Assembly (NCBI RefSeq): GCF_006345805.1 | Contig: NC_043001.1 | Span: 31,000,001-31,064,000 of the forward strand | Length of the DNA stretch: 64,000 nt | Direction: 5' to 3' | DNA from: Octopus sinensis | Taxonomy: Eukaryota | Shown: in pieces, positions 1 to 64,000 of the stretch | Layout of the letters: each line of letters starts with the position of its first letter | Numbering within the stretch: the first letter of the stretch is position 1 | The notes under the pieces: model-generated | What the model was told of the DNA's origin: nothing | The model's input: the letters and a program-made list of their open reading frames with translations, nothing else | Database searches by the model: none | Program-made: the position numbers and the translations under genes

Positions 1-617
1 TGTTACGTTAATGTTAACATTTTATGCCGTGAGTATTCAAATGTTAATTATGCGTCGAGGAATAATTAAAGTAATATTAACCATTGGTTTGTGTTGCTAG
101 ATGAACTAGGCCGTTGAGATCTATGTGTCCTTATCGCGATCACGACGTGGTATTAGTGACTAGATATGAACTAGCGATCACGGCGCGGAGTAGTCGAGTC
201 CCCATGGATTCATAAAATTAACTGAATGTTCTGTAGTTTTGTTCCTTGTCTTCGACCCTTGATATTTCATTAGTTGTCAATTTGACGGTAAAAACAGCGC
301 CCGACATAACGTCACCACCTAGCCCATGGATCCCTTTCGCAAAGTCCACTCTGCTGCAAAGTGTGGGACTAGATTTAGAGTCTGAGAGTGATTCTCTCCT
401 TTCCATTTACCATTTTAGAGGTCTGAAAAACGTCACGAGTCGTGTACTACTTCCTCTGACCAAGCCATAAAATGTAGACACAGCAGTGTTATGAAGTATA
501 CTGTGTAAAACACCTCCAGCCCTGTACAACTGACGCGCATATCGTCAGTTTGTATTTGTGACTTCTGTTCCTACAGTGAGTATAATCAAACCAAAGGAAT
601 ACAGAGCATGAAAAAAA

Positions 618-848
618 GCGGCGAGCTGGCAGAAATGTTAGCACGCCGGGCGAAATGCGTAGCCGTATTTCGTCTGCCATAACGTTCTGAGTTCAAATTC
701 CGCCGAGGTCGACTTTGCCTTTCATCCTTTTCGGGGTCGATAAATTAAGTACCAGTTACGCACTGGGGTCGATATAATCGACTTAATCCGTTTGTCTGTC
801 CTTGTTTGTCCTCTCTGTGTTTAGCCCCTTGTGGGTAGTAAAAAAAAT
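618..848 (+). mobile_element. SINE family A (tRNA-like head, conserved central GGTCGACTTTGCCTTTCATCCTTTCGGGGTCGAT block), full-length copy
   Basis: GCGGCGAGCTGGCAGAAA...GAGTTCAAATTCC (Pol III B-box-like)...TTTAGCCCCTTGTGGGTAGTAAA; near-identical to the copy starting at 60758 and to many other copies in the window. Confidence 0.85.
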
Positions 849-1216
849 ACATAGCATAAAAATATTCTCCTCGTTCATGTAAATAAGACCTAAAGAAATT
901 TAAATAGACTATTTGAATAAAGTACAATTAAAAAAATATATATATTTTACCTGCATAAGTTAGTTCCATCTTGAAGGTAAGCATGGATTTGTTGCATTGC
1001 GCATCCGGGCTGAAAATTACGATAGAATTGAAAATATCAATGATTTATCATATTAGTTTAGTAGTTAAACAAATACATGTTTAGGCATTGTCTCCGAGTG
1101 TTCCCGTTCTTGAACTTGAATAAGTTTTTGTTACTCCATGAGCTCTTTGTTCTATTACACACTCGAACACATACTTATAATTATATTTGTGAAGGAAGTT
1201 TCAACAAACAACACAT

Positions 1217-1273
1217 AAATGGCGGTGCCCCAGCAAAATGGCGGTGCCCCAGCAAAATGGCGGTGCCCCAGCA
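1217..1273 (+). repeat. 3x 19-bp tandem repeat AAATGGCGGTGCCCCAGCA (fragment of the SINE B tail)
   Basis: Direct reading; the motif matches GGCGGTGCCCC at 7741 and the GGCGGTGCTCCAGCA of other SINE B tails. Confidence 0.85.
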
Positions 1274-1824
1274 TAATCAAAATCAAAATCAAAATCATAT
1301 ATACGCACACACATACACACTCACGCATTAAGATAACACATGTATACGAATATGCTGTGTGGGGATGGCATGCCAAAAAAATAGACCCAGCATTTCCCCT
1401 GCGTGTCATATAAGACGTTGAGGTGGATTTGCTCTCCGACCTCGTAAAACCCTCACCAGCAGCGACTATCCAAGCAGCCACAATTAGGTTGGATTGGAGG
1501 ATCGTCGACTCAGTGGTGCAAAGGTGTCATCCGCCAGGGGTAGGGAACACCGATAAATGGTGGCTGCAACAGAGCATGAAACCCCCTCCTCCACGCATAC
1601 ACATACATAATAACAATATTAATATAGACACAAGGCCTGGAATTTAGGGGTGGGGCAGGATATAGTCGATCATATCAACTTCAGTACTTGACAAGCACTT
1701 TATTATATTGACTCTGTAAGGATAAAATGTGAAGTCAGGAATTTGAACTAAGAATATAAAGAATCGGAAAAAATACCACTAGGCATTTTGTTTGACTCGT
1801 TAACGATTCTTTCAGATCACCACC

Positions 1825-1826
<2 letters not shown>

Positions 1827-1885
<59 letters not shown>

Positions 1886-1897
1886 TAATAATAATTA
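1827..1897 (+). repeat. (AAT)n microsatellite directly upstream of the LINE
   Basis: Direct reading. Confidence 0.95.
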
Positions 1898-1899
1898 TA

Positions 1900-4051
1900 A
1901 GGCAATCCTTCGTTTTAACTCGACAAAACTAAAACAAACACTCGGTTGTTTCCATGACAACTCGACAATTCAAACAACCGGGAAGTTACACAAAAAGTAC
2001 GAAAAACTACACGTGCAAAACAATTTAACAATCGAAACGAACGGACCGGTACCCTACGAAAATGATGACCGTCAAAATAAAGGGCTGGACGTTGCTCCTC
2101 ATATCCCGCAAATAAAACCAAAAAGGCATAAACGATCACGCGAGGAATATATTTCAATCCTACACGCTTATTTTACAGCAGTGCTCTACACAAAGAACGA
2201 AAACACAACAACATATACATATAAAATCTGAAAGAAAAATAACCTAAATAAAGACTTGGATACAGCAATGAATTCTAATAAACTAGCGAACATACGAAGA
2301 TATATTCTCTCAGCAAAAAAAAAAAAAAAAAAAAAAAATCAGAAATAGAAATAGAACATTTAAAAGGAAAAATACATCAGGAAAATGTAGATAGTAACCA
2401 CACAGCAATGCCAAATAATATAAACACTGAGATAGTAAAACACGAAGACATTTCCAACAAAAGCGAAGTAAACAACAAAAGACAACAAACTTATACCGTA
2501 GGAATGTATAATAATGTACAAAAAGCACCAATCCAGAATACCACAGACAAACATATGAATGAGAAAGAAGGCGAAGCAAATCTAAAACCTGGAAACAATG
2601 AAGGGGAACCTAATGATTATGATACTATAAAAATGAGCATAATCAAAGAACTGAAAACCACAGATCTCAGAATGGACCACCGATTATACCTCCCCAAAAT
2701 CAAAATAGACAATAAAACATCAATAATAAATAGCATGAACCTGGCCGTCACGGAATTAATAGCCACAGAAACAAATGTCAATACCACTGAGCTAAATGAC
2801 ATAATATATGCAGCAGCCTCTGCAGCCACAAAAGAAGCTGGATACTCCCTCAAACCTGGGCACGACAAGATCCCCAACTTCTGGTTAAAATATCTGACAG
2901 GAACACACAAAAAGCTGGTTGAAAACTTTAATGACATATTTGCAGAGTCAGAGACAATGCCTGAATTGTTCACGAAAAGGAAAACTATCCTAATTCCCAA
3001 ATCCACTGAAACGGCAAAACCACAAAACTGCAGACCAATAACCTGTCTCCCTACAATTTACAAAGCCTTTACTGCAATAATATCGCAGAGACTGAGCAAG
3101 CATCTGGAAGAAAACAACCTGTTTCCATAAGAGCAGAAATGGATGCTGCAAGGGCTCATACAGCTGTAAAGATCAACTAATGATCAATAAAGCCATAACT
3201 GAAAACAGCCACAGAAAAAAGAAAGGCCTTAGTGTGGCCTGGATCGACTAACGAAAGGATCCTCGGAACACTAGCCATGAACAAGGTAGCACGAATAATT
3301 ATAAAATACTTAGGACACTCTATGAATAAACGGCAGACAGTGTTACAGTTCCAAACAAAAGAGGAACTCGTGAAAACCAAAGCCATCCCCATTAGAAGAG
3401 GAATATTCCAGGGAGACACGCTCTCTCCACTCCTTTTCTGCTTGGCACTGACACCTTTATCTGACATGCTAAATAAAACTGGATGCGGATACAAATGTTA
3501 CGGCAAAACAATCAGCCACCTCTTACGTTACAAATGATAAAAGGCTGGAAACACTACTACAGACAGTACATGGATTTACCAATGAAATAGATATGAAATT
3601 TAGCTTAGAAAAATGTGCCAAAGCAACCTTGAAAAGAGGAAGACTAGTTAAGAGTAGCAACATCACACTAGATAAAGCCAATGAAATAAGAGAATTAGAC
3701 CAAAGCCAGACATACAAATATTTAGGAATCAATGAACTAGATACAATACAACACACACAAATGAAAGAAAAAATAAGGAAAGAATACTATACACGAGTTA
3801 GATCAATACTGAAAACAGAGCTCAATGTTAAAAACAAGTTAATAGGTATCAATACTCTAGCTTTCCCAGTTATAAGTTGCAGCTACAATATCTTTAACTG
3901 GACACTAAATGAACTGACCAAAATAGACAGGAAAACAAGAATAATAATGACAAGATCTAGGATGCACCACCCAAAATCTGACATAGAAAGGCTATATATA
4001 CAACATATAGAAGGTGGTAGAGGCCTTATACAGCCGGAAAACTATTATTAA
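1900..4051 (+). mobile_element. Decayed RLE-type non-LTR retrotransposon (Dong/R4-like), reverse transcriptase pseudogene
   Basis: ORFs 2408-3130, 3232-3537 and 3593-4051 give PGHDKIPNFWLK, RPITCLPTIYK, RGIFQGDTLSPLLF, YKYLGI and MHHPKSDIERLY...GGRGL. There are stops and frameshifts, and the YxDD motif is missing near 3525. The clade call is from motif style only. Confidence 0.85.
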
Positions 4052-4060
4052 AAAAAAAAA

Positions 4061-4454
4061 CTTCTTGAGAAACCAAATAGTCTTTCCTTCCTTCATGCCA
4101 AGTTTAAAGAAAATATCTTTTGCATCTTACTTTTTTGGTCTCTTAAATATACTGCATTTTGTGGCATTATTTCAAGCCAGCCGGCTTTTTTTGCGCAAAC
4201 TGCACGTGCATTTTTCTCGCGTACGCGTAGTATCGATCGCAACAGCTGATGTACTTGCGCGTACAAATGCACGTTCTCGCGGTTTTATCGATCGCATTCT
4301 CACTTGGAATCGACTTTTGTAATTTTTTCAAGATTTATACATGCTCTGATACCGTCGGTATCTACTTATCAAATTTGAGCGCAATCGGATGGAGGATGCC
4401 CGAGATACTAGAAGACACACACAGAGACAGACGGAACGGATTTTATATAATAGA
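4061..4454 (-). mobile_element. Helitron-like non-autonomous fragment (5' end)
   Basis: The minus strand begins A|TCTATTATATAAAATCCGTTCCGTCTGTC, the same 5' architecture as the complete Helitron at 50507. No 3' CTRR end seen. Confidence 0.55.
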
Positions 4455-6185
4455 TGTTAAAACCAAATATCTCATGACTCAACACACAATAAAAAAATCT
4501 TAAACTTTTTGCAAAAACATTTATATACATACCATAAGTACTACAAAGCTTTTAACAAAGGCTCTATAAAATCTCTCATTACTACAATTAACCTTCTCCA
4601 ATTATAATCTAATATGAACCGCACCAAACTTAGAGCTTGTCTCTTTAATCCAACGTCCACAAACTTATAACTGTATGTACCTGAATGTATACTTGACCGA
4701 AATATACTTCGTTAGCAATTATTTACTACACTAAGTTAGAAATGAACACACTTTGAATTCATACAAATTATGGTACAATCAATATGCTTACACTTTTCAC
4801 AATCAACTAAGAAGTGCAAACATATTTTGTCCCTATTCCCTTTTTTTCCCCTTTACTTGTTTTGTCATCCAAGCACTCTTCCCCTTCACTGTTATTCTCG
4901 CTCCCTTTGTATAGATGCTATCAGCATATAGAAGAATGTATAGACAGAATGTATGAAAACTTATGGCATGGTAAACCTTTTGGTAAAAATGCTACAAAAA
5001 ATCAACAAGATATATATTAACTGATTACGTACACAGGTAGGGTTTTTGGTACCTTCAAAGATACCGTTAATCCAAGAAACAATGGCAGATGGAACGCCTG
5101 CTTCTTCTTCTTTGTCGTATCTCTGAATGAGTTAATAAAGAAAAAAGAAAGATAATGGTTTATAAAGTGTTTACTGTACAAGTGTTTTATGAATAGGAGA
5201 AAATAAGTTCAAGTTCAGATTAGCCATAATTATCTTCCGCACCATGTACCTTCGATAGGAGAAATTTGTATATCATACATGTTATGCACATGAAGAAATT
5301 GAACAACCTCGAATTTGAGGAAGAATTTACCAATATACTGAGGGGAAATAATCTTAGGGACCTGAAAGAAGCTCTGCAGGCTTGAAACAGAAAATTTTAA
5401 CAAATGTACAGAAATGAAGGACATTGTCGTAAGACAAAAGTTAATGGTTGACAAATAAATTAGCAGATTCTGGACTTGCGATAGGCGCATTCTATTTCAC
5501 TTAGAAAGGTATGGCTTTGATATCCAGGAACAGACTGTTACATGAAAAAGTGAAGAATATCCCTTTTTGAATTACATTAGAACAGAAAATGCTGTTATAA
5601 TTTGGCAGATATCAGCATATACCTTATTCATTAGTGTATAAGGTGCACTATTTTGTATTCGATTTAACTGAGAAAACTGCGATGCAACTTATTAATGGGT
5701 CAGTGCTAAAACATTGAAGGGGAAAAATATTTTGTATTATGATTTAATTCTGAACTTGGGACGTGAGTAAATATGGTGATCATGAAATTTCCATGAGATT
5801 ATACAGCAGTATTCGCGGAGAGGATTTCCTTGATGGAATCTGAGACTTGGATAATCAATGTTTTATGTGGTATTCATTTGAAGATAAGGATAGCTCCATA
5901 TTTTTCAAATAATAATTAAAGCAATGAAATAAAATACATGCTCCTGCAAGAAGCTTATCTCAAGATATCAACAGCTTAACATTTTAAAAACATTTAGTAA
6001 ATGTGTTATATATATTATATATATTACCTGTTCCATTTTGCGTTCAATTTCGGCCCCAAGACCGGCTTTCTTTGCCCTCGACATGGTTCTAGTTAGTCTT
6101 TCTTAACTTAACAACGGGAAAGATTCTGCAAGAAAATATACACACAAAATAGTTATTCAGTCTTGCAAATATTCCTGATACACAA

Positions 6186-6216
<31 letters not shown>

Positions 6217-6407
6217 ACACACACACACACAACACACACACACACACACACACACATGTGCATAGTAAATGAAGATAAATGGACAATGACAGTTGAATAC
6301 GTGCTATTTATGTTTTAAAAGCAATCGGTGCACTATAGAAGCCAAATCATCAGCCATTTCTTCGAGCAAGCTTAACAAGAGTTAGTAATTAGAATATCGC
6401 TCTAGAC

Positions 6408-6757
6408 CAGGTATTCTCAACCATTTTTTTTTACCTATGGACTCCTTTGATTGCTATTTTATTCTGGTGGACCCTCGTAGTCATTCGATGTTTAAAAACT
6501 AGTTTCATAGATACTTCTTTCAAAATTCCCATCTTGTTTTTCATACATAAACTTGCGTAGGTTGAACTATGTAAAATGTTAGAGAAAGAAATCTAGCTTT
6601 CTTGCAATATATACCAATACATACATCTGAATCAAACTTTCTTCAGGGGTCCTTACAATACTATTGTGGATCCCCAATTTACTGTGTTGCTGTGTGGAAC
6701 CCCAAAAATCTTATCTGGATCCTCAAGGGCCATATGGACCCCGGTTGAGAACCATTG
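6408..6757. mobile_element. hAT(Charlie)-like MITE
   Basis: Imperfect TIRs CAGGTATTCTCAACC / GGTTGAGAACCATTG with repeated subterminal GGACCC-like motifs; no clear TSD. Confidence 0.65.
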
Positions 6758-6879
6758 TGTATTAATATGATTTGCTTGTTCATACTTTAATAGCGATGAT
6801 AATTATAGACTTTACAATGCTATATTTGTACGGTATAAACTCTACAGATACCAGTGAAATCGTCAGTTTGCGTGTGTGT

Positions 6880-7170
6880 ATCTTACATATTAAAACTGAA
6901 AATGTCTGTGTGTGTGTGTGAGGGGGGTATGTCCTCGTTTGGCGCCAAAACGGCTCGACCAATTTTTCTTAAACTTCACACGTACATTACTTATGTGTCT
7001 GGGAAGGTTTTAAGTACAAATTGATTTTGAAAAAATGTTCGGGTAAACGGCGCGAGGAATAAAATTTGGGCGTGAGTGAACGGTGGGAGTAAAATTTTTA
7101 AGCTTCCAAGGGAAATAACCCATTCCCTTCTGGATATAACCACCAAGGGAAATAACCCATTCATTTTCAG
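6880..7170 (+). mobile_element. Helitron-like 5' fragment
   Basis: ATCTTACATATTAAAACTGAAAATGTCTGTGTG start resembles the Helitron 5' ends at 4454 and 50507. Contains an internal duplicated CCAAGGGAAATAACCCATTC; 3' end not identified. Confidence 0.45.
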
Positions 7171-7357
7171 TATGCTTATTTCTTAGTATTTGGACTATTT
7201 TAGTTATTTTCTCAATTCATCCAATACAACGCTTAAACAAGTAAATAGTATTCTCACAAACAATAGATCCACTTATTTTGGTTAGTGACTTATTTACGAA
7301 TATACCAACACTAGCGCTGCTGAGGGTAATATTCTCTGGGAATGCACAAAAGCTGTA

Positions 7358-7500
7358 TGGCAAGGAGCTTGCTTCCCAGTCACAAGGTTCCGAATTCAAT
7401 TCCATTGTGTAGCACCTTGGGCAAGTGTTTTCTATTATAGATCGGGCCAACTGAAGCCATGTGAGTAGATTTGGTAGACGGTAGCTGAAAGAAGCCCATC

Positions 7501-7556
<56 letters not shown>

Positions 7557-7798
7557 TTATTCTTCACCATTGCTTGACAACCAGTGCTGGCGTGTTTACG
7601 TCCCTGTAACTTTGCGGTTTGGTAGAAGAGACCGATACAATAAGCACCAGGCTTAACAAAATAAAATTTAAAAAAAAAGAATAGAAAGAAGGGAAACAGA
7701 AAAATACTGGGGTTGATTGATTCGATTAAAAATTGCTCAAGGCGGTGCCCCAACATGTCCGCTGTCTAATGACTGAAGCAAGTAAAAGATAAAAGAGA
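7358..7798 (+). mobile_element. SINE family B (tRNA-like head, internal microsatellite, conserved tail), diverged copy
   Basis: Head ...GGATTTGGTAGACGG..., internal (TA)n(TG)n, tail GCTTGACAACC...GACTGAAGCAAGTAAAAGA. Confidence 0.75.
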
Positions 7799-7831
7799 AG
7801 AAAAAAGGTATAGGTACACACACACACGCAC

Positions 7832-7889
<58 letters not shown>

Positions 7890-8059
7890 ACACACACAAA
7901 TGCATAGGGTTGCGTATGCCTGCGTGCATGCGTGCATGTGTATGTTACACCTTCTCGTCAAAGTACATTCACGAGAGATGCGATAAAGCAGTGCTTTGGT
8001 ATATACATCTGTAGGGCATGTTCTAAAGAGTTGCGCTGATGCTCCTTTATCTTACTCGT

Positions 8060-8126
8060 AATTCTGAGTGGATTCTGTCGAAGAGTAACTGAACGAAGCT
8101 CGGCGAATATATATATATTTGTGTGT

Positions 8127-8209
<83 letters not shown>

Positions 8210-8540
8210 TGCGTGCGCGTGTGTGTGTGTGTGTGTGTGCAAGAATCATATTACGATGTAATCTAAATGGCAGAAATCTATCAGAAGAAAAGAAAATCTC
8301 CAGTTCTCCATTTTTTAAAGAAAATTCTCTTACAGATCTGGCATTTGTGTTTGTCTCCCGCCACCGCTTGACAACCGGCGTTGGTGAGTTTACGTCCCTA
8401 TAACTTAACGATTCGGTAAAAGAAACCGATAGCATAAGTGGCAGGCTTTTAAAAATAATACTGGAGTCTATTCGTTCGACCATAATTCTTCAAGGCATGG
8501 CCGCCGTCAAATGACTGAAACAAATAAAGATAAAAAGATA
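8060..8540 (+). mobile_element. SINE family B, diverged and interrupted copy with expanded (TG)n
   Basis: GAGTGGATT...GAAGCTCG head remnant, then (TG)n, then tail CGCTTGACAACCGG...ATGACTGAAACAAATAAAGA. Confidence 0.65.
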
Positions 8541-10869
8541 TGTATTTATAAACCTTATAAATACATATCTTTTTAGCTGTTGTTTCTAGAAACTTAAGTG
8601 ACCGTGTAAAAATTCGTCAGGTCTTTAGTGAATATCATAGGGTACAGAAAGCTTCAAATGTTCAGCTCTTTTAATAAAATACTTCGTGGTAACTTTATTC
8701 TTGACAGTTTCTCGCATACTTACCAGATGTCAGCCTATAATGCGAGGTGATGAGAATTTCGAAAAGTACTTCAGAATGTATTAGCAAAAGCAAGTCTGTT
8801 AGCATGCCTAGCTGTACATTTTGGCATATCAGTGAGATGTTAGGTATGCGGAACCAAAAATGGAGAATGAAGATCGGTGATTTGAAATGCAGCTTTAGAA
8901 ACGGTTGTATGTTTGCTTCTCTTCGAAAGTATTTCGCTATGGGTGATACTCATTCGTGTTATATTATTTTGTTCGGTGCATTAAATGTTATCACTAACTT
9001 ATTTGAGGTCTGTAACTTTGAGCTTGACATCAAAGTGACATAAAGACGTCTGTGTGCTACATTAAAGATCTTAATTACTTCATATTATTTGATGGCTGCC
9101 AATACATCAATCCAAATTAACAATCATTAGAACAACGAATGCCGTATAAGATTCGTTCTGGTTCGGCTTGCTCTGAGTTCAAGCATCCTCGAGTTCAACT
9201 CTTCCTTTCATCCTTTCGGGTGGTTGATAGAATAAAGCAATAATCTAATATTAGAGTCGAGTCTTCTATCTGGAAGAAACCTGTAGCCAGACCTAGAGAA
9301 GAATGGATCCCACTAGATTCAGAATCCCAAAGTTTACATAAAGATTAATTCAATACGTAATGATTAATTTGCGTCTGGTTTGACCTTCAAATAAGAGGGT
9401 CTGGATGACCGAGAGCCTTTTCGAAGAGTGATTTACAACCATCTTTTTGTCCTACAGTAGAAAGGTACATATTATTTTCAACAAAGCGTTGCTCATTTTA
9501 GACAATGTACCTTTCTTAATAGACCTTTCTTATGATGTGAGAGCATAATATATTTCCAAGAATATAGTTTCTTTGCTCCAGCCAATTGATGAACGTGTAA
9601 TAGCTTATCGTACGTTGAGAAGAACTTTCAAACAAGTTTTGAAAGCAACTGGTAAAGAAGATAAACCAGCAGCTAACAACTTCCGGAAGAAGTCGTGGCC
9701 GTGTTAGTGAATGCATTGCTAGTGCCTCATAGAGAAAGTTTATTAAATGAGGAGCTGACCCTGTTACAGCAAAAACAAGCAGAGAATACTGAGGAAAATA
9801 CGAAAAAACTCTACGAATTTCATTTAAACTGATTGAAAAGAATACTACTAAAGAGTTAGCACTTAGAGATGAAGGTCGTAAACGTAACATAAATATTAAA
9901 AGTGATTACAATGCGCTCAACTCCTACACTGAGTTGTACAGAGATGATGGGCCACAAGCATTAAACACTTTTGGATGAGTTCTTCAGCCTTCAAGTAGAG
10001 GATTATGATAGAAATGTCCTTCATCCTGCCAGTAACTCTCATTCAACCACCACTCCTCAAACAGTTCTCAATATATTTTGCGGTAAGTACATACCCAACT
10101 ACGATATTATTAAATTACGTATTTCACTTTAAGTATCTTACATAACTCCGATATTTTTGCATTCATTTATTGATTAGTATTACACTCTGTACTTATCTTA
10201 CGGTTCATATAAAAACCCAGAGTTGAGGACATCAGTGAATTCTCACCACCTCGTCGCCGGAGCTAAGTTAATTCCGTGCAATATAAGTTAGAGTTGGAAA
10301 AATTGGGTTTTGGTTTTGTCATGACAAGGCGGAATTACGATAAACACACAAACGTACGTCCGCGCACACACGCACACACACACACACACGTGTGTGTGTA
10401 TGCATCTATGTATATGTGATGGTGTATATATGTGCGCGTGTGTATCGTTGGCGATTTTCTTTCTCCGTCTTTCCTTCCTTGGACGTGAAATAAAGTGTCT
10501 TGCTCAAGAACACAACACACTGCCCGGTCCAGGAATCAAACTTACTACCTCATGATTATGAGCCTGACGAGCCATGCTCTTCACACACAATCATCTGCAT
10601 ACTAACATATACATTTCCCTGTGTGTATGCGCCTGTGTGTATATGCATACATCAAAAGGGAGTAGTGTACAGGAAAAGGGAAAATAGAATAAAACAAATT
10701 AACAAAACAAAAAAAAACAAAAAATCAAAGTAAAAGCAAACAAACATATAAAAAAAAACAGTTTTAGGAAGGAAAAAAAAGATATATAATATTTTATCGT
10801 TGAAACTATTTTCAACGCCGAGGAAGGATAGGAGATTTGATTGAGGTAAAAGGCCAACAGTTGAGAATT

Positions 10870-10975
<106 letters not shown>

Positions 10976-11472
10976 AAGAGAGAGATAGTTTGATATCAAC
11001 TATGTACACCAGCCTAGTCATGTAATGCCAAGCAGTTGGCTCGGTTTCAAAAATCTAAAGCTAGACGAGGAAGCTAACTATTATTCACCTGCCGCACTCT
11101 CTTCCTCATTTATCTTTCAGTGTTTTCGTCACACTGGAATGTCTACAAGCTTATATACGTATTACCAAAACATCACCCTTTTATGGGTTTCGTTTTCTTC
11201 GTTTTCTTCCCCTTAGTTATATTCCCTTCCTTTCTTTCTTCCTTGCATTCTTTCTTTCTTTTTTTTTCTTTTTTTTTTTTGCTTAAGTGGATTCCTCATT
11301 AGATGTTTGTTTCATTTCCCCTTTCTTTTGTAACAATTTCCTGGTAGTTGCCAAGTAAGTTAGTTCCTTGTATTCCCAGAAAGCGGGCTAAAAAAGGAGG
11401 TGAAACTAAATCTTTTTATAGTAACTTCAAAATTTTATTGACTTTGTTCTTCATATTAAATATCTTTTTTTA

Positions 11473-12262
11473 CTCTAGGCACAAGGCCTGAAACTTTTGG
11501 GGAGGGGGGCGGTCGATTAGATCGACCCCTGTACGCAGCTGGTATTAATTTATCGACCCCGAAAGGATGAAAGGCAAAGTCGACCTCGGCGGAATTTGAA
11601 CCCAGAACGTAAAGACAGACGAAATACCTATTTCTTTATTACCCACAAGGGGCTAAACACAGAGGGAACAAACAAGGACAGACATAGGTATTAAGTCGAT
11701 TACATCGACCCCAGTTCGTAACTGGTACTTAATTTATCGACCCCGAAAGGATGAAAGGCAAAGTCGACCTCGGCGGAATTTGAACCCAGAACGTAAAGAC
11801 AGACGAAATACCGCTAAGCATTTCGCTCGGGGTTCTAACGTTTCTTATTTCTTTATTGCCCACAATGGGCTAAACATAGAGGGGACAAACAAGGCCAGAC
11901 AAACATATTAAGTCGATTATATCAACCCCAGTGCGTAACTGGTACTTAATTTATCGACCCCGAAAGGATGAAAGGCAAAGTCGACCTCGGTGGAATTTGA
12001 ACCCAGAACGTTATGACAGACGAAATACCTATTTCTTTACAACCCACAAGGGGCTAAACACAGAGGGGACAAACAAGCACAGACAAACGGATTAAGTCTA
12101 TTACATCGACACCCAGTACTTAACTGGTACTTATTTAATCGACCCCGAAACGATGAAAGGTAGAGTCGATCTCGGCGGAATTTGAACTCAGCTCGTAAGG
12201 GCAGACGAAATAACGCTAAGCATTTCGCCCGGCGTGCTAACGTTTCTGCTAGCTCGCCGCCT
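11473..12262 (-). mobile_element. SINE family A head-to-tail concatemer (about 4 central blocks)
   Basis: ATCGACCCCGAAAGGATGAAAGGCAAAGTCGACCTCGGCGGAATTTGAAC recurs at about 11552, 11736, 11953 and 12138. Confidence 0.85.
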
Positions 12263-12942
12263 TCCTTATGCAATATATTGAAATATACCCATGGGTGTGC
12301 TGTTAGAAAAATTATAGAACCCCCCCCCCCCACACACCACATACAAAAACCCTAAAGATTATATATTATCTCGATGTTGTTCAATGATTTGCTTGTTCAT
12401 ACTTTAATAGCGATGATAATTATAGACTTTACAATGCTATATTTGTATGGTATTAACTCTACAGATACCAGTGAAATCGTCAGTTTGCGTGTGTGTATCT
12501 TACATATTAAAACTGAAAATGTCTGTGTGTGTGTGTGGGGGGGGGTACCAGTTGTTTCTTTTCTCATCTTATAGAATTCGGAATTAAATTTTCCAATGTC
12601 ATACAATATTTTAAAAATATAATAAAATTTTGCATTTGATTATTGTACTTCGTCAAATTGGCGTTTGGATTTGAACCCAGAAACACGAGGCACAAATTAA
12701 ACTGTATAAAAATTCTACTGCCGTTCATTGCATCTAGTTATGGCCTTTTTGTTTTAAAGCTTAGCCAAAGAAGGAAAGATAACATCTGGCCCATTTTACC
12801 GGTGTTTATAAAGAAGGAAGAAACAGGACGTTGGTCGGAATAATTGCAACGGAAGAGATTCTGCTAAAAGCAATCAAGGATTAATTTTTGTAATCGGATG
12901 ACGGCAGATTAAGTCTACAAAACAGAATAAAAATAGAAAAAA

Positions 12943-13377
12943 GGGATCTTTTCGGTTTGAACGGCAGTTTTTTAAAAATAATTTCCACGTAACTAAACAC
13001 TTTTAAACTTCGTATATTGGTAGAAAGTGTTTATAAAACATCTTTTTCTCTTGGCTTTATTGAGAAAATTCTATAGTTTGTAAGATATTTGTTGTTGTTT
13101 TTTCATCAATTTCTGCAATTTCAACCAATCAATGACTTATATTGAGGTGAAAACATTCTGTGCCGTATGAATATGTCCTTTGTTTAAGAAACAGATTGGG
13201 TTTATTTACATTTCTGAAGAAAAAAGATACCCTTCCCCCCACTCTAACCCTAACCCTAACTAACCCTAACCCTAAAACAGATTGAAATGCAATAGATCGA
13301 TACTAGGGTCATAATTATGGGTGACAATTTCATATGACACCGCTAGAAAAAACTGCCGTTCAAACCGAAAAGATCCC
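12943..13377. mobile_element. MITE with perfect 30-bp TIRs and internal telomere-like (CCCTAA)n
   Basis: GGGATCTTTTCGGTTTGAACGGCAGTTTTT at 12943 and its exact reverse complement ending at 13377; CTAACCCTAACCCTAAC..CCCTAA at 13244-13275. Confidence 0.9.
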
Positions 13378-14738
13378 AAAAACGATATTCTATTAAAAAT
13401 ATTGTCATCTTGTTCGAATAGCAGTTATTTACATGATCACTGGTTTAAAATGAATTCATTTCATCTTCATTTGGGGCAATTTTTTTTCTATTTTAATCAT
13501 AGCCCCATTGCCTCAAGTCGACTAGTGTGAGTGTAATTTAGTAGATGCGGAAATCCATTAGAGGAAATGTCCCGGTGTGTGTGCGTGTTAACCCAATACC
13601 TGGCCTTTGGGTGCCTTTAACAGACTCCACTCTATTGCAACAACTTGAACTTCGTCTCCTAATCTGATAATAAGTTCCTCCCACCTGCCTTGAAGACCAC
13701 GAGAAAAGTCATGGACGTTACCCTTCTTACACAGACAAAGCCGTGGAAAAGAAAACAATAAAAATATCGTTAACATTGAGTTGTATTCTACGTTGTATGA
13801 TAACATTTTTGTCCGTTTGTATCTATTAAATTTGTGTCTAACTCAACATAAAGAAACCCAGCCCTTTCCATGGAATAGAAAACTAATTGGTGTCTTTTGA
13901 TAACCGCCACGTTTATGCTCCTGCCAACCTGTTACAAATTCTTTCTTCTACGAAATCAGTTGATAAACAGCATTTCGGCACATTTACCACAATTATGCAT
14001 TCCAACATTTCCATCATGATCTTGATTGAATGATAAAGTATCTATTAGTTAATTACCTAATGCCAATGTATAGAGTAATCAAAATAAAATTGATGTCTTT
14101 TTTTTTCTTTAATTTCTAACTGGAAAGGTTATTTATAAATGGTCGTATCAACTTTGACCCTTTCTACAAAATCATGTTGCCTCGTTAGATAAAACTGCAA
14201 GTATTCGTAAGCATGAGAAAGCGTGGGTATGATAAGAAGGTGAGAATGAGAGAGAGAGAGAAAAAAGGAAAAGTAAAAGAAGCATTCCATATATTTAGTA
14301 TGTAGCGAGGTGGATTCTCTTTTAACTCTCTCGTATTGTATAAAAGCAGTTGGCTGAGTTTTTATACAGATGAAATCAGGGCTGTCATATTTGATTCCAA
14401 AGAAAACATATTTGTTTGAAGTACTGTTTATTCTAAAAATTTGAAGTAATGTCAGAAACACCTGGTGAATCTTCGTATACGGCTTGTGTGTGTAGGAAGC
14501 GGAGATATAATTTGCCAGTCACGAGGCAACAGCCAAATTCTTCTGCTAGGTGTCATTAGACAGAAATACCGGCGGCAATGTGATGGTGACGATGGTAGCA
14601 ATGTTCGGTGGTTTGGTTTCGGCTATTGGATGTTGCAGAGGTGGAGGATGGAACAGTTCCGACGGCTGCCATGATCATGATGTAAAGGCTGTGATAAGTG
14701 ATAAAGCGGTTCACTACACTTTTTTTAGTCTGCAAGCC

Positions 14739-14791
<53 letters not shown>

Positions 14792-15071
14792 TGAGAGAGA
14801 GAGAGAGAGAGAGGGGGTAGAGAGAGAGAGAGAGAAGAGGTGGTAGTTAGATACGAGAGTAGTAGTAAGAGGTAGAGAACTTGTTAACAATGTATATATT
14901 TATATATTATATATATGTATTATAAGATATATATATATATATAATATATATATAATATATATATATTTATATATATAATATCTATATATATATATATATA
15001 ATATAAATATATATATATATAATATATATATATATAATATATATATATATTTATATATATATAATCATTCG

Positions 15072-15112
<41 letters not shown>

Positions 15113-15311
15113 CTATATATATATATAAATACTATATATATTTATATATATATAATCATTCGTATATATATATTATATAATATTCTATATATATAGAATA
15201 ATATTATATGTGTTTGTATGTATACACTCGAACACATACATGGATGGATAGAGTTAACAGAAAGAGAGAGAGGAGAGAGAGAATGAAAGAGAGAGAGAGG
15301 AAAGAGAGAAT

Positions 15312-15376
<65 letters not shown>
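14739..15376. repeat. (GA)n / (TA)n microsatellite cluster
   Basis: Direct reading. Confidence 0.95.
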
Positions 15377-15380
<4 letters not shown>

Positions 15381-15949
15381 TAAAAATAAAATGTTAAAAG
15401 GTAAAGCGATTGGCAGAAGAAAACTGAGATCTACCGTGTAGGTAGCAAGAAAAACTGTAGGTGTTTTAAAGGCGGTTTGACTCATGTGGAGCAAAGGGAA
15501 CATTAAAAAAAAATAAAATAAAATAACATAAAAAAAGAACAAAAACGAAAAATGCTTTGAAATAGAGAAGAAAAAAATGCAGACAGACAGAAAAGTACAA
15601 GAGAGGAGAACAGAAATGTGAAGGAAAAAATAAAAGCAAAAAAAAAAAAAATGTGAAAAAAATTAAAATATATTCTAAAAGGAAAAGAATAAGAAAAATG
15701 CCAAGACAAATAAGGAAGGATGAAGGGAGGATGAGGGCGAATTACAGCGGATGGTTGTGTGAAAAAGAAATGATACTAAATTGGAAGTTTTCTGTGGTTG
15801 AAATATTTCGTAGGAGGCTATCTATCTTGTTGCTATTTCATTTATTCATTTATTTATTTATTAGAAAATAATTTCTCTCTATCAATCTTTCTAATTTATC
15901 TTTCGGACTTCATTTTTGCTCTCTCACATTTTTTTGTAGTAGACACATT

Positions 15950-16334
15950 GTGGAGGCGCAATGGCCCAGTGGTTAGGGCAGCGGACTCGCGGTCATAGGA
16001 TCGCGGTTTCGATTCCCAGACCGGGCGTTGTGAGTGTTTATTGAGTGAAAACACCTAAAGCTCCACGAGGCTCCGGCAGGGGATGGTGGTGATCCCTGCT
16101 GTACTCTTTCACCACAACTTTCTCTCATTCTTACTTCCTGTTTCTGTTGTACCTGTATTTCAAAGGGCCGGCCTTGTCACTCTCTGTGTCGCGCTGAATA
16201 TCCCCGAGAACTACGTTAAGGGTACACGTGTCTGTGGAGTGCTCAGCCACTTACACGTTAATTTCAAGAGCAGGCTGTTCCGTTGATTCGGATCAACCGG
16301 AACCCTCGTCGTCGTAACCGACGGAGTGCTTCCA
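15950..16334 (+). mobile_element. SINE family C (tRNA-derived), full length with 13-bp TSD
   Basis: GGAGGCGCAATGGCCCAGTGGTTAGGG (A box)...GGTTTCGATTCCC (B box); TSD TAGTAGACACATT at 15937-15949 and 16335-16347; paralogue at 56502. Confidence 0.9.
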
Positions 16335-16480
16335 TAGTAGACACATTCTTAATAAATGAAAATACCACGGCCAAAAGTCAGACATTGATAAAGAGCTTAT
16401 TATATGCTATCAACTAACATTATCTTTCAGCGAATATTCTTCATAGTTACTTAAAGTTAAAACTGAGTTTTCTATGGCCT

Positions 16481-16699
16481 AAGTGCTTTTCAAACTTTTT
16501 GCTGGAGCGGAACCCCAAGGAAGCATTCCACTGGCTCGAGGAACCCCTGTGCAATAATTTAATAGACTTATGCACACATATCTGCACAGGAGAATTAAAA
16601 ATTACTGCCGATTTTAGCAGTTTTGTAACTTCTTGCGGAACCCCTGTACTGTACTGGCGGAACCCTAAGGTTCCGCGGCACCCTGGTTGAAAACCACTG
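16481..16699. mobile_element. hAT(Charlie)-like MITE
   Basis: Imperfect TIRs AAGTGCTTTTCAAAC / GGTTGAAAACCACTG and repeated GGAACCC motifs. Confidence 0.65.
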
Positions 16700-16898
16700 C
16701 TTTACACTGTCATTGGAAATTCAGCCAAATTTCTCTCAAGTAACACTCCTGATTCTTATGAAGCAAAGGTTATATTAGAAACGGTGGGCTCTGGTATTCG
16801 AAATGAAAGGATCATTACAGTTGGCACATCTTTGATCACCTATCAGCTCGAGCAGGTTCTATCTAAATCAAACGGCGACAGTAACCACAGCAATCGTG

Positions 16899-17052
16899 GA
16901 GGCGCAATGGCCCAGTGATTAGGGCAGCGAACTTGCGGTAGTAAGAACGCGGTTTCGATTCCCGATCCGGGCATTGTGAGTGTTTATCGAGCAAAAACAC
17001 CTAAGCTCCAGGAGGATCCGGCGGGGTTGGGGTGAACCCCGCTGTACTCTTT
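16899..17052 (+). mobile_element. SINE family C, 3'-truncated
   Basis: Diverged match to the first 150 bp of 15950-16334. Confidence 0.8.
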
Positions 17053-18954
17053 CTTCCTACTTCTACTACAAAGCAGATGAACCATGGTGTAAACTTTCAG
17101 ACCCTAGTCTAGACTGCGAATCCTTTCTACCCCAGGATGGTTCAGCTCTCCACCCGTTAAAAGCCACCGTTTACGGAATGAGGATAACAACGTAGCTTTC
17201 GCGCCCGTGCAGCCACCAGTCTGTCGCGTGTGGTTGGTGGATCTTCAAATTGCCACACGCATTCTTAGTAGCTTAGAGTAGGCTCGAATTAGAGATTATT
17301 CTTTGTGGCTAATGGCGTGAGTCCTGATTGGAAGAAGAAGAAGGTAAACTAAATATTTAATCCATCACTAAAAATAACAAATACTATGTAATATGTTAAT
17401 GACACAAAATACCCTTGTCGTATTAAATAAAAGAGTACGCGTGGCGGTTTTGGAACGACGAAGATAATGAATCATGTGTTTTCCCCCCCGTTTATTCATT
17501 TCAAAGAAAACCATAAATAGGCCAAATCAATAGGTTGTGAAACTACCAAGTCTGTGTCCTTTCAATCAGCATTTATCAGTGATCATGCCTAGCTTGGACC
17601 GAATCAACTTCAGTGTGTTATTAATATTCAGTCACAGTAGCAAAATCATCCTAATAATCACACCCAGCCATATAAAATGAAGAAAATACTCGTTAGATTA
17701 TGAGGTCTAATATTCCTCTAAAATGGTAGAATAATCACGGTTGGAATGCCTTGGATCGTAGGTCTATCGTAGCAGGGCTGATCTGGGTCTTAAAAAATGC
17801 CACTTCCAAAACAACAACGGTAACAACTGATCAGATTTAGAAAGACGTAAGTGAAGGCCAACTCTGTGGAAAACTGTGTTTAGAACTAAAAAGTATGAAA
17901 CCGGTTACTGAGGAAAATTACCCCGGAATATCTCCCAGAGAGAAAACAAACAGTTAAGTTAGTGTTAGCATATTGATATAGGAAGTAAAACTACTATGTT
18001 TAATCCAGATTGCCATCGCAGAGAAGAGAGTACAACGTTAGCCCAGTGTTTAAATCTTATCGAGGCAAGTAAGGGCGACAACGCAGAATATATCAATCAA
18101 TTAATTATAATTATAATTATGCATGCGCCGAGGAGAAGAGAAACCGTCTGCCTGCACAAAGAGCTAATATTAATTTAATCTGATCTTGCACTAAATTTAT
18201 TCTGATGTATGAATCCCAGTGGCTTAGTTTAGTGGCTGAAACAACTAATGATACATAAAAACACACACAGAAAAAAAAAACTTTTCGGTATTCTCTTGTT
18301 TTATAGAATGAGTTTTATCAATCCAATTTCTCGCAAATAACATTTATAAATAATTAAACCATTAAAAGGTTAGCGTAGCAGAAGAGGGAGTTTCTTTTTT
18401 GTACCTTCTGCGTTTGAATCAATATTCGAAGACATCTTGGTCGAGATCATCTTGCAACTATTTACCGAAGTGGATTCAATCAACTATATCGATCGTTTAG
18501 AAATCTGCGACCTTGAGACGATATACGAACCCGATTAGTCAAATCATTTATTAATTTGCGATTTAGCTACGATTAATCAAAGATTACGAGTGTACGTTTA
18601 ATCTAACCTTTAATCTAAACGTAGGGAGCAAGTAAGGAAGATAAGCGGGGGAAATTAAAAATGAAAGATAGGCTGGACACTCTGTCTTTGTGTTTGCTGT
18701 CTGACTGTCTTCTCACTATCTCTCTCTCTCTCTCATGTATATATATAAAATTAATAAATATATATATACATATATACAGTCACAGGCAGACAGGCAAACA
18801 GGCAGGCAGGCTGGACACTGTCTTTGTGTCTGCTGTCTGACTGTCTTCTCACTCTCTCTCTCATGTATATGTATAAAATTTATAATTATATATATACATA
18901 TATACAGTCACAGACAGACAGGCAAACAGGCAGACAGACAGACAGACAGACACA

Positions 18955-19021
<67 letters not shown>

Positions 19022-19264
19022 TTCTAATACTTTTCTCTCCCTTTAATGAGGAGTATCCCCATAAACGTTAGATTCTCTTCCTTTTTCTTCTATCAGCGTA
19101 TTTATCTCAGGCACATGTTTTTGCTTTTGTATTTGCTTCTCTCCTTTTTGCTTCATAACCTTACTGCTTTTGTGTGACTTTAAAAATCTGTTTATATCCC
19201 TATGTCCATACAGAACCAATCTGCATGCATGTATGTATGTATGTATGTATGTATGTATGTATAA

Positions 19265-19318
<54 letters not shown>

Positions 19319-19339
19319 ACTTAACGATCCTCTCACACC

Positions 19340-19387
19340 GTCTCCGATGAAGGGATATAATAAATATCATGGAAACAGCTGTAAGAC
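19340..19387 (+). ncRNA. Minimal type I hammerhead-like motif (Penelope-type), CCGAUGA core variant
   Basis: GTCT-CCGATGA-AGGGATAT(AATAA)ATATCATG-GAAACAGCTGT-A-AGAC: stem I GTCT/AGAC, palindromic stem III ACAGCTGT, GUA site; base of stem II damaged. Confidence 0.6.
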
Positions 19388-19668
19388 CTTCTATCTATAA
19401 ATGTTCTAAAATCTACTCAGTCTTGTTTTTTTTTATCTCATTACGAAAACTTTTTTATGTACACACGCTGACATATGACTAAAGTTGAACCCCTTATTCG
19501 CAAAATCACCGAACTTGGAACTTAATTATGGTCTATCTATGGCACTTATTCAGCATTACCTGACACCTTTGGGTCTTAATAATGACACAATCACCTCTCA
19601 TAACCTCTCTCTCTCTCTCTTTATATATATATATATATGAATATATATACATATATGAATATATATAC

Positions 19669-19721
<53 letters not shown>

Positions 19722-19837
19722 CATATGTCTATATATGTATATATATGTATACATATATGTATATGTATGTATATATATATATATACACACGCGCGCGCGC
19801 ACAACACACACACACACACACACAAACACATATATAG

Positions 19838-19970
19838 GGGGAATTTACGAAAAAAACAAAAGACGAGGACAGATGGTGTAGAAAACAAACATATGTATTA
19901 GTATAACGCTCAGGAATTGAAAAAGTCTTTCACGTTTCGAGCCTACGCTCTTCCACAGAAAGGAAAAAAT
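19838..19970 (-). mobile_element. Penelope-like pLTR fragment with degenerate hammerhead (19927-19962)
   Basis: Minus strand CTTT-CTGTGGA-A-GAGC(GTAG)GCTC-GAAACGT-G-AAAG. Related sequence occurs inverted at 37699-37790 and diverged at 48205-48295. Confidence 0.55.
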
Positions 19971-20011
19971 GTGTGTAGTGGCTACCAATCTCTCTCTCTC
20001 TCTCTCTCTCT

Positions 20012-20050
<39 letters not shown>

Positions 20051-20064
20051 TATATATATATATA

Positions 20065-20135
<71 letters not shown>

Positions 20136-20464
20136 TATAAGAGAGTGGTCACTATATGGCTCACTCTAGCACCAGTTAATCCAAAAGGTTTCAACCACTA
20201 AAAATAATGTTTCCCATGAAAGTCAGTACGATTGTTAGCTCACTTGGTGTTGAATGGATATACTATTAAATTAGTATCTAATTCTCTCACCCTTATTAAT
20301 TATTATAATTATGCTGCATTTATTTCTAAATGCTGTATTTGTTTTCCGTGAGAGTTTGGCGCGCTGTTAGTTGGGGCATTTGAATTATAACGTCGGATGT
20401 AATCAATTGAACACGCGTATTATCGTTATGGTAAAATCTGGCGTGTGATTGAGTGGATTTCATC

Positions 20465-20560
20465 CAGATAGTTTTGGCCGATGAGCTACAAGTGGATTTT
20501 TTTGTAAGTAAAATTACATTTAATTCATTAATAGCGAAACAATTGTCCCAAAATAATCTG
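20465..20560 (+). ncRNA. Type I hammerhead ribozyme, copy 1 (predicted cleavage after C20547)
   Basis: Stem I CAGATAGTTTTGG/CCAAAATAATCTG; core CCGATGA 20478-20484; stem II GCTA/TAGC extended by GTGGATT/AATTCAT and TGTAA/TTACA; GAAA 20536-20539; palindromic stem III ACAATTGT; GUC site. Confidence 0.8.
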
Positions 20561-20993
20561 TATTTTTGTTTTTTTTTATTGCCCTGTCCGTGTGAGCTAA
20601 CAATCGTACTGACTTTCATGGGAAACATGTATTTTTAGTGGTTGAAACCTTTTGGATAACTGGTGCTAGAGTGAGCCATATAGTGACCACTCTCTTTATT
20701 ATTTTGTAAAAATATTATAATATATTATAAAATATTATAATAATCCAGGTTCTCGGAGCACTAGGCCACTTGGTGTTGAATGGATATACTATTAAATTAG
20801 TATCTAATTCTCTCACCCTATTAATTAATTATAATTATGCTGCATTTATTTCTAAATGCTGTATTTGTTTCCGTGAGAGTTTGGCGCGCTGTTAGTTGGG
20901 GCATTTGAATTATAACGTCGGATGTAATCAATTGAACCACACGCGTATTTATCGTTATGGTAAAATCTGGCGTGTGATTGAGTGGATTTCATC

Positions 20994-21089
20994 CAGATAG
21001 TTTTGGCCGATGAGCTACAAGTGGATTTTTTTGTAAGTAAAATTACATTTAATTCATTAATAGCGAAACAATTGTCCCAAAATAATCTG
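20994..21089 (+). ncRNA. Type I hammerhead ribozyme, copy 2 (predicted cleavage after C21076)
   Basis: Same sequence as copy 1; core 21007-21013, GAAA 21065-21068. Confidence 0.8.
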
Positions 21090-21369
21090 TATTTTTGTTA
21101 TTTTTTTATTTGCCCTGTCCGTGTGAGCTAACAATCGTACTGACTTTCATGGGAAACATGTATTTAGTGGTTGAAACCTTTTGGATTAACTGGTGCTAGA
21201 GTGAGCCATATAGTGACCACTCTCTTATATTTATTTTGTAAAAATATTATAATATATTATAAAATATTATAATAATCCAGGTTTCTCGGAGCACTAGGCC
21301 ACTTGGTGTTGAATGGGATACTATTAAATTAGTATCTAATTCTCTCACCCTTATTAATTAATTATATAT

Positions 21370-21412
<43 letters not shown>

Positions 21413-21516
21413 TGATAGTAATAATATAAACACTAAAAAATGTAATTGGCATTTTGAGCTCGACAGAACACACACGTGTTTCAGTGAATTGATTTGCAGT
21501 TATTTGCAAGGCATTT

Positions 21517-21745
21517 AAGGCTGTGAGCTGGCAGAACCGTTAGCACTCCGGACGAAATGCTGAGCGGCATTTCATCCATCTCCACGTTCTGAGTTCAAAT
21601 TTCGCCGAGGTCGACTTTCCCTTTCATCCTATCGGGGTCGATTAAATAAGTACCAGTTACGTATTACGTACAAGAGTCGATGTAATCGACTTTCCCCCTC
21701 CTCCAAATTCCAGGCCTTGTGCTTATATCAGAAAGGATTATTATA
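21517..21745 (+). mobile_element. SINE family A, diverged
   Basis: GAGCTGGCAGAACCGTTAGC...GAGTTCAAAT...GAGGTCGACTTTCCCTTTCATCC. Confidence 0.8.
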
Positions 21746-21876
21746 CAAGGCAACTGGCAGGGCTAGCATAGCTGCAGCTCTCAAGCTGAAACTAATAAAA
21801 GAAAAGAAATGCATCTATGTATATATGCATGTATGCATATATGTATATGTGTGCGTGTGCGTGTGTGCATGCGTGC

Positions 21877-21923
<47 letters not shown>

Positions 21924-22241
21924 TGTGTGTGTGTGTAGACGCTTATGTTTGCAAAGAAAAGCACTGAATATATTTTGGGTTTGCAGGGATGATGTCATTA
22001 CAATTTGAGATCTAGTTTCTACAATAATAATGTACGTTATGAAGTCACTTAAATATCACCACGATACATTATAGGCCAAAAGAAAGGTAATTCTTTGATA
22101 CGTAGACAGTGCAGAGGTGGTTGCCCTCGAAAGGTTCTTTATCTCTGAAAGCTTCAGAAAAAAAAGCATCACCAGCATAGTTCCAGGTTTTATTGAGATG
22201 CTGGTGTACAATTGTATACAATACGAGCTGTCATAGATGGA

Positions 22242-22490
22242 CAGATTGAATGAAAATTCATAGGAATATTTGCAGAGTTTAAAGTAATTAGCACAAGCTT
22301 AGCGATAGACAACTTCTTAGGCATGACATTAGATTTAAAAACAAACAAACACTCCCCATGCAGAAGCCCAAGTTCAACGTTCACAGACATTCCGACTATG
22401 ACTAGCCCCCAAAATAGTAATCTTCTATTCGGAGTAAGTTGAAGAGTCTTTGATATATCCTGTGGAAGAAATATCTTTAACATATTCTGT
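22242..22490 (+). pseudogene. Penelope-like element reverse transcriptase relic
   Basis: Frame from 22242 reads KFIGIFAEFKVISTSLAIDNFLGMTLDLKTNKHSPCRSPSS...GVS*RVFDISCGRNIFN. This resembles the PLE RT C-terminal pattern NFLDxTLxL...PYxKP...RxSxxSxxxxIF; in-frame stops present. Confidence 0.55.
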
Positions 22491-23435
22491 TGTGTCTGGG
22501 GAGAGTCATTTTCTTTTTGTGTCTTATAATGTAACACACTCACCGGTCAAATTTTCACTTTTTTGTTATTTTTATTTTCCTAAAATTTTCGTTGCGTCTC
22601 GTCTCTTATTAAAATGATGCGCTTTACGCAAACATATTCGTGGTCTTTCGTCATTCCAGCGACATCAGCTTAATATTTTCACTTGTTCTAGATTGCGTCA
22701 TTTGGTCTCTATTGTTATTTATTTGTGTGTGTGTGAATAAAATATATTATATGTGAATTTTCTTTTATGCATCATGTTTTCCATTAAAAAATATACATAA
22801 ACTATGCTAAAATATTTCATCTTTTTTATTTCAAATTTTTCATGTTTTTTCAATAGATTTTTATAGATGATTTGGAACAATAAATAGAGTTTATTCCTAA
22901 ATCCATATCCGACAGCTCCGGACATTCACTCTTATTTTCGAGAATTCAGTATATTTGCCCTCTGCTTGAATTCATGTATATTAGGAAATAATTCAAGTGT
23001 GCCTTTGGCATAAATTTAAATATGTTAAAAAATAATTTACAAAAGCATCGTCAGTTAATTCAAATTTTCGTCTTAGTTGGAGAAAGAAAATGAAAATCTA
23101 TTTGTAATTCTTGGAAACATAAGAAAAAAGGGGTAATTTCCAGAAATTAAGAATTAACCACTCAAACAATTTACATGTTCAAGAGAAAGTCTGATCTTTA
23201 TTTCCAAAGCGAAGGACAACCCTGGACATGTTTCGGCGTTATGAGACCTCACCAATATAAGTGTATTCTACTCAAACCAGCTTTGATCGGGTGAGCATAC
23301 AGAACAGTCCCGAATAATTATTGATCAGTAAAAGTTATATGATTAAAAAATATAATGTATGTGTGTATAATATATTTTAACTGAAGATTTGGCCAAATTT
23401 TAATTTAAAACTATATACATAGTAAAGTTTCATGT

Positions 23436-23658
23436 CTTTTATCTTTTACTGGTTTCAGTCCTTAGACTGTCCCCATGCTGGAGCATCGCCTTGAAGGGTT
23501 TTTAGTCGAACGAATTGACACCCAGTCCTTTTTTTTAAAGCAAGCCTGGTACTTATTCTATCAGATTCTTCTGCGGAACCGCTAAGTTGCGGGGACATAC
23601 ACAAGCCAATACTGGTTTTTAAGCGATGGTGAGGAACAAATACATATACAATGACACA

Positions 23659-23729
<71 letters not shown>

Positions 23730-23897
23730 ACAACACACACACACGATAGGCTTCTTTCAGTTTCCGTCTACCATATCCACTCACAAGGCTTTGGTCTGCC
23801 CGAAGCTAGAGTAGAAGACTGTTGCCCAAGACGCACGCAGTGGGACTGAACTCGGAACCATGTGATTTGGAAGTAAACTTCTTACTACACAGCCACA
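23436..23897 (-). mobile_element. SINE family B with internal (CA)n
   Basis: Reverse-complement match to head and tail of the copy at 55836. Confidence 0.85.
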
Positions 23898-26800
23898 CTG
23901 AAAGACTAATTAATGTTCATTATCGCTTTATTTCTGTGTTTTGATTTTATATCTTTTCCTATTTTTAAACTAAATTAGAAAGAAAAATAAATAAAATAAA
24001 ATAGATTATTCATATAAAATACGACATTGTTAGATAAGTCTTTATAAAAGAACATTATCCTCTATTTTCTGTTTATAAAACTATAAGCAAATGGAATGAA
24101 AACGTTAATGTCAAGATTTAAAAATAACACAACAGCCCTTGTGTTCTTTGTTTCCCTGCATATCATCACTATTTTTAAACATCACTGCATACAAGCAAGT
24201 CAAAAAGCATCTGCGTGGCCGTTAGATTTACTAGAGATAGCAACAAAGTCTCTCTCAAACAACACCCAACGTTTTTAGAAGAGATAAAAAGAAAAGATGC
24301 ATTGGATAATGATTATCTCGTTGCAGTGTTTGAATAAACGACCAGACGGTCCACGTTACTATAAAATCTACTAGAACATCGCGACTAGAGCTGAAAAGAA
24401 AGACAACTAGTTTCTCTCCTCTATTTTACACCTTTGCGCTATTCATTGTTGATAGAAGATCAATTGGGAATTTGATTAAATATAATTGATATTGTTACCA
24501 TAACTCGGGGAGGATCAACCAAGAGTTAAGTTTCTGGGGTGTCTCTTTGTATGTTTTTTCAAAAGAGGAAAGACAGTCTCATGACATTTTTGCATAGTCT
24601 CCGAGACTGGTAGGAGAAAAAGAGGAAGAAATTTCAGCTCTGGCAAGAAGTCTAGCCTGAATACTTGCAAAGTAACGAACTCTGCCAAAATGGTACGCGA
24701 AGGCCAGACGGTGATGGTAAACCTGACAAAGGCTAATACTACTGGTAGTATCCTTTTCCAGTTGCCTATAGAAAGATTTGAGTACTTCTGTAGGCTCCAT
24801 TTAACATAGTTTTACTCGTGTTATATTATGGAGTGAGAAAATTATTGATTCGGAACATATTTCGATATAATGACTGACTTCCTAAACAAAGCATAACCTT
24901 CACTAAACTTGCCAAAGTTGTGACGAAAGGATTGATGTCTTTGCAATAGAAATATACCACCACTGGCGACGATAAAATAACTACATCAGCAAGTTTGTAT
25001 CTTGAAGCAAGGTAATATACGGTCGAGATGAAACTAAATCCCCTATTTCGAACTTAATGTGGTAAAACTAAGGAAATTGCAATTCACTTTGACAAGAATG
25101 TCGAGGATACCTTTACCAGCAACCGGCAACATCCTTTTCAGTTCGATACACTGAAACAGGAAGTAATTACGTTTTATTGGGGATACGAGCCCGTCACTCT
25201 TCGATTAGCAAACCAACTTAGCCACCAACAACTGCTTTTGAAAGAAAGTTTTTGATAATACTGAAATCTATTCTAAACTATTGAAATATCTTACGCCGAA
25301 CCTTTGTTTCGCAATCAAGGTGACCTTGTCACATTGATATTTTAACTTCTTCATTAGAGCAGTTGCAGAGCGTCTAACGAATACGACCCATTACATTCTA
25401 AGTTCGATTTTAACTTTGCATTTCATCTATTCATAGTCGATAAGATAGCAGTCAACTGCTGGGATCTGTTTAAACGATTGTATCCTCCCACCAAATTTAT
25501 GGTCCTGTACCTATGTTAAAAATCAACATTAGCAACACTTGTCGCCTTAACATCTTCCATATAATCTACTAGAGACTCTTAATTAGTATTAACACTCTTT
25601 ACACTAATACTAGTAAAGTTTCATGGAACGGTGAAATCAGGAGTTCGAATCGACTTCGTCTTCGTCGAAAAGATTAAAGGAAAAGCTTAATATGAAATCC
25701 TTGTATAGAGGATGGTGACAACAAAAGGACTTTTGGACCAATGGTACATATCCTTTTCATGGAAACCCGGAAGAGCAGCCTCTTCAATTTGGTTCAACAA
25801 CTCTCCAAATAAAACATTGTCGTTAGACGGGACTAAACCACTAAACTACTATCTACGGATAGTTTCTCTCGTCTAATGTTTTAGCGAGTCCCACTATTCT
25901 TTTCGTAACGACTTTATGATATTTCGACATAACAGATAAATGATTTCAAACTTAGACACAAAGCAATACATTTCGAGAGCGAATACAGTGATTTATGCCA
26001 ACCCTGTACTTGACTAAGTTTTGATATCATATATACCTATTTCATGGTCTAAGGAAGAATAGAATGCAAACTGTTATTCTGTCGAGAACAACAATTGTAA
26101 AAATAATCTTTTTACAGACAAAAAGCTCATAACTCCACCATATTTTATCTAGCAGAGCAGAATTAGAAAAGTTGTTAGAGAAGTAAATTAAGAAAACAAA
26201 ACTAATCGCTGTGAAACGTCCTGTATAAGGAAAATATGTTTCAGTTTCACTTCTATCGTACAACGAAATACAAAGCTATTCTTTTTTTCAAATTTTATTT
26301 TCGAAGCTTCAGTTATTACGGAAGCAGGAAAAGGTTTCAATTCCCTGAGCATATGTAGCTGATAAGAGTGTTAATAACAATATCATCATCCACAATACTC
26401 ACATATAGCGTAAGCATGCATACACATATATCTACATATCTACACTTTCATATACACAACTGCGTGTACATTGTGTATAAATCACTTAAGTTTATTATAA
26501 TTATCGCAAACCAGACTTGCACTTGCATAGAATTCACATGTATATGTGGATCCTTCGTCGGTTTCGATGATGAGCATTCAATGTTTGACCAACTAAACTA
26601 CATACTCGTTAAACCAATGTCGAAGCGGTTGAGTATTCCATGAACACGGATACTCTTAAGGTAATTTTCAGGCTGAATCTGCACATGACAACAAGGCTGG
26701 ATCTACGAATTACCATTATAATCTTTCCTACAGGCATCTACGCTATTACGCGAACCCAGTTTCACTCACAAGGTTTTTTTTTTTTTTATCACAGGTTATA

Positions 26801-27120
26801 ATAAAAGAAATATACCCAAGATACTAAATAACGGGGTCGGGTCCGGGACCTCAGGATTTCAAGCAAATGTCTTAACTAAATCACAACTCTTGCGTACTTA
26901 TATGCACATATATCATGGTGGCATTACGCACTAAAGCCATCGCATGCAATGCTAAAGACCAAACATAATTGAAATATGGGTACATAAGATCTATTACTTC
27001 GTAAAAGTGGAAGATGGATATTAAAATCATTTACATATCTTAGGAATGCATCACTTAGCATGCACTCATGCAAGAAAAGCCAGATCATATATATATATAT
27101 CCTCAATTCAATGTATTTAT

Positions 27121-27239
27121 ATGTAGTTAAGTCTATGTCTGGTCATAGAGTGACCAATGGTTTCGCATTCACAAAGTACTTGGGGCTAAGCCCTTTGCGG
27201 ATGCGAAACCGTTGGTCACTCTATAACGGGATATAGACT

Positions 27240-27248
<9 letters not shown>
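27121..27248. repeat. Foldback palindrome, 56-bp arms and 16-nt loop (MITE-like or hairpin RNA)
   Basis: 27121-27176 versus 27193-27248: 48 of 56 positions identical in reverse complement by my count; abuts (TA)n. Confidence 0.85.
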
Positions 27249-27303
<55 letters not shown>

Positions 27304-27650
27304 ATTTGCTTGCATTTTTTTAAATAGCAAAATGATGTGCAAATATGCGGATAGAATGCGGAAGCGAAAACTTGGTGGGATTCGAACATTGATCTCATTT
27401 CTTGACAATCCAGGATAATAACTATTATTCTATTATTTCCTATTAATATAAAAAGTTAAACTGATGAAACTATGTACGTTATATTTGAGTTTCTTGAAAG
27501 TGAATGAAGTTGTCGAAGATCACTTATTCCCTTGTCATATTAATAAGGAAAAGATCTCACGATCGAATCTCAATGCCGGTCTTACCTCATCATAAGCACA
27601 AAATCGAAATAAATGAATATAAAAAAATACAAAAGCAAAAGGATTTTACA

Positions 27651-28970
<1,320 letters not shown>

Positions 28971-30567
28971 CATGTGTATAATTCGGAAAGGTATGAACGT
29001 AACAGCAACTCATTAGTCTTTCTCTTGTAAGTCTGAAGTGCTTTGCTCGTAGAAGTAAAAAAAAAAAAAATAGTGATCCATAATCCAAAGAGCTTAAATG
29101 AAGAAGCAAAGCGGGAAAACAGGCAAAATACGCTTATGAAATAAATAAAAGAGAGAATACGTGTGAAAGAAAGACAAGCAGCTAAACTTGCAGATATACT
29201 CACAAAGTCCTGTTTGTCAGTATGGCAAACGTGTGCACACACCTATGGTAAAGAAGTGGCAGTCTGTGGTTGGGGGTGATACCTATATAATAACTTGCCA
29301 GCTTCCTTCCATCTCCATGACAACGATTCTAGGATACCTTTTAAAGGCAACCCTAGAATTGCCGAAATTTTGGACATCCGACTCACTACTCATTGTATTT
29401 GAAATTTGAGCTAGAAAATTTTTCTTTCGAGCAGACCTACTCACATAAACACACATACGCATCATCTCTATAGTTCTTGCTCTCTTTCTCTTTGTTTGTC
29501 TGTCTCTCTGTCTCTCTGTCTCTCTCTCTCTCTCTTTCACGCACACACATGCATACACGTACATATAAACACTCGTTTATAAGCAGCCGCCTCTTTCATC
29601 CGACCCATCCATTTAACTTTTTCTCATCTCAATATGGTAAGCATTTATTCCCTCCTTTCGATGTTCTCCTCCTTTTCCCGCCTCCACTCACCATTCTTCT
29701 ACTTTTACTCTTACCCAAACTTTTTATTAATTTTTTTTTTTTTGGCAATATTTTGGCCCTACTTTCACTTTCGACACACTTCTCACTTCCTCGTCACCCT
29801 CTTCACCCACATACTAACGCACATGTTTATTCTCTCGCTATTACATTTATCAATTTTTTTTTTCTTACGCAAGTTTACAGTTGTCTACGCCCTTACCGCC
29901 CCTCACCAGTTCGAAATGCTTTTCCTCCTTCCTCAACCCCGACTATCTGTCTGCCTATCTCTCTCATTCTTTCTCTCCTTCTCTCTCTCTTTCTTCCTCT
30001 CTCTTACATATATTCTCACACTCATTTACATGCATGCATTCATAATACATAAATACATACATACATACATACATACATACATACATACATAGTCATGCTT
30101 ACACTCATAAGTACGCATGCACACATAGACACTCAAATAAATGTGTTTACTATACATATACAAAACATCCTCATACAACCACACATTTTCTCTCTTTGCT
30201 TCCCTTCTCTCCCCTCGCACTCAACAATTCGTTCTCTTTCCTTTCTGTTTTGTTTTCTTTGCGTCTCTATTCGTTAAACCAAAATTCCTTTCTATGACTG
30301 AATTCTATCAAGTGACTCAGAAGATTCTCTAGAAACTTCTAGTAATAAATATTCTCGTGAAATAGGAAGTATTTTTTTTTTTTTTATTTTCCGAATTCTC
30401 TTTTAGCCGTTTTGTCTCTGAGCTGATTTTCAAGAAGAAGAAGAAGAAGAAGAAAACATGTCTGAGAATGAGATTTTCAATATCTTTGCTGGAAGGGGCC
30501 GAACATTTATATAACCACATGTTACAAAAACAAGTAGGAAGATGTATGAGATTATAGAAAAACAGTG

Positions 30568-30915
<348 letters not shown>

Positions 30916-31269
30916 TGGGGAGTATAACTCCATATTCAATTTAGTATTAAATCAAATTTCACAATATAAATATGTAAAATGCAAATTAATGAGAGACATA
31001 AACCAAATCATAAATAAAAAAATAAAATATATTTTTATAAAACATGAAACTAGATCACAAAAAGTATAAAATTGAATAATCAATATATAATAAGTAAATA
31101 TATATATATTTTTTATTTATGATTTGGTTTATGTCTATCATTGTTTGAATTGCATAATAGTGCTTTTTTCTCTAATTTATATTATATATATACATACATA
31201 TATACATATATATATATATTATATATATATATATATTTATATACGTATGTATGTGTGTATATATATATT

Positions 31270-31326
<57 letters not shown>

Positions 31327-32877
31327 ATATGTGTGTGTATGTGTGTATGTATATGTGTAGTAGAATATATTAAAAGAAAAATATTCAAATAAAATGCGCA
31401 GATAAATACATACACACATACATACGCACACATACATACATGTACACACGTACGCGCGCATGCACACAAACCACAAATAACATCCACTTGAATTAGGGTG
31501 GATCAGAGTATTCCGAAGTCAGAGTCTATCAGGAGTGGCGAGGTGAATGTCAGCCACTACATTGGTCCAGGGCCTTGAAAATAAAGTGGGTGTCCTTAAC
31601 TACCCGTCAGGCCCTCTCCGTTAAAAGAAAAGAACCTCACAACCGCCTTGATTTTTGTCAAGACTCACCCTCTGGGCAGTATGTATTCCTTTTGGCCAAG
31701 TTTCTCTGGGAAGTTCTTCCCAGAATTCTGCCCACCTTTTACACCTAGTGTTAGAAATTGGTACATCTAAAAGCGTTCCCGAGTCTAATCTGTGTTGAAG
31801 AAAGTCAGAAACATCTCGTATACTCCGAGCGTACTTCTTTCAGCTCATGATAGACTATAAATGTCTATAAACATTTATAGTCTATCTTCATAAACACGTC
31901 ATAGATCTATAGTCAGTGACCTGAGTGGCTTTTGAATTCTGTTCTAGTTTTCTCCTCCTCCTCACTCAGAACATCGTTCTTTATGTCTTCCCTCAGGTTA
32001 TTCACTAGATCAATCTGAATTTCATAGGTGTTCCGCACAACCATTGATCTCTCCGTAGAGTAGGGGCTCTCGATATCATTTAATACTTTTGTGTCTACGT
32101 CTTTTTTTTTTTTTTTTGCTTTTGGATAAGTTTTCCGTTCCCCTCCAGACTCCATTTGTGACAACATACAGCAAATAGCACCACTAGGCACTGCGTACAC
32201 CCAAGGCATTTGATAATGCAGCGAAGGTATGCTATAAAAATGAGACTGAATAATGATAAGGCTTTTATCTTTTAGTTGTTTTAGTCATTAGACTGCGGCC
32301 ATGCTGGGGCACCGCCTTGAAGAATTTTTAGTTGACCCCAGTACTTAGTTACTTTTTAAGCTTGGTACTTATTTTATCTTTTGCCGAACCGTTAAGTTAT
32401 GCGGACGAAAACACACCAACACCAGTTGTCAAGCAGTGGTGGGGAACAAATACACACACCCTCCTTTATATCAGTACATGGCACATTGAGTGTTTCAGTG
32501 GTGTCAACTCCGATGCAAGCTTTCGGTGTGACGAAGTCAGGCATCCAGTGTAACGATACCTTTCTCTATCCCTCCTCCCACCTGTCTGGCGGGTTCTGTG
32601 AAGGATCAGGGCTACTAAACCTAACCTTCCTTGTTGAGTAAAAGAGAAAACATTCTCCTGGGTTTACATTCACAAGTGTTGCTCTAGCAGACCGTCACCA
32701 GTTCTCTCAGATTCAGGGTTTTGCCCTCCTTGATATATAAACTGTCTGCCATTGTTACATTGACATTTATTCCGTGTCACACCGTCAAACTGATGCTGGG
32801 TTAAAACCACGATTCTTCTATGTTCTTTCAAGAATTTATAAATCTAAAGTTGCTTTAGAGCAAAGTTAGAAATACAT

Positions 32878-32920
<43 letters not shown>

Positions 32921-33890
32921 AGAAATGGAAAATAGAGACAAACGCACACAGTGTTATTTTAATCATTTATACCGCTGCCATATGTTTCAATGGATACATT
33001 AAAATTAATCCGGGAGAAGAAATAATGTGGAATAATGTATCAATTTCATCAGGCAGGAGAGTATAAATAACAGTGTTCAATAATAAGTCATTTTTTTCAG
33101 ATGTAAGAAATTATAATATATAATATATGAAAAACAAAAGTTAGAGAACACTAGTAATTTTAAAATACCGTTAACACGGTATGTGTGGTTACTAATATCT
33201 TATAGTGCTTATGTGACATTTGGCTACCCTTGTGACTATTTCTCCGGATCTTTCCTTGTCAATTAAACACACACACACACACATATGTATGTGTATGTAT
33301 GTGTAGTTTAGTTGTATATACACAGACATATATGTATGTGTATGAATGTGTGTAGTATACATGTATATACACAGACAAGTTGACACAGACATTAGCACAA
33401 GTGCATAAGTTTCTTTAGCACAAATGCAAAATGTTAAGTAAATAGTGTGAGAAATAACGAAAGTCAGAAAGCGAGCAAGCAGCCCTGAAAGGAAGAAGGG
33501 AAGAAAAGAAGAAAGAAGAATGTGAACAGAAGATGTGAGTAGAAAAAAAGCACAAAAAGAGAAAAAAAAACAACAAAACAAATACAACTAAAATTCAAAA
33601 TAAACAAGAGAAATGTGTAAAGAGAGCGAATGTATAGCTATAAATATCGAAGGAAGAATTATGATTAACAGGCAAATATTTTTTGACGTAATGAAGTCTG
33701 TTCTAACGATTAAGTCAGTTTAATTTGGCTTTTATATTTTTTTCTTCTGACTGTATCTGGGACTAAAATTTATTAACCTTTTTGATATGATAGATTTTGT
33801 TACGTTTTTCTAGTTCGGATATTCTCTAGTTCTCTTATGTGTATATTATTTGGGCACAGTTGAGATGGAATTGGTTGAATATATTATATA

Positions 33891-34279
33891 TTAGCAGTAT
33901 CACCCGGCGTTGCTCGGGTTTGTTTCAACCCTTTAGAATTGGAATTTTTAAAAGTAAATATTTTGCATTATGTAGCTTGTTATTCTCTTAAGTGAACATT
34001 TTTTCTGGTTGAAATACACCGAAAAATGGCGACACAGCAGTCAAAAAGTCGTAAAAAATAGGGATTTCATAGAGAAAAGCACCTTTTTGATGTAAATAAT
34101 TTTTGGTGTTAACATGGTCCGATTTGAATTTTTTCTTCTACGGAAGAAAGAGCAAGCCTTCTTCTATCATACTCTCAATTTTGGTCAACTTGCACCGCAG
34201 GGTCTCGGAGGAGATAGTGTTAGTTGAAGGCTACCAAATCTGCCATACACAGACAAATTCAGCTTTATATGCAGAGAGA
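33891..34279 (-). mobile_element. Non-autonomous Helitron, copy 1
   Basis: Reverse complement of 50507-50878; 5' TC, 3' hairpin CCCGAGCAACGCCGGG followed by CTAA, inserted at A|T. Confidence 0.85.
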
Positions 34280-34650
34280 TACATACACGCATACGTAATA
34301 TAATCCAGAATTTCTCTGTGGATAATCTATAGTTTTATACATGAAATATCTACAATGCTGCAAATAGCTGAATTTAGTCACGTTTTCTGTTGATATAGAG
34401 TTTGGAATTTGATAGAAACAAATTAACAACTGATAACGGAAAATGTGCTTTCCAAATTTTTTGCATCAATTGACTATCTTCTCTCTGCCACACTGAGCAC
34501 AACGAATATTTAAGCATTGGTGAAATATATCATGTAAAGGTGCTGTGAACAAAGAGAGGGCAACCAAAGAATATCAAGCAAGATTAAAAAGGATATGGCA
34601 GTTAGAGTTTTCATCTTACAACATAATATCCCACAATGCATCTTAGTATC

Positions 34651-34863
34651 TATTTCTTTATTACCCACAAGGGGCTAAACATAAACGGGACAAACAAGGA
34701 CAGACATAGGTATTAAGTCGATTACATCGACCCCAATGCGACCCCAATGCGTAATTTATTGACCCCGAAGGATGAAAGGCAAAATCGACCTCGGCGGAAT
34801 TCGAACTCACAACGTATACGCATTTCGCCCGACGTGCTAACGTTTCTGCCAGCTTGCCGCCTT
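34651..34863 (-). mobile_element. SINE family A with internal deletion
   Basis: Match to the family A central block; flanked by AATGCATCTTA on both sides (TSD-like). Confidence 0.8.
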
Positions 34864-35093
34864 AATGCATCTTAATTGATACCAACATTTGGGGTATTTA
34901 ATTGGCCTGTAGAGAAAATCTGCTCCATTGGCATTAAAATCTGCAAGCTCTTGACACCAACTTCAAACTTCCTCAGAAACAGTGATGTCAACAGGTTCTC
35001 TCTCAGAAGGAAAGAGAAAAGATGAGGCTTAATAACAGTGCAAACAGCTTTTGAGTTTTTTTGCAAAATAAGTGCACAATACATACATACATA

Positions 35094-35258
35094 GGCGCAG
35101 GAGTGGCTTTGTGGTAAATAGCTTGCTTACCAACCACATGGTTCCGGGTTCAGTCCCACTGCGTGGCACCTTGTGCAAGTGTCTTCTATTATAGCCTCGG
35201 GCCGACCAAAGCCTTGTGAGTGGATTTAATAGAAAGAAACTGAAAGAAGCTTGTCGTA

Positions 35259-35357
<99 letters not shown>

Positions 35358-35560
35358 GAGCGTCTCTGTTTGTCCACCCCAACATCGCTTGACAACCGAT
35401 GCTGGTGTGCTTACGTCCTCGTAACTTAGCGGTTCGGCAAAAGACACCGATAGAGTAAGTACTAGGCTTACAAAGAATAAGTCCTGAGGTCGATTTGCTC
35501 GACTAAAAGGCTGTGCTCCAGCATGGCCGCAGTCAAATGACTGAAACAAGTAAAAGAGTA
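35094..35560 (+). mobile_element. SINE family B, full length with internal (TA)n(TG)n
   Basis: GGCGCAGGAGTGGCT...GGTTCAGTCCC...tail...CAAGTAAAAGAG; flanked by (TACA)n. Confidence 0.9.
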
Positions 35561-35582
35561 CATACATACATACATACATACA

Positions 35583-35616
<34 letters not shown>

Positions 35617-35689
35617 CAAAGCATATGCATGAGATGAAAAGGTGCCTTGACCTGGTTACAACATTCTTAAGGTATACAAGGTTGGATAA

Positions 35690-36060
35690 ATGTTATATGG
35701 TTGTGAAAGGGGGAAAACTGTAAATCAGACTAGCAACATCTCCATGAATGACTTAACGGTTTCCCCTATATCTGATGAGAAATGTTATAGGGGCGGATGA
35801 AAACATATCTTAGAATAGCACCTGTAAGAAAAGAATATTACAGCCGAATAAAGAAAATTTACACCCCAAGGATGAGCGTATTTGAACAGAAGACCATGCA
35901 TGGATATGTTAGTAGAAAGCTCCTGGATGATAGTAACATTGATCATCAAAGCAGTCTACCCTGGACCAACAACCGGATTACTACCTCCCACTTTGAAGGA
36001 TATGCGCTTGCAATCCGGGAACAGGAAATATCAAACAAATACCTGATGCACTTAAAAGAA
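35690..36060 (+). mobile_element. Dong/R4-like LINE fragment (post-RT region)
   Basis: ORF 35797-36072: KEYYSRI...MHGYV...HFEGYALAIREQEISNKY resembles the EG.I.A.QDQ motif upstream of the zinc knuckle. Confidence 0.65.
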
Positions 36061-36376
36061 ATCTTGAAATAGACAGAATAATGACATAATACATACATAC
36101 ATACATACATACATACATACATACATACATACATACATGCTGACTCACAAATATAATGGCAGGAAAAATAAATACATTAACCAAAAACTCAAAGTGAAGT
36201 GAATGACATTTTGCGGGTCGCTAGTGAATGCCCCAAGAAACATTCATTTCCTGGTGACCTCTCAGTAGCGCAAAATTAGAATATTTCAGCAGACTAGAAA
36301 CCGAAACACTTTGCATACTAGCAAATGGTTGGTCATGTTAGCCGTAAATCTGAGGAAAATGACAATATTAGTTTAA

Positions 36377-37013
36377 AATTTTGGCACAAAGCCAGCAGAT
36401 TAGGAGGAGGGGTAAGTTGGTTACATCGATCCCAATTCTCAACTGATAATTTATCAACCCCAAAAGGGTGAAAGGCAAAGTCGAACTCGGAGGAATTAGA
36501 ACTCAGGACATGAAGACGGACGAAATGCTCCTAAGCATTTTGCGCAGCGTGTCAGCTCGCCGACTTAGGGAAGGAAAATAGTATTAATTTCAAATTTTGA
36601 CCTAAGGCCAGTAAGTTCGGGTAGAGGTAAGTCGATTGCATCGACCCCAGTACTCAGCTGGTATTTATTTTATGGAACCCGAATGGATGAAAAGCAAAGT
36701 CGACCTCGCCGGAATTTGAATTCAGAAGGTGGAGACGGACGAAATGACGCTGAGCATTTCGTTCTACATGCTAACGATTCTTATTTCTTTATTGCCCACA
36801 AGGGGCTAAACACAGAGGGGACAAACAAGGACAGACAAAGGGATTAAGTCGATTATATCGACCCCAGTGTGTAACTGGTACTTAATTTATCGACCCCGAA
36901 AGGATGAAAGGCAAAGTCGACCTCGGCGGAATTTGAACTCAGAACGCAGCGGCGGACGAAATACCACAAGGCATTTCGCCCGGCTTGCTAACGATTCTGC
37001 CGGCGCGCCGCCT
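36377..37013 (-). mobile_element. Nested/tandem SINE family A copies (two old, one young)
   Basis: Three GAAAGGCAAAGTCGA-type blocks at about 36470, 36689 and 36906. Confidence 0.8.
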
Positions 37014-37164
37014 TAGAGGAAGATGATAATATTAACATGAATTATAACCACTCTCTGACTCTTGACTGCTAGCCTATCGTATTTTGCCGACTATGCTTTT
37101 AAAATTCAACTGCAGGATATTTCTAATGATCAAAATAGACAGTGAGGCCCTTAAACTCCCACAA

Positions 37165-37300
37165 AACAACAGTAAGTGTGGATTATGTTACTCATCTGTG
37201 CAGGACATTATGCATATAATCAGTGACTTTTCCAAAATGTCATCAAGGTGCTACCTTCAACTGCAACAAAATGTAGTTGCTGAAACGATATACAATGCCT
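37165..37300 (+). mobile_element. Dong/R4-like LINE fragment, decayed CCHC zinc knuckle
   Basis: KCGLCYSSVQDIMHIISDFSKMSSRCYLQLQQNVVA resembles CxxC...HIxSxC...YxxRHNxVA; probably continues the 35690 fragment. Confidence 0.55.
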
Positions 37301-37384
37301 GGCCAGGGATTAATGCAAACAAACACATCTGCTGCTAAATACTTTCGTATATAGATCGCAAAGATCAAAATTTTTTTACTATAT

Positions 37385-37794
37385 TCTTTTACTTGTTTCA
37401 GTCATTTGACAGTGGCCATGCTGGAGCACCACCGTTAGTCGAGCAAATCGATCCCAGGACTTATTCTTTGTAAGCCTAGTACTTATTCTGTCAGTTTCCT
37501 TTTGCCGAACCGCTAAGTTACGGGAACGTAAACACACCAGCATCGGTTGTCAAGCGATGTTGGGGTGAAAAACATAGACGCGCGCGCGCGCGCACACACA
37601 CACATACACACACACACACACGCACATATATATATATTTATCATTGAAGTACATATGAGCATGTCTTGATATGCAACTATATGCATGAGAATACATATAA
37701 AGACCTTTTCAATTCCTGAGCGTTATACTAATACATCTGTTTGTTTTCTACACCACCTGTCTTCGTCTTTTGTTTTTTTCGTGAACTCCCCCCC

Positions 37795-37839
<45 letters not shown>

Positions 37840-38013
37840 GATGACGGGCTTCTTTCAGTTTCCGTCTACCAAATCCACTTACAAGGTTACAAGGCTTTGG
37901 TCGGCCGGAGGCTATAGTAGAAGACACTTGCCCAAGGTGCCACGCAGTAGGACTGAACCCGGAACCATGTGGCTGGTAAGCAAGCTACTCACCACACAGC
38001 CACTCCTACGCCT
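37385..38013 (-). mobile_element. SINE family B, interrupted in its internal microsatellite by a Penelope-like pLTR fragment (about 37699-37790)
   Basis: Tail 37385-37580, head 37842-38013; the insert is the reverse complement of 19838-19928. Confidence 0.8.
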
Positions 38014-38149
38014 ATATGCAAACATAACAGGCTTGATATAGTTATTTGGGACCGAAAATAAAAAGAAGATACGAACATGTTTCTAAAATCAGCAAGAAGT
38101 AGAATATTCAAGGGTAATTAGTTTGAAACCTGCATCATCTCTACTCTAT

Positions 38150-39200
38150 TTATAAATACATGTTTATAACCTGATTATGTTGGCAAATATTTAAGTAACA
38201 AAATGTAAAAGCTAAGACCACTTAAAACGTACTTTACAAACACAGTAAATAAGCGGAGCAATATAAATGCGCAAAACTTTTGTAAAGTTTCACCACTGTT
38301 ATTACCCGATTCCTCATCTTTGAGCCTTTTAACACCTCTGTTTATACTTCTGGAAATATGAAGTCAGAAGACACCATATCTGGACGGTATTTGTGCCAGA
38401 AGAACCACTGTAATGCTCAATTTGCTGATTGCGTGAATTGTCAAAAATGTGTGTAGTCACGCATCGTCATTGATAAATATGAATTGTTTTCAGAATACTT
38501 ATTCCGTCTCTTCCTCTCAATGACTTCTCTTAGCTTTTTATGTGTCTCACTGTACCTCTTGTTGTTCAAAGTACAACCACGTTCCTCAAATTCAATGAGA
38601 ACGACGCCTTTGGTATTTCTCAAATCAATTAGTCTGACATTCTAAGCTGATTGCTGGCTCTTGAACTTCTTAGGCCTTGGAGAAAAAGTGTGATACCATT
38701 CCATGGTCTAAACCTTCGTTTCCTGATTATAAAAGTACACCTACGTTTCATTCAAACACCAGATCAGAAGAAAGTACTTGTCTTCATTGGCTTCAAATGC
38801 TTCCAGCAGAACAGTACAGTTTTTCACTTTTCTTTCCTTCAAATCGAGTGTTAACTGCCGAGTTGCCGATACCCAGTCTTCTGTCGTTATCGGGAATGGT
38901 TTGTAACTACAGTCTTGTGCAGACAGCTCAACTGTGACTTATCTGTCAGCGTGAAACAACTCGTTCATTTGCTGGTGATTGATGCTAGTGGTTGCAGTTG
39001 ATAGTCTTCCACTGTGTAGAACTACGTCCATCTGTGCACATTGCTCTTGTCAATGGTATCATCTCCATAAACAATTTGTAGCCTTCTGGATATCGGACAC
39101 TTTGCATCGTTCCTTCATTATGAACTCAATGACGGCACGTTGCTTCTGCTTGGAACCCAATTTGCCTGCGATGAAGAGGAACAAGAAAGAGAGCTAATAT
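38150..39200 (-). mobile_element. Highly decayed mariner-like transposase relic
   Basis: Minus-strand fragments RAVIEF near 39125-39142 and KGVVLIEFEERGCTLNNKRYSETHKKLREVIERKRR in ORF 38441-38623 match mariner transposase patterns; ends not resolved. Confidence 0.65.
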
Positions 39201-39580
39201 GAAGGAAAAGTTACTCCACTAACATGTGCAATTTGAAACGACCTATGCCAGTTAATAAAATAATTATGCCCATTTCACATTACTTTCGGGATAAACTTCA
39301 ACGTTGATAATAAATTGATTTTATGCATATAAATATCACAAAAACACTTACTTGAATTTAATTCCCGATTTACCTGAATTGTCTGAATTCATATCATTAG
39401 CTCACTTAAATTGTTTTTCGCCGCTCCTATCTTGTATTATGCAAATTTATCTTGCCAAAATAGTTAGTAAATCTTTTTCTATTTAATTCAGGAACAATTC
39501 AGGGACTATTTAATTCAGGGACATTCATATGAATGAGATCCTATGCAATGTTTATATTTCTTAAATCAACAGTTAACTAG

Positions 39581-39950
39581 GCAGAGGCATAGTCGTGTGG
39601 TTGAAAAGCTCGCTTTATATCCAGTAGTTTCAGGTTCAGTCCCCCTGCGCAGTATCTTGGGCATATCTAATGTCTTGTGAACGAATTTATCATAAGGAAA
39701 TTGTGAGGAAACTCGTCGTATCTATGTGTGTGTGTGTTTGTGTTTGTGTTGAAATTGTCCCTTACCATCACTTGACAATTGGTGTTGATTTTCTTACATC
39801 CCTGTAACATAAGCGGTTCTGCAAAGAGACCGATAGAATAAGTACCGAATTCAAAAATAAGTCCTGCGGTTCATTTGTTCTACTAAACCCTTCAATGCGT
39901 TGCCCCAGGATGTCAGCAGTTCAATGACCGAAACAAGTAGAAAATAAAAA
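39581..39950 (+). mobile_element. SINE family B, old diverged copy
   Basis: GGTTCAGTCCC head; tail CTTGACAA...GACCGATAGAATAAGTAC...GAAACAAGTA. Confidence 0.7.
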
Positions 39951-40750
39951 ATATAAATGCTAACCTGTTTTAAGTAATAAATATGACATATAGCATTAGA
40001 AAATAAACAACTTTTATCAGCTATGAAGTACGATATGCAACTAATTTAATGTTAACGTCATTCAATTTGACAAACCAAAGTAGGAAAATTTATCCCACTA
40101 GTAAAAAATTGTTGCTCACTGATCGAGCAGGTTTGAAAAAAAAAAGTACTTCAGTGTTGAGGACTAACAAAGCTGAAGCATGAAAATTAAGTGGAAATTT
40201 CTTGAAATTTTCTGGTTAACTTAATTGAACAGACCTGTGAAAGCCTTCACCAAAGGTATTCCGGCCATGTGAAAGCCTTCACCAAAGGCATTCCGGCCAT
40301 GTCCATTCCATCGTTTTAGGGGATGTTTATGACTACATTGTCCAATATGTCCTTCATTATTTAAAGACTGTGAATAGCACTGGGTTAACCATTAAAGAAT
40401 ATAAGCACGTGGTAAGGGCATCAAGGGAAGAGGGCGTCACAGAAATGGTAAATGGTTTATGGCACAAAAAAATCATTTAAAACTTGCTAAAATAATATTT
40501 GAATTGGTTTATACGGTCGGAAATATATTTCCGAAGTGTTCATGATGTCATTAGTGCGGGTCTGATTAAAGACTTTGCAATTAAAAAAAGTAGGAGAAAA
40601 CCTCAAATATTAACAAAAATAAACATTATTTTCCATCTTGCAGTTAGTTCTGTTTCCTTTTGAAAAATAAAAATTTATTTTATGGCTTATAATTTATATT
40701 TTGAGTTATATATGTATATGTTGGCCCCCAAGTCTTTTAAGTGCTTAGGG

Positions 40751-40897
40751 CAATGGTTCCCAACCTTTTCACTACCAAGGACCCTTTTTATTTATATGAC
40801 TTTTGCCCCGGACCCCAGGGTATTGAAAAGACTGTCAGCTTAATATGTTCACGGACTCCCAGTACTACCATTGCGGACCACAGGTTGGGAACCACTG
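40751..40897. mobile_element. hAT(Charlie)-like MITE with 8-bp TSD
   Basis: TIRs CAATGGTTCCCAACCT / AGGTTGGGAACCACTG; TSD GCTTAGGG / ACTTAGGG. Confidence 0.85.
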
Positions 40898-40966
40898 ACT
40901 TAGGGCATCTATGGATCTTAATCCTGCCGTGACTGTGAGGATGATTTGAGGAATTATATATATAAT

Positions 40967-41038
40967 TTTGTAGACGGAAACTGTGCGGAAGTCCGTTACA
41001 CCCACACAACGGACTTCCGCACAGTTTCCGTCTACAAA
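40967..41038. repeat. Perfect 31-bp inverted repeat with 10-nt loop
   Basis: TTTGTAGACGGAAACTGTGCGGAAGTCCGTT-ACACCCACAC-AACGGACTTCCGCACAGTTTCCGTCTACAAA. Confidence 0.95.
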
Positions 41039-41122
41039 GTTCACTCACAAAGTATTGGTTGGCCAGAACAACTGTAGAAGTTACGTAACCACGGTGCCGC
41101 GTTATGGGTTTTGTATATATCT

Positions 41123-41306
41123 CTTTTACTCTTTTACTCTTTTACTTGTTTCAGTCATTTGACTGTGGCCATGCTGGAGCACCGCCTTTAGTCGAGCAAA
41201 TCAACCCCAGGACTTATTCTTTGTAAGCCTAGTACTTATTCTATCGGTTCTCTTTTGCCGAACCGCTAAGTTACGAGGACGTAAGCACACCAGCATCGGT
41301 TGTCAA

Positions 41307-41388
<82 letters not shown>

Positions 41389-41553
41389 CGACGGGCTTTC
41401 AGTTTCTGTCTACCACATCCACTCACAAGGCTTTGGTCGGCCCGAGGCTACAGTAGAAGACACTTGCTGAAGGTGAAAGTGCCACGCAGTGGGACTGAAC
41501 CCGGAACCATGTGGTTCGTAAGCAAGCTACTTACCACACAGCCACTCCTACGC
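41123..41553 (-). mobile_element. SINE family B with internal (CA)n(TA)n
   Basis: Reverse-complement match to head and tail. Confidence 0.88.
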
Positions 41554-42280
41554 TTATTTATTTTGCTTTGATGGTTGGGTGAAATTACAAGTATTGTCCT
41601 CCCTTCACTTACGTGGTTTACATTTGTCTTTCAATTTACATTGTTTTGACCTTAACAAGTTTCAGTCTAATTTAATAATGGACAACCTTTCACCCAAGGT
41701 ATTCTAATAAGATTCGTACAATCTTCATGATTATGTACACCTACGCTTTTCTGCAGAATGCCTGAAGAGAGTGGCAGCTGAATTCTTTTTTTTTAATTTC
41801 GTTTTTTTGTTTCTTTTCACTATAATTGACAGCACTACAGGATGTTATGTGAGGTATAAGCTGAGAAGATCTCTTTTTCTCTTTTGGTGTTTGTGGCAGC
41901 GGTAATGTTGGCAGTGGTGGTGGTCGTCATGGTGATGGTGTGTAAAGGTAGTGCATGTACATGTATGTGTGTGTGTATGTATATACATACATACATACAT
42001 ATATATATATATATACACACACATACTTGTACATACATACATACATACATACATACATTCGTACATATATGCTGCATACAGATATTGCACACACATACGT
42101 ATCAACGTGCATAGATACGCTGTTGATGTTGTTGAAATTCCAATGACGGAACTTTGGATTTAGGTTAGAAACCGGCTCTTTCTGTTTTGGCAAGGTATCT
42201 TGAAATAAAAACTGAGTAACACACACACACACACACATCGAAATTATGGAGGTAGTGGTAATGGTGATGTGGTGATGATA

Positions 42281-42328
<48 letters not shown>

Positions 42329-42601
42329 GTGGTAGTGGTTGTTGTTGTTGGTGGTGGTGGGAGTGGGTAGCAATGGTAATAAAGAAATAACTTTATGGAG
42401 TGGAATATAAGAAATGTACGGCTTGAAAGTTCGCTAGGAAAAGTTCGCTGCTCAAATATTCATCCTGTGTTTGGTTATTAAGTGTCCATGAGTGATGTCT
42501 GGAAGAGTAACAACGTGCGAGTAATATGTGTGAATGCAAGAATGTCTATAAGTATCTGTTTGCATATGAGTGTGCGTGTGTGTGTGTGTGTGTGTGGTGT
42601 G

Positions 42602-42648
<47 letters not shown>

Positions 42649-42931
42649 AGTCTCTGTCGTATGGTTGCATGTGTGCACCTTTAGGTATGCAAATGCGACG
42701 AGCAAAGTACATTGTACTTCAGTGTGATGTACGTGGGTTTGTGTCTGTATGCGTACATGGTGTTGTGTTATGTGTTTACGCACACACACACACATACACA
42801 CACACACTCATGTACGCATACATGCACAAATATATGTGTATGTATTTATCTGTGTTTGTGTAGTTTATATATATATATATATGTAAATGTATACATATAT
42901 ACAATATATGTATACATATATATATACATAC

Positions 42932-42971
<40 letters not shown>

Positions 42972-42975
<4 letters not shown>

Positions 42976-43812
42976 GTGAAATAGAAGAGAATAATCTTGT
43001 AGTAGATTAATCAACAGTTTTACCGATACCGTATTAGCAAAAATCACAGCAGTAAACAGCACGGTTGGAGGTACAACCATCTGGCGTTTGCAAACCGTGC
43101 GTTGGTGCGGATAATTGAAATTAAAACATATTGGTGAATTGAAGAAATGGAGCTGAACGCAGATTGAACAGAATCGTTTTATTTCATTCTACACGTGTTT
43201 CGAAAGGCACAAATTACCAAAATCCGATTGAATAATGGGACCATATTGTGTCTTTCTCTTCAGGAAGAAAAAGGAAATCCGTGGAAAAACAAAAACAGAA
43301 ACAGAGGCGGAGCAAAAACCAAATCGAACTGTGCTCTTAAGAGCCCATGGCGAAACTGTTTTATCAGTTATGTTTGAGAAACCGGTGGCTGAAGAATCAA
43401 CGGGTCAGGCATCGGTCAATCAAGTGGGTGAGGTGTATATATGTTCTTTGTGACCGAGAATACGTTCTGACTATTTAAAGAATATTGGATGTTTTATAAG
43501 TGGCGAGAAAAATCTACTTAGAACGTGTGTGTGTGTGTATACTGTTCTAATAATGGTGTGTTGGCGTAGGGGTAGAAAACTTTTTGTGTACGTGTATGCG
43601 TTTGATCGTTCGGCTGTCAGTGGCTACTGCCGTGATAACGTTGGGGGTGCAGAAAGAAAAAGTTAAAAAAATTATATATATATAAAGACACAATATGGTC
43701 CCATTATTCAATCGGATTTTGGTAATTGTGCCTTTCGAAACACGTGTAGAATGAATAAACGATTTCTGTTCAATCTGCGTCAGCTCCATTTCTTCAATTC
43801 ACCAATAATGTT
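42972..43812 (-). mobile_element. Non-coding hammerhead-bearing Penelope-like unit with 5' inverted segment
   Basis: Bounded by (TA)n; 43684-43812 is the reverse complement of 43125-43255; hammerhead at 43182-43270. Confidence 0.65.
43182..43270 (-). ncRNA. Type I hammerhead ribozyme with fully canonical core (predicted cleavage between 43190 and 43189)
   Basis: Minus strand TTTCTTC-CTGAAGA-GAAAGACACAA...TTGTGCCTTTC-GAAACACGTGT-A-GAATGAAA: stem I 7 bp with a bulge, stem II 10 of 11 bp, palindromic stem III ACACGTGT, GUA site. Confidence 0.8.
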
Positions 43813-44295
43813 ATATATATATATATTATATTTAAGTAAGTATGTTTGCATGCGTGTGTGTACTTTAGTATGTTTGAGATAATGGATGCTATTAGTCTAC
43901 GTATTGTTACGTGCACAAAAGCTATGCGTATATTTTGTGTATTTATAGATGCTTTTTTTTCTGTCTGTATTTTCTTCGTCTTGCTTATGAGAATGCAAGA
44001 ATATATGTATGTATAGAATACTTCTATACCGATGTTCCAACTTTCTCTTTTCTCTCTCTCTCTCTCTGTCTCTTTTCTCTCCTCTCCCTGTGTGTTTGTG
44101 CATGTGAGTATGTGTGAGAGTGTATGTATTCATGTGTGTATGTGTGTGTTTGTGTGTGTATGTGTGTATGTGTCTGTGTGTGTGTAACTATGTCTCCCAC
44201 TCTATTAGAGTGTGTAAATATGCATACACACACAAAGATATACACACACATATATGCATGTATATATATATGCATATGGACATGAATACACACAC

Positions 44296-44368
<73 letters not shown>

Positions 44369-44662
44369 CCTGCATTGTTTATTGTTTTTTTCGTTCATTG
44401 CATTTATAACATACATACATACATACGTACACACACGCACAAACACACACACAAATACACACACACACACACAAACACATACACACACAAACGCACACAC
44501 ACACACATATAAATACATACACACACACAGACACATGCACACACATATATATGCATTCATATACGCGCGCTCGCACGCACCTGCGTGCGTACGTTCAAGT
44601 ATGCAAGGTTTTTTGTTTTGTTTTGTTATTGTTGTTTTTTTTTGTTTTAGGTGGTCTCTCTC

Positions 44663-44703
<41 letters not shown>

Positions 44704-45401
44704 CATTTCCCTGCACCCTAGCCACACTCTCATTCGCTATGTTTCCGAATGTCTATGTATATGCATGTCTCAAAAGGAATACAACCTTAAGACGTCTACC
44801 TGTTTCAATAATTAGATTACATTGCCATGTCACACACGTCTATATTTAACATACTATTATTCATCGGGTGCGAGCCGGTTGGGTGGCGGTCGAGGTGAGC
44901 TAAAAGAGAATAGAGTTTGAGATTAGTCGACTTATAAAGAGAGTGGTGAGTGCAGCTTCTACCGCATTCTTACTAACTTACTTAGCTTGCAAGATTATTT
45001 ATTAGTTTTGTGTACAAGTAGTTTAATATGATATTCATATTATTCCGACACATTCCTTACCAGTTGCATGAAACTGAACAGTTAGCTGAGGAGGTAGCAA
45101 GAAAATCGTTAGCAACAGATAATTTAAGCAAATTAGCGAGAGCTTTCAACACGTTGTAGATATTATAGAAACGGTTTGTTGTTAGTTCGTAGACAATTCG
45201 AACCATTTGCAACATATAACAGAAAACAAAATAACATTAATGCCACCGTTTATGCAAAATTGTTTAGCAACAGGTGGGTTTTTTTTTTTAAATGAACGAA
45301 AAGCTTTCGAAAATTTTGCGATGGTTAAAATGACGGACCGAAATTGGTTAATCCTTAAAATCGTGCTGGGAGAGAGAGAGAGAGAGAGGGAGAGAGAGAG
45401 T

Positions 45402-45447
<46 letters not shown>

Positions 45448-45959
45448 AACCAGGAAATCGCTATACTGTAGCTGACATCAATGAGAGACCTTCCACACTA
45501 GTGGAATAATAAAATTCATTCAAAAGGGTACAAGAAAGAAATTCTGAGCAATTAGGAGTTTATTTCAAAAATACCCTTCTTTTTTTTTCACTTTTCAAGT
45601 TGGCATGACATGATTTGAGGGAGATTTTGCTGCTCTGTCTAGCAAATTGAGTGATCACGTAGATACTCTTTCGTTAATTCGAAAAACGTAGTGTTAACGG
45701 AAAAGTGAGAAATGTGATTCTATGACGTTCATCCCTTTTTATTGGTAACTTCGTTGAAGTGGAATGGACCGCATGTTATTCGCATTTAAATAGCCTTTCT
45801 ATTGTTGGAGACCACAAACGATATTTTTTCACATCCAACATTTACGTAGTACGACTCAAAATTATGTGATACTATTTTTATCGTATTTGTTTGTTTAAAT
45901 GATAGCTTGAATTTGTTGGAGCTAAGCAGCAGTCAGAATTGTATTTTAATAATTGATTA

Positions 45960-46779
45960 CAGTGATCCCTCATTTATCGCGGTAGATTGGTTCCGAGACC
46001 GGCCGCGATAACTGAATTTCCGCGAAGCAGGGACACCATATTTACAGTATTTATTTAACGTGTATTTGGACTTTTAAAACCCTCCCTGTACTGTTAACAA
46101 CCTGCCCATTACAGTAGTCTATTAGTAACAAGGACAACAGTTAAGCAATAACACTTTAGATTTAAAAAAATAAAGATCATTACTGTACTCAACACGAAAG
46201 AAGTTGAAGTAAAATTTGAATGATGACGGTGATGAATTTGCTGCGCAGTAGAAATGATGATGATAAAATAAACGGCGGTGCCCTTTCCTGGGACACCTCT
46301 TCCACTTCTTCCGAAGGTGCAACCGTAGTAGTAGCAGCAGGACTTGTAAATAAGTCCTGGCTTTAACAAAAATCCCGCAGCATTGCCACACATCACGAGG
46401 GTCACATGGTCCTTCTATGCTTTAGAGTCAGAAGCTTTTGCTTCCTCTTTGAACCGGAAAGTTCGTGACGGCATTCTTTTCCAAAACAAGCTCGTCTCGT
46501 CCGTATTAAAAACTTGTTCGGGCTTATATCCACCTTCGGTGATAATCTTCTTGAAAGTTTCATACACATATGCTTCAGCAGCGGTATTGTCAGCAGAAGC
46601 AGCCTCGCCATGCAGGGAAACGCCTTTTAGGCCGAAGCATTTCTGTAACTCAACAAACCACCCTTTGCTAGCAGAAAAAGGACGTTTTTTAGGCTGTGAA
46701 TCACTGAGCGTCCCTGATTAAAAATCCGCGAAGTCGTGAATCCGCGATAGTTGAACCGTGAAGTAGCGAAGGATTACTG
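45960..46779 (-). mobile_element. Tigger/pogo DNA transposon, internally deleted
   Basis: TA|CAGTGATCCCTC...GAAGGATTACTG|TA (TIRs and TA TSD). The minus strand encodes FSASKGWF...LHGEAASAD...YKPEQVFNTDETSLFWKRMP and TLVMCGNAAG..LKP (CENP-B HTH / DDE_1-type). Confidence 0.9.
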
Positions 46780-47731
46780 TACTACACAAAATACATGAAT
46801 TACTATATATGTTGTCCAGCTTTACTAAACATGTTATATATTGAGCAAGTTTCGGTTTATACAGCAAAAGAGCAAAACAAAATAGAAATATGTTTATCCG
46901 TACGTTGCAACGCAATGTCTTTAAGAATTTGTAACCTATAGTAATTACAAGTGCAAAATAACATTTTAATACTAATTATATCGGTACAGAAATATATTTC
47001 CCGTGAAAGGATTTTTTTCCGATCTGCTATGACTTCAATAAAAAACCGGTACTTCTCAACTCATCTTTGACGTTCCCTTGTTGTGAATATGTGGGGAAAA
47101 GGAATGAGAAATAGTTTCTAAGTAGACAATATTCTAATACAGCGTTTGGACGCTATACAGATTCTTCGGTGAAATCTTGTATTTCTAGTGAAAATGGGAA
47201 TGTGGTTCTATGGTAAGAAGTTTGCTTCCCAACCACATGGTTCTGGGTTTAGTCCTACTGTGGGGTAGCATGGACAAGTTTCTTCTGCTATAGTCTCGAA
47301 ATGACCAAAGCCTTGTGAGTGGATCTGGTAGACAGAAACTGAAAGAAACCTGTCGTGTGTGTGTGTGTCGCAAAAAATCCCAAATTTTATTTAATTTGCT
47401 TTGCGGGAAGGACTGTTTCAACGAAGTCGTGTCTCGCCTTTACCTTCGAAACACGGAGTAGACGAAGCAGAGGCGGCCGAAGAAGGGGAATTTTCCTTGT
47501 GTTGTATGTCTTGTACTCTGTTTTTTCGTTGTTTAAAAAAATGTCCGTTTCCATGGTTTTGTTTTTATGTTTTCGTTTCTCATTGTGTTCGACGTTTTTA
47601 TGGTGTCCTGTACCCTTATATGCATGTATATATACATATAGATGTAGGTACGCACATATATGTATGTATATATGCATGTGTTTTATTATTATTTTGTTAT
47701 TATATGATGGAACGCCACGCATCCACTTCCA

Positions 47732-47774
<43 letters not shown>

Positions 47775-47958
47775 ATATATATATATATATATATTATTTA
47801 TTTATAACAGTTTGTTCGACTCTATGCAACTTAAAGTTTCGTAGGCTTCTAAAGAAAATTTAAGTTGCATGGGGCCGAATCAGACTGTTTTAAATAATAT
47901 ATATGTAAATACTACCAGAGGCGTTGACTGCCTCTTTCTTTCTTTGTCCCATTCACCC

Positions 47959-48032
<74 letters not shown>

Positions 48033-48258
48033 TGCATACATATATATAATATATATATATATATGTATGTATATATATATATATATATAATATATATATT
48101 ATATAATGTATGCATATATATATATATATGCATACATATATATAATATATATATATATATATAGCCAAATCGAATAATCGAACATTAAAAATAACAATGC
48201 GCACATGGAATGTATTAGTTAGACTAGACGCTCAGTAAAAGAGGAAAAAAGAGAGAGG

Positions 48259-48293
48259 TTTTGACGTTTTGAGCCTAGCTCTTCGTCAGAAAG
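48259..48293 (-). ncRNA. Minimal hammerhead relic (G12A)
   Basis: Minus strand TTT-CTGACGA-A-GAGC(TAG)GCTC-AAAACGT-C-AAA; one CpG-type change from GAAA. Confidence 0.6.
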
Positions 48294-48641
48294 CAAAACA
48301 GGAAAGTTTAGAGAAGGAAAAATATCCCCAACAGCACATGTCGTCCCCTACCATGCTTGACAACTGCTGTTGGTATGTTTACATCCCCATAACTAAGCGG
48401 TTCGGCCAAAGTATTCGATAGAATAAGTACCAACCTTAAAAATAGAAGTACTGAAATCGATTCGTTCGACTAGGAATTCTTCAACGCGATGCTCCAGCGT
48501 GGCCGCAGTCGAACGACTGAAACAAGTTAAAGATAATTTTGGTTTCGCACCTTTCAATTTATTCAGCGTGTAGTTTAGTCTAATCGTAATTGTTTTTTCC
48601 ACCCCTCTCTCGCCTTATTTCTTCATATTTGTGTGAGTTCT

Positions 48642-49500
<859 letters not shown>

Positions 49501-49720
49501 TCAGAATTTTTGTTAACGTCATCAAATTCTTTTGTGGCAACGAAATCAGGCGTGTTGGTAATCTATGGTAGTACGCTTGATATCCGTACAACTAAAAGAA
49601 ACTGAATGTAGCAATGTTCAGACTTTTATTGCTATTCTATTACTTATTTTCGTCGGTCTTACGCTTGGGTTTGCTAATGTCGGAACAATTTCCTTCTGTT
49701 AATTATAGAATTCTTCGGAA

Positions 49721-49758
<38 letters not shown>

Positions 49759-50064
49759 GTGTATGTGTGTAAGCGTGCTTATATGTGCTTGCAACGTTTT
49801 GAAATAAAAATTCGAAACGTTTAATTTAGCGAATGGCTTATCAGTATTCTTCCAAGTATGTTAAACTATTCTAGCAGAGAATCATCTTTTTAAGTTTGCA
49901 TGATTGTAATTAGGGCTGCTAAAATTATTGCTGATGTTACTGTTTTTGCTACTTTGTTTTGACCTTATGTTGCCGCTGTTCCATGGATTTAAGTTTTGTA
50001 TGAGTCATCATCATCATCATCGTCGTCGTCGTCCTCATCATTATTATGATTATTATTAATATAT

Positions 50065-50295
50065 ATTTCTTTACTGCCCACAAGTGGCTAAACATAGAGG
50101 AGACAAACAAGGACAGACAAACGGATTAAGTCGATTACATCGACCCCAGTGCGAAACTGGTACTTTATTTATCGACCTCGAAAGGATGAAGGGCAAAGTC
50201 GACCTCGGCGGAATTTGAACTCAGAACATAACGACAGACGAAATACCGCTAAGCATTTCGCCCGGCGTGCTAACGTTTCTGCCAGCTCGCCGCCT
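50065..50295 (-). mobile_element. SINE family A, full length
   Basis: Reverse complement of 618-848. Confidence 0.9.
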
Positions 50296-50506
50296 TCCAT
50301 TATGATTATTATTAATATAAGTTTGGCTTTTGCTTTGTCTTTGTACAGGTTGACTCCAAGTCTCATTAGAGACTTCAAGAGGCAACAAGTTAGAAGTTCA
50401 AGTTGGTATTATGACTAGGGTGCAATGTTTTTGGTTTTGCACAGAGTATTGTTCTAGAGAATGTCTGACAAAATATAAGTAAATTAAAAGTTTGTTTCAA
50501 AAGTAA

Positions 50507-50878
50507 TCTATATATATATAAAGCTGAAGTTGTCTGTGTATGGCAGATTTGGTAGCCTTCAACTAACACTATCTCCTCCGAGACCCTGCCGCGCAAGTTG
50601 ACCAAAATTGAGAGCATGATAGAAGAAGACTTGCTCTTCCTTCCGTAGAAGAAAAAATTCAAATCGGACCATGTTAACACCAAAAATTATTTACATCAAA
50701 AAGGTGCTTTTTTTCTATGAAAATCCCTATTTTTTTACGATTTTTTGACTGCTGTGTCGCCATTTTTCGGTGTATTTCAAGAGAATAACGAGCTACATAA
50801 TGCAAAATTTTTACTTTTCGAAAATTCCAATTCTATAGGGTCGAAACAAACCCGAGCAACGCCGGGTGATACTGCTAG
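50507..50878 (+). mobile_element. Non-autonomous Helitron, copy 2
   Basis: A|TC at the 5' end, subterminal hairpin CCCGAGCAACGCCGGG, CTAG|T at the 3' end, no TSD; paralogue at 33891. Confidence 0.9.
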
Positions 50879-50974
50879 TTTGATGATAAGATGATAATGT
50901 GATTTTACGATCACAGTAAAGGGTGTTTGCTATTGTGTACATATATAAGTACTTTTGATTGAGTTTACAGATTT

Positions 50975-51730
50975 AAATGTGTTTTGGACTAACATGGGCA
51001 ATATTTTTCGTTCGATATGAGCAGTTCTCATGAGCACTATTTTTTGAATTTCTTCTATTTTTGGACTTCCTGATATCTGAGACAGGTAACAATCAACCTC
51101 TTTTACTATCATTCCTAGAGCACCTGTGACAAGAGGCATTGTTTTAGTCTTGCGGTTCCACATTTTGCCAATTTCTATTTCAAAATCTTTATATTTTTTA
51201 CAGTTTTTGGTAGATCTTGACAGATACATTTATGTCGATTGGGACTGTCATAACGATGAGGAGGCATGATTTTTGTCAGAATTCCTTATTTGCGTCTATT
51301 TAACAGTTTGAACTGTAAAGTTTCATAGCAGTGAGATGTGATCATTTTCAAGCACTGGAAGTGGTTTGTGTTACTACCAGTTTTTATCATGGAGCAGGTC
51401 CAGGTCTCTTCAAATTACCTAGAGGATATACTGTGCCGCTCTATTATGCCTGTTGAGATACTCTGTAGGCGCAAGAAGGCTGCACATGGAGACAACACGA
51501 GCGATGATCTTTGCCTGTTGTTTACATAAATGATGTTGGGCTACTGCTGTTCATTAAGATGTTGACCTGATAGTTTCTTGTAGGTAGCCATTGATCTTGG
51601 GCTGCTATAATGAACCCTTCTTTCTCTTTGATTTTAAACCAGAAGACGCTAACCATTGATGGGTAAGGGCTTTGTCAACATCAGCATTATTAGCTCTTGT
51701 CGGGGAGATTTTTTGCTGCTATTTATCAGT
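50975..51730 (-). mobile_element. Dong/R4-like LINE 3' fragment (zinc knuckle plus restriction-like endonuclease)
   Basis: Minus strand gives HQWLASSGLKS..EGFIIAAQDQ, EYLNRHNRAA and KKYKDFEIEIGKMWNRKTKTMPLVTGALG...IQKIVL. Confidence 0.8.
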
Positions 51731-52348
51731 GAGAATTAAATTTGGAATCTAAATTTGGAATCTAAATTTGGAAATCTTTTTTTCTTTTTATAACCAAACT
51801 AAAGATTTTTTAATATCGTTTTCCGAAGTTTGAATCAAATGAGAAGTCGTTACCGGTTTTAGATTACTTTCCTATAAATATATAGGAAAGTCTTCACAAG
51901 CGCTTAATTCTAAGATATAAGAATAGCTAAGAATTAGTGAGTACTGAGTGTTTCCAGGATATTCTTTATTTCAGAGAGCTGTTGGGGAGTACAGTTATTA
52001 TTTTTATCTCCCCATTCAGAATTGTTTTTACACCAACTGCTAGTGCTGGCAAATTCTGCAAGGCTGTCTCTACCGTTGACCTTCTGGACAACTATCTCAT
52101 ATCACAGAGGTTTTCTTGGAGGTTGTTCAAAATATCTTACATGATTATGTTTTCTTTAGCACTGAAAGATGAAGTAAACTATCAGAAAAATACAAATACT
52201 TTCAAAAGTTAAATAAATAAAACTGAAATTGTGCATTGACTGAAACCAAAAAATATATTTATATTTGTTATTTTAAAGAGACAACAAGGATTTTATACTG
52301 TCTACAAGTAGAAATCTAATACAATTTTTTTGTTTTAATCAGTCTTAG

Positions 52349-52730
52349 GGGTAGGAGTGGCTGTGTGGTAAGTAGCTTGCTTACCAACCACATGGTTCCG
52401 GGTTCAGTCCCACTGCGTGGCACCTTGGACAAGTGTCTTCTACTATAGCCTCGGGCCGACCAAACCCTTGTGAGTGGATTTGGTAGACGGAAACTAAAAG
52501 AAGCTCGTCGTATATATGTATATATATATGTATGTGTGCGCATATGTTTTTGCGTCTGTGTTTGTCCCCCAACATCGCTTGACAACCGATGCTGGTGTTC
52601 TTAGCGGTCCGCCAAAAGACACCGATAGAATAAGTACTAGGCTCCCAAAGAATAAGTCCTAGGGTCGATTTACTCGACTAAAGGCGGTGCTCCAGCATGG
52701 CCACAGTCAAATGACTGAAACAAGTAAAAA
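52349..52730 (+). mobile_element. SINE family B
   Basis: Match to head and tail of 35094 and 55836. Confidence 0.9.
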
Positions 52731-53174
52731 AAAGAAGAGAAAGTCTTGAATATTTTCCTATATAGTATTTTTCGGTTAAACCCTGATTGCAGTGCTTTAA
52801 ATGATTACAGGATGGGGTGTCTCTGACCAGGAAAGCCTGTGTGATATCTATAGGCCCCATCTTATCTTTTATCTACTCGATGTGCTTCGAAAGCGATATT
52901 AAATTTCCTTAAGCATTTTAGTGTTATGCACGAAATAATTCCCGCCGACTTCAGTTGCCTATAATCCTCTCTAATTACTGACTTTGATAAGGTATTATTA
53001 GCATTATTTATATACTATCTTCTTTATCCTTTTTCATGTACTTTTGAATGATCATGGTATCTAGTTACAGAGGTTAGTGAACATTTCAAATTCAGTTGTG
53101 TTTTCATTTCCTCATTACTTATTAATTAATGTTTTCTCTGAAAAATGAGATAATGAATTTGCAATACATGCATA

Positions 53175-53209
<35 letters not shown>

Positions 53210-53254
53210 CAAACACATCATCTCGTTTTTCAGAAACAACATGTATATATTTTT

Positions 53255-53287
53255 ATGTATATATATATATATATATATAATATATAT

Positions 53288-53323
<36 letters not shown>

Positions 53324-53329
53324 CATATG

Positions 53330-53388
<59 letters not shown>

Positions 53389-53424
53389 CTATCTATCTAT
53401 CTATCTATGTATATATATATATAT

Positions 53425-53460
<36 letters not shown>

Positions 53461-53530
53461 ATATATATATAATATATAATATATATATAATATATATATA
53501 CACATATATATATTATATATACATATACAT
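53255..53530. repeat. Long imperfect (TA)n
   Basis: Direct reading. Confidence 0.95.
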
Positions 53531-53991
53531 GCATGCGTTTGTGCGTGTATGCGTGCGTGCGTGCGTGTATGTGTGTGCGCGCGTGTGTTGGGAGAGAGAA
53601 TTTATTCTTTGGTACAAGGCCAAACATGTTTTGGGAGGGATTTACTTTGTTCAGTCAATCCCACTACTAGTAATTATTTTATCAACTCCAACTCCAGAAG
53701 GATGAAAGATAAAGTCGACTTAAGTTCAAAACATGAAGGGGCGTAACTAAATATCATATTGTATTTAATCTGTCAGCACTCACAACGGTTATGTATATAT
53801 AAGACACGCTTATGTATGTATGTATACATGTATGTATGCATGTATGTATGTGCAGCAAGAGGGGGAAGGAGAGAGGGAAAGAACATATATATATTCTCAT
53901 TTCTTGATGCCACACGATATTTTTTAAACAAACATTTTATATAACAAACTCACTGCTACATTGCTAAAGAGTAATGCCAAGGATTACACCT

Positions 53992-54028
53992 CTCCTGATG
54001 AAGCCTAATAAGGTAGACACGTTTGGAG
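53992..54028 (+). ncRNA. Degenerate minimal hammerhead relic
   Basis: CTC-CTGATGA-A-GCCT(AATA)AGGT-AGACACGTTTG-GAG: 5' core and stems I/II present, GAAA decayed. Confidence 0.4.
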
Positions 54029-54347
54029 TTGTCTCCTTTGATTGCTCACCTGTCCTCCAAATGATATTAGCTATGCCCTAATATATAATTTCTTAATCAC
54101 CACATTTAACCTTATTGTGGTTATATTCAATGTTGAACACATTAGGAATAATTAAACCTACGTTTTTAGCATTTAAAGTACATAACAATGATGTTGATAT
54201 TCTGCATAAACTTATGACTATTTTATTGTTTTTAGGAGAGGTGCATAGTTGATCTTATTTTATCAATTGTGGAGGTATGACAGGCAAAGATTAGAACCCA
54301 GATCGTATAGGTGTTTTGGTGTTTTAACACCAAAACACCTGGTTTTA

Positions 54348-54900
54348 GCACAAGGCCAATAATTTTCAGGAAAGGGGATAATCGATGCCGTTGATCCCAA
54401 TACTTGGCAAGTACTTGATTTTATTGAATGCATGAGGATGAAACGCAACGTTGATCTCGGCGGAATTTAAACTCAGAACGTGGAACTTAATGTGCAAAAC
54501 ACATTTTTTCCGACGTTCTGACAATTCTTTCGATTCACTCGTCTTTTTTGGTGTTAATATTGTTTCAAATGAAGACGGCGAGCTGGCAGAAACGTTAGCA
54601 CGCCGGGCGAAAATAGCGTTCAGCATTTTATCCAGCATGCTTACGATTGGGCAAAATGCTAAATCTCGTCCGTCTTTACATTTTGGGATCAAATACTGCC
54701 GGGGTCGACTTTGTCTTTCACCCTTTCGGAGTCGCACTGGGATTGATGTAATCGACTTGCCCCTCCCCCTGAGCTTGCTGGCCTGGTGCCAAAATTTGAA
54801 ACCAATATTAAAACCGATTCCTTACTTAAGCACAAGGACTGGAATCGATTTGATTGAATTACATCTCCCTCTAAATTTCAGGTTCCTGCCAATTTTATAA
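54348..54900. mobile_element. Cluster of old SINE family A fragments in both orientations
   Basis: CTCGGCGGAATTTAAACTCAGAAC (minus copy) and GGCGAGCTGGCAGAAACGTTAGCACGCCGGGCG (plus copy, about 54577). Confidence 0.7.
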
Positions 54901-55835
54901 ACAATTAATACATGGTGGATTAACCGAAACGGCAGAGCAATGAGGGATCACGATGGCTTGCGATATTTAGTTATGTTCTGAGTTCAAATTCACCGTTTGG
55001 AATTTAAATCCTTCTTATGTCTATAGTAATTCAACGGATTGCATCAAATGTACCCCATCTCTGAAGTTTGTGGCTTCGGATCAGTCTAAGTCCATCGTTA
55101 GACTAGTCTTGGGGCAGTGGATTGCTAGGACCTCAGGGAGAATGCCGAACCGGTTGTACACAAGATAAAGTGTCATGTGGTATTTATGTTGATGAGTCTA
55201 CAGTATTTATATGTCTGTACGATAAATGTTAACTGACGGTTAAGAAAGAATGAGGAAATATCTTCACGTTGCTCGCTGCTATGTTGATTTATGTTGAATT
55301 TAAACAGTACAGCAGTTGATTTTGCGATCCCTCATTTCTCTCTTTTTTTCTCAATAAAATGATCAAATAAATATCAGTTAAATAATGGGGTTTACTAAAA
55401 TGGCGATATCCATCCCTAAAATATGTGGCCTTATGTCTAAAGTAGGAATCAGAACATTGGAAAAAACAGTAGAGTGAAAATTATGCTGTGGTCGATTTTC
55501 CCTTTCATCCTTTCAGAACCAATAAAATAAGTTCTAGCATTTAATCGATTGTGCCAACACCCTAACATCTTTAGACGTATATCAATGTTATAAATTATTG
55601 TCTTAGGCTGATCGATTGACATGAATAGTATTTAGATATAACTTTTTAGCTTTTGTGGTCGACTTTGTCTTTTAACTCTCCGGCATCAACAAAAGAAGGT
55701 GCCATACTAGTAAACGGACGATTTTCGAGTTTGAGTTTGTGGATTTGTCTCTATAGAAAAAGACTATCAACTAATATTTACTTTTGATGTTTAGTAAAGC
55801 ATCTGAGACTAGAAAGGAAAAAAATTATAGGTTAT

Positions 55836-56230
55836 AGGCGTAGGAGTGGCTATGTGGTAAGTAGCTTGCTTACCAATCACATGGTTCCGGGTTCATTACC
55901 ACTGCGCGGCAACTTAGGCAAGTGACTTCTACTATAGCCTCGGGTCGACCAAAGCCTTGTGAGTGGATTTGGTAGACAGAAACTGAAAGAAGCCTGTCGT
56001 GTGTGTGTGTGTGTTTGTGTGTCTGTGTTTGTCCCCCCAACATCGCTTGACAACCGATGCTAGTGTGTTTACGTCCCCGTAACTTGGCGGTTCAACAAAA
56101 GAGAACCGATAGAATAAGTACTAGACTTACAAAGAATAAGCCCTGAGGTCGATTTGCTCGACTAAAGGAGGTGCTCCAGCATGACCGCAGTCAAATGACT
56201 GAAGTAAGTAAAAGAGTAAAAGAGTAAAGA
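55836..56230 (+). mobile_element. SINE family B, full length
   Basis: GGCGTAGGAGTGGCT head, short internal (GT)n, (GTAAAAGA)n 3' tail. Confidence 0.9.
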
Positions 56231-56501
56231 GAGTATCCACTGACTAGAAATCTTATCTGAATGTTTGCTACAGAACGACTTCTGCTTATCACCCAAAGAA
56301 CAAACATAGTTCATCAAACAGTTGATGTTGTTTATCCGAAATATAACTTCCATGTACCAAATTTGATTCACAAGACTTGTATCAACCCCAGATGTTGCAT
56401 TTTGGTACCGGATTTAGAACCATATCATTGCGAAACTAACTTCTTATCCACACGACTGTCGGCGCTTTTTTTGCCGCATATGTGATCTTAATAAGGTATT
56501 T

Positions 56502-56871
56502 TGAGGCGCAATGGCCCAGTGGTTAGGGCAGCGGACTCGCGGTCATAGGATCGCGGTTTCGATTCCCAGACCGGGCGTTGTGAATGTTTATTGAGCGAAA
56601 ACACCTAAAGCTCCACGAGGTTCCGGCAGGAGATGGTGGTGATCCCTTTCTCTCACTTTCTCTCACTCTTACTTCCTGTTTCTGTTGTACCTATATTTCA
56701 AAGGGCAGGCCTTGTCACTCTCTGTGTCACGCTGAATATCCCCGAGAACTACGTTAAGGGTACACGTGTCTATGGAGTGCTCAGCCACTTACACGTTAAT
56801 TTCACGAGCAGGCTGTTCCGTTGATTCGGATCAACCGTAACCCTCATCGTCGTAACCGACGGAGTGCTTCC
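56502..56871 (+). mobile_element. SINE family C, full length
   Basis: Near-identical to 15950-16334. Confidence 0.9.
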
Positions 56872-57235
56872 ATTCCCCATTTTGATGTACTAACAGTCAA
56901 ATATATTTTCAGCCACTTAACTTAGAATTCATTAATGTACTGATATCGAAGTCAAACCCACTTGATTGCAGAGCGATTTCGTTTATTTTCTTTTTATTTT
57001 CTTGTTTGTAACTAGATTAATCAGAGAAGGAAGGAACGTTGCCATAACTCTTTTCGGGGCTTCTGAGACACGTAGGAAGATTATTCTCAGAGCAGAAACC
57101 TGAGCCGAAAACTTGCTACAGAATGGCCACTGTTAAATGGCCATTAATAGCATTGTTTAACAGGGTGGCGACTTAAGTCTACTTAAGTCAAGTATTAGAA
57201 CGGTTCCTCTGAGAAACTTCAGCACTGTTTCTGCT

Positions 57236-57403
57236 TACTCTCTTACTTGTTTTAGTCATTTGACTGCGGCCATGCTGGAGCACCGCCTTTTTTGGCCGAA
57301 CCGCTAAATTACGGGGACGTAAACACACCAGCATCGGTTGTCAAGCGATGTTGGTGGGGACAAACACAAACGCACAAACATATACCACACACACACACAT
57401 ACA

Positions 57404-57434
<31 letters not shown>

Positions 57435-58018
57435 TTCTTTATTGCCCACAAGGGGCTAAACATAGAAGGGACAAACAAGGACTGACAAACGGATGAAGTC
57501 GATTACATCGACCCCAGTGCGTAACTGGTACTTTATTTCTCGACCCCGAAAGGATGAAAGGCAAAGTCGACCTCGGCGGAATTTGAACTCAGAATGTAAT
57601 GGCAGACGAAATACCTATTTCTTTACTACCCATAAGGGGCTACACACAGAGGGGACAAACAAGGACAGACAAACGGATTAAGTCGATTATATCGACCCCA
57701 GTGCCTAACTGGTACTTATTTAATCGACCCCGATAGGATGAAAGGCAAGGTCGACCTCGGCGGAATTTGAACTCAGAACGTAGCGACAGACGAAATACCG
57801 CTAAGAATTACGCCCGGCGCGCTAACGTTTCTGCCAGCTCACCATATTTATATACGACGAGCTTCTTTCAGTTTCCGTCTACCAAATCCACTCACAAGGC
57901 TTTGGACGGTCCGAATCTATAGCAGAAGACACTTGGCCAAAGTGCAACGCAGTGGGACTGAACTCGGAACCATGTGGTTGGTAAGCAAGCTATTTACCAC
58001 ACAGCCACTCCTGCGCCT
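57236..58018 (-). mobile_element. SINE family B with a SINE family A dimer (57433-57843) nested in its internal microsatellite
   Basis: B tail 57236-57375, (TACA)n, A dimer, B head 57856-58018. Confidence 0.85.
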
Positions 58019-58375
58019 CCCAAAACTTTTATTCAAAAGTCTTTGGTCGTGGATACGGTAGACAGGTAGAAATCCCTTGCCCAAGGTACCACGCCCGGCG
58101 CGCTAACGTTTCTGCCAGCTCACCATATTTATATACGACGAGCTTCTTTCAGTTTCCGTCTACCAAATCCACTCACAAGGCTTTGGACGGTCCGAGTCTA
58201 TAGCAGAAGACACTTGGCCAAAGTGCAACGCAGTGGGACTGAACTCGGAACCATGTGGTTGGTAAGCAAGCTATTTACCACACAGCCACTCCTGCGCCTC
58301 CCAAAACTTTTATTCAAAAGTCTTTGGTCGTGGATACGGTAGACAGGTAGAAATCCCTTGCCCAAGGTACCACGC
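57810..58375. repeat. 281-bp tandem duplication
   Basis: 57810-58090 is near-identical to 58091-58371, with ACGC microhomology at the junctions. Confidence 0.9.
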
Positions 58376-58858
58376 AGTGGGAGTGAACACAAAACCATGA
58401 AGTTGCGAAGCGAAATTCTTGACCATACAACAGCTATATTTGTACCCATCTTAAACACACGGCTATGCCTCCTGCATCCGACCTTTGGTATTTTGATGTT
58501 GAAAACATCAAATATTCTTACACTCACTTAACTAACAACATATCTTTTTTATGGTTAACATAGCAGCGAGCAACCTGAAGATATTTCCTCATTCTTTCTT
58601 AACCGCCAGATAACATTTATCGTACAGACATATAAATACTGTAGACTCATCAACGCCATACAACAACCCTAACGCCTACTTATGTTTCAACCTACCCCAC
58701 CCTCTTCTCTTCCTTTTCCATTTTCTTCCTCCTTCTTCTTTTCTTTCTCCACCATCACCACCAAAACCTTTCTCAACATCTTCCTCCTCATCGTCATCGC
58801 TACCTTCAAGACACCGCACTCCACCAACTATCAGCACCGGCACACTCCTAACCCCCCC

Positions 58859-58905
58859 CATCATCATCGTCGTCGTCGCCGTCGGCATCATCATCATCAT
58901 CATTA

Positions 58906-58936
<31 letters not shown>

Positions 58937-59058
58937 CATCGTCGTCGTCGTCGTCGTCGTCATCATCATCATCATCATCATCGCCGTCATCATCATCATC
59001 ATCATCATCATCATCGCCGTCGTCGTCGTTGTCGTCATCATCATCATCATCTTCATTA

Positions 59059-59089
<31 letters not shown>

Positions 59090-59135
59090 CATCATCGTTG
59101 TCGTCGCCGTCGTCGTCATCAGCATCATCATCGCC
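58859..59135. repeat. Compound (CAT)n/(CGT)n trinucleotide repeat
   Basis: Direct reading. Confidence 0.95.
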
Positions 59136-59939
59136 GTTCGTATTGTCGTCACCATAGCCACCGTCTTATTCGAAATATTCTTCCAACTACGTTACCATCA
59201 CCATCACAAAAGCAATCGGCCATGCTTCCCACCCTCGCACTCATCATTGTCATTATCATCGTTATCATCATAATTACCATAATTGTCATCCTCCTCCACC
59301 TGCATTCCTCCTCCTACTCGCCTTCTTATCCTCGTCATCAAGATAATCATCAACCCCCCCCCCCCACCACCACCACCATCACCACATTCTCCTCCACTTC
59401 CCGATCATCACTTTCTTGTTTGTTTATCGCCGTTATTAGCCCCCACCCGCTTCTGCAATGCTACCTCCATCTACATCGCTATCTTCATCCTCATCATCAT
59501 CGTTGTCATCTTCGTCATCGTCGTCGCCGTCGTCAATATCATTTTTCCTTGTTACTGCTTAATTCCAAGTCAGCCACTGACCGATCAGACCGATGATCAA
59601 AACCATTCCAGCCGTAACCATCTTGTCTCTTTCCTTTCTACTGAAAAACCTAGGACCACGTTATTCATCGTGCCCTTCTAAGACAGTAGGGTATCATTTG
59701 AGAGTAATTTGCCTGCTATTTCTAGCAGATCGAGACACCAGGTAGCACCTGATTCGTCCTCCTTATTGTAATCCATGGAGGTATCGCCGCTCATTATACA
59801 TCACTTCCACAACCAATATTCAATATAATGGCCATAGAATTTGCATTACGATTGTCCACCCGAATTCTTTGTGAAATATCTAGAAAGATAAAAACATGAC
59901 TGGAAACATTTTTTTCTTCTTTCCTCATTGTTATTATTT

Positions 59940-61415
59940 ATAGTGGATTAGTGGCGGGAGAGTGCTACGATGTTCTCGGAGATACCCTGGGTGCCGACGA
60001 AAACGAACTGGCTAGTCTGTTCCAGAGGACATTCCGGTCGGGAACTATCATAGATAATTTCTAGATGTCCTTGGTCTGGCAGTGCTACTGGGGGCGTTCC
60101 GGTTCGAGTTATACTCTATAGACACGGATGTGCTGTCAGACGGACTTGCGCGAGGTGCGCACAGAGTGACGAAACCGTTCTGCTCTCACTCGTTCAGTGT
60201 CCGGGCATTACTGACTTGCGGGTTTATGTCGAACAGCTGCTGTCACGTATGGGACGGATCCGTCTATCGGCCGAGTCTCTAGTGATGATTGCCCTGCTGC
60301 TCGCCTTCAATCGGGTATTCTAGGCAGTTTTCTTTTGCCTAGTGGCTGTGACGAAAGAGGTTGTTTGGTGGACAAGGCTGGTGGGCATCAAGACAGATAC
60401 ATTCCTCTTTTGGAAGAGCTCTCATTGACTTTTTCAAATTTCACTTGAAAAGGAAACTGTGAGTGGAGAGGGAAGTGCTGTCCTCGAGTGAGTTTATTGA
60501 AAGGTGGGTGAAAGTTGCGAAAATGGCAAGAGTGGATGACTATTTTATTTTTTTTAGGAGAGGTGCATGGTTGATTTTATTTTATCAATTGTGGAGGTAT
60601 GACAGGCAAAGATTAGAACCCAGATCGTATAGGTGTTTTGGTGTTTTAACACCAAAACACCTGGTTTTAGCACAAGGCCAATAATTTTAGACCTGTAAGT
60701 CTTTAGCACAAGGCCAATAATTTTAGACCTGTAAGTCGGAGAGAGGAAATTGGAGAGGGCGGCGAGCTGGCAGAAACGTTAGCACGCCGGGCGAAATGCG
60801 TAGCCGTATTTCGTCTGCCGTTACGTTCTGAGTTCAAATTCCGCCGAGGTCGACTTTGCCTTTCATCCTTTCGGGGTCGATTAAATAAGTACCAGTTACG
60901 CACTGGGGTCGATATAATCGACTTAATCCGTTTGTCTGTCCTTGTTTGTCTTCTCTGTGTTTAGCCCCTTGTGGGTAGTAAAGAAATGGGTATTTCATTT
61001 GCCGCTACGTTCTGAGTTCAAATTCCACCGAGGTCGACTTTGCCTTTCATCCTTTCGGGGTCGATAAATTAGGTACCAGTTACGCACTGGGGTCGATGTA
61101 ATATCGATTTAATCCCTTTGTCTGTTCTTGTTTGTCCCCTCTATGTTTAGCCCTTTGTGAGCAATAAAGAAATAAGAAGGAATTGGAGAGGGCACTTGCT
61201 CCTGGTGTTCAAAGAAATCTCTGACTGTGGGGTTCCTCGATCATCCATAGGGGTCCCCCTGCATAAGGAGGGCCACATCTCTATCATCCCCCGCTACTTT
61301 TTAAAAAAGATCCTTTGTATACTATGTATATGTCATTATATGTAAAGCCCTACACTTTATGTCTGTCTGTGTATTGTCCCCCCTTATCCTTCGCCTTTGT
61401 GGAAAATAAATGAAA
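59940..61415 (+). mobile_element. Tx1/L1-clade LINE 3' fragment (zf-RVT region plus 3' UTR), interrupted by insertions at 60537-60735 and 60758-61177
   Basis: Frames give LVWQCYWG..PVRVILYRHG...CARCAQSDETVLLSLVQCP...KEVVWWTR...EFIERWVKV. It resumes after the SINE and ends AATAAA..(TTA)n. Confidence 0.75.
60758..61177 (+). mobile_element. SINE family A dimer with TSD
   Basis: Two central blocks; flanked by GGAAATTGGAGAGG and GGAATTGGAGAGG. Confidence 0.9.
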
Positions 61416-61502
61416 TTATTATTATTATTATTGTTGTTGTTGTTGTTGTTGTTGTTCTTGTTGTTATTATTATTACTATTATTATTATTATTATTATTAT
61501 TA

Positions 61503-61548
<46 letters not shown>

Positions 61549-62101
61549 TCCGTATTTATTACAGAAAATTCGGCGACAGAAATCTCAGAATCTAACCAGT
61601 TTTGCTGATGCCAAGAAAAATAAGCAACCGCCACCGCTACTTCCTCAACCAATCCTTACCACCACCACCACCACCACCACCACCTCCACCACCACCACCA
61701 TCTTTGTCGTCATTGTTGTCATAGCCCCCGCAGTCGCCACCTTCACCGCCACCACCACCACCAAACTATCCTCCTCCTCCTCCTCTTCTACCTCACATAC
61801 TCATTATCATCATCATAAACGTCGTTTCTGTGAGTGATGTGTTCTCTACTTATGGTAATAAGAATGGATAATGGATAGCTTCCATCACTCAGCTAAATTG
61901 CTTCCCCTTGATAAAGTCAAAGAAAAACATAAGCAATTTATCCAAAAATCATATTTATGCATTTTATAAGAGTACTTAACACATATATACTGAGTTTGTG
62001 TGCATGCGTGTGCCTCTGTATGTCTGTGTGTGTGTGCTGTGTGTGCGTGCGTGTGTGTCTATGTATTTATATGTATGTATATGTATATATATATATATAT
62101 A

Positions 62102-62143
<42 letters not shown>

Positions 62144-62220
62144 ATTTACACACGCACACACACATATATATTCACACATATATATGTATATGTGTGTTTA
62201 TACACGTATATATATATATT

Positions 62221-62261
<41 letters not shown>

Positions 62262-62272
62262 CATACATACAT

Positions 62273-62303
<31 letters not shown>

Positions 62304-62353
62304 TACAGACAGGCACACACACACACGTTCACACGCACGCACACACACACACA

Positions 62354-63616
62354 CAAGAGGGTGGGCTACAAAGTTCATAGGCTGACTATGAAGGGGTGAT
62401 GGTAGAGCTGTGAAATCTTATATACAGTAGTTTCAACTCATCTTATTAACTGCACTCTTTCTTTCTATGTAAACTGACAATCTGATTGTTGAACGAAGGC
62501 TTCAAAAGTAACTAGTGGCGACTTCTTTTGAAAATCGACAAAATTTGACACCGTTGTGTTATCAAGTACCTGCAAAAAATCGGTGTAATCCCCAAGGACA
62601 TTCATGCTAACATGTTTTCTCCTAGAAGAGATGACGCTCCAGCTTTATCAACAATGCAAAAGTGAACTGCTGAATTTTGGAGGGAAACAAAGTCTTGAAG
62701 ATGGCCTAAGGTCTGAACGTCCTGCAGCTGCCACCACCAAGGAAAACAGCGGTCGTGTTCACTAGATGGTGATGGATACAAGCAAATCAAATAGCCATTA
62801 TTATTAGCATACCCCATGACAGAGTTGAGAAAATTCTGCACAATTAACTTGGCATAGCGAAGGTTTCTGCTCGGTGGGCGACACGTCTTCTGACACCTGA
62901 TCAAAAGTTCACCAGGCTGATCTCATCATGAGAAAACCTGACATTGTTTGAGGCAGATCCAGCTGATTTCCTTGAACGTTTCCTAACTCGGAGTGAGTGT
63001 TGGGTTCACTACTTTGAACCAGAGACAAAAAGATAATCCATGCAATGGAATCTCCTCTCCTCATCTTCTCCAAAGGAGGCCATGTTTGTTCCATCTATAG
63101 GGAAGGTGATGGCCTCACCTTTTTGGGACGCAAAAGGTATTATTGTGTTTATTGACTGTCTTCAAAAGAGCCACACCATCAATGGAGAAGACTATGCAAA
63201 CTTGCTGAGTCAGTTACAAAAGGCCACCAAGAGCAAACGTACAGGAAAATTGATGAACGTAGTCTTCTTTCCTGAAGTCAATAATCCAGCACACAACTTG
63301 TTGGTTTCAGTGGCTTTGAACTGGGTGATCACCCTCCCTATTCTCCTGATTTGATTCCATCTGAAAATCAGCTGTTCCCCATCATGAAAATACACCTGGC
63401 TGAGGACCAGTATCTCAGTGATGATGACGTCATACCTGCTGTTGATGACGTTTGAGCAACAGGGCGAAAGCTTCTACACCAACGGGATCCAAGCCCTGCA
63501 GTATCGATGGGAGAATTATATCAGCTGCAAGAGGGATTATATTGAAAAATAGACCTCATTTGGTCACATTCCATGAGAGTATCCTGGTCAGCCTATGAAC
63601 TTTTCAGTTGACACTC

Positions 63617-63619
<3 letters not shown>
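62354..63619 (+). mobile_element. Full-length decayed mariner transposon (about 1.27 kb)
   Basis: TIRs ...AAAGTTCATAGGCTGAC / GTCAGCCTATGAACTTT... Transposase remnants VIKYLQK, ECWVHYFEPETKR, GKVMASPFWDAKGI, TINGEDYANLL, HPPYSPDL and GIQALQYRW..DYIEK, with stops and frameshifts. Confidence 0.92.
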
Positions 63620-63647
<28 letters not shown>

Positions 63648-64000
63648 CGTGTGTGTGTATATACACACACACACATATATAGAATCACTATACATACGTA
63701 CATACATACGCGCGTGCGTGTGTGAGTGTGTGTTTGTGTGTATGTGTGTGTGTGTGTGAGTGTGTGTATGTGTGAGTGTGTATATGTGCGTTTGCGCTCG
63801 CACTCACGTGCCTACATATGAACCTACATTATCTTATGGTTGGTACAAATCAAACACGACTGTGATAATGAGCAGAACTATTAAAGAAACAACAAAGACA
63901 CATTTTATGTAAAAAGGGAATTTCACTCATTAGCTGCCAATTGTTTATCTTCATGATTTCGACACTCGATACTTTAATATATGAGACTCTATTGATTTTA

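Follow-up and report, generated by a model that had tools for sequence, protein, structure and literature searches.

A single insertion in the window (the whole 64,000-nt stretch of Octopus sinensis DNA analyzed here) consists of an inverted arm and about 2.1 direct hammerhead-bearing units set between (TA)n tracts, and it belongs to a real new family whose class, the animal retrozyme, is of an already known kind. We consider it likely that the family is a non-autonomous retrozyme mobilized by a Penelope-type enzyme, with both target strands primed on the same RNA and with reverse transcription probably rolling around a circle. Taken separately, the parts of this reading differ in strength: that the family is a non-autonomous Penelope-type element is close to certain, that both arms come from twin priming on one RNA is highly probable, and that a circle is the usual template is probable.

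Structure of the insertion

The features of the locus, in window coordinates, are as follows.

20018..20130, no strand: left (TA)n tract, putative insertion target (the TRF call spans 20018-20139)
20131..20243, minus strand: inverted 5'-truncated arm, from unit phase 358 to fixed end B (...CCACTCTCTTATATTATTT, then TA tract)
20241..20765, plus strand: unit 1 of the direct arm, beginning at phase 2 (copy comparison)
20465..20560, plus strand: type I hammerhead 1, cut predicted after 20547 (motif, folding, covariation)
20548..21076, plus strand: predicted self-cleaved monomer, 529 nt (prediction)
20766..21297, plus strand: unit 2 of the direct arm (copy comparison)
20994..21089, plus strand: type I hammerhead 2, identical to hammerhead 1, U4C at 21008, cut predicted after 21076
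21198..21237, plus strand: hairpin (21198-21224) and end-B motif within unit 2
21298..21366, plus strand: end piece (68 nt) to fixed end A (...CTCTCACCCTTATTAATTAATTA, then TA tract)
21367..21410, no strand: right (TA)n tract (the TRF call spans 21363-21410)

The direct array (20241-21366) is made up of units of 526 and 532 nt (cut at 20240/20766) and the 68-nt end piece, and its copies are 97% identical, with 1 mismatch and 17 gap positions over 605 nt. An earlier reading of the locus, made from the letters alone (hereafter the sequence-only reading), had described 2.1 head-to-tail copies between two (TA)n tracts; the direct array bears this out, whereas the part at 20131-20243 proved to be an inverted arm, a reverse-complement match to 20592-20705 and 21123-21237 that overlaps the direct arm by 3 nt (20241-20243). 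End B (21237) sits 129 nt before end A (21366), the end-A piece contains a hairpin at about 21305-21349 that is conserved together with the end in sister families, and the locus obeys the end rule of the family given below, with B at its left and A at its right. The same reading had seen no plausible coding ORF, and we agree: frames opened by ATG reach 46 aa at most, and frames defined only by the lack of a stop reach 81 aa. The hallmark of an autonomous element, an ORF with reverse transcriptase and GIY-YIG between pseudo-LTRs, is absent from the window array, from 38 top-hit loci and 32 position-ordered stretches of the family, and from 30 stretches of sister and variant copies.

Elsewhere in the window, we observed a common short interspersed repeat shortly beyond the right end of the locus (21517-21600, with at least 9 further places), broken plus-strand frames at 1752-4051 that by eye resemble the reverse transcriptase of non-LTR retrotransposons, and two-copy tandems at 57427-58375 and 11629-12029 (184, 281 and 217 bp) that resemble pieces of common short interspersed repeats. 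The window-wide hammerhead scan listed nothing at either of these tandems.

The hammerhead ribozyme

Hammerhead 1 has stem I at 20471-20477/20548-20554, stem II at 20485-20488/20532-20535 with a long extension, the core CCGATGA at 20478-20484 (U4C at 20479), GAAA at 20536-20539 and the palindrome ACAATTGT at 20539-20546; GAAACAATTGTC begins at 20536 and again at 21065. Both hammerheads had been folded by eye at these positions and both folds stand, but with the core CCGATGA instead of CTGANGA, and the canonical core CTGA.GA has zero matches on either strand of 20100-21420. The search with hammerhead models that had been proposed as a check did not recover them: over 18000-24000, Rfam gave 45 matches at E<=5, all below the gathering score and none of them a hammerhead. 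The hammerhead identity rests on motif, folding and covariation.

Conservation and covariation of the stems in other copies, the lack of which was to count against the sequence-only reading, were found for stems I and II across the sister families. In 19 hand-chosen sequences from the family and its sister families, 99.2% of 247 cells were paired versus 24-40% in slid controls, with two-sided changes in 5 of the 13 hammerhead pairs (four in stem I and one in stem II); shuffle-based statistics come out too high because the sequences are related, and the covariation result therefore leans on the slid control and the pair table. Within the young family itself, core conservation taken alone is weak evidence, with 58 of 455 columns changed overall and 1 of 20 in the core, where about 2.5 would be expected.

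Folding of 20455-21100 supported the suggestion that two copies act as a dimer through the palindromic stem III, as the double hammerhead was the predicted unconstrained minimum-energy structure, the palindromes forming 8 bp together and the two copies exchanging stem I. Its predicted energy (-173.3 kcal/mol) is 8.7 kcal/mol lower than that of two monomeric folds (-164.6 kcal/mol), and the modeled ensemble probability of the dimer stem III is only about 0.33. When the 529-nt monomer was folded as a circle (-139.6 kcal/mol, z -5.1 versus 40 shuffles), stems I and II were predicted to be kept and stem III to be open, so that such a circle would resist cutting.

Genome-wide, 1,453 units carry the canonical core and 109, those of the window locus included, carry U4C; A6 is changed in 1 unit and A9 in 4, and a non-core T is likewise changed in 1. 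Across 154 full copies, a sample enriched for the window's lineage, common core changes fell at two positions, namely position 4 (T 97, C 52) and position 7, where all four bases occur (C 75, T 57, G 21, A 1). Position 7 of the hammerhead core is known to be free. Among 20 loci chosen for carrying U4C, two or more haplotype lineages with this change have spread, the CCGATGA form is present at 24 or more loci among the first 100 places listed, and the window copy is part of a minority U4C lineage, which has spread in its own right. U4C is reported to reduce activity considerably in vitro while still permitting viroid infectivity (PMC3088659), and the window copy may therefore cleave poorly; we give its efficient cleavage an even chance, and regard an active ribozyme in the family as very likely.

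Further hammerhead-like sequences were noticed in the same genome. Unrelated-looking hammerhead families with a long stem II and a palindromic stem III are common (loci L167-L196 and others), and other palindromes were seen. A separate dispersed repeat on the minus strand of the window at 19922-19966 (within about 19830-19990) carries a minimal-hammerhead-like motif with the core CTGTNGA (U replacing A6), stem II GAGC/GCTC, GAAA and a G at the cut position; its pattern had 18 matches among the sequences examined, some of which overlap one another.

A dispersed family of tandem units

A search of the octopus's own genome with the unit returned at least 217 matches (40 of 881 candidate regions scored), the full-length ones being 91-100% identical, and an exact 22-mer from the ribozyme 3' half occurred 1,647 times genome-wide compared with 0 for the control. 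We inspected 38 top-hit loci and the window, 32 position-ordered stretches on contig C1, and 20 loci chosen for U4C. Nearly all copies examined occupy (TA)n or similar AT-rich tracts, and they consist of one or two arms ranging in size from a fragment to about 17 units. Units elsewhere mostly measure about 533-535 nt, so the spacing of 529 nt first noted between the GUC sites is correct for this locus but untypical of the family, and it probably reflects indel error in this copy.

That caveat about indels does not extend to the tandem itself. The sequence-only reading had worried that the repeat might be an assembly artefact, which the small indels that make up most of the differences between the window units would suit, as would the fact that no contig of the four public runs examined spans the locus; but arrays with locus-specific haplotypes stand on many contigs, and the window locus conforms to the family rule at either end. 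Because the family recurs as arrays genome-wide, we take the window tandem to be real, and the chance that it is an artefact to be negligible.

A relaxed hammerhead pattern found 118 related hammerheads versus 2 control matches, and sister families with 68-76% identity over a unit of about 500 nt are likewise non-coding, tandem and inverted. The family thus displays tandem non-coding units, a type I hammerhead in each and dispersal without a protein of its own, which are features of retrozymes, and this survey, like the insertion architecture, agrees with the retrozyme-like, Penelope-linked class proposed at the outset. Local duplication together with flanks was seen at L046, L145, L150 and L048/L049. 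Parts of the unit are also carried by contigs of 4 public runs (of 22 listed) with three organism codes; these contigs fit two places, and their depths and the base at position 4 were left out of the evidence. A self-closing 565-nt contig (534 + 31) in run X11, the RNA origin of which is a guess only, was considered as evidence for a circle and rejected, since a tandem DNA array gives the same. Splice-like motifs were noted by eye in the unit, and the contigs of the four public runs contain no such joints.

Another concern, likewise raised beforehand, was that the unit might always be the pseudo-LTR of an ORF-bearing Penelope-like element, of which the known copies would be truncated. The insertion architecture, which is fully Penelope-like, and the fact that the loci inspected are a minority of the family would both be compatible with this; however, an ORF was attached in none of the examined loci, as no Penelope-type ORF lies 5' of the unit in the 38 top-hit loci, the window or the 32 position-ordered stretches, nor 5' of sister or variant copies in 30 stretches. 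Upstream of any unit in these loci there was more unit, an inverted arm or flank, and the sister families stayed non-coding and tandem at their 68-76% identity, which makes the pseudo-LTR explanation very improbable. In L039 (3908-5569), L048 and L049, the unit is nested in the (TA)n end of an ORF-bearing Penelope-like family, as is to be expected from the target that the two share.

In the literature and preprints, with subscription journals, Repbase/Dfam and some supplements outside the scope, we found no description of this family or of a cephalopod retrozyme, nor, within the same limits, of a two-arm, one-template pattern in a retrozyme; unseen supplements could list the family. For the giant squid, the genome paper goes no further than noting 235 hammerhead matches to Rfam.

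Fixed ends, paired arms and shared variants

The 5' end varies from arm to arm, and each arm stops at its 3' side in one of two fixed ends, A (...CTCTCACCCTTATTAATTAATTA) or B (...CCACTCTCTTATATTTATTTT), which lie 129 nt apart and are each preceded by a hairpin kept in sister families. In 69 loci we counted 114 arms, 61 ending in zone A and 53 in zone B (binned by alignment ends, the B arms of L065 and L143 being irregular). Copies elsewhere in the genome had been expected to be tandem and differently permuted; many tandems exist, but their 3' ends are fixed, with 114 of 114 arms falling in the two zones. The permutation of the window's 2.1-mer, which had been taken as the mark of a circle, loses that meaning for the same reason, its ends being the two fixed sites, and the case for a circle comes instead from haplotype patterns across loci. 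In inverted loci the arms meet head to head, with A opposite B at 49 of 49 junctions (45 after subtraction of 4 local duplicates) and at 16 of 16 more, whereas A/A or B/B junctions number zero of 65. As the first 38 loci were the top full-unit matches, their rates of arrays and inversions are overestimates; of 31 loci in the position-ordered sample, 18 were inverted and 13 had an arm exceeding 850 nt. Target-site duplications are unreadable inside (TA)n. The record thus combines a fixed 3' end, 5' truncation, a tail at one end, an inverted 5' copy and an AT-rich target, all of them Penelope-like features.

The two arms of a locus share their variants. Arm-to-arm mismatch was 5/702 within loci versus 9,504/34,031 (28%) between loci, and fifteen locus-private variants fill all the units covering them, 9 of these across both arms; 73G is present in 10/10 units of L035 and 377A in 7/7 of L141, in each case over both arms, and 148C in 17/17 units of L033. 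This haplotype sharing could partly reflect one haplotype dominating the RNA pool at a time. Both arms are longer than one unit in 21 of the 45 two-arm loci. The 5' ends scatter over the whole unit, and 2 of the 114 come within 5 nt of the cut site, where chance would place about 2.3; this lack of a pile-up indicates that the enzyme read through the cut site, and run-off from a cleaved linear monomer was ruled out by the same lack of excess.

Variants fixed throughout an array are A>G or T>C in 16 of 30 cases versus 19 of 162 among single-unit variants, a difference in share which suggests that they arose by a different process. A-to-I editing was considered as their source and is not established (A>G in 10 of 125 A columns versus T>C in 6 of 175 T columns, p = 0.12). 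Both arms of the L035 array (3498-9298) are marked throughout by four rare A>G changes, at phases 21, 34, 73 and 115, which may be RNA edits that reverse transcription fixed in DNA.

Periodic variants are present as well, with period 2 (alternating unit types) in L055 and L247 and period 3 in L068; judged from the sequences, they would fit rolled dimers or trimers. The period-2 and period-3 arrays lie at L247 2089-5061, L055 3424-5748, L068 3115-7835 and L223, and in that of L247 a U4C core alternates with an A9U core, the latter also with a stem I mismatch. Several shared variants (L033, L065, L066) are non-periodic, and few bear on the register of the two priming sites on multimeric templates. 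The terminal A piece of L035 lacks 21G and 34G, which are present in all other units of that array, and it is therefore unexplained by a single monomer circle.

Arrays of this kind might instead have grown in DNA by slippage, unequal crossing-over or gene conversion after single pseudo-LTR-like copies had inserted, as has been suggested for vertebrate retrozymes (10.64898/2026.07.22.740005, Discussion). While the period-2 and period-3 variants could be DNA duplications, and the loci named above were indeed duplicated locally with their flanks, growth in DNA fits poorly with opposite arms that both exceed a unit in 21/45 loci, with private variants common to both arms across the inversion, with variable 5' and fixed 3' ends, which mark reverse transcription, and with the contrasting A>G or T>C shares of array-fixed and single-unit variants. 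We regard it as improbable to a high degree.

An alternative that retains the same twin priming replaces the circle with a linear template, either an uncleaved read-through array transcript or a linear monomer re-read by template jumping, and has the hammerhead kept for some other step. Copying of a linear template can neither make an array longer nor establish a new variant in all of as many as 17 units, and the alternative sits uneasily with a core in which A6 is changed in 1 and A9 in 4 units versus 1,453 canonical ones and which is kept across families at 68-76% identity. What speaks for it is that the anole protein inserts without a need for hammerhead cleavage in vitro (PMC11167929), that U4C lineages spread, that the alternating U4C and A9U units of L247 still form an array, and that the end piece of L035 departs from the other units of that array; the absence of a 5'-end pile-up at the cut site fits a linear template too. 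Template jumping on a linear monomer would also fix new variants array-wide. New variants in all units of long arrays call for a one-unit bottleneck and for re-reading, both of which a circle gives directly, and we therefore prefer the circle and consider a linear template unlikely.

A candidate source of the enzyme

An abundant and young ORF-bearing Penelope-like family is present in the same genome (18,530 candidates, 150 scored). L163 (4498-7338) contains an open 947-aa Penelope-like frame with an Asn-rich insert, the domain order of which, together with a Cys cluster before the C-terminal GIY-YIG, was read by eye and matched to the published description of Neptune; by this by-eye comparison of sequence the family appears to be Neptune-type. 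Pfam (L039 copy) and NCBIfam searches of the Penelope-like ORF gave no match. The family carries a hammerhead of its own, likewise with a palindromic stem III, and terminates in (TA)n. Among 26 hand-picked stretches, 13 of 13 inverted pairs combined a short with a long end, the two lying about 118 nt apart, which is the two-end rule of the retrozyme unit over again. Further copies were seen at L039 439-2358 and L227-L246.

The unit has no significant DNA similarity to this ORF-bearing family. No autonomous partner was found among the family loci (38 and the window), the 32 position-ordered stretches and the 30 sister or variant stretches, and none with similarity to the unit among 20 loci of other hammerhead families. 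The Penelope-like ORF of L039 was considered as a partner and rejected, as it belongs to the other family, which has its own hammerhead, and the unit array sits in its (TA)n end. Collectively, the data support the Penelope mechanism class.

Proposed mechanism and its significance

In the mechanism that we favor, two units of a tandem transcript would pair their ACAATTGT palindromes into an 8-bp stem III, with cutting predicted after GUC, and a host ligase would, by analogy with other retrozymes, close the cleaved RNA into a circle of about 534 nt. An endonuclease, to judge from the insertion record, would nick both strands of the (TA)n target, whereupon the 3' end of one strand would prime at A and that of the other strand at B; each of these sites directly follows a hairpin and a C/U-rich motif. 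The two cDNAs would run on through the cut site, often beyond one unit length, and stop at variable points, and their 5'-to-5' joining would leave head-to-head arms. The enzyme would probably be supplied by a Neptune-type element.

Published experiments bear on several of these steps. A purified Penelope-like protein, for which a dimer is modeled, is reported to cut and extend both strands and to begin synthesis at two internal positions of the RNA, which define the tail (PMC11167929); in the same in vitro work on the anole element, start sites were alike between strands and hammerhead mutants were without effect on insertion. Animal retrozymes are reported to yield circles (PMC7229834), and 8 of 9 predicted Xenopus retrozyme dimers did not cleave (10.64898/2026.07.22.740005).

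A more specific version, which we put forward tentatively and with less than even confidence, is that the insertions preserve the whole retrozyme cycle: a dimer of the Penelope-type enzyme would bind a single RNA circle at two sites marked by hairpins, one per target strand, and roll both cDNAs around a monomer, dimer or trimer. Tail, tandem and inverted arms would then be products of one asymmetric reaction, a weakened U4C ribozyme would be tolerated or favored, and RNA-level changes, possibly A-to-I edits, would be written into the genome. If true, that one reaction would explain the tail, tandem and inverted arms of Penelope-like elements at large.

How retrozymes re-enter the genome and how the tandem and inverted insertions of Penelope-like elements originate are called open questions in published work. 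The present family is young, abundant and polymorphic, and yields direct genomic rules: strict A/B pairing, one template per two arms, and a one-unit bottleneck before amplification. It also allows a hammerhead core variant, U4C, to be seen spreading in an animal genome. The added value lies in an insertion record that is unusually clear on mechanism and makes an open mechanism testable, and a short non-coding RNA with two start sites, together with the 947-aa Penelope-like ORF, renders an in vitro test of circle versus linear template straightforward.

Comparison with known systems

In LINE-1 twin priming, two target-strand primers on one RNA give rise to a 5'-inverted insertion, the second site being opportunistic and the arms non-overlapping on the template. 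In the octopus family, by contrast, both sites are fixed and either arm can cover the whole unit several times.

The closest relatives in kind, the metazoan non-LTR retrozymes (PMC7229834; 10.64898/2026.07.22.740005), are described as having non-coding tandem units with one type I hammerhead each, a weak palindromic stem III expected to act as a dimer, and Penelope-like elements in the same genome, as here, and a link of retrozymes to Penelope-like elements has been argued (10.64898/2026.07.22.740005). The unit of about 534 nt compares with invertebrate retrozyme circles of about 170-400 nt (PMC7229834) and with retrozyme consensus lengths of up to 972 bp in the preprint. Unlike in metazoan retrozymes, stem II here has a long extension, the ribozyme is invisible to Rfam, and stem III is predicted to stay open in the circle. 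The present family further shows fixed dual ends, head-to-head arms and (TA)n targeting, none of which is reported for metazoan retrozymes in the available text of these two sources, and the main text of the preprint mentions no octopus, cephalopod or mollusc. Circles have been demonstrated for metazoan retrozymes (PMC7229834), whereas the octopus family is known from genome sequence and prediction.

Elements of Chlamys such as MRC1 (PMC8557442) are likewise non-autonomous, Penelope-type and inserted as multicopy head-to-tail arrays. They are reported to resemble autonomous partners at the 3' end, whereas here no partner matched, and the MRC1 clade is described as being without canonical hammerheads, whereas a hammerhead is present here. 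With the Penelope-type minimal hammerheads (PMC4209133) the octopus ribozyme shares the type I topology, the G10.1-C11.1 pair, a palindromic stem III that forms no stable hairpin, and predicted dimeric activity.

Endonuclease-bearing Penelope-like elements (Neptune, Penelope/Poseidon; PMC8557442, PMC3846280) show the same 5' truncation, tandem and inverted copies and one-end tail, and are further alike in AT-rich or microsatellite targets, a repeat-borne hammerhead and two internal start sites (PMC8557442, PMC3846280, PMC11167929). The octopus family differs from them in that its unit has no ORF, its arms are often both multimeric, and its tail measures 129 nt versus the reported 30-40. Finally, the anole protein is reported to use its start sites without strand preference (PMC11167929), whereas in the octopus family one end of the insertion is always A and the other always B.

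Follow-up and report, generated by a model that had tools for sequence, protein, structure and literature searches.

A predicted type I hammerhead ribozyme in the pseudo-LTR of an abundant Hydra-type Penelope-like retroelement of Octopus sinensis

Within the C-terminal EN+ Penelope-like elements (PLEs), the Hydra clade, which includes Hydra-1_Obim from octopus, is defined in its published description by an RW motif, by DKT and by a CxxC..E..N..CxH arrangement without CCHH (Craig et al. 2021, PMC8557442). According to that description its members combine RW and DKT with a C-terminal GIY-YIG-type domain containing CxxC and CxH and lacking CCHH, target (TA)n, carry a canonical type I hammerhead near the 3′ end, and occur as partial tandems and inverted truncated copies, all of which recur in the element reported here; Hydra-1_Obim itself measures 2,507 bp, inserts into (TA)n and bears a different, short-armed hammerhead (PMC8557442). 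Minimal and variant hammerheads of PLEs have been reported as type I motifs in pseudo-LTRs (pLTRs), with a palindromic helix III, a predicted dimeric form, a helix II longer than usual, and paired copies on opposite strands at distances of 100-700 bp (Cervera and de la Pena 2014, PMC4209133; Lunse et al., as reviewed in PMC6765202), and the octopus element has these properties in common with them. For the anole Poseidon element PAc it has been reported that two RT starts downstream of the ribozyme define a tail, that mainly uncut RNA serves as template and that targets are AT-rich, features with counterparts here, and that its hammerhead is protein-assisted and dispensable (Frangieh et al. 2024, PMC11167929). 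Metazoan non-LTR retrozymes likewise share with our element a type I hammerhead, a short helix III and a high-copy repeat organization; those described are 150-450-bp non-coding tandems, whereas here the ribozyme sits in the terminal part of an element that encodes protein (Cervera and de la Pena 2020, PMC7229834).

The locus lies in a 64,000-nucleotide stretch of the Octopus sinensis genome (contig NC_043001.1, positions 31,000,001 to 31,064,000; hereafter the window, within which all positions are numbered). On its minus strand a type I hammerhead motif occupies 43184..43269, with helix I arms at 43269-43264 and 43189-43184. A preliminary description made from the sequence alone had held every core residue to be present, and this is indeed the case: the core box CUGAAGA (C3-A9; 43257..43263) and GAA (G12-A14; 43199..43201) can be read directly on the minus strand, together with A15.1-U16.1, completing the type I core features CUGAnGA, GAA, A15.1-U16.1 and NUH. 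The stem II arms proposed there coincide with an extended helix II of 55 nt (43202..43256), comprising approximately 11-12 bp with one mismatch, an asymmetric internal loop and a nested apical hairpin, and the proposed stem III palindrome is the helix III 8-mer ACACGUGU (43191..43198), predicted to form an 8-bp intermolecular duplex. By hammerhead numbering, the predicted scissile bond follows GUA and lies between 43190 (A17) and 43189. With both strands scanned, this was the sole type I descriptor match in the window, and block-wise dinucleotide shuffles (n=100) yielded a mean of 0.13 matches, or 0.01 when helix II had to be at least 5 bp. The helix II hairpin folds better than its shuffles (z -2.3, 3/200), while the whole 106 nt folds no better than shuffles (z -0.11), and helix I of this copy is weak, consisting of 3 bp, a C-U mismatch, then U-G and U-A. 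Rfam Hammerhead_1 (RF00163) matches 43184-43269 on the minus strand at 14.8 bits, below the gathering score of 34, with the long helix II scored as an insertion; a scan of the whole window gave no hammerhead among the 150 matches listed of 171, nearly all of which are microsatellite hairpins scored as miRNA families. The motif in the window is thus real, and its self-cleavage is a prediction. Directly before the core, a long pyrimidine tract (minus strand, 43264-43325) whose first AG falls inside the core box resembles a splice acceptor, for which the splice acceptor of D. virilis Penelope is said to be a precedent; contigs from the 4 of 21 runs that covered the stretch (three of them only presumed to be RNA, and with ends, strand and level not readable from contigs) contained no joint at the ribozyme.

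The motif is carried by a 5′-truncated copy of the element's 3′ end (pseudo-LTR / 3′ UTR; 42972..43684, minus strand) that has no ORF sequence and matches both pLTRs of a full element elsewhere in the genome (L032). The copy reaches the family's "long" 3′ end, about 215-218 nt beyond the scissile bond, and hence contains the ~150-nt "tail" (42972..43122, minus strand) that separates the short (+67) from the long (+218) 3′ end. It abuts an inverted, likewise 5′-truncated copy on the plus strand (43684..43812), which starts one base into helix II, lacks CUGAAGA and finishes at the short 3′ end, and the pair is bounded by the (TA)n target microsatellite at its long end (42866..42972) and its short end (43812..43830). 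A truncated copy with an inverted truncated copy in (TA)n is the arrangement described for PLEs (PMC8557442). The preliminary description was silent on both the weak helix I and the inverted partial copy with its missing CUGAAGA half, and had named the motif the best candidate for catalysis in the window; this stands only in the sense that it is the one canonical core there, since the copy has no ORF, the predicted hammerhead fold of the monomer is 5.9 kcal/mol less stable than the minimum-energy fold, and read-through transcription would, by prediction, leave 69 of the 78 ribozyme bases paired to the inverted copy. Taken alone, the window copy is ordinary, and it is likely a passive fossil.

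A search of the animal's own genome with 42975-43680 gave 2,553 first-look candidates, of which 40 were scored, 39 of them being other copies at 92-94% identity. The 74-nt motif has 1,359 exact copies genome-wide (control 0), and the 33 nt following the scissile bond have 2,578. Paralogues extend upstream into the endonuclease end of an ORF and some extend downstream into the ORF start; in three loci (L031-L033) direct, same-strand pLTR copies lie 3,625-3,637 bp apart, and a further locus (L107) holds an uninterrupted 895-aa ORF between two same-strand hammerheads. A corresponding RT search of the genome returned 14,026 candidates, 114 of which were scored, with open frames of up to 923 aa, and the persistence of such frames indicates that the element family is young. 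The hammerhead descriptor matched in the pLTR at 36 of 40 ORF-anchored loci, the scissile bond being situated 266 nt before the ATG (at +267), with three upstream ATGs in the leader. That the motif represents a second hammerhead-bearing family in the window, as had been proposed, was therefore borne out by paralogues that conserve the core and show covariation; what the family is had been missed, and on its sequence features we identify it as the pseudo-LTR of an autonomous Hydra-clade Penelope-like retroelement.

This assignment draws on both the protein and the anatomy of the element. As in EN+ PLEs generally, a single 895-aa ORF combines an RT (YRDD) with a C-terminal GIY-YIG-type endonuclease (VYQC..YIG, R, E, N), and pLTR partial tandems, inverted 5′-truncated copies and a tail at one end are all found. 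The RT and endonuclease were called from motifs and from homology to 114 proteins; a Pfam-A scan of the ORF gave no RT or GIY-YIG match and a PDB sequence search with it gave nothing, and some of the homologues bear precomputed PF26215 or PF28514. The protein motifs (RW, DKT, KDHK, YRDD and a C-terminal CxxC..E..N..CxH) agree, in a comparison by eye, with the Hydra supplementary alignment of the clade description (PMC8557442). The RWK-type motif appears as IRWL, differing in the third residue, and DKT in place of DKG as SDKT, while the cysteine and histidine pairs around the conserved E and N read by eye as CNLC..E..N..CPH, with no CCHH. Most of the 114 homologues are ~700 aa long, 99 having DKT or DKS and one DKG. 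Compared with these 700-aa homologues, the ORF at L107:912-3599 contains two low-complexity insertions (~50 and ~90 aa) and one remaining linker cysteine. The CxCX5C linker before the endonuclease is absent from L107 and from all 10 lineage loci printed (13 queried), and present in the sister families L182-L184 and L194 and in 92 of the 114 homologues; because of this absence, we file the window lineage as derived Hydra-type rather than as a typical member. Insertion into (TA)n was seen at all 50 non-ORF 3′ ends, and at 84 of 93 matches in a wider, not deduplicated count. The linkerless lineage and the sister families both end in (TA)n; with the cysteine linker lost, (TA)n targeting has persisted. 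The sister Hydra families L182 (G000:C1:7051200-7057800; 4.8-kb period), L183, L184 and L194 have long-arm hammerheads, an intact cysteine linker, and 3′ ends at ~+37 and ~+154.

Set beside the Hydra clade as published, the octopus element differs in size (a 3.6-kb unit with 895 aa against under 3 kb), in the lost CxCX5C linker, and in a tail of ~150 nt against 30-40 bp; its helix II domain measures 55 nt, the 26 Hydra entries of File S2 having ~10-24 nt, and its helix III is a loopless 8-nt palindrome where those entries have loops of 1-3 nt (PMC8557442). Its ribozyme sequence also differs from that reported for Hydra-1_Obim, of which a near match is a separate occurrence in this genome (one match). 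For the minimal and variant PLE hammerheads, helix II has been given as 6-8 bp, whereas here 11-12 bp are extended by a nested hairpin and G10.1 directly follows A9 (PMC4209133, PMC6765202). Length of helix II alone has precedent, because two spike-moss PLE-X rows of File S2 have long loops (PMC8557442). In PAc the RT starts are reported 111-118 nt into the ORF with the ribozyme overlapping the ATG, while in the octopus element the two ends precede the ATG by ~200 and ~50 nt and the scissile site precedes it by 266 nt (PMC11167929).

Conservation of the fold was examined in 40 ORF-anchored loci spanning 70-99% RT identity. In 18 of these, similarity to L107 in the 3′ UTR, microsatellites aside, is confined to one match that begins at the ribozyme (helix I); 14 closer loci align further upstream, 2 align otherwise and 6 have no match. 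An alignment was built from 25 of 43 distinct motif variants, after variants with an indel or point change seen in a single copy, one deletion and one unrelated match had been set aside; invariance of the core within it is circular, because the selecting pattern required the core. Among these 25 subfamily variants, 90.1% of cells are paired and 37 cells have changed on both sides, affecting 9 of 28 pairs and all three helices (2/6 pairs in helix I, 6/12 in helix II and 1/4 in helix III), helix I being weak in the window's own subfamily. The covariation score of 0.211 exceeded the shuffled 0.137 (0/500), slid controls reaching at most 0.075, although the two measures based on counts of pairs or types were no better than shuffles (74/500 and 177/500) and related rows inflate the remaining ones; RNAalifold recovered 10 pairs only, all in helix II and none in helix I or helix III. 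At the centre of helix III the variants read UA (12), UG (9) or CG (4), every one self-complementary, and position 7 and N17 vary as they do in active hammerheads. The predicted energy of the helix III self-duplex is -10.3 kcal/mol as against +2.4 kcal/mol for the hairpin. As the two central bases are unable to pair within one molecule, their kept complementarity points to an intermolecular helix, and the compensatory changes in helix II together with those at the palindrome centre support a dimer. As an unbiased check, 79 of 84 young-family copies pulled by their flanks have an intact core, a family too young to show selection. The earlier view that the ribozyme would need a partner in trans is thus upheld as regards the dimer; a separate molecule is not necessarily required, given that full elements hold two same-strand copies 3.6 kb apart.

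Two 3′ ends were found throughout the subfamilies, at ~+50-70 and ~+200-220. In 54 deduplicated copies, a sample biased to long ends by the first query, 19 ends were short (43-70 nt past the site), 31 were long (~+218; script values of 220-226 include the TA overlap) and 4 ran into the ORF, while no copy ended at the scissile site (0/54). A second sample of 98 copies, 30 taken in genome order and the others from 40 chosen regions, had 52 short and 43 long ends. Inverted pairs showed a marked regularity, with the two ends, ~150 nt apart, distributed one per arm in 37 of 40; two pairs had two short ends, one had a short end and an ORF end, and none had two long ends. In many inverted pairs, moreover, both arms break off at one and the same position. 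The RNA that was copied is mostly uncut, given that the two starts are situated 3′ of the scissile bond, and the two 3′ ends match the two internal RT start sites reported for the anole element (PMC11167929).

We therefore consider it highly probable that the hammerhead belongs to the pseudo-LTR of a young and abundant Hydra-clade Penelope-like retrotransposon, represented in the window by a truncated insertion that lacks the ORF and is joined in (TA)n by a partial copy in inverse orientation, and that RNA cleavage, as predicted, would be confined to the dimer and probably assisted by the element's protein. The full element would be transcribed from the upstream pLTR into an RNA with two ribozymes, one located 266 nt ahead of the ATG and the other in the 3′ UTR. 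The element's RT-endonuclease would nick (TA)n, and reverse transcription would begin 67 or ~218 nt past the scissile bond, one start per target strand, which is proposed to be why inverted pairs have one short and one long end. Since copying through the ribozyme needs uncut RNA, cleavage would have to be held back, and a loopless palindromic helix III, being stable only between two copies, would provide such a restraint. When cleavage does occur, it may shorten element RNA at its 5′ end or release units from tandem or read-through transcripts, in a minority of transcripts; that it would be dimer-gated and possibly protein-assisted is suggested by the element data and by what has been published on PLEs (PMC4209133, PMC6765202). 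A role of cleavage in translation start has been reported for viral type I hammerheads (PMC13725137), and a similar role is possible for the 266-nt leader.

If cleaved RNA is at times copied, insertions would be expected to break at the site on their 5′ side, and approximately 1% of insertions may derive from such RNA. Classifying all matches of four patterns, at the site and in three control windows, gave 29 breaks in 48 matches at the site, with 26 distinct flanks, and 5/11 at -4, 9/33 at +10 and 11/41 at +25. The excess (26 against 5, 9 and 11) has p 7e-4 after adjusting for pattern sensitivity and concerns ~1% of copies. Inspected by eye, three of the 26 flanks resemble small indels more than breaks; several are foldbacks, and some partner arms extend beyond the site. 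In a sample chosen partly by hand, 5′ truncations and foldbacks cluster more densely at two places 5′ of the scissile bond, -11 to -21 and -161 to -173. Near-full-length, ORF-bearing copies show no 5′ pile-up at +1. Cleavage and RT stalling fit the excess alike, because the site coincides with the base of helix III, where RT meets it; the excess is small and suggestive, and RT stalling could also explain it.

It can also be argued that the fold has been kept mainly as a structural signal, for protein binding, template positioning or RT pausing, cleavage being rare or incidental. That none of the 54 copies ends at the site on the 3′ side, that 5′ breaks cluster at the base of helix II as well as of helix III, and that the 55-nt helix II exceeds catalytic need would all be in keeping with such a role, as would the report that catalytic mutants of the anole PLE had no effect on insertion in vitro and that RNA-seq showed no ends at its site (PMC11167929). 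Against this, the full catalytic pattern is retained in 18,074 long-arm matches (99 in the control) across families whose proteins are only ~30-55% identical, position 7 and N17 vary as in active hammerheads, and the palindrome stays self-complementary, and we regard a mainly structural function as unlikely. A bolder version of the preferred reading, which we put forward only tentatively, is that Hydra-type elements which radiated in octopus, and their non-coding passengers, share a distinct hammerhead subtype with a long arm and gating by dimer formation (~18,000 copies, below the Rfam threshold), that the 5′ excess at the site represents cDNAs run off self-cleaved RNA and would be the first genomic footprint of Penelope-like hammerhead cleavage, and that the one-short-one-long rule reflects two priming events per insertion, achieved in the absence of the cysteine linker that has been proposed to direct elements to (TA)n.

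Two further readings concern what kind of unit the ribozyme serves. A non-autonomous non-LTR retrozyme, that is a short tandem repeat processed to circular RNA, would likewise have a type I core, a short palindromic helix III and thousands of copies; the window copy has no ORF, and another repeat in the window, the 535-bp tandem near 20 kb, has the same ribozyme layout. Paralogues nevertheless run into the endonuclease end of the ORF upstream and into the ORF start downstream, copies recur at a 3.6-kb period that encloses an 895-aa ORF, and no short tandem of this unit, and hence no short non-coding monomer, was found in 30 loci, which makes a retrozyme very improbable. Least credible to us is co-option of the window copy by the host as a locus-specific ribozyme, for which its intact core might speak: the motif is letter for letter one of 1,359 identical copies, so that intactness reflects youth, and the inverted copy would pair with the ribozyme in read-through RNA. 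The reading as part of a Hydra-clade pLTR is the one that we retain.

The 20-kb unit (20140-21362) comprises slightly more than two head-to-tail copies of a 535-bp repeat and lies, together with an inverted truncated copy, in (TA)n; as described so far the non-LTR retrozymes are the better fit for it (PMC7229834). It had been called unrelated in sequence to the present motif while alike in architecture, and both statements hold: against related elements the best blastn E is 0.027, for an AT-rich 27-mer, and both combine a long, nested helix II with a palindromic helix III of 8 nt. The genome search gave 873 candidates for this unit, without sequence similarity to the Hydra-type element. Its hammerhead reads CCGAUGA in the window, and the canonical CUGAYGA was found in 9 of 52 copies counted in overlapping loci, so that U4C is a derived, spreading variant; its arrays mostly end 288 nt past the site and a few near 158, and the unit may be mobilised by a Hydra protein. 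Among other repeats in the window, two tandem pairs of one dispersed short repeat (11629-12029 and 57427-57799, with periods of 217 and 184 bp) are presumably a SINE, the second pair being followed by a 281-bp near-perfect duplication (57810-58375), and a short CTAACC run (13244-13275) resembles an interstitial telomere remnant.

Genome-wide, a pattern allowing 40-58 nt inside helix II gave 18,074 matches against 99 in the control, and one allowing 10-39 nt gave 2,467 against 177. A self-complementary 8-mer was present in 29 of the first 30 long-arm loci, and perfect in 23, though the pattern leaves the centre free. The long-arm matches fall into several unrelated sequence families; in 16 regions around other hammerhead families, a Hydra ORF was clear in 4, weak in 1 and absent in 11. 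One tandem family (L165 and L166; G000:C1, ~2.17 Mb) has a 404-bp period, a long-arm hammerhead and the palindrome ACUGCAGU, and further short-arm tandem families have periods of ~353 and ~550 bp. The literature searched on PLE and cephalopod hammerheads, a search that covered neither subscription papers, Repbase and Dfam nor most supplements, contained no description of the long-arm form. The main text of an octopus repeat annotation (PMC13282606) uses neither "ribozyme" nor "Hydra", and its library may list the family under "Penelope"; other supplements, Repbase or Dfam may also contain it already. A hammerhead in a Hydra-type PLE is known and expected there, and what is new lies in the details, namely the long nested helix II, the long tail, the lost linker and the suggestive footprint at the site.

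Genomes of this kind contain more hammerheads than standard Rfam scans report. For the hammerhead of Penelope-like elements, published work has described activity as low, the ribozyme as dispensable in vitro and the site as devoid of RNA ends. With its intact ORFs, thousands of young insertions and graded subfamilies, the octopus family makes questions about the hammerhead testable, and could address whether cleavage takes place on transposition templates, whether helix III forms as a dimer, the natural CG, UG and UA centres amounting to a ready-made set of compensatory changes, and whether (TA)n targeting, which persists here after loss of the cysteine linker, depends on that linker.
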